A DNA stretch of 64,000 nt from Bigelowiella natans CCMP2755 (taxonomy: Eukaryota > Protista > Cercozoa). The notes under the pieces were generated by a model, which searched no databases, was not told the DNA's origin, and was given only the letters and a program-made list of their open reading frames with translations. The stretch covers positions 1 through 64,000 of the forward strand of contig ADNK01003130.1 of the NCBI GenBank assembly GCA_000320545.1, in the 5' to 3' direction. A program made the translations under genes and the position numbers. How positions within the stretch are numbered: position 1 is the first letter of the stretch; every line of letters begins with the position of its first letter. Shown piece after piece: positions 1-64,000 of this stretch.

Positions 1-637
1 AAAAGCCCATTATTCAGGACAAAGCATAGCATGGGTGATCGAGAAGAGTGTGCGATTAATTAATTATAGTAATCAATAATAAGATGATGGTGAGGAAACG
101 AAAGACTGAATATAAATACGCAGTGGTAGCAGCACCATGACCTCGGATTGAATCCCTTGATGATGTTAGGATTTGGTGGGGCAAACCTCCTCCAATAGTG
201 CCCGACCTTTTGCCCCAACGGCGTCAACAACAACAACAATAACAACAGCGACCACAGCCAACAGGAAGGGCAGCGTGCATACGTAACGGATTGAAATCCC
301 GCCGTCATCATCATTATATCTTCTTCTTCTTTACATTATATCATCATTACCACCATCAATATCATCATCATCATCATCATCGTACTCATACTGCTACTAC
401 TTTTTAACAGCGACAGCACCAACTACTACTACTACTACTACTACTACCACAACGAGAGGCTCCTTGTCGTAGGATTCCCACCATTTTCCACGCTTGACTT
501 GTCGCCATTTGCCTCCTGTTATTACCAGCATTTTTTGATTTCCAGACGAACACGATGAAGAAGATGATGAAGAGGGTTAGACGGCGAGATACCGAGACAT
601 CGATGCTCAAAACACAAACTTTCACACTCACACACAG

Positions 638-668
<31 letters not shown>

Positions 669-2452
669 TACCCGCAAAGAACTTTGCTGCGGCCCTCTCC
701 TCTGTACCGGAAGAAGCCACCTGGGATTAGGGTGAGAGAGAAGGGGAGGGAGGGTACCACCGATGTTCAGCCGACAAGATTCTGGAGATGTGATTTGGTA
801 TTGGTGCCTTGATTGGGTTGCAGTTTTGAGCAGTAAGCTCGATCTGGATTTTCACTTCATCCTCCTCCTCCTCCCCCTCTTTGCGGCCTTTCTCCTTCAA
901 GTTCTGGATGTTCGGATGGAAGGTGAAGGGACATCATATGCATGCATCGCCTCTGCTCTGTGTGCTTGTGTGTTGTATGTGTCTGTAGTAGGCCGATGCA
1001 TCTTTACCATATTGTTGTCGTGCTCACCTCGATCTTCTTCGCCGCTATATCCGCGAAGTGTTTGTATGCGCCGAGAACGCTATTGGTAATGGTTAAACGT
1101 ACACACAAGAATATACGTGTATTATTATTTAGATGCGTCTCCCTCTCTCTCTCATTATATATATATATATATATATATATTATATTTAATATTTATATAT
1201 ATTTAATATGTGTGTGTCTGTCAAGAAGGCTGTTTGTAAAAGGCAACTATGAGGTTGCAAGCCATGAGTCGGCGACGCGCGTGTACATAGTAACCACCCA
1301 GAGCCTGCGCCTCCCTCCTTGCCTTTGGTGTCGTCCCATTCACGCAAGGCCTTTAAGCTCTCCGGCAGTATGGCTTCGGTAGACGGCATCAAGATCATCA
1401 TCCGCAGAGAAGAGAACAACGACAGACAGGGAGTCAAATCAGAAGCAAATTCATTTGCTTGTACGGTGTATTGACGACGACAGCGACGACTATAACCTCA
1501 ATATTGATGGCCACATAATGATTCGGAAAATCGCGCAGGAAAAGAATGGACCTGCATGCACAACGATGACGTCCTTGCGCTCAAGGATAACAGGTTGTGA
1601 GCGGAAAAAATCCAGCGTCTTCTTCCTCCATTCTTCGCTCGGAGCCAATACCTTCAGCGTGGTAGGCAGCCAGAAACGCATTATTGCACGCAATCTTACG
1701 GCATATTCAGATCCTCTCGACAGACTCGACAAATACTGCTAGATCCTCTCGACAGACTCGCCAAATACTGCTACCAGGCCGGTGGTAGTTCTTCCGTACT
1801 ACAGAAAAAAGCCTGGTAGCACACACCTGGTATGACTTCTGCTTTTGATCTTTTCGGATGACCTCGGTCTCACCATAAAACCTACAGGAACGATATGTAG
1901 TGGTGCTCGCGTGGGTATGTGCCGTGTGTCTCCCTTGAATAAGTGTTTCAAAGCCATATATGTCGCCTTTCTCTCCCACCTCCCCTGCCTCCCACCCCGC
2001 AATTGCTCTGTGCGAACGACCAATGGTTGCCATGCTTATGCTTCCCGAGTAATAAGTTTAACTCGTGATTTCCAAGAACCTTACATGTAATCATACGATT
2101 TGACGTTGTTAGCGCTTGTGTGTGTGTGTGTGTGTGTGTGTTTGTGTGTGTCTAAGGAGCATATCACAATAAAATATTGGCACATTCACCCCCACCACCA
2201 ATGTGCTCTGTTACATACCATTTGTGCGTTTCCGGACTCGACAAGGCCACGGACAACATCGCATACCGCGACAGAATTAGGTCCCCTGTCCACTAAATCG
2301 CCTAATATCATGAAATTGAGAATGATAGTGTGTATGAGCGATATGATGGTGGTCGATTTGATGAGCAGGAAGGAGGATTGGTGTTTAATCCTAACCCCAT
2401 TCTCCTTATCCTTACTTTGAACACCCCAATATATTATCGTCATCATAATCAT

Positions 2453-2491
<39 letters not shown>

Positions 2492-2798
2492 TATCGCTAC
2501 CATCGACATCATAACTCAACAACTGACCGACGAAAACCAGGCGACGTCCATCAGCGTGCCGTCCAAAGCCATCGTAGCCTAGCCGATCCAACAGCGTTGT
2601 CAAAGCCCCTGCCTCCCCATGAATATCGCCGATGACATCGATCTTTCCTTCGAAAAGCGGCCGGATGAGGTTGTCGTTCGCTTTGTCCGCCGTTTTTGTG
2701 CCGGAAGGTGCTCTTAGGGTGGCCATGAAGATGAGCAGTACGTTCTTTGTTCTAATAATTTCCGCCAAAACATGTTGTCGCAGAGAGTAAATCCCCAT
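1..2798 (-). CDS. Calcineurin-like metallophosphoesterase, bacterial PrpE/ApaH-like PPP phosphatase; multi-exon, 3' end probably runs off the window
   Basis: Spliced motifs in order: IDVIGDIHGE (~2640), LVFVG|DLVDRGPNS (~2525/2300), VLGNHELNLL (~2075) and GHYWR (~200), separated by GT-AG introns. Confidence 0.8.
1709..1772. repeat. Intronic 32-bp tandem duplication (2 copies, 1 mismatch)
   Basis: agatcctctcgacagactcg(a/c)caaatactgct occurs at 1709 and 1741. Confidence 0.9.
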
Positions 2799-3105
2799 GT
2801 GTTTCGAATCTGATTCCAGGAGGGATTTTCTAGGGTAGAAACTAGGCCAACTCGTGCTTGCGACATGAGGCTGGCAGGAAGAACAAGAGGTACGGGTCAG
2901 CTCGGCAAGCTGGTAAATTTATGCCCCGCAGATATCTGATCAAACTTCTCGCGCATTTGGCCTCCCATGGCGCGGTTGGCCAGAATGAATATGAGTCTTT
3001 TTTGTAGGGGATTTTATATCAGCGACAAGACGGAATGTCCATATCAGCCGTAAACTACCTATGAAAATTTATTCTTGCTGAGTGTAGTAATCGCGCCCTG
3101 GAAGA
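2799..3105. promoter_or_regulatory. Putative bidirectional promoter between phosphatase (-) and PAT1 (+)
   Basis: About 300 bp separate the divergent start codons; inferred from geometry only. Confidence 0.4.
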
Positions 3106-4459
3106 ATGGCGTCGGACTCGGCCTGGAACGGCCGCACGGAAGACGACGCAGATGACCAAGACCTCAATGACCTCACGTTTGGCGCGGGAGGAGGAGATGG
3201 AGACGATGGCGACTTTGGTTAGTTTGAGCCCGCGAACATGCGTGGCATCGAAGTTGTTTTTGCGAGACACTTGGATCCTCGCCTACCTTAAGAATTTTCT
3301 TCCTATTTTGCGCCGAACCGCAGACTTCACTGGGAACTCACAGGCTGCAGCTGACCTAATGAAGCAAGCTAAAATAGAGGTTCTCCTATGCTAAATTTTG
3401 GAATGGAGGGGGGAAAGTGCAGTGACGTTTTAGCTAGTGTTGTGAATCGATTGTGCGAACACACCCCCCACTTAGGTGAGAAGGACAAAGCAGTCGAAGG
3501 AGACTAAGGATAAAAAGCAGGACGATGGAATGAGAATCATGAGTTCTGTTCTGAATATTTTAGGTAAGCAAATGTTGAGCGAATCTAAGATGTGGTGTGT
3601 ATGTGCGTGTGTGTGTTGTGCGCGTGTGTCGTTAGAGATAAGTGAAGTAACCTTTCCCCCCCACACATATAATGTTCAGACGACGACGACGACGACGACG
3701 ATGACGATGACGATGGCGCGCCTGCCCCGGGGGACAGATCTGCAATAAAAGATGTAAGATCAAATATTCAAACATACGAGTCACAAAACCTTTATTTCAT
3801 GATCCGCCTCCTCGATTCCTTCCATCATCGCTCCAAGACAGCCCCCTTCTTTCATTCAGCGAGGAGGAGGAGGAGGAAGGGGGGAGACAATTTGAACTTA
3901 TCTCCTAATCTTCAACAATAATCACTATTTCAGGCCCGGTCGTCATCTTCCTCCTCCTCGTGGAACAAGGGAGGCGGGTTTGGCATTGGTGGTGGAGGGT
4001 TTGGAGACGGGTTGTTTCCTTTTGGATCCGGCCCCTTTGGAAGAAACAACAACCCTCCTCCTGCTTCCTCCAACACCATTGGAGGTGTGTTCGGGGGAAG
4101 TGTCAGGAGTAACCGTGGCCATAATAACAATATGGCGTCGTCTTCCTCCACCTCACCCCCCTCCCAGAATCATCGGAGGCAGCAGCAACAGCAGCTGCCA
4201 CCTCCAGGCGTCGTCAGGGAGATCAAAGCAGGAGACCTGGAAAGGCAGCTCGCTAGTCAATTGCAGATATCATCAAAGGGAGGAGGCAAGCCGAGAGGGC
4301 CTGCGGTAGGAGGAGGAGGTATGCTTATTCGTTATTTCCATCCACTACATCCATCCATTTATGAGGTTGATACATCATCGTCGCTGCTGCCCAGAGTGAC
4401 AACAACTACTCCCTAACCCCCTCCCCCCCATTTTCTCCCTCCCTCCCTCTCTCTCTCTT

Positions 4460-4499
<40 letters not shown>

Positions 4500-6058
4500 A
4501 TCTCCATACGGAGTGTTCCAGAGAATTGATGGGTTTGCCTCCTGTCTTTTTTGATGTCTTACTATTCAGCGACGACGCCCTTCGGCGCACCGCCGGGTGC
4601 GCGGGCTATACCCCCCCCCGGATCGCCCACCAAGAACAACAATGTGTGGCAAAACCGCAGGGGCCAACCCAAGAATAATAATGTCAGCAGCGGTCGCCAA
4701 AACGTTGGCCCCCCCTCTCCCGCCCCCCCGCAGTATCCAATGCATCAGCAGCACCTGCAGCACCCACCCCCCCCCCACATGATGGGGCCTGGTGGTTTCA
4801 TCTACCCTCCTGGAGCCCCCCCCCCTGGAGGACGTGCGCCTCCTCCAGGAGCCATCCACGGAAGAGGAGCAGCCCTCCCCCCAGGAGCGCGCGTTCCGCC
4901 GCCCCAATACCCCGCTGGAAACCTCTACCCTTTCCCCCCCCAAGGGAGAGGGATGCACCCTCCGCAGCCGCAGCAGCAGCAGCAGCAGCAGCAGGTACGG
5001 GGGCCTAAGTTCACGGGGGAAGGAGGGCCAGCTCCTCGTGGAAACAACAAGTACCCTCCGACCGGAGGACCGCAGCAGCAGCAGCGCCCTCATCATCAAC
5101 AGGGGCAGCAGCAGCAGCCATATGGAACTAGTCAGAGCTCACGCCCCAACTACAACCGGGTAAGCCCGAATTTCATGTCCATGGAGGGAGAGGGAGGGGG
5201 GGGGTTAAGGGTTAGCATTCCCGTGTATTGGTCGATAATTGGAGAGTGCTTAGTATCAACATCATCGTCATCACCTTCACATGGTATCTCTGACCCGCGC
5301 TGTTTGTGATTGCGTCGTTCTATGTAATGGTGTACGTTTCTGTGTTGTGCGTACGTATGTGCCGCCCAGGTCTACCTCCCCCTCCCCCGGAAGAACTTTA
5401 AGATGATGAGCAAACCCGAGATTGCCAATGTCATCAAATGGCAGCTCACGCAACTGCGAGGCAGCAGTGCTATGGAAGATGACTTCTACTTCCAAGTAAG
5501 CGGAGTAGTGATATCAGCGAGTAGGGAGGAGGGGGGGGAGGAGGATGATAATGGTATCTCTCATGCTCGTTAATGCACGCGCGCACACAAACACGAAAGC
5601 ACATTGTGCTCATATATTCATTTATGTCGATGAAGTAGTTATATGCGACAGGCTGCTCTCAAACAGACACACAGTCAAACCACAACAGTAGCAATAGACT
5701 ATCATAATGGTTGCTCTATACCCCCCCCCCCCCCTTATGTCTCTAAGGTGTGGCAGTCCAGGCAAGGGAAAACTGCGAGGCCTTCGACTCAGCTGGAGAA
5801 GTTTCAATGGCGCACGAACCCACACCAGTAAGGAGGAAGAATTTGATGTATTGTTTGCCATAAATAGTAGTAGTAGTTGCAGCAGTAGCAGCAGTATTGC
5901 AGTAGGAATGTGTGTCATCTTTGAATCGACGGTTCGCTTCATCAAAGATACCCCCCCCCCTCTCTGTGTTACCTCTCCCCCCTCTCCTCATATTCGCACA
6001 AATGGCTGGATCTTAATGACATAATGTGTCAATATACAAACATACATTTATACATGTG

Positions 6059-6143
<85 letters not shown>

Positions 6144-7756
6144 TCAAAGGGCTCGCAACCCGGACGGCACGCCAAAGCTTGACCCTACGACTCTCGGAAA
6201 GATACGCGCATCCTCTCTGCGAGCACCGAGAAAGCTCATGGTAGTAGCGCCAACCATTGCAGTAGAAGAGCTGCAGCAGCAGTTGTAGTAGTAGACATTC
6301 CAGAAATAATATATGGTATTAGCGGGGGTTAAATCGTTCTGATTTATTTTGTTTCTTTGCTTTCCTCAAGGACTTTTCTGCCGATGCCCCCGACGAGGTG
6401 GACCTTGAGGAGAAGAAGGGGGAGGAGGAGGAGGACGACGACGACGACGAAAAGAAGATGAAGAAGGAGAAGGCTGCGGCGGCTCCGAAGGCGCGCAGCC
6501 GCTTGTTCGCGAAGATGTGGATTACGGTGTCCTGTCTGGTGGAGCAAGGCATGAGGTCGGATTGAGACCAGATCATGGAAAGAAGAAGAAGAAGAAGAAG
6601 AAGAAGAAGAAGAATGGAAATGATCATTCACTCATTTGCGTTTCTATTCCTCTCATCATCATCATCACCATCATCATCATTATCATCATCAGCAGCAGCA
6701 GCAGCATCGATAACAACATCATCATCAAAATCATCATCAATCCCAGGTGCTTGATATCGATCGAGGACATCGATAGCATGATCATCGCCCTGCAGAGCGA
6801 TCCACAGGCCTTCACCGACCCCGGCCGCCAGTTCCAAATCGAGCAGCAGAGGGCTAAGGTGACCTCCTACTCGTCGTGCTGCGCTCGCTGAGAGTAGCAG
6901 CAGCGTTCGTAAGAGTGTCAACGATGAGAACGATTTTCCCCCCACCCCCAAAACAACAGCTCGCGGACGGGATCGCAAAGCTCTGCGAAGCGCTCGATAT
7001 GGAAGAATCGCCGAAGCCTTCAGGTTTTTCACCATCATCATCACCATCGTCGTCGTCATCGTCGTCGTCGCCGTCATCATCACCATCAGCATCATCACTG
7101 TGCAAGAGATAGAACCTCCAATAACGATAGCGTAATCGGCATGAGAGAAGACTCTTTTCTTCTTCTTCTTGCCTTCATCTTCAGCTGTGTACTACTGTGA
7201 TGTTAGTAGTAGCGTCGTCGGGGCCTACTAACGAAAAGCCTCTCCCCTTCTCCCTCTCTCGCCGCCTTCTCTGAATTTCATCATAATTTTTACTCATCCT
7301 CTCCCTGTGAACCTATCTTCCAATCCGTGTGTTAGCCGATCATGTGGTGCTGAACTTCGCGCATCTGAAGAAGGTGTGTTGTTAATGCTGTCGTGCTGAT
7401 ACTATTACGTTGTGTTGTGATGGCTTCTTCTGCAAGAAGGACGACGACTACCATCATTAGTCGTGCACATTATTTGTTGGAAGAGGAGGAGGAGGGGGTG
7501 GGGGTTGAATCGGGTGCATCGTCATCGTTGTGATGTCTTTGTTGTTTGATTATTCATGTTCCTATCTTCTTCTTCTTCTTCTTCTTTTTCTTCTTCTTCT
7601 TCTTCTTTGACATTGCAGGGAAGGCTATTCCTCGATCGATCCCTGCTAAGACTGCCCCCTGAAAAGGCGGCGCAGCTTGCGGGGATTATGCTCTTCGATG
7701 CGAAGAAATTCGCCCAGTATTCCTCGGTGAGCTGTTGTTGTTGTTGTTGTTGTTTG

Positions 7757-7794
<38 letters not shown>

Positions 7795-9411
7795 CCCCAC
7801 CCTTACGACTCCTTATATCTGCACGGTATGATGGTGATAATAGGACGTGGATGCTGCATTGACGGACGATCTCAGTAACCTCGTGCTAGCGAACATGCCT
7901 ATTCAGCGCCTCAACCACATATTCTTGATGCTCGCCTCGCAGGTGCGTGTCCTCCAATCTCCTCCCCCCCCCCTCCCTCCTCCTCCCCCTTCTCGTTCTC
8001 ATCCTCCTCCAGTTTGTTTGCATTATCAAACAAGCAGCGCGTACACACGCCCACACCCACAAAAACATCTGATGTATACATGCTACTACTACTGTTAAGT
8101 CGTTCTTTTATTGTTGTTATTCATGTGTCTGCTTGAAACTGCCCCCCCCCTCCCCCCCCCCTGCTACTGCTGCTGCTGCTGCTCGCTTTTCAGGCTAAGA
8201 ACGAAAAGGAGAGGAATGGATGGGAGAAATCCGCCAAGTTCATCTCGTCCATGCTCGTCTGTAGCTGCTTACAATCGATCTTTAAGAAAGGTGCTACTGC
8301 TGCGGCTGCTGCTGCGGCTGCTGGTGATGGCGGTGTGGTTCATTCGCATTCCCCGATCACCCACATACGCACACGCACACGCATATCTAATGAAGATCGA
8401 GAATCAAAATTCTGCTGCTGCTGCTGATGATGATGATGATGATCTCCTGATGCTGATGGGCATCCGCTCTCCACCAATAAACAAACAACAGGCCATGAAA
8501 CAGCAGCGCAGATCCAACACATGCAAGCGGATGGAGCACCGCCTCAACTCCTCAAGCCGCTCGAGGACGCCATGCGTGACTGGAAGCAAATCCTCAATTT
8601 CTTCTATGCGCTTATTAAGGTAGGAGGCGGCCTGCCCCCATACCCAAAAAGAAGGAGGAGAAGAACAGAAAAGGGGAAAGGCGCGGGGAGGGGAGGGGTT
8701 ACGCATAAGGAGGAAAGGAGGTCTAATTTGAATGTTGCGCTCACTCACCATCATATCACCACAGGATCGGCTTCACTCGGGCATCTTTGCCGCGTACTCA
8801 GGAGATGAGAAAGAAGAAAAGAAGGGGGACGCGCCAAAGGATCATGATGACAATGCTGCTGCTGATGATGAGAATGATGATGATGATGAGAATGGCGAGG
8901 CAGCCTCAAGGAAGAAGAAGAAGAAAAAGAAAAAGAAGAAGAAACCATCGTCCAAAAAGGGGACAAGGAAGAACGACGAGGACGAAAAGGAGGGGGGGGC
9001 TAAATCGAAAGACAGTGAGCTGTTGGTCGCTCCCTTACGAGAGCTGTGGGAGGTGAGTGGCATCTAGCAATAGATGATAATGATGATGATGATGATGAGG
9101 AGGAGGAGGAGGAGGAGGAGGAGGAGGAGGAGGAGAACATCAACACAACATCAAAACTAAGAGCAGCAGTAGCAGTAGGAGCAGCAGCAGATCCCCATAC
9201 ACCATCATGCAAAACAAAACACGCACGACGCACATATTATTATGTGGGAGATGGTGACGATGAGAGACATCGTGCCCCTTATTTCCCGTAATGATGATGA
9301 TGATGATTGAAAATGATTATGATTATGATGAGGATGATGGTGACGACATCGCTCTCTCAATAGAGGCGGTGTGCGAGTAGATTTTGTATGACTAATTCTG
9401 CCCGATTCACT

Positions 9412-9455
<44 letters not shown>

Positions 9456-9590
9456 CAGTTCTTGGCGGCGATGATCTCTCATGGGAGTCCAGAGCAAAGG
9501 TACTACTACTACTACCACTACCATCACGCATTCCTTAATTCTAACAACGACGACAAGGCAGTCCAAAGATCACTTAAGAGTGCGACTTAG
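3106..9590 (+). CDS. PAT1: PAT1 homolog (mRNA decapping activator / P-body scaffold), many exons
   Basis: N-terminal DQDLNDLTFG motif; Pro/Gln-rich region (4551-5160); Mid-domain KMMSKPEIANVIKWQLTQL..EDDFYFQ (~5400-5495); TLGKIRASSLRAPRKLM (~6190-6240); helical C-terminal exons ending at TAG ~9590. Confidence 0.85.
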
Positions 9591-9698
9591 CATTCAAAAG
9601 GCTGCTACAGCTGTTGCTGACGTGTCAAATTGTGTGTCCTCGATCTTCATCTTTCCACCCCCCCCCCCCCCCCCTTTTCCCGTCTCCCTTCGTTCGAT

Positions 9699-9738
<40 letters not shown>

Positions 9739-10711
9739 GGAGTCGTTCCCGCAAGGAAGTGTGTGCAATGCTATGCGATGAGCGACTCAACCCAGACACA
9801 AAGCCCCCCCCCTCGGACGTTGGCATCGTTGACACGGCACAAGAACCTGAGCATGCTCAACCGTCGCGTGGCTTCCAATACCTGAGGCAGCTTTTCCTGC
9901 CGCCCCCCCCCCTTGGCTCCCCTGGAGGGAGCGATTATTCACCAGAACCCAGCCGCTGACGGAGTCGCAACCGGTTCGGACAGGACATGTGCGATGAAAT
10001 GAGCAGATGTGCGCAGTGCAACTCAACGAGAGCCCCGAGAGCCTCCACGTATATTATATATATGTAAAATACTGCGGCTCTCGGGGGGGGCGCTTTAGAT
10101 TTTGCTCCTGGAAAAGCGTGCGCAAGTAACGGGAAGATGTGGATGCGTGCGAGATGAAAGTCAAAAGTAATTGTGCGTCTGATGCGTGCGACATGCAGAT
10201 ATTTTCCGAGCCATCACGTTCCAATTCCGACTTCACTTTCTGTGGCTTTTTTTGTGGTGGTGGCGAGTGCGGCGAGCACGGAGGCCTTGTACATTGTCGA
10301 TGTCACATGCAATTTGAAGAGGCGACATTGTCATCATGCGCAGGCACGTTGTTATTCACACATGCCATGCCATGCAACAATGCGCATGTGCATTCATGCT
10401 ACACGTAACGACGCGAGTGCGTGCATGTGGTCGAGGGTGAAGAGACATCAGAGCGAAAATTGACCTGCATGCCAGCTAGCCAGCCTGGGATAGTACGTGA
10501 TGCAATGACATGCGCTGGTCAAAGCACACATGCACATGCAAGTGTGCAATGAGTCTCGTTAGCACCGCTAGACCGCACCGCATGCTGTGCGTGCGTACGC
10601 TACACTGCTAGATGTGAAAAAGGCAAACCACACTCCACCAAAGACATGCTGGGACGGTGCAAAAGAATGAAAATTACAGACACGTAATGTCATGTGTGTG
10701 TCATGCATGCA

Positions 10712-10945
10712 CGATACTTCCTGGCTTCCATTGTGATCACAACTCCCTGTTCTCTTCAGAACAAATTGTCCGGTGTAGTTCTACGATGCTTCCTGGCTTC
10801 CATTGCAATCACAGCTCCCTGTTCTCTTCAGAACAAATCATCCGGTGCAGTTCTACGATGCTTCCTGGCTTTCATTGCAATCATGCCTCCCTGTTTTCTT
10901 CACAATGAACTGTCCGGTGTGCTTTTTCAATGCTTATTGGCTTTC
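10712..10945. repeat. 72-bp tandem repeat, about 3.2 copies (starts 10712, 10784, 10856, 10928)
   Basis: Unit begins cgat(a/g)cttcctggct and ends ccggtg(ta/ca/tg); copies differ largely by TA/TG/CA swaps. Confidence 0.95.
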
Positions 10946-11329
10946 ATGTTCAGCGTAGCTCCTTTCTATTTCAATGGAATGCACATCACATACATCAAGG
11001 ATGTCAAGAGTCATTTTGAGCATCATCAATTGCATCATTGAAGTTGCAAAATGCACGCGCAGGGTCATGCACGACCTTGCAAAGTGCACATGTTTAGCGG
11101 GCGGCACAACAACTTGATGGGACGCTAAAATTGTGCGACGCGTAGCTACAGATAGCAAAGCTTGTTTGAATGAATACGCAGAAATGAGAACTTGAGTTCA
11201 TGCATGTGTGTAGCCGATGCACGACAATGAATGGATTGATTTTGAAAATGACACAACTTGAGACAATGCAGAATGCGCGGTTTAATCAGCGGATACTTGT
11301 TGTAGACACGTAACATCATATATGTGTCA

Positions 11330-11530
11330 TGCATGCTGTTGCTATGTCTGTTATGAAATGTTGCAAATCGTTTCAATGGCTTAGCCCTGATGCACGTGGC
11401 TGTGCGCAAAGCGGAGGCTACAGCGCTTCGGTTGGCTTTGCCTGTTTGTGCCATCGATCATGCATTGCACAGCTACATGTAAGGATGACCATTGAACAAA
11501 CTGAATTGATTAATTACACCCATCTTGTAT
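11330..11530. mobile_element. Two back-to-back 3'-end fragments of the LINE family at 58.1-60.0 kb (minus copy 11330-11460, plus copy from 11461)
   Basis: 11461 tgcattgcacagctacat..aggatgaccattgaa matches 59833-59866; the minus-strand translation MAQTGKANRSAVASAL resembles LINE VAETNRHNISAVAAAL. Confidence 0.7.
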
Positions 11531-12248
11531 TTCATGTCATAGTGAATGCGTCAGCATCTTGTCCCGCCAAAGATGTATACAGATGATCGAGTGCCGCGCA
11601 CAGCTACGGCATCGCATGTTGCTCATATGTACATGTGCATGCATGAACAGCATGGTGCTCTCAAGTCCCGTGTCCACAGCTCGTGCCATGCTAGCATGTT
11701 ATATTTAACACGGCAATAAACATGGCACGTGTAAAGCATGCGATGTACATGGGGAAGCGAACAACCCCTAGGCAACGATCTTCGTATCAGTATCGGAGCC
11801 ATGTTTGAGATCAACGCTTATTTATTCATATGCAGCATAGTAAAGTGAACTAAAATGATATGTGCCTTCATTCCAATTTCAGTGTCTGACTACACGTTGA
11901 GTGATCGCTGCCCCCATTAGCTTCTTGCCCTTTATGGTTGCAGAGCTGGGTGGAAGGGGCCTTGGCGGAAACCCGGACGCCAGATTGAAAGCATCCTTCT
12001 TCAGGCCAGAGACACTATAGAACGACGATAATAACGATGATTAGTAGCGCCACATCCGCACGCACAACACACGCGGGGGAAAATCCGAGGAGATCATATT
12101 TTGTTAGACGTGTTTTTGGCATGTACGCGTCGTGTGTGCGTGTATGTGTGTGTGTGGTTGAGAGAAGGAGGGGTAAGGGGGGGGGATTTCGGAGTCACAT
12201 CATTACGCGGCAATATGGCTGTAGATATCTTCCACAGTATGATCAAGG

Positions 12249-12755
12249 TTAAATTCCTGCTTGATTCTTCTTCGTGCGGGATGCTGCAGCACCAGCATTA
12301 TCGTCGTCTTTGGCTTTGCGTCATCAATACTCACTTCCTTACCCCCTCCCGCGTCAGAGCCGGCCACGCTTGATGCGCTTGTCTCCTTAGGGAGTGACGT
12401 AGATAATTCAGAAAATACGGCGACTCGAAGAAGTATTGTGAAGTGTTTGCAGTTGGGGCTGCGTGTGGTTGTGTGGGGTCACTTTCTTGCTTACCTCTGA
12501 TGCTGCATTTGGATGGCTCTTGTGCTTGTGGTCGCCTCCTCCACCAGCCCTTTTGGTTCTTGCTGCTAGCAAGCTGTATCCTTTGGAAGATGACGACGTT
12601 GTCGTCCTATTTGATGATGATGATGAGGAGGAGCGGGCAGAATCTCCTCCACCGATGAGTCTGGAAACGTGCGATGATGCCACTACCCTTCCTGCGTCTC
12701 GCGACGATAATGAGGACAACTTTGATCCTTCTTCACGACCCGACGATGGCCTCTG

Positions 12756-12799
<44 letters not shown>

Positions 12800-13781
12800 T
12801 GTAACAATTGTAATAATGTGAGATCTCACAAGAGGAGCAATATGAGGAAAGGGCAGAGACTCGGAGAAAAAAGACACAACTTCCTTGACCAAAAAGACAT
12901 TCACCCCCTCCTCCTCCTCCTCCTCCTCCTCCTCCTCCTCCTTTTATTTGTCATCTCTCCCTACTTGAGCATATACCGTTTGCCGCTGCTTATCCCCACT
13001 TCCGTGAAGCCCAGCGACCGACTGACGTTGCTGCTGCTGTTCCAACCTATGCCCTCTTCCTGCCCCCCCCCCCCCTCCTGCTGCAACGCCTCCTTGCAAT
13101 TCGGGTGGCCTCTGGTGGCGGCCCGGTCGGTTGAAGCGACTGGCACGCGCTGGTTGGGTTTCTTTTCCGGATGGTGAGGATGCGGAGGAAGTTGGATGTT
13201 GGCTGCTGCTACTTCTGCCCCCCCCTCCCCTTTTGGGAGGAGGAGGAGATGATGCTGCTGATGTCGTCGTCGTTTCTTTTGGTCCTCCTCCTCCCTCTGC
13301 TGCCCCTCCTCCTCCTCCTCCTTCTTTCTCATTGTTCTTGGTAGGGTTGAGGACGACGGTGAGCAGCAGGGGGATGCTGTCAACCTCCTTCTCGGGATAA
13401 TGCAGCTCCTTTAGTAGCTGCAGGTAGGAGAACACAAACAACCGTAGTGATGATCATTGCCACTGTGCAAAAACCGGACGCAAGTCTCTCTCCACATCAC
13501 ACGGGAAAGACTTGGGAAAACAAACGTTCAATCCCCCTCCCCCCCCCCCCCCTCTTATCTCATATGAGCGAACCTGCAAAACTTCAATTTCGCCGTATTT
13601 CTTGGCCTGTTTCGTCGAGGAAGTGGCGTTACAACAATTCATCGTTAGGTACATGAATGACGGGGGGGGAGGGGGGGGGGGGGATAGGATAAGAGAGAGA
13701 GTAGTGAAGGCATCAATCGTGTCGCACGAGCGAGGAAGGGAATCAACGATCTACACTCTTTTCATTTTTGGAAAGTTAATC

Positions 13782-13815
<34 letters not shown>

Positions 13816-14238
13816 CGCCCCACCTTCTCGACGATGTCGGGAAGGCTCTTTGGTAGCCAGTCCTCAGGAAGCTTTCTCAGGTCAACTTCGTAGTCGGATA
13901 TTGATCGGATATTTGACGACGACGCTGAGGCCGAGCTGAGGGGGAGGGGGGAAAGGGGCAATGAGAGAATCAAATCGGAGATCGAGGGGGCATGCAAGAA
14001 GTGGAGGAGGGAAGGAACTATACATACATCGCTGTATTCAAGACTCATTTGCGACGACGAAATCTGTCGCGAACATTCTTCTCTACTCTCTCTCCTCCTC
14101 CTCCTTCTCACCCTGCTTGTCGTCCCGAGAAGCTGCGCTGAAACCTGCCGCTGCTCGATGACGTGATTGTTCCGAACCTTTTTTTTGACAGATCGAGAGG
14201 GGGAGGGGGGGGGGGTCAAGGCGGGTATATCCATGAAA

Positions 14239-14284
<46 letters not shown>

Positions 14285-14722
14285 CGTTTTCTTTCTACCG
14301 AGAAGAGGATGATGTTCCTTCCGCCTTCTCCGCCTCCCTCTTCCGCTTCTCTTTCAGCATCTACAGTGGCGCGAACACACAGAAACCGGGAGGGGGGAGG
14401 GTGGGCGGAGGCCAAGATTGTGTGCGAGTAGTAGTTGCAAAGTCGTAGATAGTAGATAGTAGTAGCAGTAATAGCAGCAGCAGTAGTAGTTACTGTTGTT
14501 GTGGTAGCACGTATTGCGAGTGTGTTTCATATGCAAAACACAAGCGACAACCTGCGGAAGGGTTGACACCCAGAAGGCAGCCTGGAGCATGTCGCCGCCC
14601 CCTTGGATCAACAGCTCCATCAGGAAGGCCTGGCCTTCCTTCTCGTATCTGATGATGCGGTGGTTGGTCAGAGAGTGAATGAAGAGGATGGCGACGTTAG
14701 TACGATGGTAATAGTCGCAATG

Positions 14723-14753
<31 letters not shown>

Positions 14754-16292
14754 GGAAGAAGACGGGGGGGGGGAGGGGGAGGAGCCTTATCAGCATATGC
14801 TGCTGCTGCAGCTGCTGCTATTGATGCTGCTGTCTGTCTATACAACGAATGGCTGAGCGCACCTTTCTAGCATTTCCGACAGGGTAGGAAGAGGCTTTTT
14901 CTTCTCCTCTCCCTTTGCTTTCGCTTTGTCGAGTATGTCGCTCAGAGACTGCATGTTCCTCACGCCGCCGCGATCGTCCCTATCCTCTTCTTCCTCGATG
15001 AGGTCAAAGATGTCTATCTCGTTCATTTCCTCCGCAAAGGCCTGATTAAGTTGTTGTTGTTGTTCTTGGAATTGATGATAATGGCAGTGAGAAGAACGAT
15101 AAAAAAAAACGTATTGAGGTGCGAACGAGATGTTGCCGTCCCCCCCCCCCCCCCCCCCTTCCCCCTTCAAATTCCATTTTTCCTTCCTTCTCATACGGCA
15201 CAATGCCTTGATCGACTGCTTGCAGCGTGGGGCTTAAAGCTCTTTTTTCCATACATCAGGGGTGGTCGGTGCTAGCACTACAAATCCAGAAAGGGGGTGG
15301 GTGGGTGGGGGGGGGAGGTGAGTTGGAGATTGCATCCAAAAATGCGAGGATATGAGGAATCACTGCTACTACAGACATAGCAATCTGGCTGAATTATGTA
15401 CAACACCGGCTCATTCTTTGGAGGTATGTTTCTCTACTTGCGGTTTTTTACCTTTTGCATAAAATCTGTGTGCAATCTATACGTGCTAGGGACAGAGTCG
15501 TCATCTCCCACAGGGCGGCTTGGCCTGACAAAAGAGGACGATGATGGCAAAAGCAACACAGGCGTTGGTGGAGGACTGCCTTCGAGGCAGATTATGGAGG
15601 GAGCGGCTTTTATTGTCTCGTGTTTGCATTGCATCCCCTTCCACCTTGCGGATTATAAACACCTTAAAATCCCGTTCTTGAGCGCGGCAGGGGGGGGAGA
15701 GGACGTCGAGGAGTTATTGGTCATCTTCACCCCATTGTTGCTTTTCTCACCATCGATAATGTTCTTGGGGTATTGAGTAGGCCTCGAAGATGACGATGAA
15801 GAGGAGGAGGAGGAGGATGAAGATGGGTCGATGGCAAGGGACTACAAGCACCACAATATCAAAGTCAGAGCAATCGGCAGCAAGCTTATGTTCGCCTTCT
15901 TCTTTAATAAAACCTATTTTCTTCCTCGAGAGTTATTGACCTTAATCTCATTTAATAGTTTCATCATAATACCTTCAGCTGCTGACGGAGAATCTCCACA
16001 GCCGACTTCTTAGTCCGAACCATTCTGGTAGATGGAACGTTTATTTAACAGTGGGGGGGGCGCAATACTATCGAGGAGAGGCGATTGCGTAACAGACATC
16101 CAACACCGACAACGGCCATTTATCTCTTGCGCCGCGAAAGTACGTACCTTCCGCTCTTATCCACTTTCGTATTGTAGAACAAAGAATCGGATTTCTTCAT
16201 GCGCCCGGAGCCCTAATATTATTGACACATCCATCACACCAACCTGCTGATGATACAGAGAACAACGGTACGAACACTACTCGAAAAGAGGA

Positions 16293-16350
<58 letters not shown>

Positions 16351-16996
16351 TATGCAGAGATTAGATGTGCTTGTGTTCTTATGTTCCAGTCGTTCAAATC
16401 ATCACAACTACCGTGTTCTTTGCGCGATGACGTCGTAAGGCGTCCGCAATTGCCGCGTTCCTCCGTTCTTCGCGCTTTCCTATAGGCACACAGAGCAGCA
16501 CCGTCATTGATGGTGAGGGGAAGTTATACGGAGAAGCAAACGGGGAGAATGAGCTCGAGGATGAGAGGGGTATGTGTGAGAAGACGACATATATATATTC
16601 AATCCATGGGAATAATCATATACACCCATGCACGTACGTTGGTTCGACACTGTATTTCCGTCATTTAGAGAAGATGACGCCACCGGCGTCCCGTGCGCCC
16701 CGATCTTGAAGATCATGTCTATTGGTTTCAATAGCAAGGATCAGAGTACATTCGATGGAGGGGAAGAGGGATGTTCGAATTCTGGGCGAGGATCGAGGCC
16801 AAGTTAAGCATGCACGGAATCGGTAGGTTTAGGCTTTAGGTCATTATCCTTACGATCTCCGGTGGTGCTTTCGTCCGTCATCTGACAACAGGACGCACTC
16901 CGAGCTGAAGAGGAAGTGTAAGTTCAAGCGATGCAAAGGGCTGGCGCGTGGGGGAGGGGTTCGCGATGACGAGCGAACGACGGGTTCTGTGGTCAT
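12249..16996 (-). CDS. Hypothetical multi-exon protein, Ser-rich and low-complexity
   Basis: Chain of GT-AG-bounded open exons (MTTEPVV..., NVRTKKSAVEILRQQLK, AFAEEMNEIDIFDLIEEE, YEKEGQAFLMELLIQ, LLKELHYPEKEVDSIPLL); no family recognised. Confidence 0.55.
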
Positions 16997-17353
16997 GCGA
17001 CAGGAACGGGTATTTTCAATACGGCAAAGATTTAGAAAAAAATATTCAGATATATTTGCGATAAAAATTATGATTTGATACGCCCTCGAACGGCTCTCTT
17101 CTGCAACCCCGCCAATCCCTGCTATCAGTACCGGTTGGGCAATAACACTTCCTAGAAACATCGAGTGCCTCAGACTATCCACGTACCATTTCGCTTCTGA
17201 CCGACAAAGGCTTGTCGTAGAAAGCAAAACTACTTGTTTTTTAAGTTTCCATTTTACGCACGATGTATGTGGGTTTTAAGACTGCGACATGCTAGAAAAA
17301 GAGAAATACTATGAATACTCTGTACCAATTTCGACTTCGGCTTGGTTCGTCGG

Positions 17354-18535
17354 ATGAACGACCCCTCCCTTCCCCCCCTTCCACGTCGGTGTTCATGGGT
17401 TTCACCAGCGTCCTCTGCTTCATCTAGAAGCAAGCAGCGTGTGTGTAAGATGGTTGTATGTGAGAACGAGAGAGGCCTCTGCCTGTGCACCCACCACCTG
17501 CCAGCTGGCGTCCGAGCAAGGAGGGGGAACGCAGGGCCGATGATGATGCGCGTTCAGTGTTTGAAATGTCGTGGGACAGTATGGGAGAGCGATCTCGGTA
17601 GCCACAGATCCCGATGTAGCAGCTCCAGCAGGAAGAGGAGGAGAGGGACAGGGAAGGACGATCAGGCAGAGAACAAAGTAAGGTTTCGTGCGTTGTCGCA
17701 CGTCAACAATCAACGCTTATTTTCTCACTGTTGTTGTTTGTATTTGCTGTTGCTGCTGCTGTTACTGCTACTGTGTTCCCTAGCGAGACGGCAGCCGAAA
17801 AAATGGATCCTTATCTTCTTCCGTATCTTCCAAGTCCTCCTCCTCCTCCTCCTCATCGTCATCTGCTGCGGCCTGGTTTCGAAACGGTGGGACTCGACGG
17901 CCGGGTAGTGTAGCACAGGCGGTGCGCAATGCTGATCCAAGTTTATTTAAGGCTCTCATGCGTAAAGTGACCTTATTTTTCTCTTATACCGGAGGCGCTC
18001 ATCTACGAGCAACGAAGACAACAAGAAGAGGAGGACGAGAAGAAGTAGATGTCAGCACTACACCAACCCCAGCCTCTAAACCATCATCGTCATCATCAGC
18101 AGCAACGTCATCTTCAGCGCCCCCCCCCTTCTCGCCCTTCTTAAAGGTGGAAGACGCGCAACATCGATCCTTTGCGACGTTGTTCCCACAGCTTGCAGAG
18201 GTGGCAAGGGCCAGAGAAGCAACGACAGTGAGCAGCACTAACAGTAACGGCGAGGACAATGTCAGCGACCACAAGGACCTGATCAGCTCCTCCTCGCAAA
18301 AGAAATGGAACAAGACAGGAAAGGGGCGTCACAGGGTACAGGAGTCTGCCATCCTCAACATCATGGTCAAGCATATGAAGAAAGAAAGAGAATGAGATAA
18401 TGATGATAACTATTTTTTTAATTGGTAGATAGTAGTGGTAGTGGCATATATGATTGTTTCGCTTGTCGAGATAGCAAACCCTTCGAGCCAATGCATCTAT
18501 TTTTAATATCTTGCTCTAAGAAATAAATTGCATGA

Positions 18536-18573
<38 letters not shown>

Positions 18574-18777
18574 AAATTGTCAGGAGCGCCACGGGGCCAT
18601 CCCGAATTTCCTCCTCCCCCCCAAACCTCTACGCTCAGAAACACCAGAAGGAGAGGCGGGCAGCAACCCTGCTGGAACTGAAGGTCATCGCTATATCTCC
18701 TTCGTCCCAAGCAACAAATATTCTGACAAAGAGCACCACCATGCTTCGTTCGTTGAACTCGGTAATCAGCCATCACT

Positions 18778-18809
<32 letters not shown>

Positions 18810-19248
18810 TATCATCATTTCTATCAACATTATCACTAGGATCAGGGAAAGGAGACCTCTCTCTTCACCTCCATCGAATGCTTCAATTTAACGTTGCCTC
18901 CCACCTCCCTACAGCGGGGGGGAAGGAGGAGCGAAAACCGAGGACTAGCGTGGGACGCGGCAGTGGTTCCGGGGTAGATGAGCAGGAGAATAAAGCGAGT
19001 ATAAGAGGCGCAGGTTGCGAAATTTCTGGGATGCAAACGAGCACGAGAAGTGGAGGAGGGGCGAAGAAACGGAGGAAACATGTTGGGAAAGGAATGGTCT
19101 CCGTTGCCTATACTCTTATCGATCGAATGCGATTTAAATCGGTAGTGATAAAGGCAATGATGATGAGGATGATGATGATGATAATGATGATGATGTGATG
19201 ATGACATTTGTTGCGATAAAGATAAGGATACTCATCATAATCCTCCAA

Positions 19249-19294
<46 letters not shown>

Positions 19295-19479
19295 CCCCCC
19301 CCCCCACGCATACACTCATATTATTATAAATCACATACACCCTCGCCGTGCAGAGGGATCGGCGGCTTGACCACTTGATTCGTCACGAGAATAAGTGCTA
19401 CAAGAACAACGACAGCATCGACGGTAGTGAGCATGCCAACTCCCAGGGGCGGCAGCGAGAATCCTCCTCCCTCTCCTTC

Positions 19480-19510
<31 letters not shown>

Positions 19511-20496
19511 TCTTAACCCCAACTCCTACTTCAGCAACGATAACGACGACAAAAACCACACCATTGCTGAGGGCCTCTTGCTGCAGAATCACTAAGGACA
19601 TTCGACAACTTAACCTCTCGGAAGATATCCCATCTCTACGTGGTGCCGACGCGGCGATATTCCTTAGCAAGCACCTCTGCGGCCCTGCCCTGGACATGTG
19701 CCTCGTCCACATCGTAGGGATGAGCGGGGGGCGGGAAGAAGGCCAGGGCGACGACAACGGAAAGAAAATTTTTGGCGATGGTAATGATGAAAATAACTCC
19801 TCCTTTGCTGCTGATCCTTCATATCTAAGAGCAGAAGCAGCATCAGTGTGTTGTTCGGAAATAAGAAAGACTGGCCGTACGACATCAATTAGCATTGCCA
19901 CATGCTGCCATCACCTACTCGACTCCAGCAACGTAGCAAATCCTGCATTCTTTCGCCAAGATGCTTTGGCACTGAGCGAAGAGGAGATTGCTCTGCTGGC
20001 TCATGCGTCCTCATGGGCAAGTATGTGTGTCGTGCAGCATTTCACTCCCCACGCCTTTTTTTTGGGGGGTCATGCACGTAAGCAAAACAACATGCTATGG
20101 ATGGGTTCGAATCTGTGTCATCTTTCTCTTACGTTTGAAAATTTTTCTTCCTAAATCAATCATCAATTACAGCTGAAGTTACCTCCTTAGCGCATGATTT
20201 TGCTCAGATCACTCTTGTTGTTGCCATTTTTCTCTCACAAAACGTGTGTGACAGGCATTGCTCCTGGGAAATGCAACACTGGTGACAGTGGAAAATTTGG
20301 GATTTCAGTTCAGGAGAAAAGAGATTTTGGAAGGCGATGCAAGCTCTTGTTCGACATCTCAAGAGCTGATTTTCTTCGTCAGCACGGATTTGAAGTGCAG
20401 CTGCTGCGCTACACGAAGGAGACAACGGACAACACACTGCTGTTGGCCACATGCCATCCTTCTTCTGCCATGAAAATTGACCGCAAATCAGAGTGA
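17354..20496 (+). CDS. TRM13: tRNA:m(4)X modification enzyme TRM13 homolog (2'-O-methyltransferase)
   Basis: N-terminal CCCH and CHHC-like zinc fingers; HRVQESAIL; FVELG|SGKGDLS SAM motif; SKHLCGPALD; IATCCHH; GRRCKLLFDISRADFL...LLRY. Confidence 0.9.
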
Positions 20497-20519
20497 TCTT
20501 CTGCCACTGGTGCTCTATT

Positions 20520-21500
20520 TGCCTCAGTCATGGTTCGGCACACTGCGCCTGCATGGTGATGGTGGATGTCTGATGCACAAGCACACTAGGCATGACGTTC
20601 AATTTGCATCACACACATGGTGCCTATACATTGGATTGTGCAGCAGCACAACGCACAAACGAACAGTCGCAGCACAACTAGACAACACCCGCTAGCCCGC
20701 CGCCGGACACGCAGCTCTAGAGCTGGTGTTGATCGATGCCAGCGACGTCTAGACGTGTTGCACATTGTCACACCTGCACGCACTGGCATCGTGATCAGCG
20801 ACTGCCCCCAAGCGCTCGACATGACCAACACGCATCATTGGCAATTTGGCAATTCCAGAATGGAGCAACGTTTGGACACGGACACACAACGTGATGAGCT
20901 TGCATTCTGCAACACATGGACACAATGTTGGTCCAGCCTGTTGCATGGTGATGGGCCCAGTTTTGCCTAGTGCTGCTCACAAGTGCGTGCTGGCATGAAA
21001 CCAGGAGCAGCATGCAAGTTCACAGTTGTGCACTGCACTGCGTGCATGGAGCACACTTTTGTGGAACTCTGGCCACGTGCAAGCTGGCAAGTGACTCAGC
21101 GCTTGCCCAGTGCGCATCGAACAGAGTGGCGGTGCATCGCAGTCCCCCACATCGCACATCGCACACATCGCACGGACGTCCGATCGTGTGCATCCGCCCT
21201 AGTTAGCCTAGCTCAGTGCGACGAAACCAAAACAGTCACTGCTCCAGCGGAGAAGGGCACTCGAGAAGTTCAAGGTGAAGGATTGCTGTGGTGATTTGAG
21301 TGCCACTGGCACCCTCTAATCAGGTCACCGAGGACACTGCTGCCATGATCGCTGATCACTGCTGGCGGACAGTGTGAGGACCAGCAGAAACACGTGCGAG
21401 ACGGGTTCCATGGGCAGCAGACTTCAGTGAGTGGATCAGGCACAAGCTTCGTTTCTTGTGAAGATGAAGGAATCCGTTGAATTGGGTCCTTTTTCTTGAA
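20520..21500. other. TpA-depleted degenerate intergenic zone
   Basis: From 20630 to 21527 I count 9 TA dinucleotides: 7 in CTAG, 1 in TTAG, 1 in CTAA. Confidence 0.85.
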
Positions 21501-21502
21501 AA

Positions 21503-22193
21503 ATGTTTGAAGATGACCCTTTTCTGGGTAAAAAGCCCATCATCAAAAATGCCTCAAATCTCGATGATCTGGCAGTTGGTAAAAAAAAAAAGGTCCACTA
21601 AAGAAAGGATGTTCGAACGAGTTGTCCACAAGCTTTGCGCCCACTATGGACAACAGCTCCATCATCGATATTGTAATTGGCTTGTTTTCATCCAAGTATT
21701 TGCATGCTGAGCTGAGCACCTGTGCAGATATTCAATGCTGCGGACAAGAACCACGATGGCTCACTTGACGAGAGGGTAAAATTGAGACTGATCCTAAGGG
21801 CGCGCCTAACTCAGATCGCAGCCACAAAAATCGTGACTTTCTTTTGGGTTTTGCCCACACATGTTTCGCAGAATCAAATATGAGAATCTGATTTTCCTTG
21901 CTGATATTGCATATGTCAGGAGCTAAAGATATTTCTTCGCCAAGAAGTACATTTCACTGAGGAGGAGGTCAAGCAAGTTTTCGCAGCTTTCGACGACAAC
22001 AAGGATGGAAAGGTTGCAGGACCCATAACGCACTCACGCACCACGCTAGAAACATATTATACACACATTGTGCACACACCTTGTTTCAATAGATCAACAA
22101 AGAGGAATTCACGATGCTGCTTCAACAGCGGGAGACCTTCAAAATGGAAGGGGTAGATATTTTTGGTTTCATATTGCTATACATTAGCCATGA
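21503..22193 (+). CDS. Small two-EF-hand calcium-binding protein (ends uncertain)
   Basis: Spliced exons give IFNAADKNHDGSLDER|ELKIFL...VFAAFDDNKDGK|INKEEF, two canonical EF loops. Confidence 0.7.
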
Positions 22194-22666
22194 ATGTGGA
22201 ACTGGTAAAGCGACACCGTGTTCCTCATATGCCCGCATATGTCTCCGCTCTTACGTGTGTCTTTTTTCTTGTTTTTCTTCTCCTTCTTGTCGTACCCTCG
22301 TGCATTTGTACATGAATGAGTAGGCTTTGAATCCAGCTAATGAGGTAGACGGTGATCATTACACTTCCCTACGAAAGGGCAAAGAGACATGGGATATCGT
22401 TTTGTTCATTCATACATTATGATGAGCGTCCAAAACTCAGTTGTAGACCCATGATAAGCACCGCGATCGATTCCGATGATAATATCTTTCTTGTCCGCTT
22501 CTTGCCATGGTGCCTCCTTTCTTCAGATCGAGCAAAATCCTGGTTGCCTCCTATGTCTGACAGCGTTCGGGTACTTGTGCTGCTTGTGCACAGTTGGACT
22601 GGTAGTATTTGCGAATGACACGTTATAGTATTGGTGCCATCGCGGTATGCTCTAATTCCGATTGGA

Positions 22667-22714
<48 letters not shown>

Positions 22715-23884
22715 GAGAGGAAAATCTTATGAAGGTACTCGTGTTTCCTTTCAAAATTTCTTCTCGGAATCTATATTGAATATGCAGAAGCATACACAAT
22801 AGCATGAACATATGTGTGTGTGGGTGCGTTCATGCCCACATGTAGTGCATAACCTACCTAATGCAAACACGCAAATGGGGGCTTCGTAAATATTTGTAAA
22901 TTACATGTTATTGTCCGTATGTATGTGTGTCTTGTCAAGATTAACTTATTATTCGCTCTTTCTCCTATCTTGTATTGTCTCTTCTGCCTCCCCCCGCTTG
23001 CTTGCTTAGTCTTGTTGTCCTCTATATTGCTATTTGTATAATATTGGGAGGAAGACGCTTAAGAGCGCGAAGGAAAAGGTTAGTCATTCCGATGCCGACA
23101 TACAGAATCGCCATGTAGTTCTGCTTTCCAACACGTACTATATGATGAAATTTCAACCACTGCGAGGCATTATTTCTCAGTTGCCCCCCCCCCCCCCCTC
23201 CTCCCCCTCTCTCTATCTCTCTCGTGGATGCAGTTGCTCACGTACGCAAGGGAAAAGGCCGCCTCCGGACAGCCGAATAATCTTCCCAACCAAGATGAAA
23301 TGCAAGCCTTTACCATTAAATAAGCGGCCACAACAATCTAGCATTTCCAGTTTCGGGACGAATTTCGCCTCTTGTAGCATTCAGATAACATCATGTGCCC
23401 ACATTGTTGCCATGAACGATGGGGCTTTGATGCATTCTGCATCCCTGTTACTTCACAATTGATTGCTGTGCCTAGAGTAGCTTTGATCGGCGTGGCAAAA
23501 TAAGAGCAATGCGTTGCAATAGCATGGGTGGTGTACGTGGCGCTCCATCACTTGTTGCTAGCGCGCATTTTTGTAACAGGCACTGTGCTGGCCTTCTCAT
23601 CCATAAGCGGTTGCCTGTTCTTCACTTATACCAAGCATTGTGAATATTGCAGTGCTTTACATGCAATGATCGCTTGCATTCCCTTTCTGCGCGCGGCGCA
23701 TGCTTCATGTACAGTGCGTCCATGAGTAATGTGTGCTCGCTATGTGTGATAGAGATGCTGATGACACCCTTTCTGTGCCCACACTGTGATATGCACACAG
23801 TAATGCCAATCTAGCAATATGAATGTGAGTAATTCTGACGCCAAGTTCTGAGAGTGATAACTATAACGTCAGGTCGCGGCAATG

Positions 23885-24979
23885 CTAGTTCCTCTCTGCT
23901 TCTGCCCGCTGTCGCCAAACAATAGGAAAATCGTCGCAATCCATCTTGTCTCCGTGCTGCAACCCCGGATCTCTGGTTGGAATGGCCAGCTCGCCTTGCC
24001 TTATGCAGTAACGAGCATCGTCTCCCGTCCAACGAATCGCAAGGGCTCTCCGCCTTTGTGAGCTCTGGTTGCCAGGGGCAGAATGCAGGATCATGGCATG
24101 AAACACTAAACAGTCACCAGGTCTTGTTTCGAAGGCGACAATGTCATGCGAACAGCGTTGGCTCTCTATATCAGGAAGGGGAGGAAGCCCGGTGCTTCGG
24201 TACTGCTTCCCAGTGGCAAAGTGATACGGGCTGAACGCAGCCCACCGATGAGAACCTCGTACAAACTCTACCGATACATGACTCTCTACGTGGTCGAATG
24301 GAATCCAAGTCGTGCACACTTGCTGGCCGGACACGGCCCAATAGGGCTGATCCTTTATTCAACAGTGCATACCGGAGAAGGGGGAGGGGGCAGTGGAATG
24401 ATGATGCGCGATTGATTATGTTGATGATACCAATTGAGTGTTACCTGATGCCATGGGGTTTTCGCATAAGTTCCTGGTTCTTTCACAAGAAGATGATCGT
24501 AGAAAAAGTTTATCTTGTTCGATCCATCAAAGCACCAGCAATGGCGGCGGTGGGTGATTCGTGGGCAAAACGCCTAAATTTCTTCGCCAGGCAAGATACA
24601 CTTTATCAATTAACATCGAAATTTTAATATGAAATTATTTTGAATGCCCATACCCTATGGCGTCGAGCAATGTCAATATCCCCAAAGAATCGTCCTTTGG
24701 TAGTGCTGCATGTTTTATCGTCATTGAGCTCATACTCTTCGGCGTGCGGCCCAGGAAATTGCATGGCTACCTCGACAGCCTGATGGACAATTGTAATTGT
24801 GGGTGTATAAATCCATTTAGCTGAAAAATAATCGTTGTTTACACCACCTTTCTCATATATTCGATCCAACTTTGATCCAAAACCCCCCGAAGGCAAACCA
24901 CGCCGTCCTTGTGGAACGTCCGGATTTCCCCCTCGCTGATTCGCCGAGTAGCACCTCCACTGCTTGATATATTATCCAT
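23885..24979 (-). CDS. Phytanoyl-CoA dioxygenase (PhyH)-family Fe(II)/2OG oxygenase with an apparent 1-nt frameshift
   Basis: FHKDGVVCLRG; FFYDHLLVKEPG..TPWHQ|DQPYW (HxD motif); WIPFD; FVRGSH; PGDCLVFHAMILHSAPGN; RRALAIRW. The frame breaks at ~24524. Confidence 0.85.
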
Positions 24980-25478
24980 GCCTGGGAGAGATGAGAAGCA
25001 AAGGAATCTCACCGTTGAAGATGGAAAGTTACAATAAAATCTCTATCCTGCCAAATCAGCTAGTGACTGACACGAATCTGGCGACCTGACGGTAAAGGCG
25101 TTGATTCACATGATGGCGTGTGGAAGCACTGCCGCAATCGTGTTATCCTAATCGTACGAGAGATGCAGGCCTTGCCACGGCATTGCATCCTAACTCCTTC
25201 CCCTTCCCCTTCCCCAGCACTGGCAAGTTTCCGAGCGGAAGGGGAGGCACGAGGACAGCGTAAGTTTTACCAAGCGACAACGAAAAAACGTTGTCGCTTA
25301 TTATAAACATCATATGGATCCGATCAGATTCAGTTTTCGGGATGACCAACGGCAATTCAGAAATGAAATGCGTTCATTATGCTGTCGCACAATTAAAAAC
25401 GGATGGTTTTTTGGGCCAAAACGGACGGACATTGCCACTGTAGAGCATAAAATCTTAAAATCATCAAGGGGCACCAGC

Positions 25479-27325
25479 ATGCCCCCACCGCCGCCGCTCT
25501 CCCGGCAGCTCGCTTGCCCCCCTGGGAAAGTCCTCTTGTCCCTCCTTTTCTGCGCGGCAGGATATGTGGCAACATTAGGTAATGGCGTGGGTTAAGGTTG
25601 CAGAAAAGTAGGGAATGGGTGACGCAGCGACCAGGGCGCGTAAGCTTGCACATCCAACGGATGTTCGCGTTGCTATTTTATGGCCGTACCGCTGCTATTA
25701 TGGGATTGAAATCGTGGTGTAAAGGAAATCGAAAACATGCACACTTTTCCGTATTCATTTTCCCAATGATCTTGCTGAATAAACGCAATAACAGCAGCAT
25801 GTTTAATCACAGGGGTGGGGAGAGGGCCAGTACCGAAAAGCAGACTATGGAGTGGCAGCAGCCACCGTACTGTTAGAATGAGGTTCGTAAGAAAAGATAA
25901 TATATGAAATCAATGGCACCTCTCGTCACACAATCAGTAACATTACAGGACCTTCGGCGGCATTACACTAATCACGCTTATTCCCCCCTCCAGATCGAAA
26001 CCAGCGGCAAGACCTTGGATCTCAACAATACTGGCTCGGCGACCTTCGCATGTTAAAACCTGGGCTGCGAAACGGAAAAAGAAGAAAGATGAAGGTCGGA
26101 GCCTAGTTCGATAGCAGCAGAGATTAGTCCATTCAGAAAAGTAGCATGGAAGGGAAGGATAGCGTCTAGGTGTCAAAGCAAACGTGTATTGAGAGACCAA
26201 TATTCCTCCCCCCCCCCTTTCAGATGACGCGATCGCTCAGATACCTGCAGAGCCTATCTTCGATGACCCCGACCAAATAGTCAGTGGACATATAACAGAG
26301 AGAGAAGGGCAAGGGGTAGGCTGCGGGGAGCGGGGAGGACGAAACCGAAGTAGGCAATTCATCGATAGGATATTGTTTATCTGAATGCCTGGTCTACCAA
26401 AACAGGATGTTGCGCCCAGCATTGACCCCTTCGAAGAGATTTTCCCGGGTTTTGACTTGAAGGAGATGGGGTTCGTCGAAAATCTAACAGATAGAACGAT
26501 ATGGAAGGGGGGGGCGTGAGAATGTCATGGGTGTGAATTCGTCCAAGGGAGAAGTAAACATTACGGTTATCCTATCGCTGGACGCGCAGAAACACACTCT
26601 CTCTCTTAAAAAAAAATGATGATTCTATAGAAAGGAATACTATGAACATACTTCTTCCTCCTCCTCCTGCTGCTGTTGTTGTTGCTGTTGATGATGATGT
26701 TGTGTTTAGGCTTTCGAAGCATCCGGAGGACATGTGGGACCCCGGAATATACAAGATGCCGAACACAAGCAAAAACTACTACGGTTTGGCGACCGCACCA
26801 CGCTCATCTTCCAGCACAAACATACAATAGAAGCACGCATAAGGCCTCAATATCCCCCTTCTCCTCTGACTCTCCCCGCCCCTTTTCCCTCCTCAGAGTA
26901 TTCCACAGTCGCTGAATGTCAGAACTTTGATATGGATTTCGTAAGAGGCCGGGTAGAGTGAAGATTCCTCCCCTCTCCTCCTAAAAGATGCAAATCACCA
27001 TTGCATGCTTCCTTCCCCCCTCCACTTGCTAGAGCGGCCATGTTCCTTTCCCACCATCGTAGATAAAGGATGCTAGTAGGCAGATACATATACTTTTTAG
27101 TTTTCTATACACTCACTTCCACTCTGATTTCAACCTCCTCCTCCTCCTCCTCCTCCTCCTCCTCCTCCCTCACATCTACTTCTATGTGTACAAAAGATAC
27201 GCGGAAACAGTACCCATCCCAAAATGTGGTGGGAGAACACGGTAGTAGTATTGTAATAGTAGGAGGAGGAGGAGGAGGAGGAGGAGGAGGAGGAAGAAAC
27301 AGTGCGCATGCCTATTGGTGAATGC

Positions 27326-27363
<38 letters not shown>

Positions 27364-27445
27364 GGTCCGGAGTCGTTAAGCGAGCGTCCTCGCGCGAGAG
27401 CGCGGGTGCGCGCGCGTGCTCGTTTTTATATATATCTCGAGATAG

Positions 27446-27532
<87 letters not shown>

Positions 27533-28044
27533 GTTCCACCTCCTTTTCCTCCTCCTTAACCCTTCCTCCTCCTCCTGGAAAATAAAGATGATGCCGCGGT
27601 GGAACGAAGACACGCTCTATGATAAGAAACGGTGAGTTTTGTGTGATTTTCTCTCTCTCTATCGCTCGCTCGCCCTCTCTGTGCAGGTGCATGTGCAGGT
27701 GGATGTGCATGTGCGTCTGGGTCATTGGGAAGGAAGAAAGACAAGAAACGGGGGGAGGGGACTTAACAAAAATATGGCGAGAGCATGCTGCTAAGGATCA
27801 ATGCCCTTTCAATCTCTTTCTTATTTTTTGTTTGTTTTTTGTATCAGAGGGTGGCTTTGCCTGGAAGATGAATCGCCAGTGTTGGGGAAGAACATCTCTC
27901 GCCTCATCGGCTTCGAAAGCATCCGGTAGTAGGAGAGGAAGAAGCCATAGCGTGGGTGGGAGAGGGGGGGATTTTGATGGAGGAGGATACGACGATAGAG
28001 ATGGAGACGATGGTAGTACGCTGATGCAACAAGTAGGATGCAAA

Positions 28045-28082
<38 letters not shown>

Positions 28083-29635
28083 GGGTTGGGGGGGGGGGGG
28101 TTAGATTCTTTGGAATGGATATATGAAATGTGGTCGTTATTCTTCCACACGGAAGTAGAGAGATCAGCTTTACCCCCGAAGAGGCAGCATCCCCATCCTC
28201 GTTCTCACTTGTGCGTGTGCACACGTTTGTTTGGTGTTGGTTCGAAAGGGATGCACGGCGTGTGAAAGAAATTATTGCAAGGAATATCTACGATCGCCTG
28301 GTCGTTCCCAATCCACGCCCACAATCTATAGAAAGCGAGAGGGAGGGGAGGGGGGAGAGAAGGAAAAATAATAAAAAAAATATGTTAAGAAAATCGTGGT
28401 GTGGAAGACATGAAAACGGCACACGCAAGAACAAACCTATTAACGCAGAGGCAACCTGTGCTCGAATACATCACTCCGGAGGAATTTAGTGCTGCGGCAT
28501 GCGAGGTGATGCACGCACTTATAAGCAGTTCTGGCCGCTGGTCGTAGTAGAAGAAGAAGAATAATCCATTTACATATATACAGATAACACACACACACAC
28601 ACACAAACATATAATATATATATATATATATATATAATATTGAGTGAAACAATATATTATACTATCATCATATTTGATTTTCTCCCTAAAGAAGGAGAAC
28701 TTAAATGGAACACTTGCTGTAGTTTTCGTTGGAATTACTATCTTAAAATGAAACAAAATGGCGTCGTCGCTTGCCCGTGTTCTCCTCCTCCTCTCTCAAT
28801 CTTTTCCCTTCCCTCCCCATCTTCAGACACCCGGAGTCAACGGCGCGGTGACGGTCGTGCAAACACCGCTCTTCGAGATCTACGGCTCTGTGGTGAGTCA
28901 ACAGCAGCGATCCAGAGCGACGATGATAATAATTATCATAATTATAATAATGATAGTAGACTTGTTATAATTATGTGATGATGATGTCCTTACGCATGAG
29001 TATTCCACTGGGAGCGACATTAAGATCATCACATTGATCATCATCGCCCTCATCATCTACTTCTTCTTCTTCTCCTCGCAGGAATGGGAGGAGGTAGAAG
29101 CAAAGATCCTCAAACATCCAAAGGACCTCGTGGTTCGTGCTCGCGCGCAATTTATTCTAATAGGCCTCGCTAGCAGACATAATTACGACGAGGGGAGCAC
29201 TTTAGGGGTGCTTTTGCTGCTAGCCACACCGAGCTATAACAGCGTATCATCATCTTCGATTTTGTCATCATCATCGTCACCACCGTCCCACATTCCATGT
29301 TCTTTGTGCAGAGCCGAAAAGCGGTGCACGTCCCCGAGAGCAACAGCACGATGGATCTCTGGAAGGACTTCATGGTTCCATGGGACGTGGAGGTGGAGAA
29401 CTACAAGCGCTACCTGGAGTGGCTAGACCGCTATGAGAATGGTTACAATCAACTTTCACTGATACAGCAACAACAACAAAAGAAGAAGGCTTCAAACAAT
29501 AATAAATGTTCAATGGTAGTGATTGGAGAATACTTGAGGCAATATAATTCTTATCTTACAACACCCGTGTGCACAGATAATCTCAAGGGCATCGAGGATG
29601 TATTCGACGACAGTCGTGACGTTGGAGGATTGTAA
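25479..29635 (+). CDS. Hypothetical multi-exon protein with N-terminal hydrophobic signal (possibly plastid-targeted or secreted)
   Basis: [17 protein letters not shown] signal-like stretch; GT-AG exons such as [32 protein letters not shown] and [31 protein letters not shown]; stop at 29635. Confidence 0.55.
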
Positions 29636-29769
29636 TCATGTGGGCCGGTAAGAGAAACGGAGGAGTAGTAGCTCCAGTGATAAATATTAGGAGCGGGACG
29701 CACAGAATGATAAAGATAGTAGGTGATGGAACGATGCTGTTGGTGATAATGACAACAACAAGAAATTGT

Positions 29770-30590
29770 GAAGCTAGCATCAGATGGACCCTGTCAATGA
29801 TGTCTAGATGTGACGTGAGAGACCGTGGCGCTGGATCATTTTCATGGTGTGCAGTGCATCAAAACCCCACAATTTTCTCACAATGAACGCAAAATCAAGA
29901 TGCCATCCACAACACAAAGTCACATGACCTGGAAATGCAACTGCACTGAAGTGCAGAATGTGCTGACACGCGATCACTGCGCGCATTGCGATGCCAGCCT
30001 TGGCTGAGCATTCATCGTGTTGCACGTGGCAATTGAGCGGTGACACAATGGTTCAACTTGTGTGCCTGTCAGAGGTCTGTGCGTGTGCAAGCGAAACGTT
30101 TGAGCTCGCAGAATTGACACCACATTCACTTGCCTGGCTGTTATCACTCGCGGATGTCTAGATGTGTGGCTCGCACAGTCGCACAGTTCATGCTTGCACA
30201 GTGAGGACAGTGAGGGGTAAAACAAGAATTGCTTGCTCAGCTCATGCTCATCATCCAGAAACGCATCGCAACCAACTTTGCATTCATCCCTAAGCACAAA
30301 ACAGAGGCACATGCTGGAACCAAAAAGCCATGAAAATTCCTCAACAAAACAGCCCCTGCCGTTACACGTTCCCTTTTCTCGTCACTAGTCGCAATCAACA
30401 TGCATCTGGCGTTTGCAAACGTGCGACATCATTTTCTGTTCACGAAGAGCCGGATTGTTGCTCTGTTTGGTGCCTGGAGCTGGAGCGTGCGACAAAGGAC
30501 TAGCCGCTGAAAGCACCAAAAATTGCCTCATTCATTCGAAACCTTGGTGCGGTGTTTTGAGCTCTAGAATTGAAGAGCAGCACAACTTTA
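29770..30590. other. TpA-depleted zone, probably overlapping 5' exons of the lectin gene
   Basis: No TA from ~29807 to ~30140; several remaining TAs are in CTAG. Confidence 0.8.
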
Positions 30591-30996
30591 CAAACAACTT
30601 GACAAACAACCAGGCTCTTGCGGACATTAGAGGTTCTTAGTGGCAGATATTAGACGGCTGGTAAGCGATCTCTTGCGTGCGCAGAGCTTGCTTTTTTAAG
30701 TCGGGTGAGAAATACAGCTATTTTTCTGTGAGGGACCTGTCTCAAAATCCAAAGGTGAGGAAACGGTGCCTACGCACATCCACAGCTCCATTCGCTCTCA
30801 TGCTATCGTTTGCTTGGCTGCTGATGTCACTGGGATTCACCTGTGAATCCACTAACGGCTTCATTATGGTATGTGTTTTATTCTTTTGGTCAGCCTGGGA
30901 GGATATTAGACCCCGTGGGCGTCGCTCAGTACATCATTCTCACTTAGGCTTCAAAGCAAATTCAGCTACAAGACTCAGTCGTCAACCCAAACATAG

Positions 30997-33900
30997 ATTT
31001 CCTCTATCCATTTTATGTCTGTGGATCATGCCAACAGCAAACAAACCACTGCCCCGCTTCTGCTTCCAGTGTCAGATTCATTGAATGTATGGGGATCTAT
31101 GATGTATTCATCGACACAACCATCGAAGACATCAGAGATTTCTATCGCAAAATTCACGAATTATATGATCTGTTGGGACAAGTTTGCGATCTCGAGGAGA
31201 AGGCAAAGACATATGAAAACCGCCTCAACACAGGTATTTGACAGATGGAATTTGAAATATATCTTCTATAGTTTTGCACAAAATATGACAACAAATCTTA
31301 CATACATTAGCGAGGAATGTTGCTTCGAAGGTTAGGAGGGCTAGACTACCTTATCTTTCTAACGCGATGACTATCGTTGATGCAGGACTCCAGGTAACAT
31401 TTTTACTAGCTATTGATTTACTACCGGCCTGTGCATGTAGGAATTAAGGGTTCATATACTTTGCACTTTGCACAGGTTTTGATTAACGGTGTTCGAGGAT
31501 TACGTAGAGTAGGTGAACTAGGCTGTGATGCACAAGAAAAACTTGACCCTGCCATCAAAACAGCTGAAAGGATCTATGCTGGTCTCGACACACTCGAGGT
31601 TGCCACCGATCTCGTGAAAGGTTACGCAGAAGCACGCTGCAGGATACATAACGAGCTGTGCGTTTTGGGGAGATATTCTAGCTGCCAGTTTTCATCTGCT
31701 ATCGAAGACTTCTATGAGCCAGCCTGTCTTGCCATGCCTAATATGGTATTTCCATTCCTGAACGTTACTTTGCCCCCGGTAAAATTGAGCTTTGGAGATC
31801 TTTTGCCAAACATCGACTGGCTCCTTCTAAATATCCCTATCCAACTCGACATTATCAGAAGCATTCCACTTCCAGACTGGTCGCTGCTGTATTCAATTTT
31901 CGATTTACTTGGAGAGGTTGTTGGTCGGGTCTGCAACACGTTTAAGGGATTTTGTGACGTTGAAATTCCTTTCCTTGGCTCGTTAGATGCTATAGAGAAT
32001 TTCATCAAGGATCTACTGAGAAATATAAGCCCACACCTTGATCTTGAAGCGCTATTCAATAGTCTTCTCAGTCCAAATCCATTCGATATTTTAAACTTAA
32101 ACTTTTGGAATGTTGATATAGACCTAAGAATTGGCAGAATTCCTACTTTCGATATACCTAGATTGAATCTAGCCATTGATAATTTTCTACAACTAATATA
32201 CAATCTTCATCTTCCGATTCCAGACTTCCAGTTACTTTTCCAATGCGAAAAAGATGACGCTGGAACCCTGATAACTTTTGATTACTCCTGCGCTGGAAAT
32301 CATTTCTGCAGTCAATTCAATTTTAATCAGCAGACTCTCTCCTGTCCTACTGGATACAGGGTTAATGTATTTTCTGGCCTGCATTTCGAACAACATAACG
32401 TAGACTTTGAAGATGAGAATGCGTGCAAGATTCCTATCGATTTTGAGTGCAATTCACAGATAGCGATCGATTGTACTGGGCAGGGAAGTTGTATCTATGA
32501 CCCCCCGGATTCGATCAGTCAAAACTCTTTTAAAAATTGTGGAGAAAGTTCAATCGCCACAAGTCATTTCGTGACGATATATACCTGCAAGGATGAACGA
32601 TATTGGAATGCAGGGCTTGGAATTACAATTAATGGGGGTTATGTCGATAACGACGTGATTGAACGCTACATATATCCTCTACAAAGCGACATTCGCAATG
32701 GACAAAGTTCATTTGTTAGCTGTGAAGATGGCTTCTATGTTGTTCTCGGAGGTATATATGGTCATGCAGATCTATATCCTGATGAATTCCGAAAAGCATG
32801 CAACTATCGTCAAAACTGTACTGTTACATGGGACTATGTAAAAGACCTCGACATTCCATCCCGCTATGCCGACCATCCAAACTGGATAGATCCGTCGAAC
32901 TACTGTCCTAGCCAATATATATATGATCACTCAATATTCGGTCCCAATGGTGGATCCTTACTTTGTACTGAAGGGTGCGACTCTTACGATTGCACACGAT
33001 TCGGTGCTTGCCCGAATATCCAGACATGCGACGGGAGCGTTTCTCCTTGCTGTCCAAGGCGGCAATTCTCGAACGGACATGAAATTTTCCAGAACCGAGT
33101 GAATCCTTACAATATTTCGTTGTCTAGTGGTTACAAAAGGTTTTACTGGAGATGCGTATCGAATGAAACTGTACCGCCAATTGATGTACAGATGCAAAGC
33201 CATTTGTCCAGATTGGAAACCTACTTTCCAATAGACTGGCCGCATCCAGGGGATAAAGGCCATACCCTCAAAGTATTTCCTGTTAACACCTCTTTGTCCT
33301 GTTCTAACGTAAACGCTATCATAAACATACGCTCCGCGGTTTATCAGAATCGTGAGGCCACCCAGTTCTCACATGTAACTCCCTTTTATAACAACGATAC
33401 GGAAAAATACAGAATTTTCATTTCAAACAACTGCAACGGAAAGCAGAGTTGCAATATTGATTACCCGATCGATGATCCATTCAGTCACAATGAAAAGCAC
33501 CATTGGCTAGTGTACGCTTATGATTGTCTTTGCGCCCCTGGTACCCAGTACTATGAGCGAACTCAACGATGCGAACTTTGTGATCCTCGTATGGTGTCAG
33601 AGGGAGCCGACAAAAAGTGCAGTTTCTGTGCCTCTGGCCTTGTCCCGAGTATGGACCAAAGCGTTTGTGAGCCATGCCCGGTTGGAACCAAAACTCCAGC
33701 TGAGGAGCATCCTGTGCACGGTGGATGTGATCCTTGTGAACGCGGACAGTTCCAAGATGAGACAGGCCAGGCATCGTGCAAATCCTGCCCAGCTGGGCAA
33801 TACCAAGATCTTTCCGGGAGCACAAGATGCCAGGAATGTTTACCAGGAACATTCACGTCTACCGAGGGAAATGTCGAATGTACACCTGCAGCGCTAGGAT

Positions 33901-34913
33901 ATTATGTACCCACACCAGGAATGACCCATCAGATTCCTTGTCCAAGTTCATACGGCACCGATGTCCTCGGAAGCAAAGATTGCATATCACTTGGTTTAAT
34001 CCACTGTTTGGGAATCGAAAACTGTGTTACCGACGCAAACAATCTAACAAGATGTGGGGACGCTACTTTGTATTACAATACGGTTGCTGCTGCATGTATG
34101 ACTTGCCCAGTAGGTAAGATAGCCAATGACTTGAAGCTTGGTTGTATTGACCCTCCTGAACCAACTCCACACCCAACCCCATTACCAACTCCCGCTCCCA
34201 CCACACTCGCACCCACCATGACTTCCCCAGATGAAATCTTGAAATGTGTTGATACCCGTTTGCGCGATAGCTATGGTTGGAGTCCTAGAGGAGTTTTCCA
34301 AACAATAAGAGACGCTCGTGTAGCCTGCGCAGGCTACACTCGCATGTCTCTTGAATGCCCAACATCTGCAGGATTTGAAGTTTTCTGTGGCAGCGAGAGC
34401 ATGATGAACGCTGCTCCGACCCTCGCTGTTCAGGAATGTGAAGGTCTTCCAAGCAATCCAAACATTCATGGTGGGTCCAACATTCATTGTGTTGGTCCAT
34501 ACTTCCTGACTGAAGATTCCATGCTGTATGCGTTGGGAGGTGCTAATCGGGGTGCAGTGTATCGTGTGGATCCATCAATCTTGAAATGTGTTGATACCCG
34601 TTTGCGCGATAGCTATGGTTGGAGTCCTAGAGGAGTTTTCCAAACAATAAGAGACGCTCGTGTAGCCTGCGCAGGCTACACTCGCATGTCTCTTGAATGC
34701 CCAACATCTGCAGGATTTGAAGTTTTCTGTGGCAGCGAGAGCATGATGAACGCTGCTCCGACCCTCGCTGTTCAGGAATGTGAAGGTCTTCCAAGCAATC
34801 CAAACATTCATGGTGGGTCCAACATTCATTGTGTTGGTCCATACTTCCTGGCTGAAGATTCCGTGCTGTATGCGTTGGGAGGTGCTAATCGCGGCGCCGT
34901 ACTCAGAACCTAG
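30997..34913 (+). CDS. Large Cys-rich extracellular protein: SUEL/galactose-rhamnose lectin-like domains, ephrin-receptor-like (GCC2/GCC3) repeats, Pro/Thr stalk and a duplicated 114-aa C-terminal module; further 5' exons likely
   Basis: 1166-aa ORF at 31413-34913 (main exon from ~31476); LSCSNVNAIINIRSAVY..CNGKQSCNI..DPF..LVYAYDC; CxxCPxG(Q/T)(Y/F)Q repeats; PEPTPHPTPLPTPAPT; upstream exon 30997-31232. Confidence 0.8.
34236..34910 (+). repeat. Near-identical in-frame 342-bp tandem duplication (114 aa x2)
   Basis: Copies start at 34236 and 34578 and are identical except for a few changes near the 3' end. Confidence 0.95.
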
Positions 34914-34919
34914 TGGCAA

Positions 34920-35480
34920 TGTTATTGGTCAGTGTCAAGACTTGACGATGCAAAGTGCACATCATTTGTATCAGGAAGATCCTTGTGGCAGGCGCGTGTA
35001 CGTGTAGTGACGAATCAAGTCATTATGTCAATGGTGCATCGACCACGCCAGTCAGTAGCTGAAATCATTGTGGAATGCCTTGGCATGTGGTTGGACACAT
35101 GAATTCTGTGCATGAAGAAGCAATCACTGTCTATCTGCTAACATGCTAGCATGGCTCATGACAAACAGCTCTGCTTGCACACATAGTAGTTGCCTCCGAT
35201 GCTGCAACATACGCATCTGAATGTAATGTTTTAGCATCAGCAGTTTACTCATGTTTTGTGGAGGTTCATGCCTTTGTATTTGTCTACTTTGATCATCAGA
35301 ACTAGAGAAAATAAGCATGGAAATCATGCTGTTGTGTGTGCGTTCTCCGCGGAAGGCGCTCGAAAACATGCATGGTAGCATGCATTCTAGCATTGGAGGA
35401 TTAGGAAGGAAACCTTGCATGCACCATTCTGTCATTGCACTCTAGCACTCCATGTCGCACTGCTAGTTAGCTAGACTGGT
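34920..35480. other. Partially TpA-depleted, CATG/TGCA/CTAG-rich spacer between converging genes
   Basis: Repeated gcatg/tgca words; many surviving TAs are in CTAG. Confidence 0.6.
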
Positions 35481-35580
35481 TGTCACAAATGTCTTTATGC
35501 AAATGTAAAGCTGTAAACAATAGTTGTCATGTTCATCTATTCTCTTAGTATACGATTATTCAAAAAACTTGTGTGCACAG

Positions 35581-36824
35581 CTACATCATGTGCATTCTCA
35601 GGGCTGCTCTAGATGCACTGCGAACTACACAGGGGATCTTCTCTTTTCCTGAGCAATTTATAAAGGCATAACCACATAGTACGTCACACTGAGTCAGATA
35701 ATGCAAAACAGTACGATGTACTTATTCAAATTCCTAAACAATGGATTCGATAAAGTCAAAAACTGCATCGCATGGACACGATATGTAGCTACCCAATCTC
35801 TTTTGCGCCTCGAATCTGTGGCATCCGGAAAAGCCGTATATTACACCATCTACTTCGAGGACATCTATCGGCTCCTTTAAGCCTGTCGCAAAGCATGCGG
35901 GAACAACAATATTGTCAACATTGACCATAACATCACCAACGTTGAAACAAAAACCATTCTCCAATGAAGGACAAAAAAACCATGGAGCATTTTTTAGATG
36001 TGTGAGGATACCAATTTCCCCTATTGATTTCATAAGAGCTTGAATCTAGGATATAGGATGAGCACCCAATTACGGTTGAAAACTGTCATTAAAACATCGT
36101 CACGGTTGCACTTGTTGTAATTATCTCGATGCATTTTCTTCGCTTCCGTCTCGGCAATCATAAACGTTCCCAAGCGTATCATCAAGATCAATAATGATGT
36201 ATCCAAAGGTTGAAGTAGACCCTAGCATAATGCAGGAAGGAATCAACGGGTCGCCACCTTTTCCTCATTGTTGGTTCGCGTGTACTCGAACGGCCTACGA
36301 ATTTCCTGGATCGGAATCTAACCAAACACAATAGCTCATAGCAACCACAGCACCACCATCACCAGTACCTGCTAGTAGCGTTGGCAGCAAGCACGTACAT
36401 GTAGCAGCGGCGGCACACAAGTGAATGTGTTTAGATAGCTTTCCATGCTCACTCGTTGGTTTTGTCGGTTTATATTTCCGAAAGGGTCGGACTCAGTGTG
36501 TTTTCTTATCATAGTGACAGACACCTCTTTAACTTTGTCCCACTTGACGCGCTTCGTTGCCTTCTCTGTATTCCAACCGAACCGCTTTTCCATATCCCTG
36601 AGGTCCCGTTGAGCATTTGCATCGGTCGCGCAGAGCTCCACAGGGCGCTCGGCTCCCCTCCACCTCCACCTGAAAGTAGGAAACCTCCCAGCACCGTGCG
36701 AAGGGGTCGATCCCGTTGGGACCCCTCGATCGCGCACAATATGCACTCGTATTGCGCAGAGGGCCTGTTCAGCAAGGGCCAGGAAAAGAATTCCTCGGCA
36801 CGTCGCCGCCGCAGCCGCCGCCAT
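35581..36824 (-). CDS. SRX: Sulfiredoxin (plant/cyanobacterial type) with N-terminal signal plus transit-like extension
   Basis: Exons: MAAAAAATCRGILFLALA...WDKVKE | IPIQEIRRPFEYTRTNNEEK | IQALMKSIGEI | GLKEPIDVLEVDGVIYGFSGCHRFEA | GKEKIPCVVRSASRAALRMHMM*; FSGCHR is the catalytic motif. Confidence 0.92.
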
Positions 36825-37162
36825 TCCAGCACCTCGATCGTCGTCGCCGATGCCCTTCTTTCATAAAAATATTTCATGAAGTCATAAGGTCATTTACTAG
36901 TTTAATTCTCTGAAATCCGTTGTCGCAGGTAAAAAACGACATCTCTTTCTGGGACGGAAGCAAATCCATTCCAGAAGGACTGCGGGAGTGATGGGGCGAA
37001 TTTGTGGCCCCAATTATTTCCAAAAAAACAAGTTATTTCCTTCAACTTTGCTTCCACATCATTGGCAATTCGAGGCGATCCAAAGGTAAATAAAAAGATA
37101 TTCCTAAGATGTTTGTAGGATGAAAAAAAGTCTATGGAAATGTTCCGACAGGAACGAATAAG

Positions 37163-38145
37163 ATGGGGTTGAACACGTGCCACGCCAATGGTGGCCGCCG
37201 CGTCCTTCCGATGCGAGTGCGCGCTTCGATTATCGTTCTTGGTGTTCTGTTTCCCTTTCTTCTCTTCCAGTACTTTTGCGACCCCATCGCTAAACCGGCG
37301 CTACGAAGCGCTCCCCAAAGTCGCTCGCAAGTGGTGGGGGGCAAGGTACCCCATGTGGGAGGCCAGAAAGGCACGTTGGCTTGGCGTCCAAAGCGAGTAT
37401 TTCGATCACGAAGTGCGAAACGTCGCAATTTCCGAGGCAATGCTGCAAAGAGCGACGGTGATTAATTATTGATTTGAGAACGTCCGGTCCGATGGCGCCT
37501 TGAAATTTTCTATTCGTAGTTCTCCTGTGGGCTGAAACGTTATCGAAGTCCCACGATGGGGAGGTAGTTTTTTATCTCTGCAGCAGCGGAAATCTGTCGT
37601 AAAACGTGTTATTGTAGGTGTATCAGTTCAAGGACATTGGATTAACCATCTCGAGGGGGGAGAAACTAGGCTTGATTGGTGCAAACGGTGAATTTTAAGA
37701 CACGCCAACACCGATGCCGCTGCTGCTGCTACTGCTGCTGCTGATGATATGATGATGTATCATCGAATAAATATGGCGAGGAGGATGTTTAGAAGTAGCG
37801 CTTGAAGCTTAAGACATACAACCATCCCTTAGGGTGCGGGAAATCGACACTGATGAAGATTCTCTCCGGACGAGAGGCTCCTGATCAAGGTATGCTTTCT
37901 ACGCATCTACACACGATCCCAGCGTTATTTCTGCACCATAGCAATTACGATATGCGCTTATCTTACAGGTGATAGTCGAACGCGAAAGGGAAGCGTAATT
38001 GCGTACGTCGAGCAAGAACCACAGCTCCCAGCAGGAACAGTGATGGATGCAATCTATCAGGTTTGGTACCTCAATAAAGACCTGTACATTAGAGAATATA
38101 AAGAGAGCAATGATAATGCAAGTTTGCATGTGTATTGCATGTCTA

Positions 38146-38179
<34 letters not shown>

Positions 38180-40172
38180 CTGTATGCACGTGTAATGTAT
38201 CTGACTTCAATACAAAATAGAGCGACACTCCGATCATGAACGCTTTAAAGGAGTTTCAGGTAGTTGTGCTAGCTGCTGATTTCACCTAGCTGCTGATTTC
38301 ACCATTCCACGCGTCTAGGAAAGGCAAAGACGTTAACAAAATATTCTCCTAAGAATCTTGCATGCTTCATCATAACAATCATCATCGTCATGGTTACTGA
38401 CATAGAACCTCACCACTTCAATCTTCCTTTCTCTCTCTCCCCCCTTCGCCAAGGCCGCCTCGGCACGGGTTGCTCAGGAAGGCGGCAGCAAAGGGGCCTT
38501 ACAGGCACTCGAGCGTGCAACGGAACGGATGAATCTCGAGGACGCTTGGGACGCAGAAGCGAGGGCCAAAATCATCCTTCAGAACCTCCTCCCTAATGTC
38601 AATCCCGAGGGGCGAACGGATGGTTTCAGTGGGGGGCAGCGCAAGCGCGTAGCTCTCGCAAGCAGCCTCTTGCAGAAACCAGACCTGCTTCTCCTAGATG
38701 AGCCCACGAACCATCTGGATGTGGAATGTATAGAGTGGCTCGAGGCGGAGCTCAAGGATTCCCAGTCCGCCCTGATTCTCATCACGCACGACCGCTACTT
38801 CTTGGAGAGAACGTGCTCCAGTGGAATCCTCGAGCTGAGCGACGGCGGCCTCTACCGCCATCCCGGACGCTACTCAAAATACCTGGAGAACCGAGAGCAG
38901 CGGCTGCGAGAGGCGCAGACAGTCGCTGCTAATGCTAAGAGAACTTTGCGGAAAGAGACGGAGTGGATGCGCCGCATGCCCAAGGCGCGAAGCACGAAGT
39001 CGCAGGCGCGCATTGACCGCTACTACAGCCTTTTGGACGTAGCTGCCTCAGCCCCCAAGGAGCAGAAGAAGCTCAAGCTGGAGGGACAAAGCGAGCGGTT
39101 GGGTGGAAAGGCACTTGGCATCGAAGCGGCCAGCTTCAGCTTCCTCGACGAAGATACTGGCAGAAGGAAAAACATCCTGCAGAACTTCACGTACCACTTT
39201 CACCCGGGCGAGCGCATCGGTCTTGTCGGCCGAAATGGCGTCGGCAAGTCCACAGTCCTGAACCTTCTGGCGGGGGAGATTCCTCTCCAAACTGGGATCT
39301 ATGATATCGGAGAAACCGTAAAGATCGGCTACTACAAGCAGCAGGGTCTTGACCCCGACGACGACACCTTTCTCCCCGCTCAAAGTAGTAACGATCCCTC
39401 CATCGCAGCCACGACCCCCTCCTCCTCCCTCTCCTCCTCTTCCTCTGCCGCGAAAAGGATCGTCGATGTCGTGAGCGACATTACCGGGAACCAGGAGGAT
39501 GCTCTGAAGCTGATGGACCGATTCAACTTCGAGAGAAAGCGCGCGTTCATGCAGGTTGCGCGTATGTCTGGCGGCGAGCGGCGGCGCCTCCAGCTTCTGT
39601 GCGTCCTCGCTCTCCGCCCCAACGTCTTATTCCTCGACGAACCTTCCAACGATCTGGATATCCCCACCCTCTCTGCGTTGGAGTCATTCCTCACGGAAGA
39701 GTTTAAGGGTTCCGTCGTCGTTGTATCGCACGACAGGGCCTTCATGGACGCCGTGGTGGACAAGCACCTCGTTCTAGAGGGTGACGGAAAGGTCGCGCTA
39801 TTCCAGGGCACCTTCTCGGAGTATCTGGACATGGAGGAGCAGAGAAAGAAGGCTAGTAGCCATGCGGAGGCAGCTGAGAAGAAAAAACAGCAGCAGCAGC
39901 AGCAGCAACAGAAAGAAGACGGGGAGGGACGGCGGCGGAGGAAACTCAGCTACCGCGAAACGAAGGAGTACGAACAGCTGGAAGAGGACATTGACAGTCT
40001 GTCTGCAGAGAAGGAAGAGCTCGAAGCTATACTGAACTCTGCATCGCACGAGGGGAAGGAGTATGGAGAGGTCGCTGAGATGGCCGAGAAGCTAGCTGCG
40101 ATGTCTGAGGAAATAGAGCAGAAAACCGACCGATGGCTCGCGTTGGCTGAGATTCTCGAAGGAACCTCATAA
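37163..40172 (+). CDS. ABC-F ATPase, bacterial Uup-like, with N-terminal targeting extension
   Basis: Two nucleotide-binding domains and no TM segments: LIGAN|GCGKSTL, FSGGQRKR, LLLLDEPTNHLD; GRNGVGKST, MSGGERRR, LFLDEPSNDLD; PKARSTK linker; C-terminal KLSYRE..LEEDI..DRWLAL. Confidence 0.92.
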
Positions 40173-41084
40173 AAGGATGTCTTTGGATGGAGAGGCATTA
40201 GGGAAGAAAGGGAGAGAGCGGGGGGAAGGAGAATGTTACTCCATGTAGTGAGCAGGTGCATGGCCTGCACCGTCTTCCAAATATTTTAGCTATTTTCCAC
40301 AGTTACCATCGTCTTGGTGATCGCAATGTGTACCGTAAAAATGGCTGCTCTTGTAATCTTGAATCAATGCCGTATTAATTTACAGAATAAAACTACAGAT
40401 AAAAAGAAGTCTACCAGCACGATAGGCTAGATGACTGGGCATATGTAACGGACGACGATTTATTGTGATTTAATCAATATTATTAGTCCTGATAATTATG
40501 TTTCGCATGAAATTTGTACATACAAAAGATATGAATTCATATACCCATATGGATATTAAGCATGGGATGTGAGCATACAACGATTTTATATTTGCGGACA
40601 AAAAACTTGGTACGTAAATTCTGAAAATTTTCAAGATAGGGATTAGGGGAACTAGTATGAATCTTACATGTGTTATGTGCATGCACATGCATATGGATGC
40701 GGAACATGTCCAGATTTTAATAAAGCTTGGTGGGCTCCTTCGTACAACAGTACACCTGCTAAATATCTAGACAGCCACTCAAATTCCTCTAGTCATCTTG
40801 ACATGTAATTATTGAGCTGAGTATTCATGACATTCATGAGTTGTGCCAAGTAGCACACGTACGCACGCATCTTGAGCATGTCTCATCAAGCATGCACATG
40901 TCCATCCCCCCTTGCATATCCCACATTTAGCTGACATTCAACACAACTGATCTGCGCAAGTGCACGTGAGCCGATAGAGTCCGTCTATGTGTACTACACA
41001 TAGTGGGTTTAGAGCTACTCTGTATTAAATATGCATAGCTAGATAGTGGGCTCTGGCAGCCTATTCACAGCATGGACGACACAC

Positions 41085-41120
41085 AAAATCTTAGTGCTGT
41101 AGCCGCCGCTTCACATAGCT
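41085..41120 (+). mobile_element. Short 3'-end relic of the same LINE family, within a partly TA-depleted spacer (~40680-41150)
   Basis: 41091-41120 matches 59817-59846 at 24 of 30 nt. Confidence 0.55.
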
Positions 41121-41251
41121 TAGAGCTACATATTTTGCACAGCTATAATGGGATAATTATTTAAAATGTAATTATTTTCATAACATACGTCCCGTATTTA
41201 TAATTGTTATGTCAGATTACACCGCACACGGTATGAAAGAATCTTTACTGT

Positions 41252-42754
41252 TTACATTTTGGAAACGTTTATAATGACCCAAACCTTGTGGCCAAACTTC
41301 TTACCCTGGGGAGTAACTAATTGAAATCTCGCCGTGTGCTTTCCTGCCTCTAATGGAGCGATAATATCAACAGACACATTGCATTCAACTCCAACATCCA
41401 CTTCTGATGTGAGCACAGTGCTGGCATTGTGGCCAAATGTTGATCCCGAGACAGAAACCAGCTTAGTTCCTGATGGCCAGGAAAGAGATCCATTGTTTTT
41501 AAGAGACCAAGATTTTTTGATAGTTTGTCCCGGATCGACACGCGTATTGTCTGGGAAATTAATATCTCTTATAAAGTGGGAGCCAAGCCCATTTACATGC
41601 TTAACATCAACTTTCGGAGCATTCTCATTAGATCGCTTGACATCAGCTTCCGAAACAATTTCATTCACTGAAGCATCGATAGATCTTGGCTTTACAATTA
41701 ATATGGTAGCCCATAGGCGGTGACCAAACTTTTCCCCGTCGTAGCATAAGAAGAAAAATGGAGTCTTGTACTTACCTATCTTAGGAGGCAACGAGAGTTG
41801 TGCGCTCACTTCACCTGATTCTCCTGGGAGTAGCTTAGGTACTTTACAATCGCACTTGGGTACTGGTTTCATGTGACCATTGATATCCATGGCAAGGTAA
41901 ATCGCTGAATTCCATGGACTCTTACCATTATTCTTAATTAGCCAGACTTTATTAACTATTGATGAGGCTTCAACTTCAACACCGTCCTTAAAGTTAATGT
42001 CTTTTACAAATAAAGAGGAGAGCCCTTCTCGATATATCCGTTTGGAAATGGTTTCATCATATTCTTGATCTACGGTTCCTGTCGCCTTCTTTGCAACGTT
42101 TTCAGCGTGCGAGATCTGAGATGGCTCTATCTGAGCATCTTGTTTCTCATTCTTTTCTTCTTGGCCATTCAGTTCCTTGTATTTTTCTTCGTCACTCACT
42201 CCTTTGCTGATATCTCGTCTAGTGATATGGTCACTTTCGCCCTCTTTTACGTTTTCAGTGGTCGAGATGTGCGTTAGTTTTTGGTCCTCCACTTTCTTAC
42301 TCTCGTCTGCCTCAAATATAATCCTAAAATTTTCTTCTTCGACTAAATTGGAATCCTTCTTTGTTTTTGTCTGTTTCAATTCATAAGGTTGAGACTCTCT
42401 CACTATCTCCGCACTATCCTTTCTTAAGGGGCTTTGCTGCTCCGAGACAGTGGCAGTTCGTTGGCCATTCTTCGATATCTTCACAAACCCAATCTCCTCA
42501 ATGTCTGAAGATAAAGGGGAAATGTGTAGCTTTAAGGTTGAGTCGAACATTTGAATAGCATCCTGGAGTTCGTAATTGGTAGTCGCGATAACGACATCAT
42601 CCTCGTCATCCACATACTGAACCTGGACCCCACGGGGAAACCGACCAGGATAAATTCGGTTAATTTCCAAAAGGAGGCACTCGTAGGGAGTTTCTGTGCT
42701 GAGAGAAATCGGACGGACCTCGTCCTGGAAGATAATTTTAACAACAGCGGCCAT
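41252..42754 (-). CDS. NBR1-like protein with PB1 and two FW (N_BRCA1_IG) domains; intronless
   Basis: VKIIF..QYVDDEDDVVIATTNYEL (PB1 OPCA motif); FVKDINFKDG..KVWLIKNNG..W..FGHRLW and FIRDINFPD..KSWSLKNNG..WP..FGHKVW. Confidence 0.88.
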   Translation of the reverse strand: MAAVVKIIFQDEVRPISLSTETPYECLLLEINRIYPGRFPRGVQVQYVDDEDDVVIATTNYELQDAIQMFDSTLKLHISPLSSDIEEIGFVKISKNGQRTATVSEQQSPLRKDSAEIVRESQPYELKQTKTKKDSNLVEEENFRIIFEADESKKVEDQKLTHISTTENVKEGESDHITRRDISKGVSDEEKYKELNGQEEKNEKQDAQIEPSQISHAENVAKKATGTVDQEYDETISKRIYREGLSSLFVKDINFKDGVEVEASSIVNKVWLIKNNGKSPWNSAIYLAMDINGHMKPVPKCDCKVPKLLPGESGEVSAQLSLPPKIGKYKTPFFFLCYDGEKFGHRLWATILIVKPRSIDASVNEIVSEADVKRSNENAPKVDVKHVNGLGSHFIRDINFPDNTRVDPGQTIKKSWSLKNNGSLSWPSGTKLVSVSGSTFGHNASTVLTSEVDVGVECNVSVDIIAPLEAGKHTARFQLVTPQGKKFGHKVWVIINVSKM

Positions 42755-43293
42755 GCCATGCGTAATCAACCACGTCGGATCACCGATTACTGGGAGCTGT
42801 AGAAAGCAGTCTTTACCTCTGTTGCGACAGACAAATTCATTGTCGCAAGACGAAAATTCAACGGTAAAACCTCAGCACCAATCGAGAGGAAGTCGGAACT
42901 GATCATGAATCATGAATTGTTCAGCTGTTGGCACAAATAAAAAATGGAACTTTTCTTTTCGGCCTCGTGTTCCCGGTTCCCCTCCCTTGGCTTACTTTAG
43001 GAAAAAGACGGAGGAAATCATCCGGGACACATTTGCCCAGCTGTGAACTCGAGTACTCGCGTCAACAGAAAATGATAATATTAATAAGTCGCACATTGAC
43101 GATTTGACGGGTGAACCAGCACCTCAAAGCGTCGCGACAAGGAAGGAAAGCTTGTTTTATAGTTAATAAAGTACATTGCAGCAAGTTGGCAATGTTATTA
43201 GGAATTCAGGCGATTTTATGTATGCGACTTAATTTAAAAACACGTAACCCAGATCTTCAGAGCAGGCTCCATTTTTTTTGAGCAATCAAGCCA

Positions 43294-51010
<7,717 letters not shown>

Positions 51011-51059
51011 CACACGATTGCTGCATGTGTGAGAGCTTAAATCAATTTAGCAACAGCTG

Positions 51060-52140
51060 TCTCCTGCATTTGCTTCGACCTGCACATGCTACTTGAATTG
51101 CGCAGCAACAAGTGCACGAATGAGCTCTGAAAATGTGATGAAAGAGGAGCGCGCAGTCTAGTAATTGCAGCAGTCTTGACATGACGTGAAGCTAGACAGC
51201 TCTAGCAGAGCTTGATTGACAGCTAATGCTAGGCAGCATGCAAGCATGCACAGCAGCACCTCCAGCGCCTGCGCTAGCACGCCCTTCCTTCTCCAGTGCT
51301 TCTAGCCTTGGCAGCTTGCATTGTGTTGCATTGCCATGCTAGCATGCCAAAATTGCAGCGCGCATGCGTGCTCTTGCTAGCTTGGTGTGCCACCGTTCTA
51401 GCGTTCTGTCATGTTCTAGCGTTGCACTCATCCAGACGTGTCCCTGACGAGTGCCAGAGTGTCAAGTTGCTTGATCGGTTGTGGCCGACATCACCATCTA
51501 GCCATCGATCGCCACGTCTCAGGCATCATCGCAGCCTGTCCACGCGTCAGCAGCGTGTTGTCTGTGCACCCTCAGGTCCTGTTGAACGTCAAGTTGTGAT
51601 CAACCAACGTTTCAGTGCATCAGTGTTTCGCTCTCGCGCTCCTTGGTTGTCTCGCTCCGACCGAAAAAGGCACGTGTGGACGAGCACGTGCCAGCGTGGT
51701 CGTTTCAGCTGCGCCGTCATTGGAATGAACAATGAACAATGAACAATGAACAATGAACAAAGCGTTGATCAAATCCACATGCGCCAGAACCACATGGGAG
51801 ACAGGAATCGTTTCGTCCACTCAACAACTCATCGTTCTGTGGCTTGCTTGCGCACGTGTCCATCAAGTGTTCGTGGAAAGTGCGAGCTTCTGTTCCCAAT
51901 GTTCAAGGCCACTCTTCACACTGCAGTGCACTGCGACGCAGCCACGCTCGGGGTGTTGTGCAAATGAAACCAGCCATGAAGACGCGAGGTCTGAATGAAT
52001 GAAGATGAACAATGGAAGAACGATGATGAACGCAAAAAAAAAAAAGACTGAAAACAACAAACAAAAGTCCTTCGAATTCAAGGCAAGAATTCATCCCGAA
52101 AACATCCCATCACCATCAACATCAAACATTCGGAGGAACT
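51060..52140. other. TpA-depleted degenerate zone downstream of the 5S gene
   Basis: No TA from 51501 to 52139; 51170-51500 has 11 TAs, 10 in CTAG and 1 in CTAA. Confidence 0.85.
51724..51758. repeat. (AATGAAC)5 tandem repeat
   Basis: Five perfect 7-mers. Confidence 0.95.
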
Positions 52141-52156
52141 AAGATGTTGGGAATTG

Positions 52157-52167
52157 AAAAAAAAAAA
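52157..52167 (-). terminator. RNA polymerase III terminator (T11) of the 5S gene
   Basis: A11 on the + strand, 4 nt beyond the 5S 3' end. Confidence 0.8.
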
Positions 52168-52171
52168 GGTT

Positions 52172-52290
52172 GGATACAACAACGCCGTGTTCCCGCGTGG
52201 TCCCCCACCGCAGTACTAACGAGTCCCAACGACGCTTAACTTCCGAGTTCGGCAGGGATCGGGTGTATTAGTCGTGGTATGGTCGTATCC
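52172..52290 (-). rRNA. 5S ribosomal RNA (single dispersed copy)
   Basis: Minus strand reads GGATACGACCATACCAC...CCCGATCCC..CCGAACTCGGAAGTTAAGC...TTAGTACT..GGTGGGGGACCAC..GGGAA..GTTGTATCC; 119 nt with paired termini. Confidence 0.97.
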
Positions 52291-52545
52291 ATTAACATTC
52301 AAATGTTTTTACTACTTACTAAAGTATAAAAATTATGAAATTACTATGTGATTTAATGCCATTCATAGGCTGCGACAATCCAAAAGGCTCGGATTCTTCT
52401 AATTCCTCTGATCTGCGATAACCTGGCACATCTCAACTGACCGCTGCTCTTCCTCCAGAGAATAGCGTCGCACATATCCTCGAGCCAGCAGGAAGACCGG
52501 GAGGGCCTGTTGGACACCGCACTTCACCCCCTTCTCCACGGACGC

Positions 52546-52816
52546 ATGGATCGGGGTGACCACAAACCAGAGGTGGAGCCAATGTATGGTAGCCTGGATT
52601 TCCAGGAAGGGATGACACCTTCGAGCATCCGAAGACGCAAGAGCAAAAGCGGCTTACTGCGCAGGTAAAAAAACAGACTACACTCACGTTATCCCGAGTT
52701 ATTGCTCATCTTTAACTACAATTTAGGCATAATAGTGTGTTGGGAGCGGCCTTCCAAAAATCTCGCAGCATCAATCGCAGGAACAAAACGCGTAAAAACA
52801 CAAATAATACCATATT

Positions 52817-52858
<42 letters not shown>

Positions 52859-54320
52859 AAAATGGCCAGTTTTTCGCATACACCTTCACTTGTCACTGCA
52901 TATCCAGAATTCTACAAATAGCTAAATAATATTGCCAGATGCAAAGAAACTTCGACGTCTTCGCTCAGAAATGACTCACGTGGCCAGGGGCAATATCGGA
53001 AGCAATAACAACGATGTTGAGAGCAGTGACGCGCGATCACAACCGCTTCTTTCGCATCACAGGCAGGACCCACCTAAAATACCACACTCATGGCTTTATT
53101 CGATGCTAAACCCGGGTTCAAAGAAGCCACAGGCAAAAGTTTATAAGTATCTTATGTCGGTGCTGATCATTCTTGACACCGGGCTGTTTATCGTTTCAAC
53201 AGTACGTTCTGTCAACCAAAAGATAGGCTACTTTCTCTACATTCACGAGGGCTTCATGAGCTCCTTATTCTGCCTCGAGTACATTACCCGCCTGTACATT
53301 ATTACAGAGAGCAGGAAGTATCGCGCCCCAATTGCCGGAAGACTTGCTTACATGTGCTCTTTCGCTGCGTTGGTTGATGCTCTGTCGTTCCTCCCCTTCT
53401 TCATTGAAATCATCTTCTCAGAGGAGTTACCGACATTGACATACTTGCGAATCTTCCGGTTGATGAGGATTTTGAAGACGGAGTCTTACGCATCTGCATG
53501 CGCCTCGGCGTCGCGTGTTATTAAGTACAACAGCGAGATTTTGGTTGTGGCCTTCCTCATGTGTGCGATGCTCCTGCTATTTACCTCCACCATCCTTTAC
53601 TATTTGCGTCCTGGATTAGGGGCACACACGGGAGACGGCAACGATTTCCTATCCATCCCTGATTGCATGTATCTTGCCATCCTCATGTTGACAGGGCAGG
53701 GGGTACCCGATGGCGTCCTTCCTTGGTACACAAAGAGCGTGGTTGTCCTCACAGCTGTGTTCTCCGTTGCTATGTTTGCAATTCCCTCCTCTATGCTCAC
53801 CTGGGGTTTCGAAGCTGAGGCCGAGAGGATGGCCCACGTCAGGTATCTGAAATCGAAGAAGCGACGGGATTACCTTCGGAAATATAAGAAGGAGCCGCCA
53901 TTGTCGGATAGTAGCAGTTCTAATACGGATGGGGACACGAGTGACGAAGACTATTTCAAGCAGATTGCAGGTGTGAGCGGCTCGGACTCAGAAGATGAGG
54001 CCAAAAAGGACGCAAAAAGGTTGTTTTCGCAAGGTGATAAGGACGCCAACGCCAAGATCAACTTCGACGAGTTTTGGAATCTTTACAAAAGCATGCAGGA
54101 GGATTCAAGGCTAGGTCGTGGCCGGCTGTTCCAAGATCAGTCGCCTCGTAAGCATTCTAGGTTCCCCCTGATGTCAAACCACCGTCTAACAGATGCCAAG
54201 AATTCAGAAGGTAGCAGTGGAGGTGAAGATTTGTTGAAAGAGATTCTAAACGAAGTCCGCGAGCAAGCAAAGCGCATTGATAAGCTTACTTCCATAGTCC
54301 GCACACTTCAGAAAAATTGA
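52546..54320 (+). CDS. 6TM voltage-gated-superfamily (Kv-like) channel with atypical pore and C-terminal EF-hand; 3 exons
   Basis: S2 LEYITRL; S3 LVDALSFLPFF; S4 LRIFRLMRILK; pore SIPDCMYLAILMLTGQG; EF loop DKDANAKINFDEF. Two upstream exons join in frame from ATG 52546. Confidence 0.85.
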
Positions 54321-55030
54321 ATGGTGAGCATCGTCTTGTAATCTTGTAATGAAAGAAAATTTCCAGTTGTGGATGAGACAAAAAATTATGAATGTATATG
54401 TAGCATCAACTATCAATCCTTGCCACACAATAATACACGCGTCATCTGCCTTGTACACGCTGCACATGTCATTCAATGTTTCCTTTTGCGCGAGATGTGC
54501 TAGTTTGATACCGCTGCGATCGTTTGCTTTGTTCTACTCGATCAGTAGACAGCGCTGTATCGTCCATAGCGACGCTATAAAGCTATGTATGTGCTGTCAC
54601 TATTGAAGCATCCACGAGCTTATTGTCTATGTAGGGCGCCGTTACATGACTTATAACTGGCGCGCTACATGTGAAATCACCATATATCTAGCTACATGTT
54701 GCATGTTGCGGCAGGCTGTAAATAAACGTTAAACACTTAGAAACTATGCGCTGCTAGGACTAAGTCCGATTAGTCTTTCGAGACATTAAAACGCTCGTAT
54801 TCTTTATATCTTGCATCACGTAGCGCAACGAATACCTATCGGCTGGTGTACCATGCGATGCATGCGCGCTGTCTTGCTGCGCGCAGTGCATGTACAGAAT
54901 GGTGCGCTTTTCTCGTACCATGCATGATCGCAACATATACTCTGCAAACACTAGCCAAATAAAGTTTATGTAATATAAGACGACAATATGCCTGATGGAT
55001 TGCGTTCACACACAGCTTCGTATCGAATCA

Positions 55031-55734
55031 TTATAGAATTTTCGTCAAAAGTCTAATAGCAACTGGGGTAAGATGGCTTCGAGATGCCTGAAGAATCAAT
55101 TGTGCTGTTGAGAGGGTGTAATATACTACATGACCAACAATCATGCAGGTCGTTGTATAATTTGTAATTGAGAACGAACGGAATATGTATTCAATCTTAC
55201 GTGGTGCCAACGTCTTCGCCTTCTCCCTTTGCAACACTCCGAGACCTCAATATAGCTTCTATATATTTTTGGAAGAGATTGTCTTAGCATATCATTTTTG
55301 TGGTCAGATGTGATATGTTCTAACTGACCTTTTACAAATATATTTACAAGCTCTGTGGCTAATATGATGCCATCTTTCGAGCCTGTGATGAGAGGAGTGA
55401 ATGGGAGGAAGGGTGAGAAGAAATATGGTTTTTGCCGAGCTGTAAATTTTACTGCATCTCTTCGACTAAGGACAATCATCAGCTCATATAAGCGCTAGTT
55501 GTGTCGTACTTTGGCTGACAAATATTATTCTCTTCTTTTCAGCCTAGGGTACTTTTCAATAAAACCTTTAATCAAGTTTCCAGATTGCTGAGCGTTTTCC
55601 AGCAAGTTTTTCACGAGATCCTTTCGCATATCGAATTCGCAGGATGATAAGTCTATAAAGATTCTCATGTGATATGCAATACACAATGACCAACGCCTCT
55701 CCACTATCGTCACCGGCGAAAACGACGGCTCCAT
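55031..55734 (-). CDS. Possible small hypothetical spliced gene
   Basis: Protein-like open segments (DLVKNLLENAQQSGNLIKGFIE; GSKDGIILATELVNIFVK) divergent from G-alpha; no family recognised. Confidence 0.3.
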
Positions 55735-56229
55735 CCTAAGCCTGGCCGATGCGAAAGACTTCCCTCCAAAAAAATGCAAGAGTTATGATTTCTTTCTGTA
55801 ATGCGAGAAGAACCATGACGCTAGATAAAAACGACATTAATTTTCAAGAAAACACATTGTATTTACAATAGAGGAGATTCTAATTATACGACAAGAACAA
55901 ATCCAGCATATTATGAGGTCTTTGATCACCTTAGCCTGATGGTCGGTGTTCTCTTTGCTTTGAAATGCAACAACTTTTATATGATTTGCGTCATCAACCT
56001 TATCATTGGTAATTTGCTAGTTTAATTTGTTAAAAATCGATTGAAGCATGCCAGATCTATCCGAATTCCAGGCTAGAGTCTTATAGTATTATCTTAGCGC
56101 GCCGGGGGTGTTGCCGCTTTTAATTTCGAAATGATTTGATTTTTATACTGCGTCAACAAGATAATTGCGAATTTGTGTGTAATCTCGGATAATTGCTCGT
56201 TCCAATGCATTAGATCACGTGGCGATCTA

Positions 56230-56555
56230 ATGGGTGTTTGCACCTCCGCCGAGCGCGACGAGGAAGCTGCCGTGCATCCGGAGAGGAGCGAGGGCAACAC
56301 TATCGTGTTGATTGGGCCGGCGAAGTCTGGAAAATCAACCTTGTTCAAACAGCTTATACTGAACTTCGGGGAGGGGTTCAGTGTGGAGGACAGGAAGTCG
56401 TACTCTGATGCCATTCGCTGCCGCACGCTCGAGTATATGCAACAGCTAATCCAAGAAAATGAAAAGCTTCTGTCAGAGGGTGATAGCGTAATAGAAGCCA
56501 AAGGTCATACATTGGGATAAAGATTATATATTTATACAAACACACACACACACAC

Positions 56556-56593
<38 letters not shown>

Positions 56594-57029
56594 ATTAATT
56601 GAGAGGAGACGAGAGCGACAGCATGGGGACGCAACACTTAATCTTGACATGCACATACAACAGGGAAAGACCTGCAACTGGACGAGGAGCACAGGGAATC
56701 TTCTAAAGTTGTTTTGGGGCAGGATCCATACCAAGAACGCATTAATGTATTAAGGAGTAGTGTCGCCAAGCACGTAGATAAGCTATGGGCGACTCCTGCC
56801 ATACAGGCCACATTTGAATTAAAGGACCACTTCCAGAAACGTTTAAACGAAAATGCAAATCATTTCCTCTCTCAAGCCTCCAAGATTGGGGAGGATAATT
56901 ATATTCCAAGCGTTGAAGATATCATGCGATGCCGGCAGCGGACTATTGGAAATACAGACAACAAGTACAATAAAATAAAACCTGATGCGCTCTCTTCTCC
57001 CTCCCCCCGCCCCCCTCCCCCCTCTCTCT

Positions 57030-57068
<39 letters not shown>

Positions 57069-57092
57069 CGCGATTGTACACATATATCAACA

Positions 57093-57127
<35 letters not shown>

Positions 57128-57740
57128 TGTGTGGTGTAAGCAGTTAATGCATATATTGAATTCGGTACTTTTGTTTCTCCTCTTTTATCGCTCTTGCTGA
57201 ACCTATACTCTCATCAGATTCTCTTACGAGGGTATAGACTTTACTGTTTATGATCTGGGCGGGCAGTGGGATGAGCGCAGACACTGGCACCAGTTCATCG
57301 CGCGAGCATCAACTATCGTTTTTATGGTCAATATGGCCGGGTATGACGAGGCGCTTCATGAAGACCGCAAGATCAATTGCATGGAAGATGCATCCACCCT
57401 TTTCGCACGGCTCAGTGGCGCATCCATTTATAGGGATATCCCCATCGTAGTGTTCTTTAACAAAATGGACGTCTTCAGAAGTAAAATCAAGCGAATCCCC
57501 CTCACACAGTGCCCGTTGTTTGAAGATTTTGATGGCGCGGAAGGCGACGTTGACGCTGCTGCGAAGAATATTCAAACACATTTCGACTCGTGCAAGTTTG
57601 CATCACAGGGTAAATTTAGACGGTCGGTGAAATATCACTTTCTTTGCGCATTAGATATTGAGGCAGTGAAGACGATTTTCAACTCGGTTATGACTCATGT
57701 GCTCAAGCAGCAATTATTGGCGTCTGGTTTATCCCTATAG
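56230..57740 (+). CDS. Heterotrimeric G-protein alpha subunit, divergent
   Basis: MGVCTS lipidation motif; G1 GPAKSGKST; G2 RQRTIG; G3 DLGGQ; G4 FFNKMD; G5 CALD. Confidence 0.93.
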
Positions 57741-58129
57741 GTTATAATAATAGTTTCACCGCTGGAACATATGAGAAAGCTGCAATGATAAATTTAAAAC
57801 TCTGAGTAAAAAATTCAAAAAATGGATTGAGCTGGTACATGTGACACATTGACTGCTACGTTTGCACAGCTTGTGGCCATGTTGTGAGGGCATCGCAGGC
57901 GAGAAATGTTCGCGTATGTGTGCATGCGCGTTGGCAGACATGGTGTGCGCTGCTAGATAGCCGTACGTGAGCGCTTATGAACGATTAATTCCAAATGCTC
58001 TGCAGAATGCGAATTCATTTGATGCTTACTTGTGCGTGCCTTGCCCCACCATTGCTGCTGTCGTGACTCATGAATGAGAATTGTGTTGCTTCTACTGCAG
58101 CAATCAGCTGCTAATGAGACCATGAAACA

Positions 58130-60010
58130 GATCCTGCGAAACTGCACTGACGAAGATGACGCAGTCAATCGAAGATGGAGTGCATGATGAAAAGCTTGCA
58201 GCCATGACATTGTTCACATGTGCCTCCAAAGCTCATCCAAAAGCCTGGCATTCCGGCATGATGCGCAAGTCATGTGAAAAATGTGGAACACGAGGCTCCC
58301 TGCCATCATGGGGACGACTGGCTCAGAAATCGCACTGCCAGATTCAAATTTGGCAGTGCTGTTTCTGAACACATGAATCTGGAGAGCGGAGTCCCAGAAG
58401 GATCGTCTCTCAGTTGCTTCCTGTTCACAACTTGTTGCGATGTTCATGAACAAACAAAAAGTGCAGATTTCCAAACGTGCTGTGACGATGTCACTCCATG
58501 CAAATCATTTCCCCCAAAGCGATGGGGGAAAATGCCAGACGATGTCCAGGCCGACCTGAACAAAATGACGGACTGGTGCATGAAATGGCGGATGCGATTC
58601 AATGGGGACAAGAGTGGATGCCTCATCACAGACAAAAGAAACAAAGCCCGCCAACACCAATCTTGTTGGAACATCTCTCTGAGTCTCCAAGGCAAAGTGA
58701 AAAGGGTCGACAGCGGCAGATGTCTCGGACCAATTTTCACAATCGACAACAAACTGACCTTTGAAAAACATGCTCTTGCTTCTCACCTGAGATTGCAAAA
58801 AAAGCGAAGGTTTTTGTCAAGGTTGTGTTGTTCCAGATTCCTCATGTCGCTGAATGTCAGATTGAAATTTTGCAAATCATGGTTCATTGCATCAAGCAGA
58901 TGCGCAGCTCCAATGTGGAGATCACGAAAAAACATGCGAATCAAACAGATGGATTCCATGGAATCCCAAACCCTGAAAAGAGTGTTGGGATCACCTGGAT
59001 CTGTCTCCAACGACGTTCCCCACGTCCTCACTGGCACATTGCCACCCCGACACCAAACAAAAGTGCAGTGTGCCAAATTGTGGTTGCGCACCAATGCATG
59101 AATCGATGCAGGCAACAGTCATGAAATGCATGAGAGAATGAATGACTGGAGCAGTTGTGGCTTCATCATTGAAAATCGAAAAATCCCAGGTGGCACATCG
59201 TGGATTGACGCATCCACAAAAACGTGGAACAAAGTGTCTCTGTTTCGCCGGCTCAAATCGATCACTGACGATTTGTTGCATGACGAGCTTCCCACTGTTT
59301 TGACGACAACAGAAGCGCTCAAAAAAGATCTGAAAAAACATCACAAAGTGATGAAATCATCTGCTTTCACCAAATTCGAGGAGGAATGGTCCAATGATTC
59401 ACTGAGAGCTGTGCATCTCAAGAATCTTGGATTCCTTCTGTCATCTTCGATCACCGGCATCAAACTGAAACTTCCAAGTGTCGCTACATCATGGATGCGC
59501 GCCATCTGTGGAGTCGGCAATCTTGGAAAATTCATGTTTTCACGTGGACAATGTGCAGAGACAGATGCCACATGCGATGCATGTGGCATCCTGAAGGACA
59601 TGGATCATCTCCTGCAATGTCCAACATGTGGTCAACAACAAATCAGATTGCGCAATCAAATGAGCGCAATCATGAATCGCAACGACGAGATGAACCGGCT
59701 AACAAAGGCTGAAAAAGATTCAAGAACTGTTGCGCGCAGTGCGCGACAACATCGGTCGCACGAGGACGCTTTCAAATGCATGAAGCACGTGGTGGCAGAA
59801 ACCAACAGACACAACATTAGCGCTGTAGCCGCTGCATTGCACAGCTACATCAGGATGACCATTGAAAAAATTTAATTGTTCATCACATCCGTCTCACATA
59901 CATGGGTGCTCATCGAAGGTGCCAATACCAAATGAGCCTGCGCTGTGCTCATCATATGTTCCATGCATATAGAGGCATCTGCATTCGTTGATCAGTCAAA
60001 CAAACAATGC
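58130..60010 (+). mobile_element. 5'-truncated, hypermutated non-LTR retrotransposon (LINE): RT, C-terminal CCHC-like knuckle and 3' UTR
   Basis: SKAHPKAWH (~KAYDxVWH), DWLRNRT, GVPEGSSLS, CCDD (~YxDD), WCMKWRMRFN, RCLG (~KYLG), CDACG..DMDHLLQCP; frameshift at ~58310 and an in-frame TGA at 59099. Confidence 0.9.
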
Positions 60011-60210
60011 TCGTTCATCCATTAACCATCTAATGCGGCGATACTCGCTTGATCATGATCGTTCATGATCTGCTATGCTTTGGGCGCCATGCTGCATGTG
60101 TTCGCGTCGTTCATTTATTGACCTATGATAATATTTCATTTCAATGGTAGACGTAGGCAGATGGGAACACACATAAAATGCTTGTGGATGCCGATGATGT
60201 CCCTGCATTT

Positions 60211-62859
60211 TTAACCAAAGAAGACCAGGTACGACTCCATATGGATGATTGGCGGGTAGCCGTTCCCGTCCTGGACTTCCTTATCAAAGACTGATGAGGA
60301 GGATGAGGAAACACCATCAACAATCATTGAAGTTGCGTGCCGTACAGGAGTGGATCATAGTGAAAACTAAGTATTTGATCATTTCGTAGGTTTTCGACTT
60401 CATGATTACACACACACACACACGCACACACACTCACGCATACACATAAATATTATAGAGTAAAATGTGCTCACGTGTGTGTATGGTTGTGCGTGTGCGT
60501 GCGTGTGTGTGCGCGCGCGCGTGTTGTGCGAGGATATATATGCGCTTCATTTAGCACACGTCTTCGTGCGCGAGAGGAGCACCATCATAAAATATCGGCC
60601 TAGAATGAGCTCACCGTACTCTGCTCCATCAAACAGGCTTTGGTAACCGACCCGCAGCTCCACGCCCGAATTTTTCCCATCAAACACAGTTCCCATCTGG
60701 AGCGGCACACGCCATATGGGTACATCCGAGCCTGGACACCATCCACTTCGTCCCGTCTCCCATGTCCCATACCTGATGCATCATCGGGGAGAGCGACGTT
60801 AGAAGAAACATAGAGCATATTGCAAACTCTAACGCATTGCAGGAGGACAGGGGAAGACAGAAAACAAAAAAAATAGAATCCTAAATCTCCAATCTCGCTC
60901 TTGATTTCTCTCCCAAAGTGAGCTGCCACCCACTGCTGTGCGCGGATGGTGAATCGTTCATCCTCACGCACTCTCCACCATCGTCGTTTGTGCATCATTA
61001 TATCGTAATATTCTTTTCATTACTGGTTCGGCGTTACGCCGCGATCCACGTAGGCTGCGCACCCCGTTGCGGTGCCACTATGGGGAAACGAGAGCCGTGC
61101 CTCCCCCCCCCCTCCCTTTTTCATTCCCCTGTGATGATCGCCGTCGCCATCGTCGTCGTGGGAGGCGGCAGTGACTTCGTGCCAGAATACATGCTCATGG
61201 TTGCAGAATTCCGCGCAGTTTGCAGTGTCGAAGCCCCAGCCGTGGCCTGTTACAATGGCCGCAATTTCAGCTCTCCGGAATCTCTGTAAGAAATCGCCGG
61301 GCAGCAATGGGGAAGAATGCGTGGTCGCATCCCCCCCCCCCCGCCTGACGAGGAAACGCACTTGACCTCCTCCTCCTTCGTCGTGGGGGCTTCTGCTGCT
61401 ACTCCGGAATTTGGTGGCATTGTTATCATAGATAGGAGAAAGCTGATTGAGATGTTGCGAGTGTTGTTCGGCCCAGTGTTGAAATGATCGAATGGCCCGC
61501 CTTTAAACAGAGGGATGCTAAAGAACGGTCTCTCTGTCCCCACGCTATTATGGCTCTCTTGCCCTGCCATGTTGGCACACGTCCTCGTTGTTTTTGCAGC
61601 AGCTGCACCGTGATAGTGCTCACTTGTGGAGGGAATGAGAGGAGGAGAAGGAGGAGACGCAACGGTAGAATTGCGGCTGTTTCTACCTTTCGCGCCGTTC
61701 TCTTCTCTTCCATTGTTTCTTTTGATGCCTGTACTACTACTACTACTAGAGTCATCGTAGATGTGCTCATGATCCACATCGGTTGCTGTGAGCTCCTCGC
61801 CGCTAACGAAGCCGTTTTCTTCATAACCGCGACCACCACCAATACTGCCGCTGTTGTAATTACGCGTGCGTTCGCTGCTATGCTTGCTGTTATAATCGTC
61901 TATCTGGTTGCTGCTACTGTTGTAGCCCCGAGCCCTAGTACGACTCTGGGTGCCATCCAACTCACTATTCAGACCAGTCCTCCAGATCCCTTCCCTCTCT
62001 TTCTGCTGCGCCCCCCCCTCGCCAGTGGAGAGCAGCACCCCAGCAGCGAAGTCAAACGAGGCCGCCGGGTGGGTTGTTGTCTTGACGCTGCCGCCGAAAT
62101 CGTCTTCTATGAAAGGAGGTTGCTGGCGGGGAGACGTGGGAGAGACAGAAGCAGCATCAGCACCTTCCAGCTCTTGCTCACGATACGGCCGAGGAGGAGG
62201 AGGAGGAGGAGGAGCCCCTTCAAGAGAAGAAGAGGTGGTTGAAGACAGCAAGCCATAGGGAGTCGCCGGCGGGATGAGTCGGCTATTTGATAGCAGCAGC
62301 GAGAGCGACACGTCGTGATCCACAACAATCCCTACGTGTTTTGAGATGGCAATTATGCTGATAGTAGTGATTGGCGGCTGTTGTTGTTGTTGTTGTTGTT
62401 GTTGCTGTTGTTGTTATTGTTGCTATTCTCAATAATATCACCAAAATCGTAATCAAGCATTAACCCGCTACACCCATCACCGCCACCGCCCCCCCCCCCA
62501 CCTCTACCGCGCGAATATCAAAAAGCAACAACGACTGAAAAGGCAGCAGCAGCAGCGGCAGCAGCAGCGACCATCAACAGTCGTCAGCCTGAAACGCACA
62601 CTTGGCCCGCACTGAAGGATGATAGGCAGCATGGGAGAGATGTCTGTGACCCATCTCCCTTCGCTCGCATAAGGAGTCACCCATCGAGAGATCTGGTAGT
62701 CCTTCATTCCATCCTGCTGCGCACGTATTCTTGGAGGAGGAGGAGGAGGAGGAGAGGGGGGAGAGAGAGAGGAAGTGATGAGCAAAGGGAGAGGAGAGGA
62801 TCGTCACATTTTTAGGAGAGGATTTTGTCTGCGTTGAGACCGTCTAATAGGCTTCCTCA

Positions 62860-62891
<32 letters not shown>

Positions 62892-63504
62892 ATGCTGCTG
62901 CTACTACTATTACCACTACTACTTACCATCTACTTTCTTACTCTATGAAGTAGTATCATCGACATAAAGTTGCAAATTCAGATACTCGTCGTTGTTACGG
63001 GGGGATAGCATTGCTAGCATACCGGAGTTCCTCCGTCTTATTCTTGGCCTTGATCGCCTTCTCAGCGACTGGATCCAGAGCATCTTTCTCCTTGGCTTCC
63101 TGTGCGGGCGCTACGAAGAGATGAAGCAGATGGTCCCATTCTCCGCAATTCTGTCGCAATCGACCGCGGCACTAAATATTCATGATCAACAGCAGTGTTA
63201 CCATCCCAGTAAACACGTTTGACGTGTTTGTAGGCTGCTGCTGCTACTTATACTTGTGTTACTTGTGCTTTTGCTTACGATTAGGAGCATTACCTGTAGA
63301 TGCAGATCAACGTGCAAGCGTGCGAACGATCCAAAGCTCTTCGGTAGGGTCAGGACGGTATCCACCCGCCGCCCTAGATGGTGCTCAGAGGCATCGAAGA
63401 TACGCAGAAGGTCGGAGGAGGGAGTGGTAGGGGAGGGGGGGGAGGGGGGGATCCGCTTTGGGGGGAGGGTATTTCTTGCTGAATGCGCGAAAGTTTGGGC
63501 GTGA

Positions 63505-63539
<35 letters not shown>

Positions 63540-64000
63540 GGTGTGTGGAAGAGGGTGTCCTCCCTCCTCGCTGCGACCGCCCCGGAGTATTGTTACGTTT
63601 TGCGCCAGGCGATACTCATAGTTATAGCTGCAATAAAAGAGAAGCAATGGGTGATGATGATTCGATGATATGATTGTGATGATAATGATAATGATAATGA
63701 TGATGATGATGATACTGCTAGTGGTGGAGGAGGGCGAGGGGTGGGAGGGGGGGGGGACGTAAAAATTGGCGTCGGTACCGAAGATATTTTCAGGAGGTGT
63801 AGTAACCCACATCATCATCATCATCATCATCATCACCATCATTGTTATCATCGTTACCACCATCATAATTTACTACTTTTATGGTAAATAGTAGTACTGT
63901 TCTAATTCGTTGACTGCGTCATGCAGAGACGCCAGCTGAAACGCCCCGACGGTGCGCACGCGACCGAAGGCATCGATTCCTAGCAGCAGCACAGAGAAGA
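60211..64000 (-). CDS. Peptide-N-glycosidase F (PNGase F)-like protein; 5' part lies beyond the window
   Basis: CGEWDH (~63140), ISRWVTPY..GRWVTDISP, PLFKGG, IVTGHGWG..NCAEFCNHEHVF, GVTPN and YGTWETGRSGWCPGSDV; stop TAA at 60211. Confidence 0.85.

What the first reader, a model, noticed from the sequence alone, without database searches (positions are those of the whole stretch)
58114..59484. Candidate TpA-targeted A:T->G:C hypermutation system ('reverse RIP') acting on a LINE
Seen: a manual scan finds no TA dinucleotide in about 1.37 kb, where very roughly 80-100 would be expected from base composition. The 275-aa RT ORF has no Tyr. Established: LINE RTs carry YxDD, KAYD/KAFD and KYLG motifs, and fungal RIP runs the other way (CpA->TpA). 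Seen: these motifs read CCDD, KAHP and RCLG, and Cys/His/Met/Thr are in excess, as expected from TAY->TGY/CAY and ATA->ATG/ACA. CpG sites persist. Inference: a genome-defence process mutates TpA on either strand. Candidate mechanisms are a TadA/ADAT-like DNA adenine deaminase, or TET/JBP-type thymine oxidation giving T->C. I cannot establish from this window whether this has been described before.
Basis: partly seen in the sequence, partly recalled or inferred. Interest (0 to 1): 0.97.

Follow-up and report, generated by a model that had tools for sequence, protein, structure and literature searches.

The report
TA-erased LINE copy in Bigelowiella
A dead jumping-gene (LINE) copy in the alga Bigelowiella natans has had nearly every TA rewritten to TG or CA; this is a real, striking DNA hypermutation, but a 2026 preprint already showed it experimentally in this species, so this window is one more example with some added mechanistic detail.

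Summary
Window 58114-59484 holds no TA, against about 95 expected, and lies inside a 5'-truncated LINE copy (58121-59899). Intact copies of the same LINE elsewhere in the genome are 99.7-100% alike, carry 203 TA and read YCDD and KAYP. At least 14 other copies have each independently turned the same TA sites into TG or CA, in a mosaic with no strand runs. So this is TpA-targeted A:T->G:C hypermutation, not a natively TA-free element.

The genome is Bigelowiella natans. Mettrop et al. (bioRxiv 10.64898/2026.01.13.699255) already showed this process de novo in mutation-accumulation lines, in integrated virus DNA and in low-TpA coding sequences with RT domains. This scan has also met it before on other DNA of this genome.

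Added here:
- Copies are bimodal, either native or saturated.
- A flanking C (5') or G (3') slows both strands.
- One full-length copy is mutated in two patches of about 0.9 and 1.4 kb. One of these runs on into unique flanking DNA, so the target is chromosomal DNA, not a cDNA intermediate.

The enzyme remains unknown. Adenine deamination is the leading guess, and the ADAT2 analogy is weak. Reads could not be checked.

The parts
58121..59899 (+). 5'-truncated, old copy of a 4.97-kb APE+RT LINE. It matches native element positions 3189-4965 at 86% identity. 52 of the 56 native TA sites are no longer TA: 27 are TG, 18 are CA, 1 is CG, and the rest are other changes.
58114..59484 (.). Stretch with no TA. 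TG o/e is 1.90, CA o/e 1.39, and CpG is kept.
58274..59101 (+). ORF2 remnant covering the C-terminal half of RT. It is 80% identical to native ORF2 residues 647-906. Every native Tyr is now Cys or His; YCDD has become CCDD.
59126..59875 (+). ORF2 C-terminal remnant with a Cys/His-rich region, 87% identical to native residues 916-1164. This part is already TA-poor in intact copies.
59485..59873 (+). Six surviving TA at 59485, 59700, 59818, 59826, 59846 and 59873. Five sit in GCTA/TAGC contexts, which mutate slowly. At 59700 and 59873 the modern master element itself now reads TG.
20176..21625 (.). Separate TA-depleted island: 13 TA against about 78 expected, TG and CA o/e 1.6-1.7. It is single-copy in the genome.
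29726..30200 (.). Separate TA-depleted island: 5 TA against 31 expected. It is single-copy.
51401..52200 (.). Separate TA-depleted island: 4 TA against 50 expected. It is single-copy apart from a (GAACAAT)n array.

Best explanation
The window holds an old, 5'-truncated copy of a still-active LINE of Bigelowiella natans. After integration, a chromosomal hypermutation process converted its TpA dinucleotides to TpG or CpA. At each TA one of the two adenines (top or bottom strand) is changed to G. The site is then no longer a target, so CpG double hits are rare. Strand choice is independent from site to site. The process runs to saturation in patches of about 1-2 kb. It is slowed when the TA is preceded by C or followed by G. 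This is the same process that Mettrop et al. (2026) observed de novo in mutation-accumulation lines. Shown: the footprint, its independence among copies, its context rule, and its action on chromosomal DNA. Inferred: that the chemistry is adenine deamination to inosine by an as yet unidentified zinc deaminase that reads the duplex TpA step, and that it serves as defence against mobile and viral DNA.
For: (1) Sixteen native copies have 50-58 TA in the 3' 1.78 kb, while 14 depleted copies have 3-15. At 56 native TA sites each depleted copy shows its own mix of TG and CA.
(2) Young depleted copies differ from native almost only at TpA: 68 of 78 substitutions in C1193 and 60 of 68 in C1853.
(3) Across copies the products are TG 494, CA 372 and CG 11. 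The runs test gives 426 runs against 430.7 expected, so there is no strand coordination.
(4) Intact elements have ORF1 of 480 aa and ORF2 of 1164 aa with APE and RT domains, 203 TA and YCDD.
(5) Context effect. In saturated copies 2.4% of DTAH sites are kept against 12.8% of CTAH/DTAG sites (p=4e-8). In the partly mutated C1193 copy, DTAH is 54 mutated to 11 kept and half-sites are 11 to 16 (p=1e-4). In my tally of the preprint's de novo mutations, G after the edited A is at 0.51 of expectation.
(6) One tract in C1193 runs without a break from about 1.06 kb of flank (unique DNA plus one 430-bp repeat) into the first roughly 830 bp of the LINE.
(7) A B. natans JGI protein is encoded at 100% identity in this genome.
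(8) The preprint shows 230 of 231 de novo mutations in two viral inserts to be A>G or T>C, and says all fall on TpA. Its Table S2, as I read it, lists four of the T>C at ATG or ATT.
(9) From the preprint's rates, about 3e5 generations would remove 97% of TpA while adding only about 1e-4 other substitutions per site. That fits near-pure TpA spectra in young copies.
Against: No reads could be examined, so the sequence rests on the assembly. The chemistry cannot be read from sequence: A>G on one strand equals T>C on the other. The 5' edges of tracts in truncated copies are very sharp, with the nearest flanking TA 6-33 bp away. Editing of a retrotransposition intermediate would also produce that. 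What selects some copies while at least 13 near-identical full-length copies stay untouched is unknown. The last roughly 700 bp of the element escapes in most copies, and position and context are confounded there.
Confidence: 0.9

Rival explanations
1. Editing happens during retrotransposition. A UpA/TpA-specific deaminase edits the LINE RNA (giving TG) and the first-strand cDNA (giving CA), so each new copy is born mutated. This would resemble APOBEC3 restriction.
For: Tracts start within 6-33 bp of the 5' truncation point, and flanks have normal TA density. Copies are either native or nearly saturated. TG on the sense strand is somewhat in excess, 494 to 372.
Against: The full-length C1193 copy has two separate partly mutated patches and an untouched 2-kb middle. 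Its 5' patch continues about 1.06 kb into flanking DNA, which includes unique sequence. Single-copy islands in the window carry the same footprint. The preprint saw de novo mutations in integrated, single-copy DNA-virus inserts. Near-97% saturation with exactly one hit per site is more easily reached over many generations.
Confidence: 0.07
2. The chemistry acts on thymine rather than adenine. Examples would be oxidation or other modification of T in TpA followed by mispairing or error-prone repair, giving T>C.
For: Sequence alone cannot tell A>G from T>C at a palindromic TpA.
Against: No Tet_JBP domain was found in the genome, although that search had no positive control. I know of no thymine modification that gives clean T>C at near 100% yield; this rests on my own knowledge and was not tested.
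Confidence: 0.12
3. ADAR-like hyperediting of LINE double-stranded RNA, fixed by reverse transcription.
For: An A_deamin (ADAR/ADAT1-type) domain gene exists at C2414. ADARs disfavour G and favour U before the edited A (preprint discussion).
Against: A retro-copied sense RNA would carry only A>G. Here TG and CA are interleaved at random within single copies. The need for T is essentially absolute. Non-transcribed, single-copy DNA mutates de novo.
Confidence: 0.02
4. A natively TA-free LINE subfamily kept so by selection, or an assembly or base-calling artefact.
For: The 3' 726 bp of intact copies is itself TA-poor, with 5 TA against about 49 expected.
Against: The TG/CA choice differs from copy to copy at the same sites; median pairwise agreement is 0.59. 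Intact copies carry TA at these sites. The copy is broken by frame changes and is 10.6% diverged at other sites. The preprint's Illumina resequencing found only 1.5e-4 SNPs per nt against the reference outside the viral region. That would not hold if the TA-free islands were artefacts.
Confidence: 0.02

Closest known systems
TpA hypermutation of integrated viral DNA in Bigelowiella natans (Mettrop et al., bioRxiv 10.64898/2026.01.13.699255)
   Same: Same species, same TpA->TpG/CpA signature on both strands, and the same local clustering. The preprint also found RT and endonuclease-RT Pfam domains enriched among low-TpA coding sequences, and 124 TA-depleted genomic clusters.
   Different: The preprint's experimental targets were an NCLDV insert and a virophage insert. 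Repeats with excess read depth were excluded from its callable genome. Its main text has no LINE family analysis and no wider sequence-context analysis. This report adds copy-by-copy evidence, the C/G flank effect, the lack of strand coordination and the patch structure.
Fungal repeat-induced point mutation (RIP)
   Same: Dinucleotide-specific transition hypermutation that inactivates transposon copies and leaves a skewed dinucleotide footprint.
   Different: RIP runs C>T, mainly at CpA, creating TpA. It is triggered by sequence duplication before meiosis. Here the direction is the opposite, at least 13 near-identical full-length copies stay unmutated, and single-copy DNA is hit (preprint).
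TadA/ADAT2-type adenosine deaminases, including TadA-derived adenine base editors and amphioxus BjADAT2
   Same: Their natural target, A34 of tRNA, is preceded by U33. A TadA-derived editor (ABE8e A48E) prefers YAC on DNA (PMC13109818). Six CDA-fold deaminase loci exist in this genome. TACG contexts attract the edit in strand-choice contests (0.76 at site level, p=0.014 uncorrected).
   Different: These enzymes act on loops or single strands. BjADAT2's DNA context for A was GAA, not TA, and it preferred hairpins (PMC10354150). Here a flanking C:G pair slows both strands about equally (68 to 49), and edits are not strand-coordinated. That points to reading of the duplex. In the preprint's de novo data, C after the A is barely enriched (1.14-fold).
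APOBEC3 and ADAR hypermutation of retroelements in animals
   Same: Deaminase-type defence that riddles retroelement copies with transitions in a preferred dinucleotide context.
   Different: Those systems act on cDNA or RNA intermediates and give strand-asymmetric, coordinated runs: G>A for APOBEC3, A>G for ADAR. Here both strands are hit at random within one copy, and chromosomal DNA is the substrate.

Membership tests
B. natans TpA hypermutation (Mettrop et al. 2026) | Substitutions are almost only A>G and T>C | tested here: met
   In young copies 68 of 78 (C1193) and 60 of 68 (C1853) substitutions are A>G or T>C at TpA. The window copy is older and also carries ordinary decay.
B. natans TpA hypermutation (Mettrop et al. 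2026) | Mutations confined to TpA, giving TpG or CpA depending on strand | tested here: met
   At 203 native TA sites the outcomes are TG 494, CA 372 and CG 11. In saturated copies 97% of DTAH sites are lost.
B. natans TpA hypermutation (Mettrop et al. 2026) | Same organism | tested here: met
   EukProt/JGI B. natans protein 68657 (P0007) is encoded at 100% identity over 173 of 173 aa in G000:C3316. Genome size is 91.4 Mb.
B. natans TpA hypermutation (Mettrop et al. 2026) | Ongoing de novo mutation at this locus in culture | not testable with these tools
   Needs reads from mutation-accumulation lines.
Fungal RIP | C>T transitions, mainly at CpA, creating TpA | tested here: not met
   The direction is the reverse: TpA is destroyed and CpA/TpG are created.
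Fungal RIP | Triggered by sequence duplication | tested here: not met
   At least 13 full-length copies at 99.7-100% identity are unmutated. Single-copy islands are mutated.
ADAR hyperediting fixed by retrotransposition | A>G on the RNA sense strand only | tested here: not met
   TG and CA are interleaved at random within each copy; runs z = -0.34.
TadA/ADAT2-like DNA adenine deamination | A candidate HxE-PCxxC (CDA-fold) deaminase is present | tested here: inconclusive
   Six PF00383/PF14437 loci and one A_deamin locus were found. This is an ordinary eukaryotic complement.
TadA/ADAT2-like DNA adenine deamination | Anticodon-loop-like context (U/T before A, C then G after it) | tested here: inconclusive
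   T before A is absolute. TACG wins 74% of strand contests (94 to 33) but only reaches p=0.014 at site level, uncorrected. In de novo data C after A is 1.14-fold.
TadA/ADAT2-like DNA adenine deamination | Acts on single-stranded or hairpin DNA (expected: strand-coordinated clusters, same-strand context only) | tested here: not met
   There is no strand coordination. At CTAH/DTAG sites both strands are slowed and are edited 68 to 49.

The most novel reading that the evidence does not exclude
The agent would be a natural adenine deaminase that works on double-stranded DNA and reads the duplex TpA step. Both adenines are equally available, and both are slowed by a flanking C:G pair. It would be directed to chromosomal patches of about 1-2 kb that can cross transposon borders, rather than being housekeeping ADAT2 moonlighting on single strands as the preprint proposes. 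No natural double-stranded-DNA adenine deaminase is known to me.
Probability: 0.25. Interest if true: 0.85.

Novelty: already known. Interest (0 to 1): 0.4.

Why it matters
The phenomenon is remarkable: a eukaryote that erases one dinucleotide from invading DNA, in the opposite direction to RIP. Credit for it belongs to the 2026 preprint, and this scan has already met it on other pieces of this genome.

This locus and its family add usable constraints for finding the enzyme:
- An absolute need for T before the A.
- A twofold or greater slowing by C before or G after the TA, felt by both strands.
- No strand runs.
- Patchy tracts on chromosomal DNA.
- A switch-like choice between untouched and saturated copies.

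The partly mutated full-length copy at C1193:59302-64260 is a natural place to look for ongoing mutation and for the chromatin or small-RNA mark that sets tract borders. If the enzyme proves to be a TpA-specific adenine deaminase acting on duplex DNA, it would interest base-editing work, for example editing of organelle DNA without a guide-opened strand.

Tried and rejected
- Second LINE family: I tried to fetch 20 more copies of a second LINE family to replicate the context analysis. The three short loci already held for that family overlap by only about 590 bp and gave too little.
- Single-strand motif TAH (G after the A blocks only that strand): rejected. CTAH sites give both TG (59) and CA (45).
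- CTAG immunity: in the window's islands CTAG density equals background (2.07 against 2.15 per kb). However, 4 of the 9 island CTAG are 8-bp NNNN-CTAG-NNNN insertion scars (earlier notes). They may postdate the hypermutation, so the islands do not prove immunity. Within the LINE, 3 of 3 CTAG are kept in the partly mutated C1193 tract, while 3 of 5 are TG or CA in an old copy.
- TACG (tRNA-Arg anticodon-like) preference: suggestive only and not replicated. The preprint's table gives only three-base contexts.
- Tet_JBP search: no hit, but nothing rang in the controls either, so it says little.
- Deaminase census: no expansion was seen.
- Protein search with native ORF2: one close family (68% identity), seen in Tara Oceans and in B. 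natans, and nothing else informative.

Full report
**1. The observation**

TA occurs at window 58112 and not again until 59485. This 1373-bp gap is the longest in the window. Base composition predicts about 95 TA. At the window's own TA frequency the chance of such a gap is about 2e-30 per start site. Within 58114-59484, TG is at 1.90 and CA at 1.39 of expectation, and CpG stays at 0.69. The 275-aa ORF (58274-59101) has no Tyr.

**2. What the sequence is**

A search of the window's own genome (91.4 Mb, 3736 contigs) with 58000-59900 found more than 50 matches. The family's intact form is a 4.97-kb non-LTR retrotransposon; an example is L031:694-5659 on the minus strand. It has ORF1 of 480 aa and ORF2 of 1164 aa, the latter carrying an APE-type endonuclease and an RT domain. 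About 13 full-length copies are 99.7-100% identical.

The window copy spans 58121-59899 and corresponds to element positions 3189-4965. It is therefore 5'-truncated. It is 86% identical to the intact form, has small indels, and has about 10.6% non-TpA divergence, so it is old.

Protein alignment shows native YCDD and KAYP where the window has CCDD and KAHP. All nine Tyr in the aligned stretch are replaced by Cys or His.

**3. Hypermutation, not a TA-free lineage**

In the 3' 1.78 kb, 16 copies have 50-58 TA and 14 copies have 3-15. At the 56 TA sites of the native copies, each depleted copy carries its own mixture of TG and CA, and CG is rare. Median pairwise agreement in TG/CA choice is 0.59, so these are largely independent events.

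Native copies differ from one another by 0-0.8%. Even among these few differences, 26 of 72 are A>G or T>C at TpA.

Two young depleted copies are almost pure cases. C1193 has 68 of 78 substitutions at TpA, and C1853 has 60 of 68. Over the whole element (203 TA sites) the outcomes are TG 494, CA 372 and CG 11. A runs test shows no strand coordination, with 426 runs against 430.7 expected.

For these counts I first used a per-column majority of native copies inside a script, which was not printed. I then used a natural intact copy (L031) as the reference.

**4. Organism and prior description**

Notes from earlier agents of this scan on other pieces of this genome named Bigelowiella natans and a 2026 preprint. 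I checked both claims.

- A LINE protein cluster contains the EukProt/JGI B. natans model 68657. That 173-aa protein is encoded at 100% identity in G000:C3316.
- The preprint is Mettrop et al., bioRxiv 10.64898/2026.01.13.699255. It reports mutation-accumulation lines in which 230 of 231 de novo mutations in an integrated NCLDV region and a virophage region are A>G or T>C. Its text says all of these fall on TpA, though four rows of its Table S2 differ (section 10).
- It also reports 324 low-TpA coding sequences enriched for RT, endonuclease-RT and DDE domains, and 124 TA-depleted genomic clusters.
- It proposes an ADAT2 homologue as the agent.
- Model 68657 appears in one of its supplementary gene lists.

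So the phenomenon is already known. The preprint's main text has no LINE family comparison and no analysis of context beyond the dinucleotide. Its callable genome excluded positions with more than twice the average read depth.

**5. Context rule**

In saturated copies, TA flanked by neither a 5' C nor a 3' G (DTAH) is kept in 2.4% of cases. Sites with one such flank (CTAH or DTAG) are kept in 12.8% (p=4e-8). In the partly mutated C1193 copy, DTAH is 54 mutated to 11 kept, half-sites are 11 to 16 (p=1e-4), and CTAG is 0 to 3.

I tallied the three-base contexts in the preprint's Table S2. The base after the edited A is T 76, A 71, C 56 and G 23. G is at 0.51 of the expectation taken from this window's background (chi-square p=6e-4). 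The caveat is that this baseline comes from a different region of the genome.

At half-sites both strands are edited, 68 to 49 in favour of the strand without the G. The flank therefore slows the whole site, not just one strand. This argues for recognition of the duplex.

CTAG looks untouched in the window's islands. That evidence is confounded by a separate phenomenon that I verified in passing: 8-bp NNNN-CTAG-NNNN insertions.

TACG attracts the edit, winning 94 of 127 strand contests. The site-level mean is 0.76 with p=0.014, uncorrected. This resembles the U33-A34-C35-G36 loop that TadA reads.

**6. Where it acts**

In truncated copies the flanks have normal TA density right up to the 5' truncation point. 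The nearest TA is 9 bp upstream of the window copy, and 6-33 bp away in three other copies.

The last roughly 700 bp of the element keeps its five TA in 75% of cases. These all sit in CTA or TAG contexts, so position and context cannot be separated there. In the window copy a favourable TTAA at 59873 also survives, which hints that the tract stops short of the 3' end.

The intact element's own 3' 726 bp is TA-poor, with 5 TA against about 49 expected. At two sites the old window copy still has TA where the modern master has TG. The master lineage has therefore been touched too.

The full-length C1193 copy has two partly mutated patches, at element positions 0-870 and 2890-4260, and an untouched middle where 99 of 101 sites are kept. 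Its 5' patch continues for about 1.06 kb into the flank. That flank is unique DNA plus one 430-bp repeat.

Three further TA-depleted islands in the window are single-copy.

Together with the preprint's single-copy viral targets, this shows a process acting on chromosomal DNA in patches. It is not editing of a retrotransposition intermediate, and it is not repeat-induced in the RIP sense.

**7. Rates**

From the preprint's figures, one TpA mutates at about 1.1e-5 per generation in an active region. About 3e5 generations would remove 97% of TpA while adding only about 1e-4 other substitutions per site. This is my own arithmetic on the preprint's numbers. It explains why young copies can be saturated yet otherwise nearly identical to the master, and it makes the native-or-saturated bimodality look like a switch.

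**8. Mechanism**

I commit to adenine deamination to inosine on chromosomal DNA by a zinc deaminase, at about 0.5 for the chemistry. The footprint itself is certain; the chemistry is inferred.

The genome has six CDA-fold loci and one A_deamin locus, with no expansion. No Tet_JBP hit was found, in a search without a positive control.

The ADAT2 analogy is weaker than the preprint suggests:
- The one ADAT2 shown to edit DNA preferred GAA for adenine and hairpin substrates (PMC10354150).
- A TadA-derived editor does prefer YAC (PMC13109818).
- The lack of strand runs and the two-strand flank effect fit a duplex-reading enzyme better than a single-strand one.

**9. Limits**

The case against an artefact rests on two points. 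The TG/CA mosaics are independent across many copies. The preprint found a low SNP density between its Illumina data and the reference.

This prevented replication in a second family and prevented inspection of the deaminase genes.

**10. Items noticed in the preprint's data**

Its Table S2 lists four T>C de novo mutations at ATG or ATT, although the text says all are on TpA. It also shows 19 mutations at CTA against 4 at TAG (binomial p=0.003), which I cannot explain.

Noticed in passing
window-wide, e.g. 20749, 29804, 30158, 51498: CTAG flanked by an exact 4-bp direct duplication (NNNN-CTAG-NNNN) occurs 20 times in the window: 4 of 9 CTAG in TA-depleted islands and 16 of 128 elsewhere, against about 0.5 expected by chance. 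Earlier agents of this scan described these as insertion scars. They confound any claim that CTAG is immune to the hypermutation.
   Followed up: partly
window 20176-21625, 29726-30200, 51401-52200: Three more TA-depleted, TG/CA-enriched islands. They have no other copy in the genome at DNA level, apart from a (GAACAAT)n array at about 51724-51760. So the footprint is not limited to recognisable repeats.
   Followed up: partly
L039 (G000:C1193:57500-66000), locus 742-2632 and element positions 2890-4260: A full-length LINE copy, 98.4% identical to native, caught half-way through the process. It has two partly mutated patches and an untouched 2-kb middle. One patch runs on into unique flanking DNA and a 430-bp repeat that has at least 40 copies.
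   Followed up: yes
native element L031:694-1420 (minus strand), i.e. element positions 4240-4966; window 59700 and 59873: The 3' 726 bp of intact, active copies is itself TA-poor, with 5 TA against about 49 expected. At two sites the old window copy keeps TA where the modern master has TG. The master lineage seems to have survived hypermutation of its own 3' end.
   Followed up: partly
preprint 10.64898/2026.01.13.699255, Table S2: Four de novo T>C mutations are listed at ATG or ATT, not TpA, although the text says all fall on TpA. De novo hits at CTA (19) far outnumber those at TAG (4), although the two are the same event on opposite strands.
   Followed up: no
window 56714-57740: ORFs that look from their residues like exons of a G-protein alpha subunit (my reading; no family search was run on them) end about 380 bp upstream of the LINE copy. 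A (CA)n/(TA)n microsatellite lies at about 57050-57140.
   Followed up: no
P0001 cluster; L036-L038: A second LINE family (ORF2 68% identical) has over 150 matches in this genome. Near-identical full-length members occur in Tara Oceans surface samples and other public assemblies. Its B. natans gene model 68657 appears in a supplementary gene list of the preprint.
   Followed up: partly
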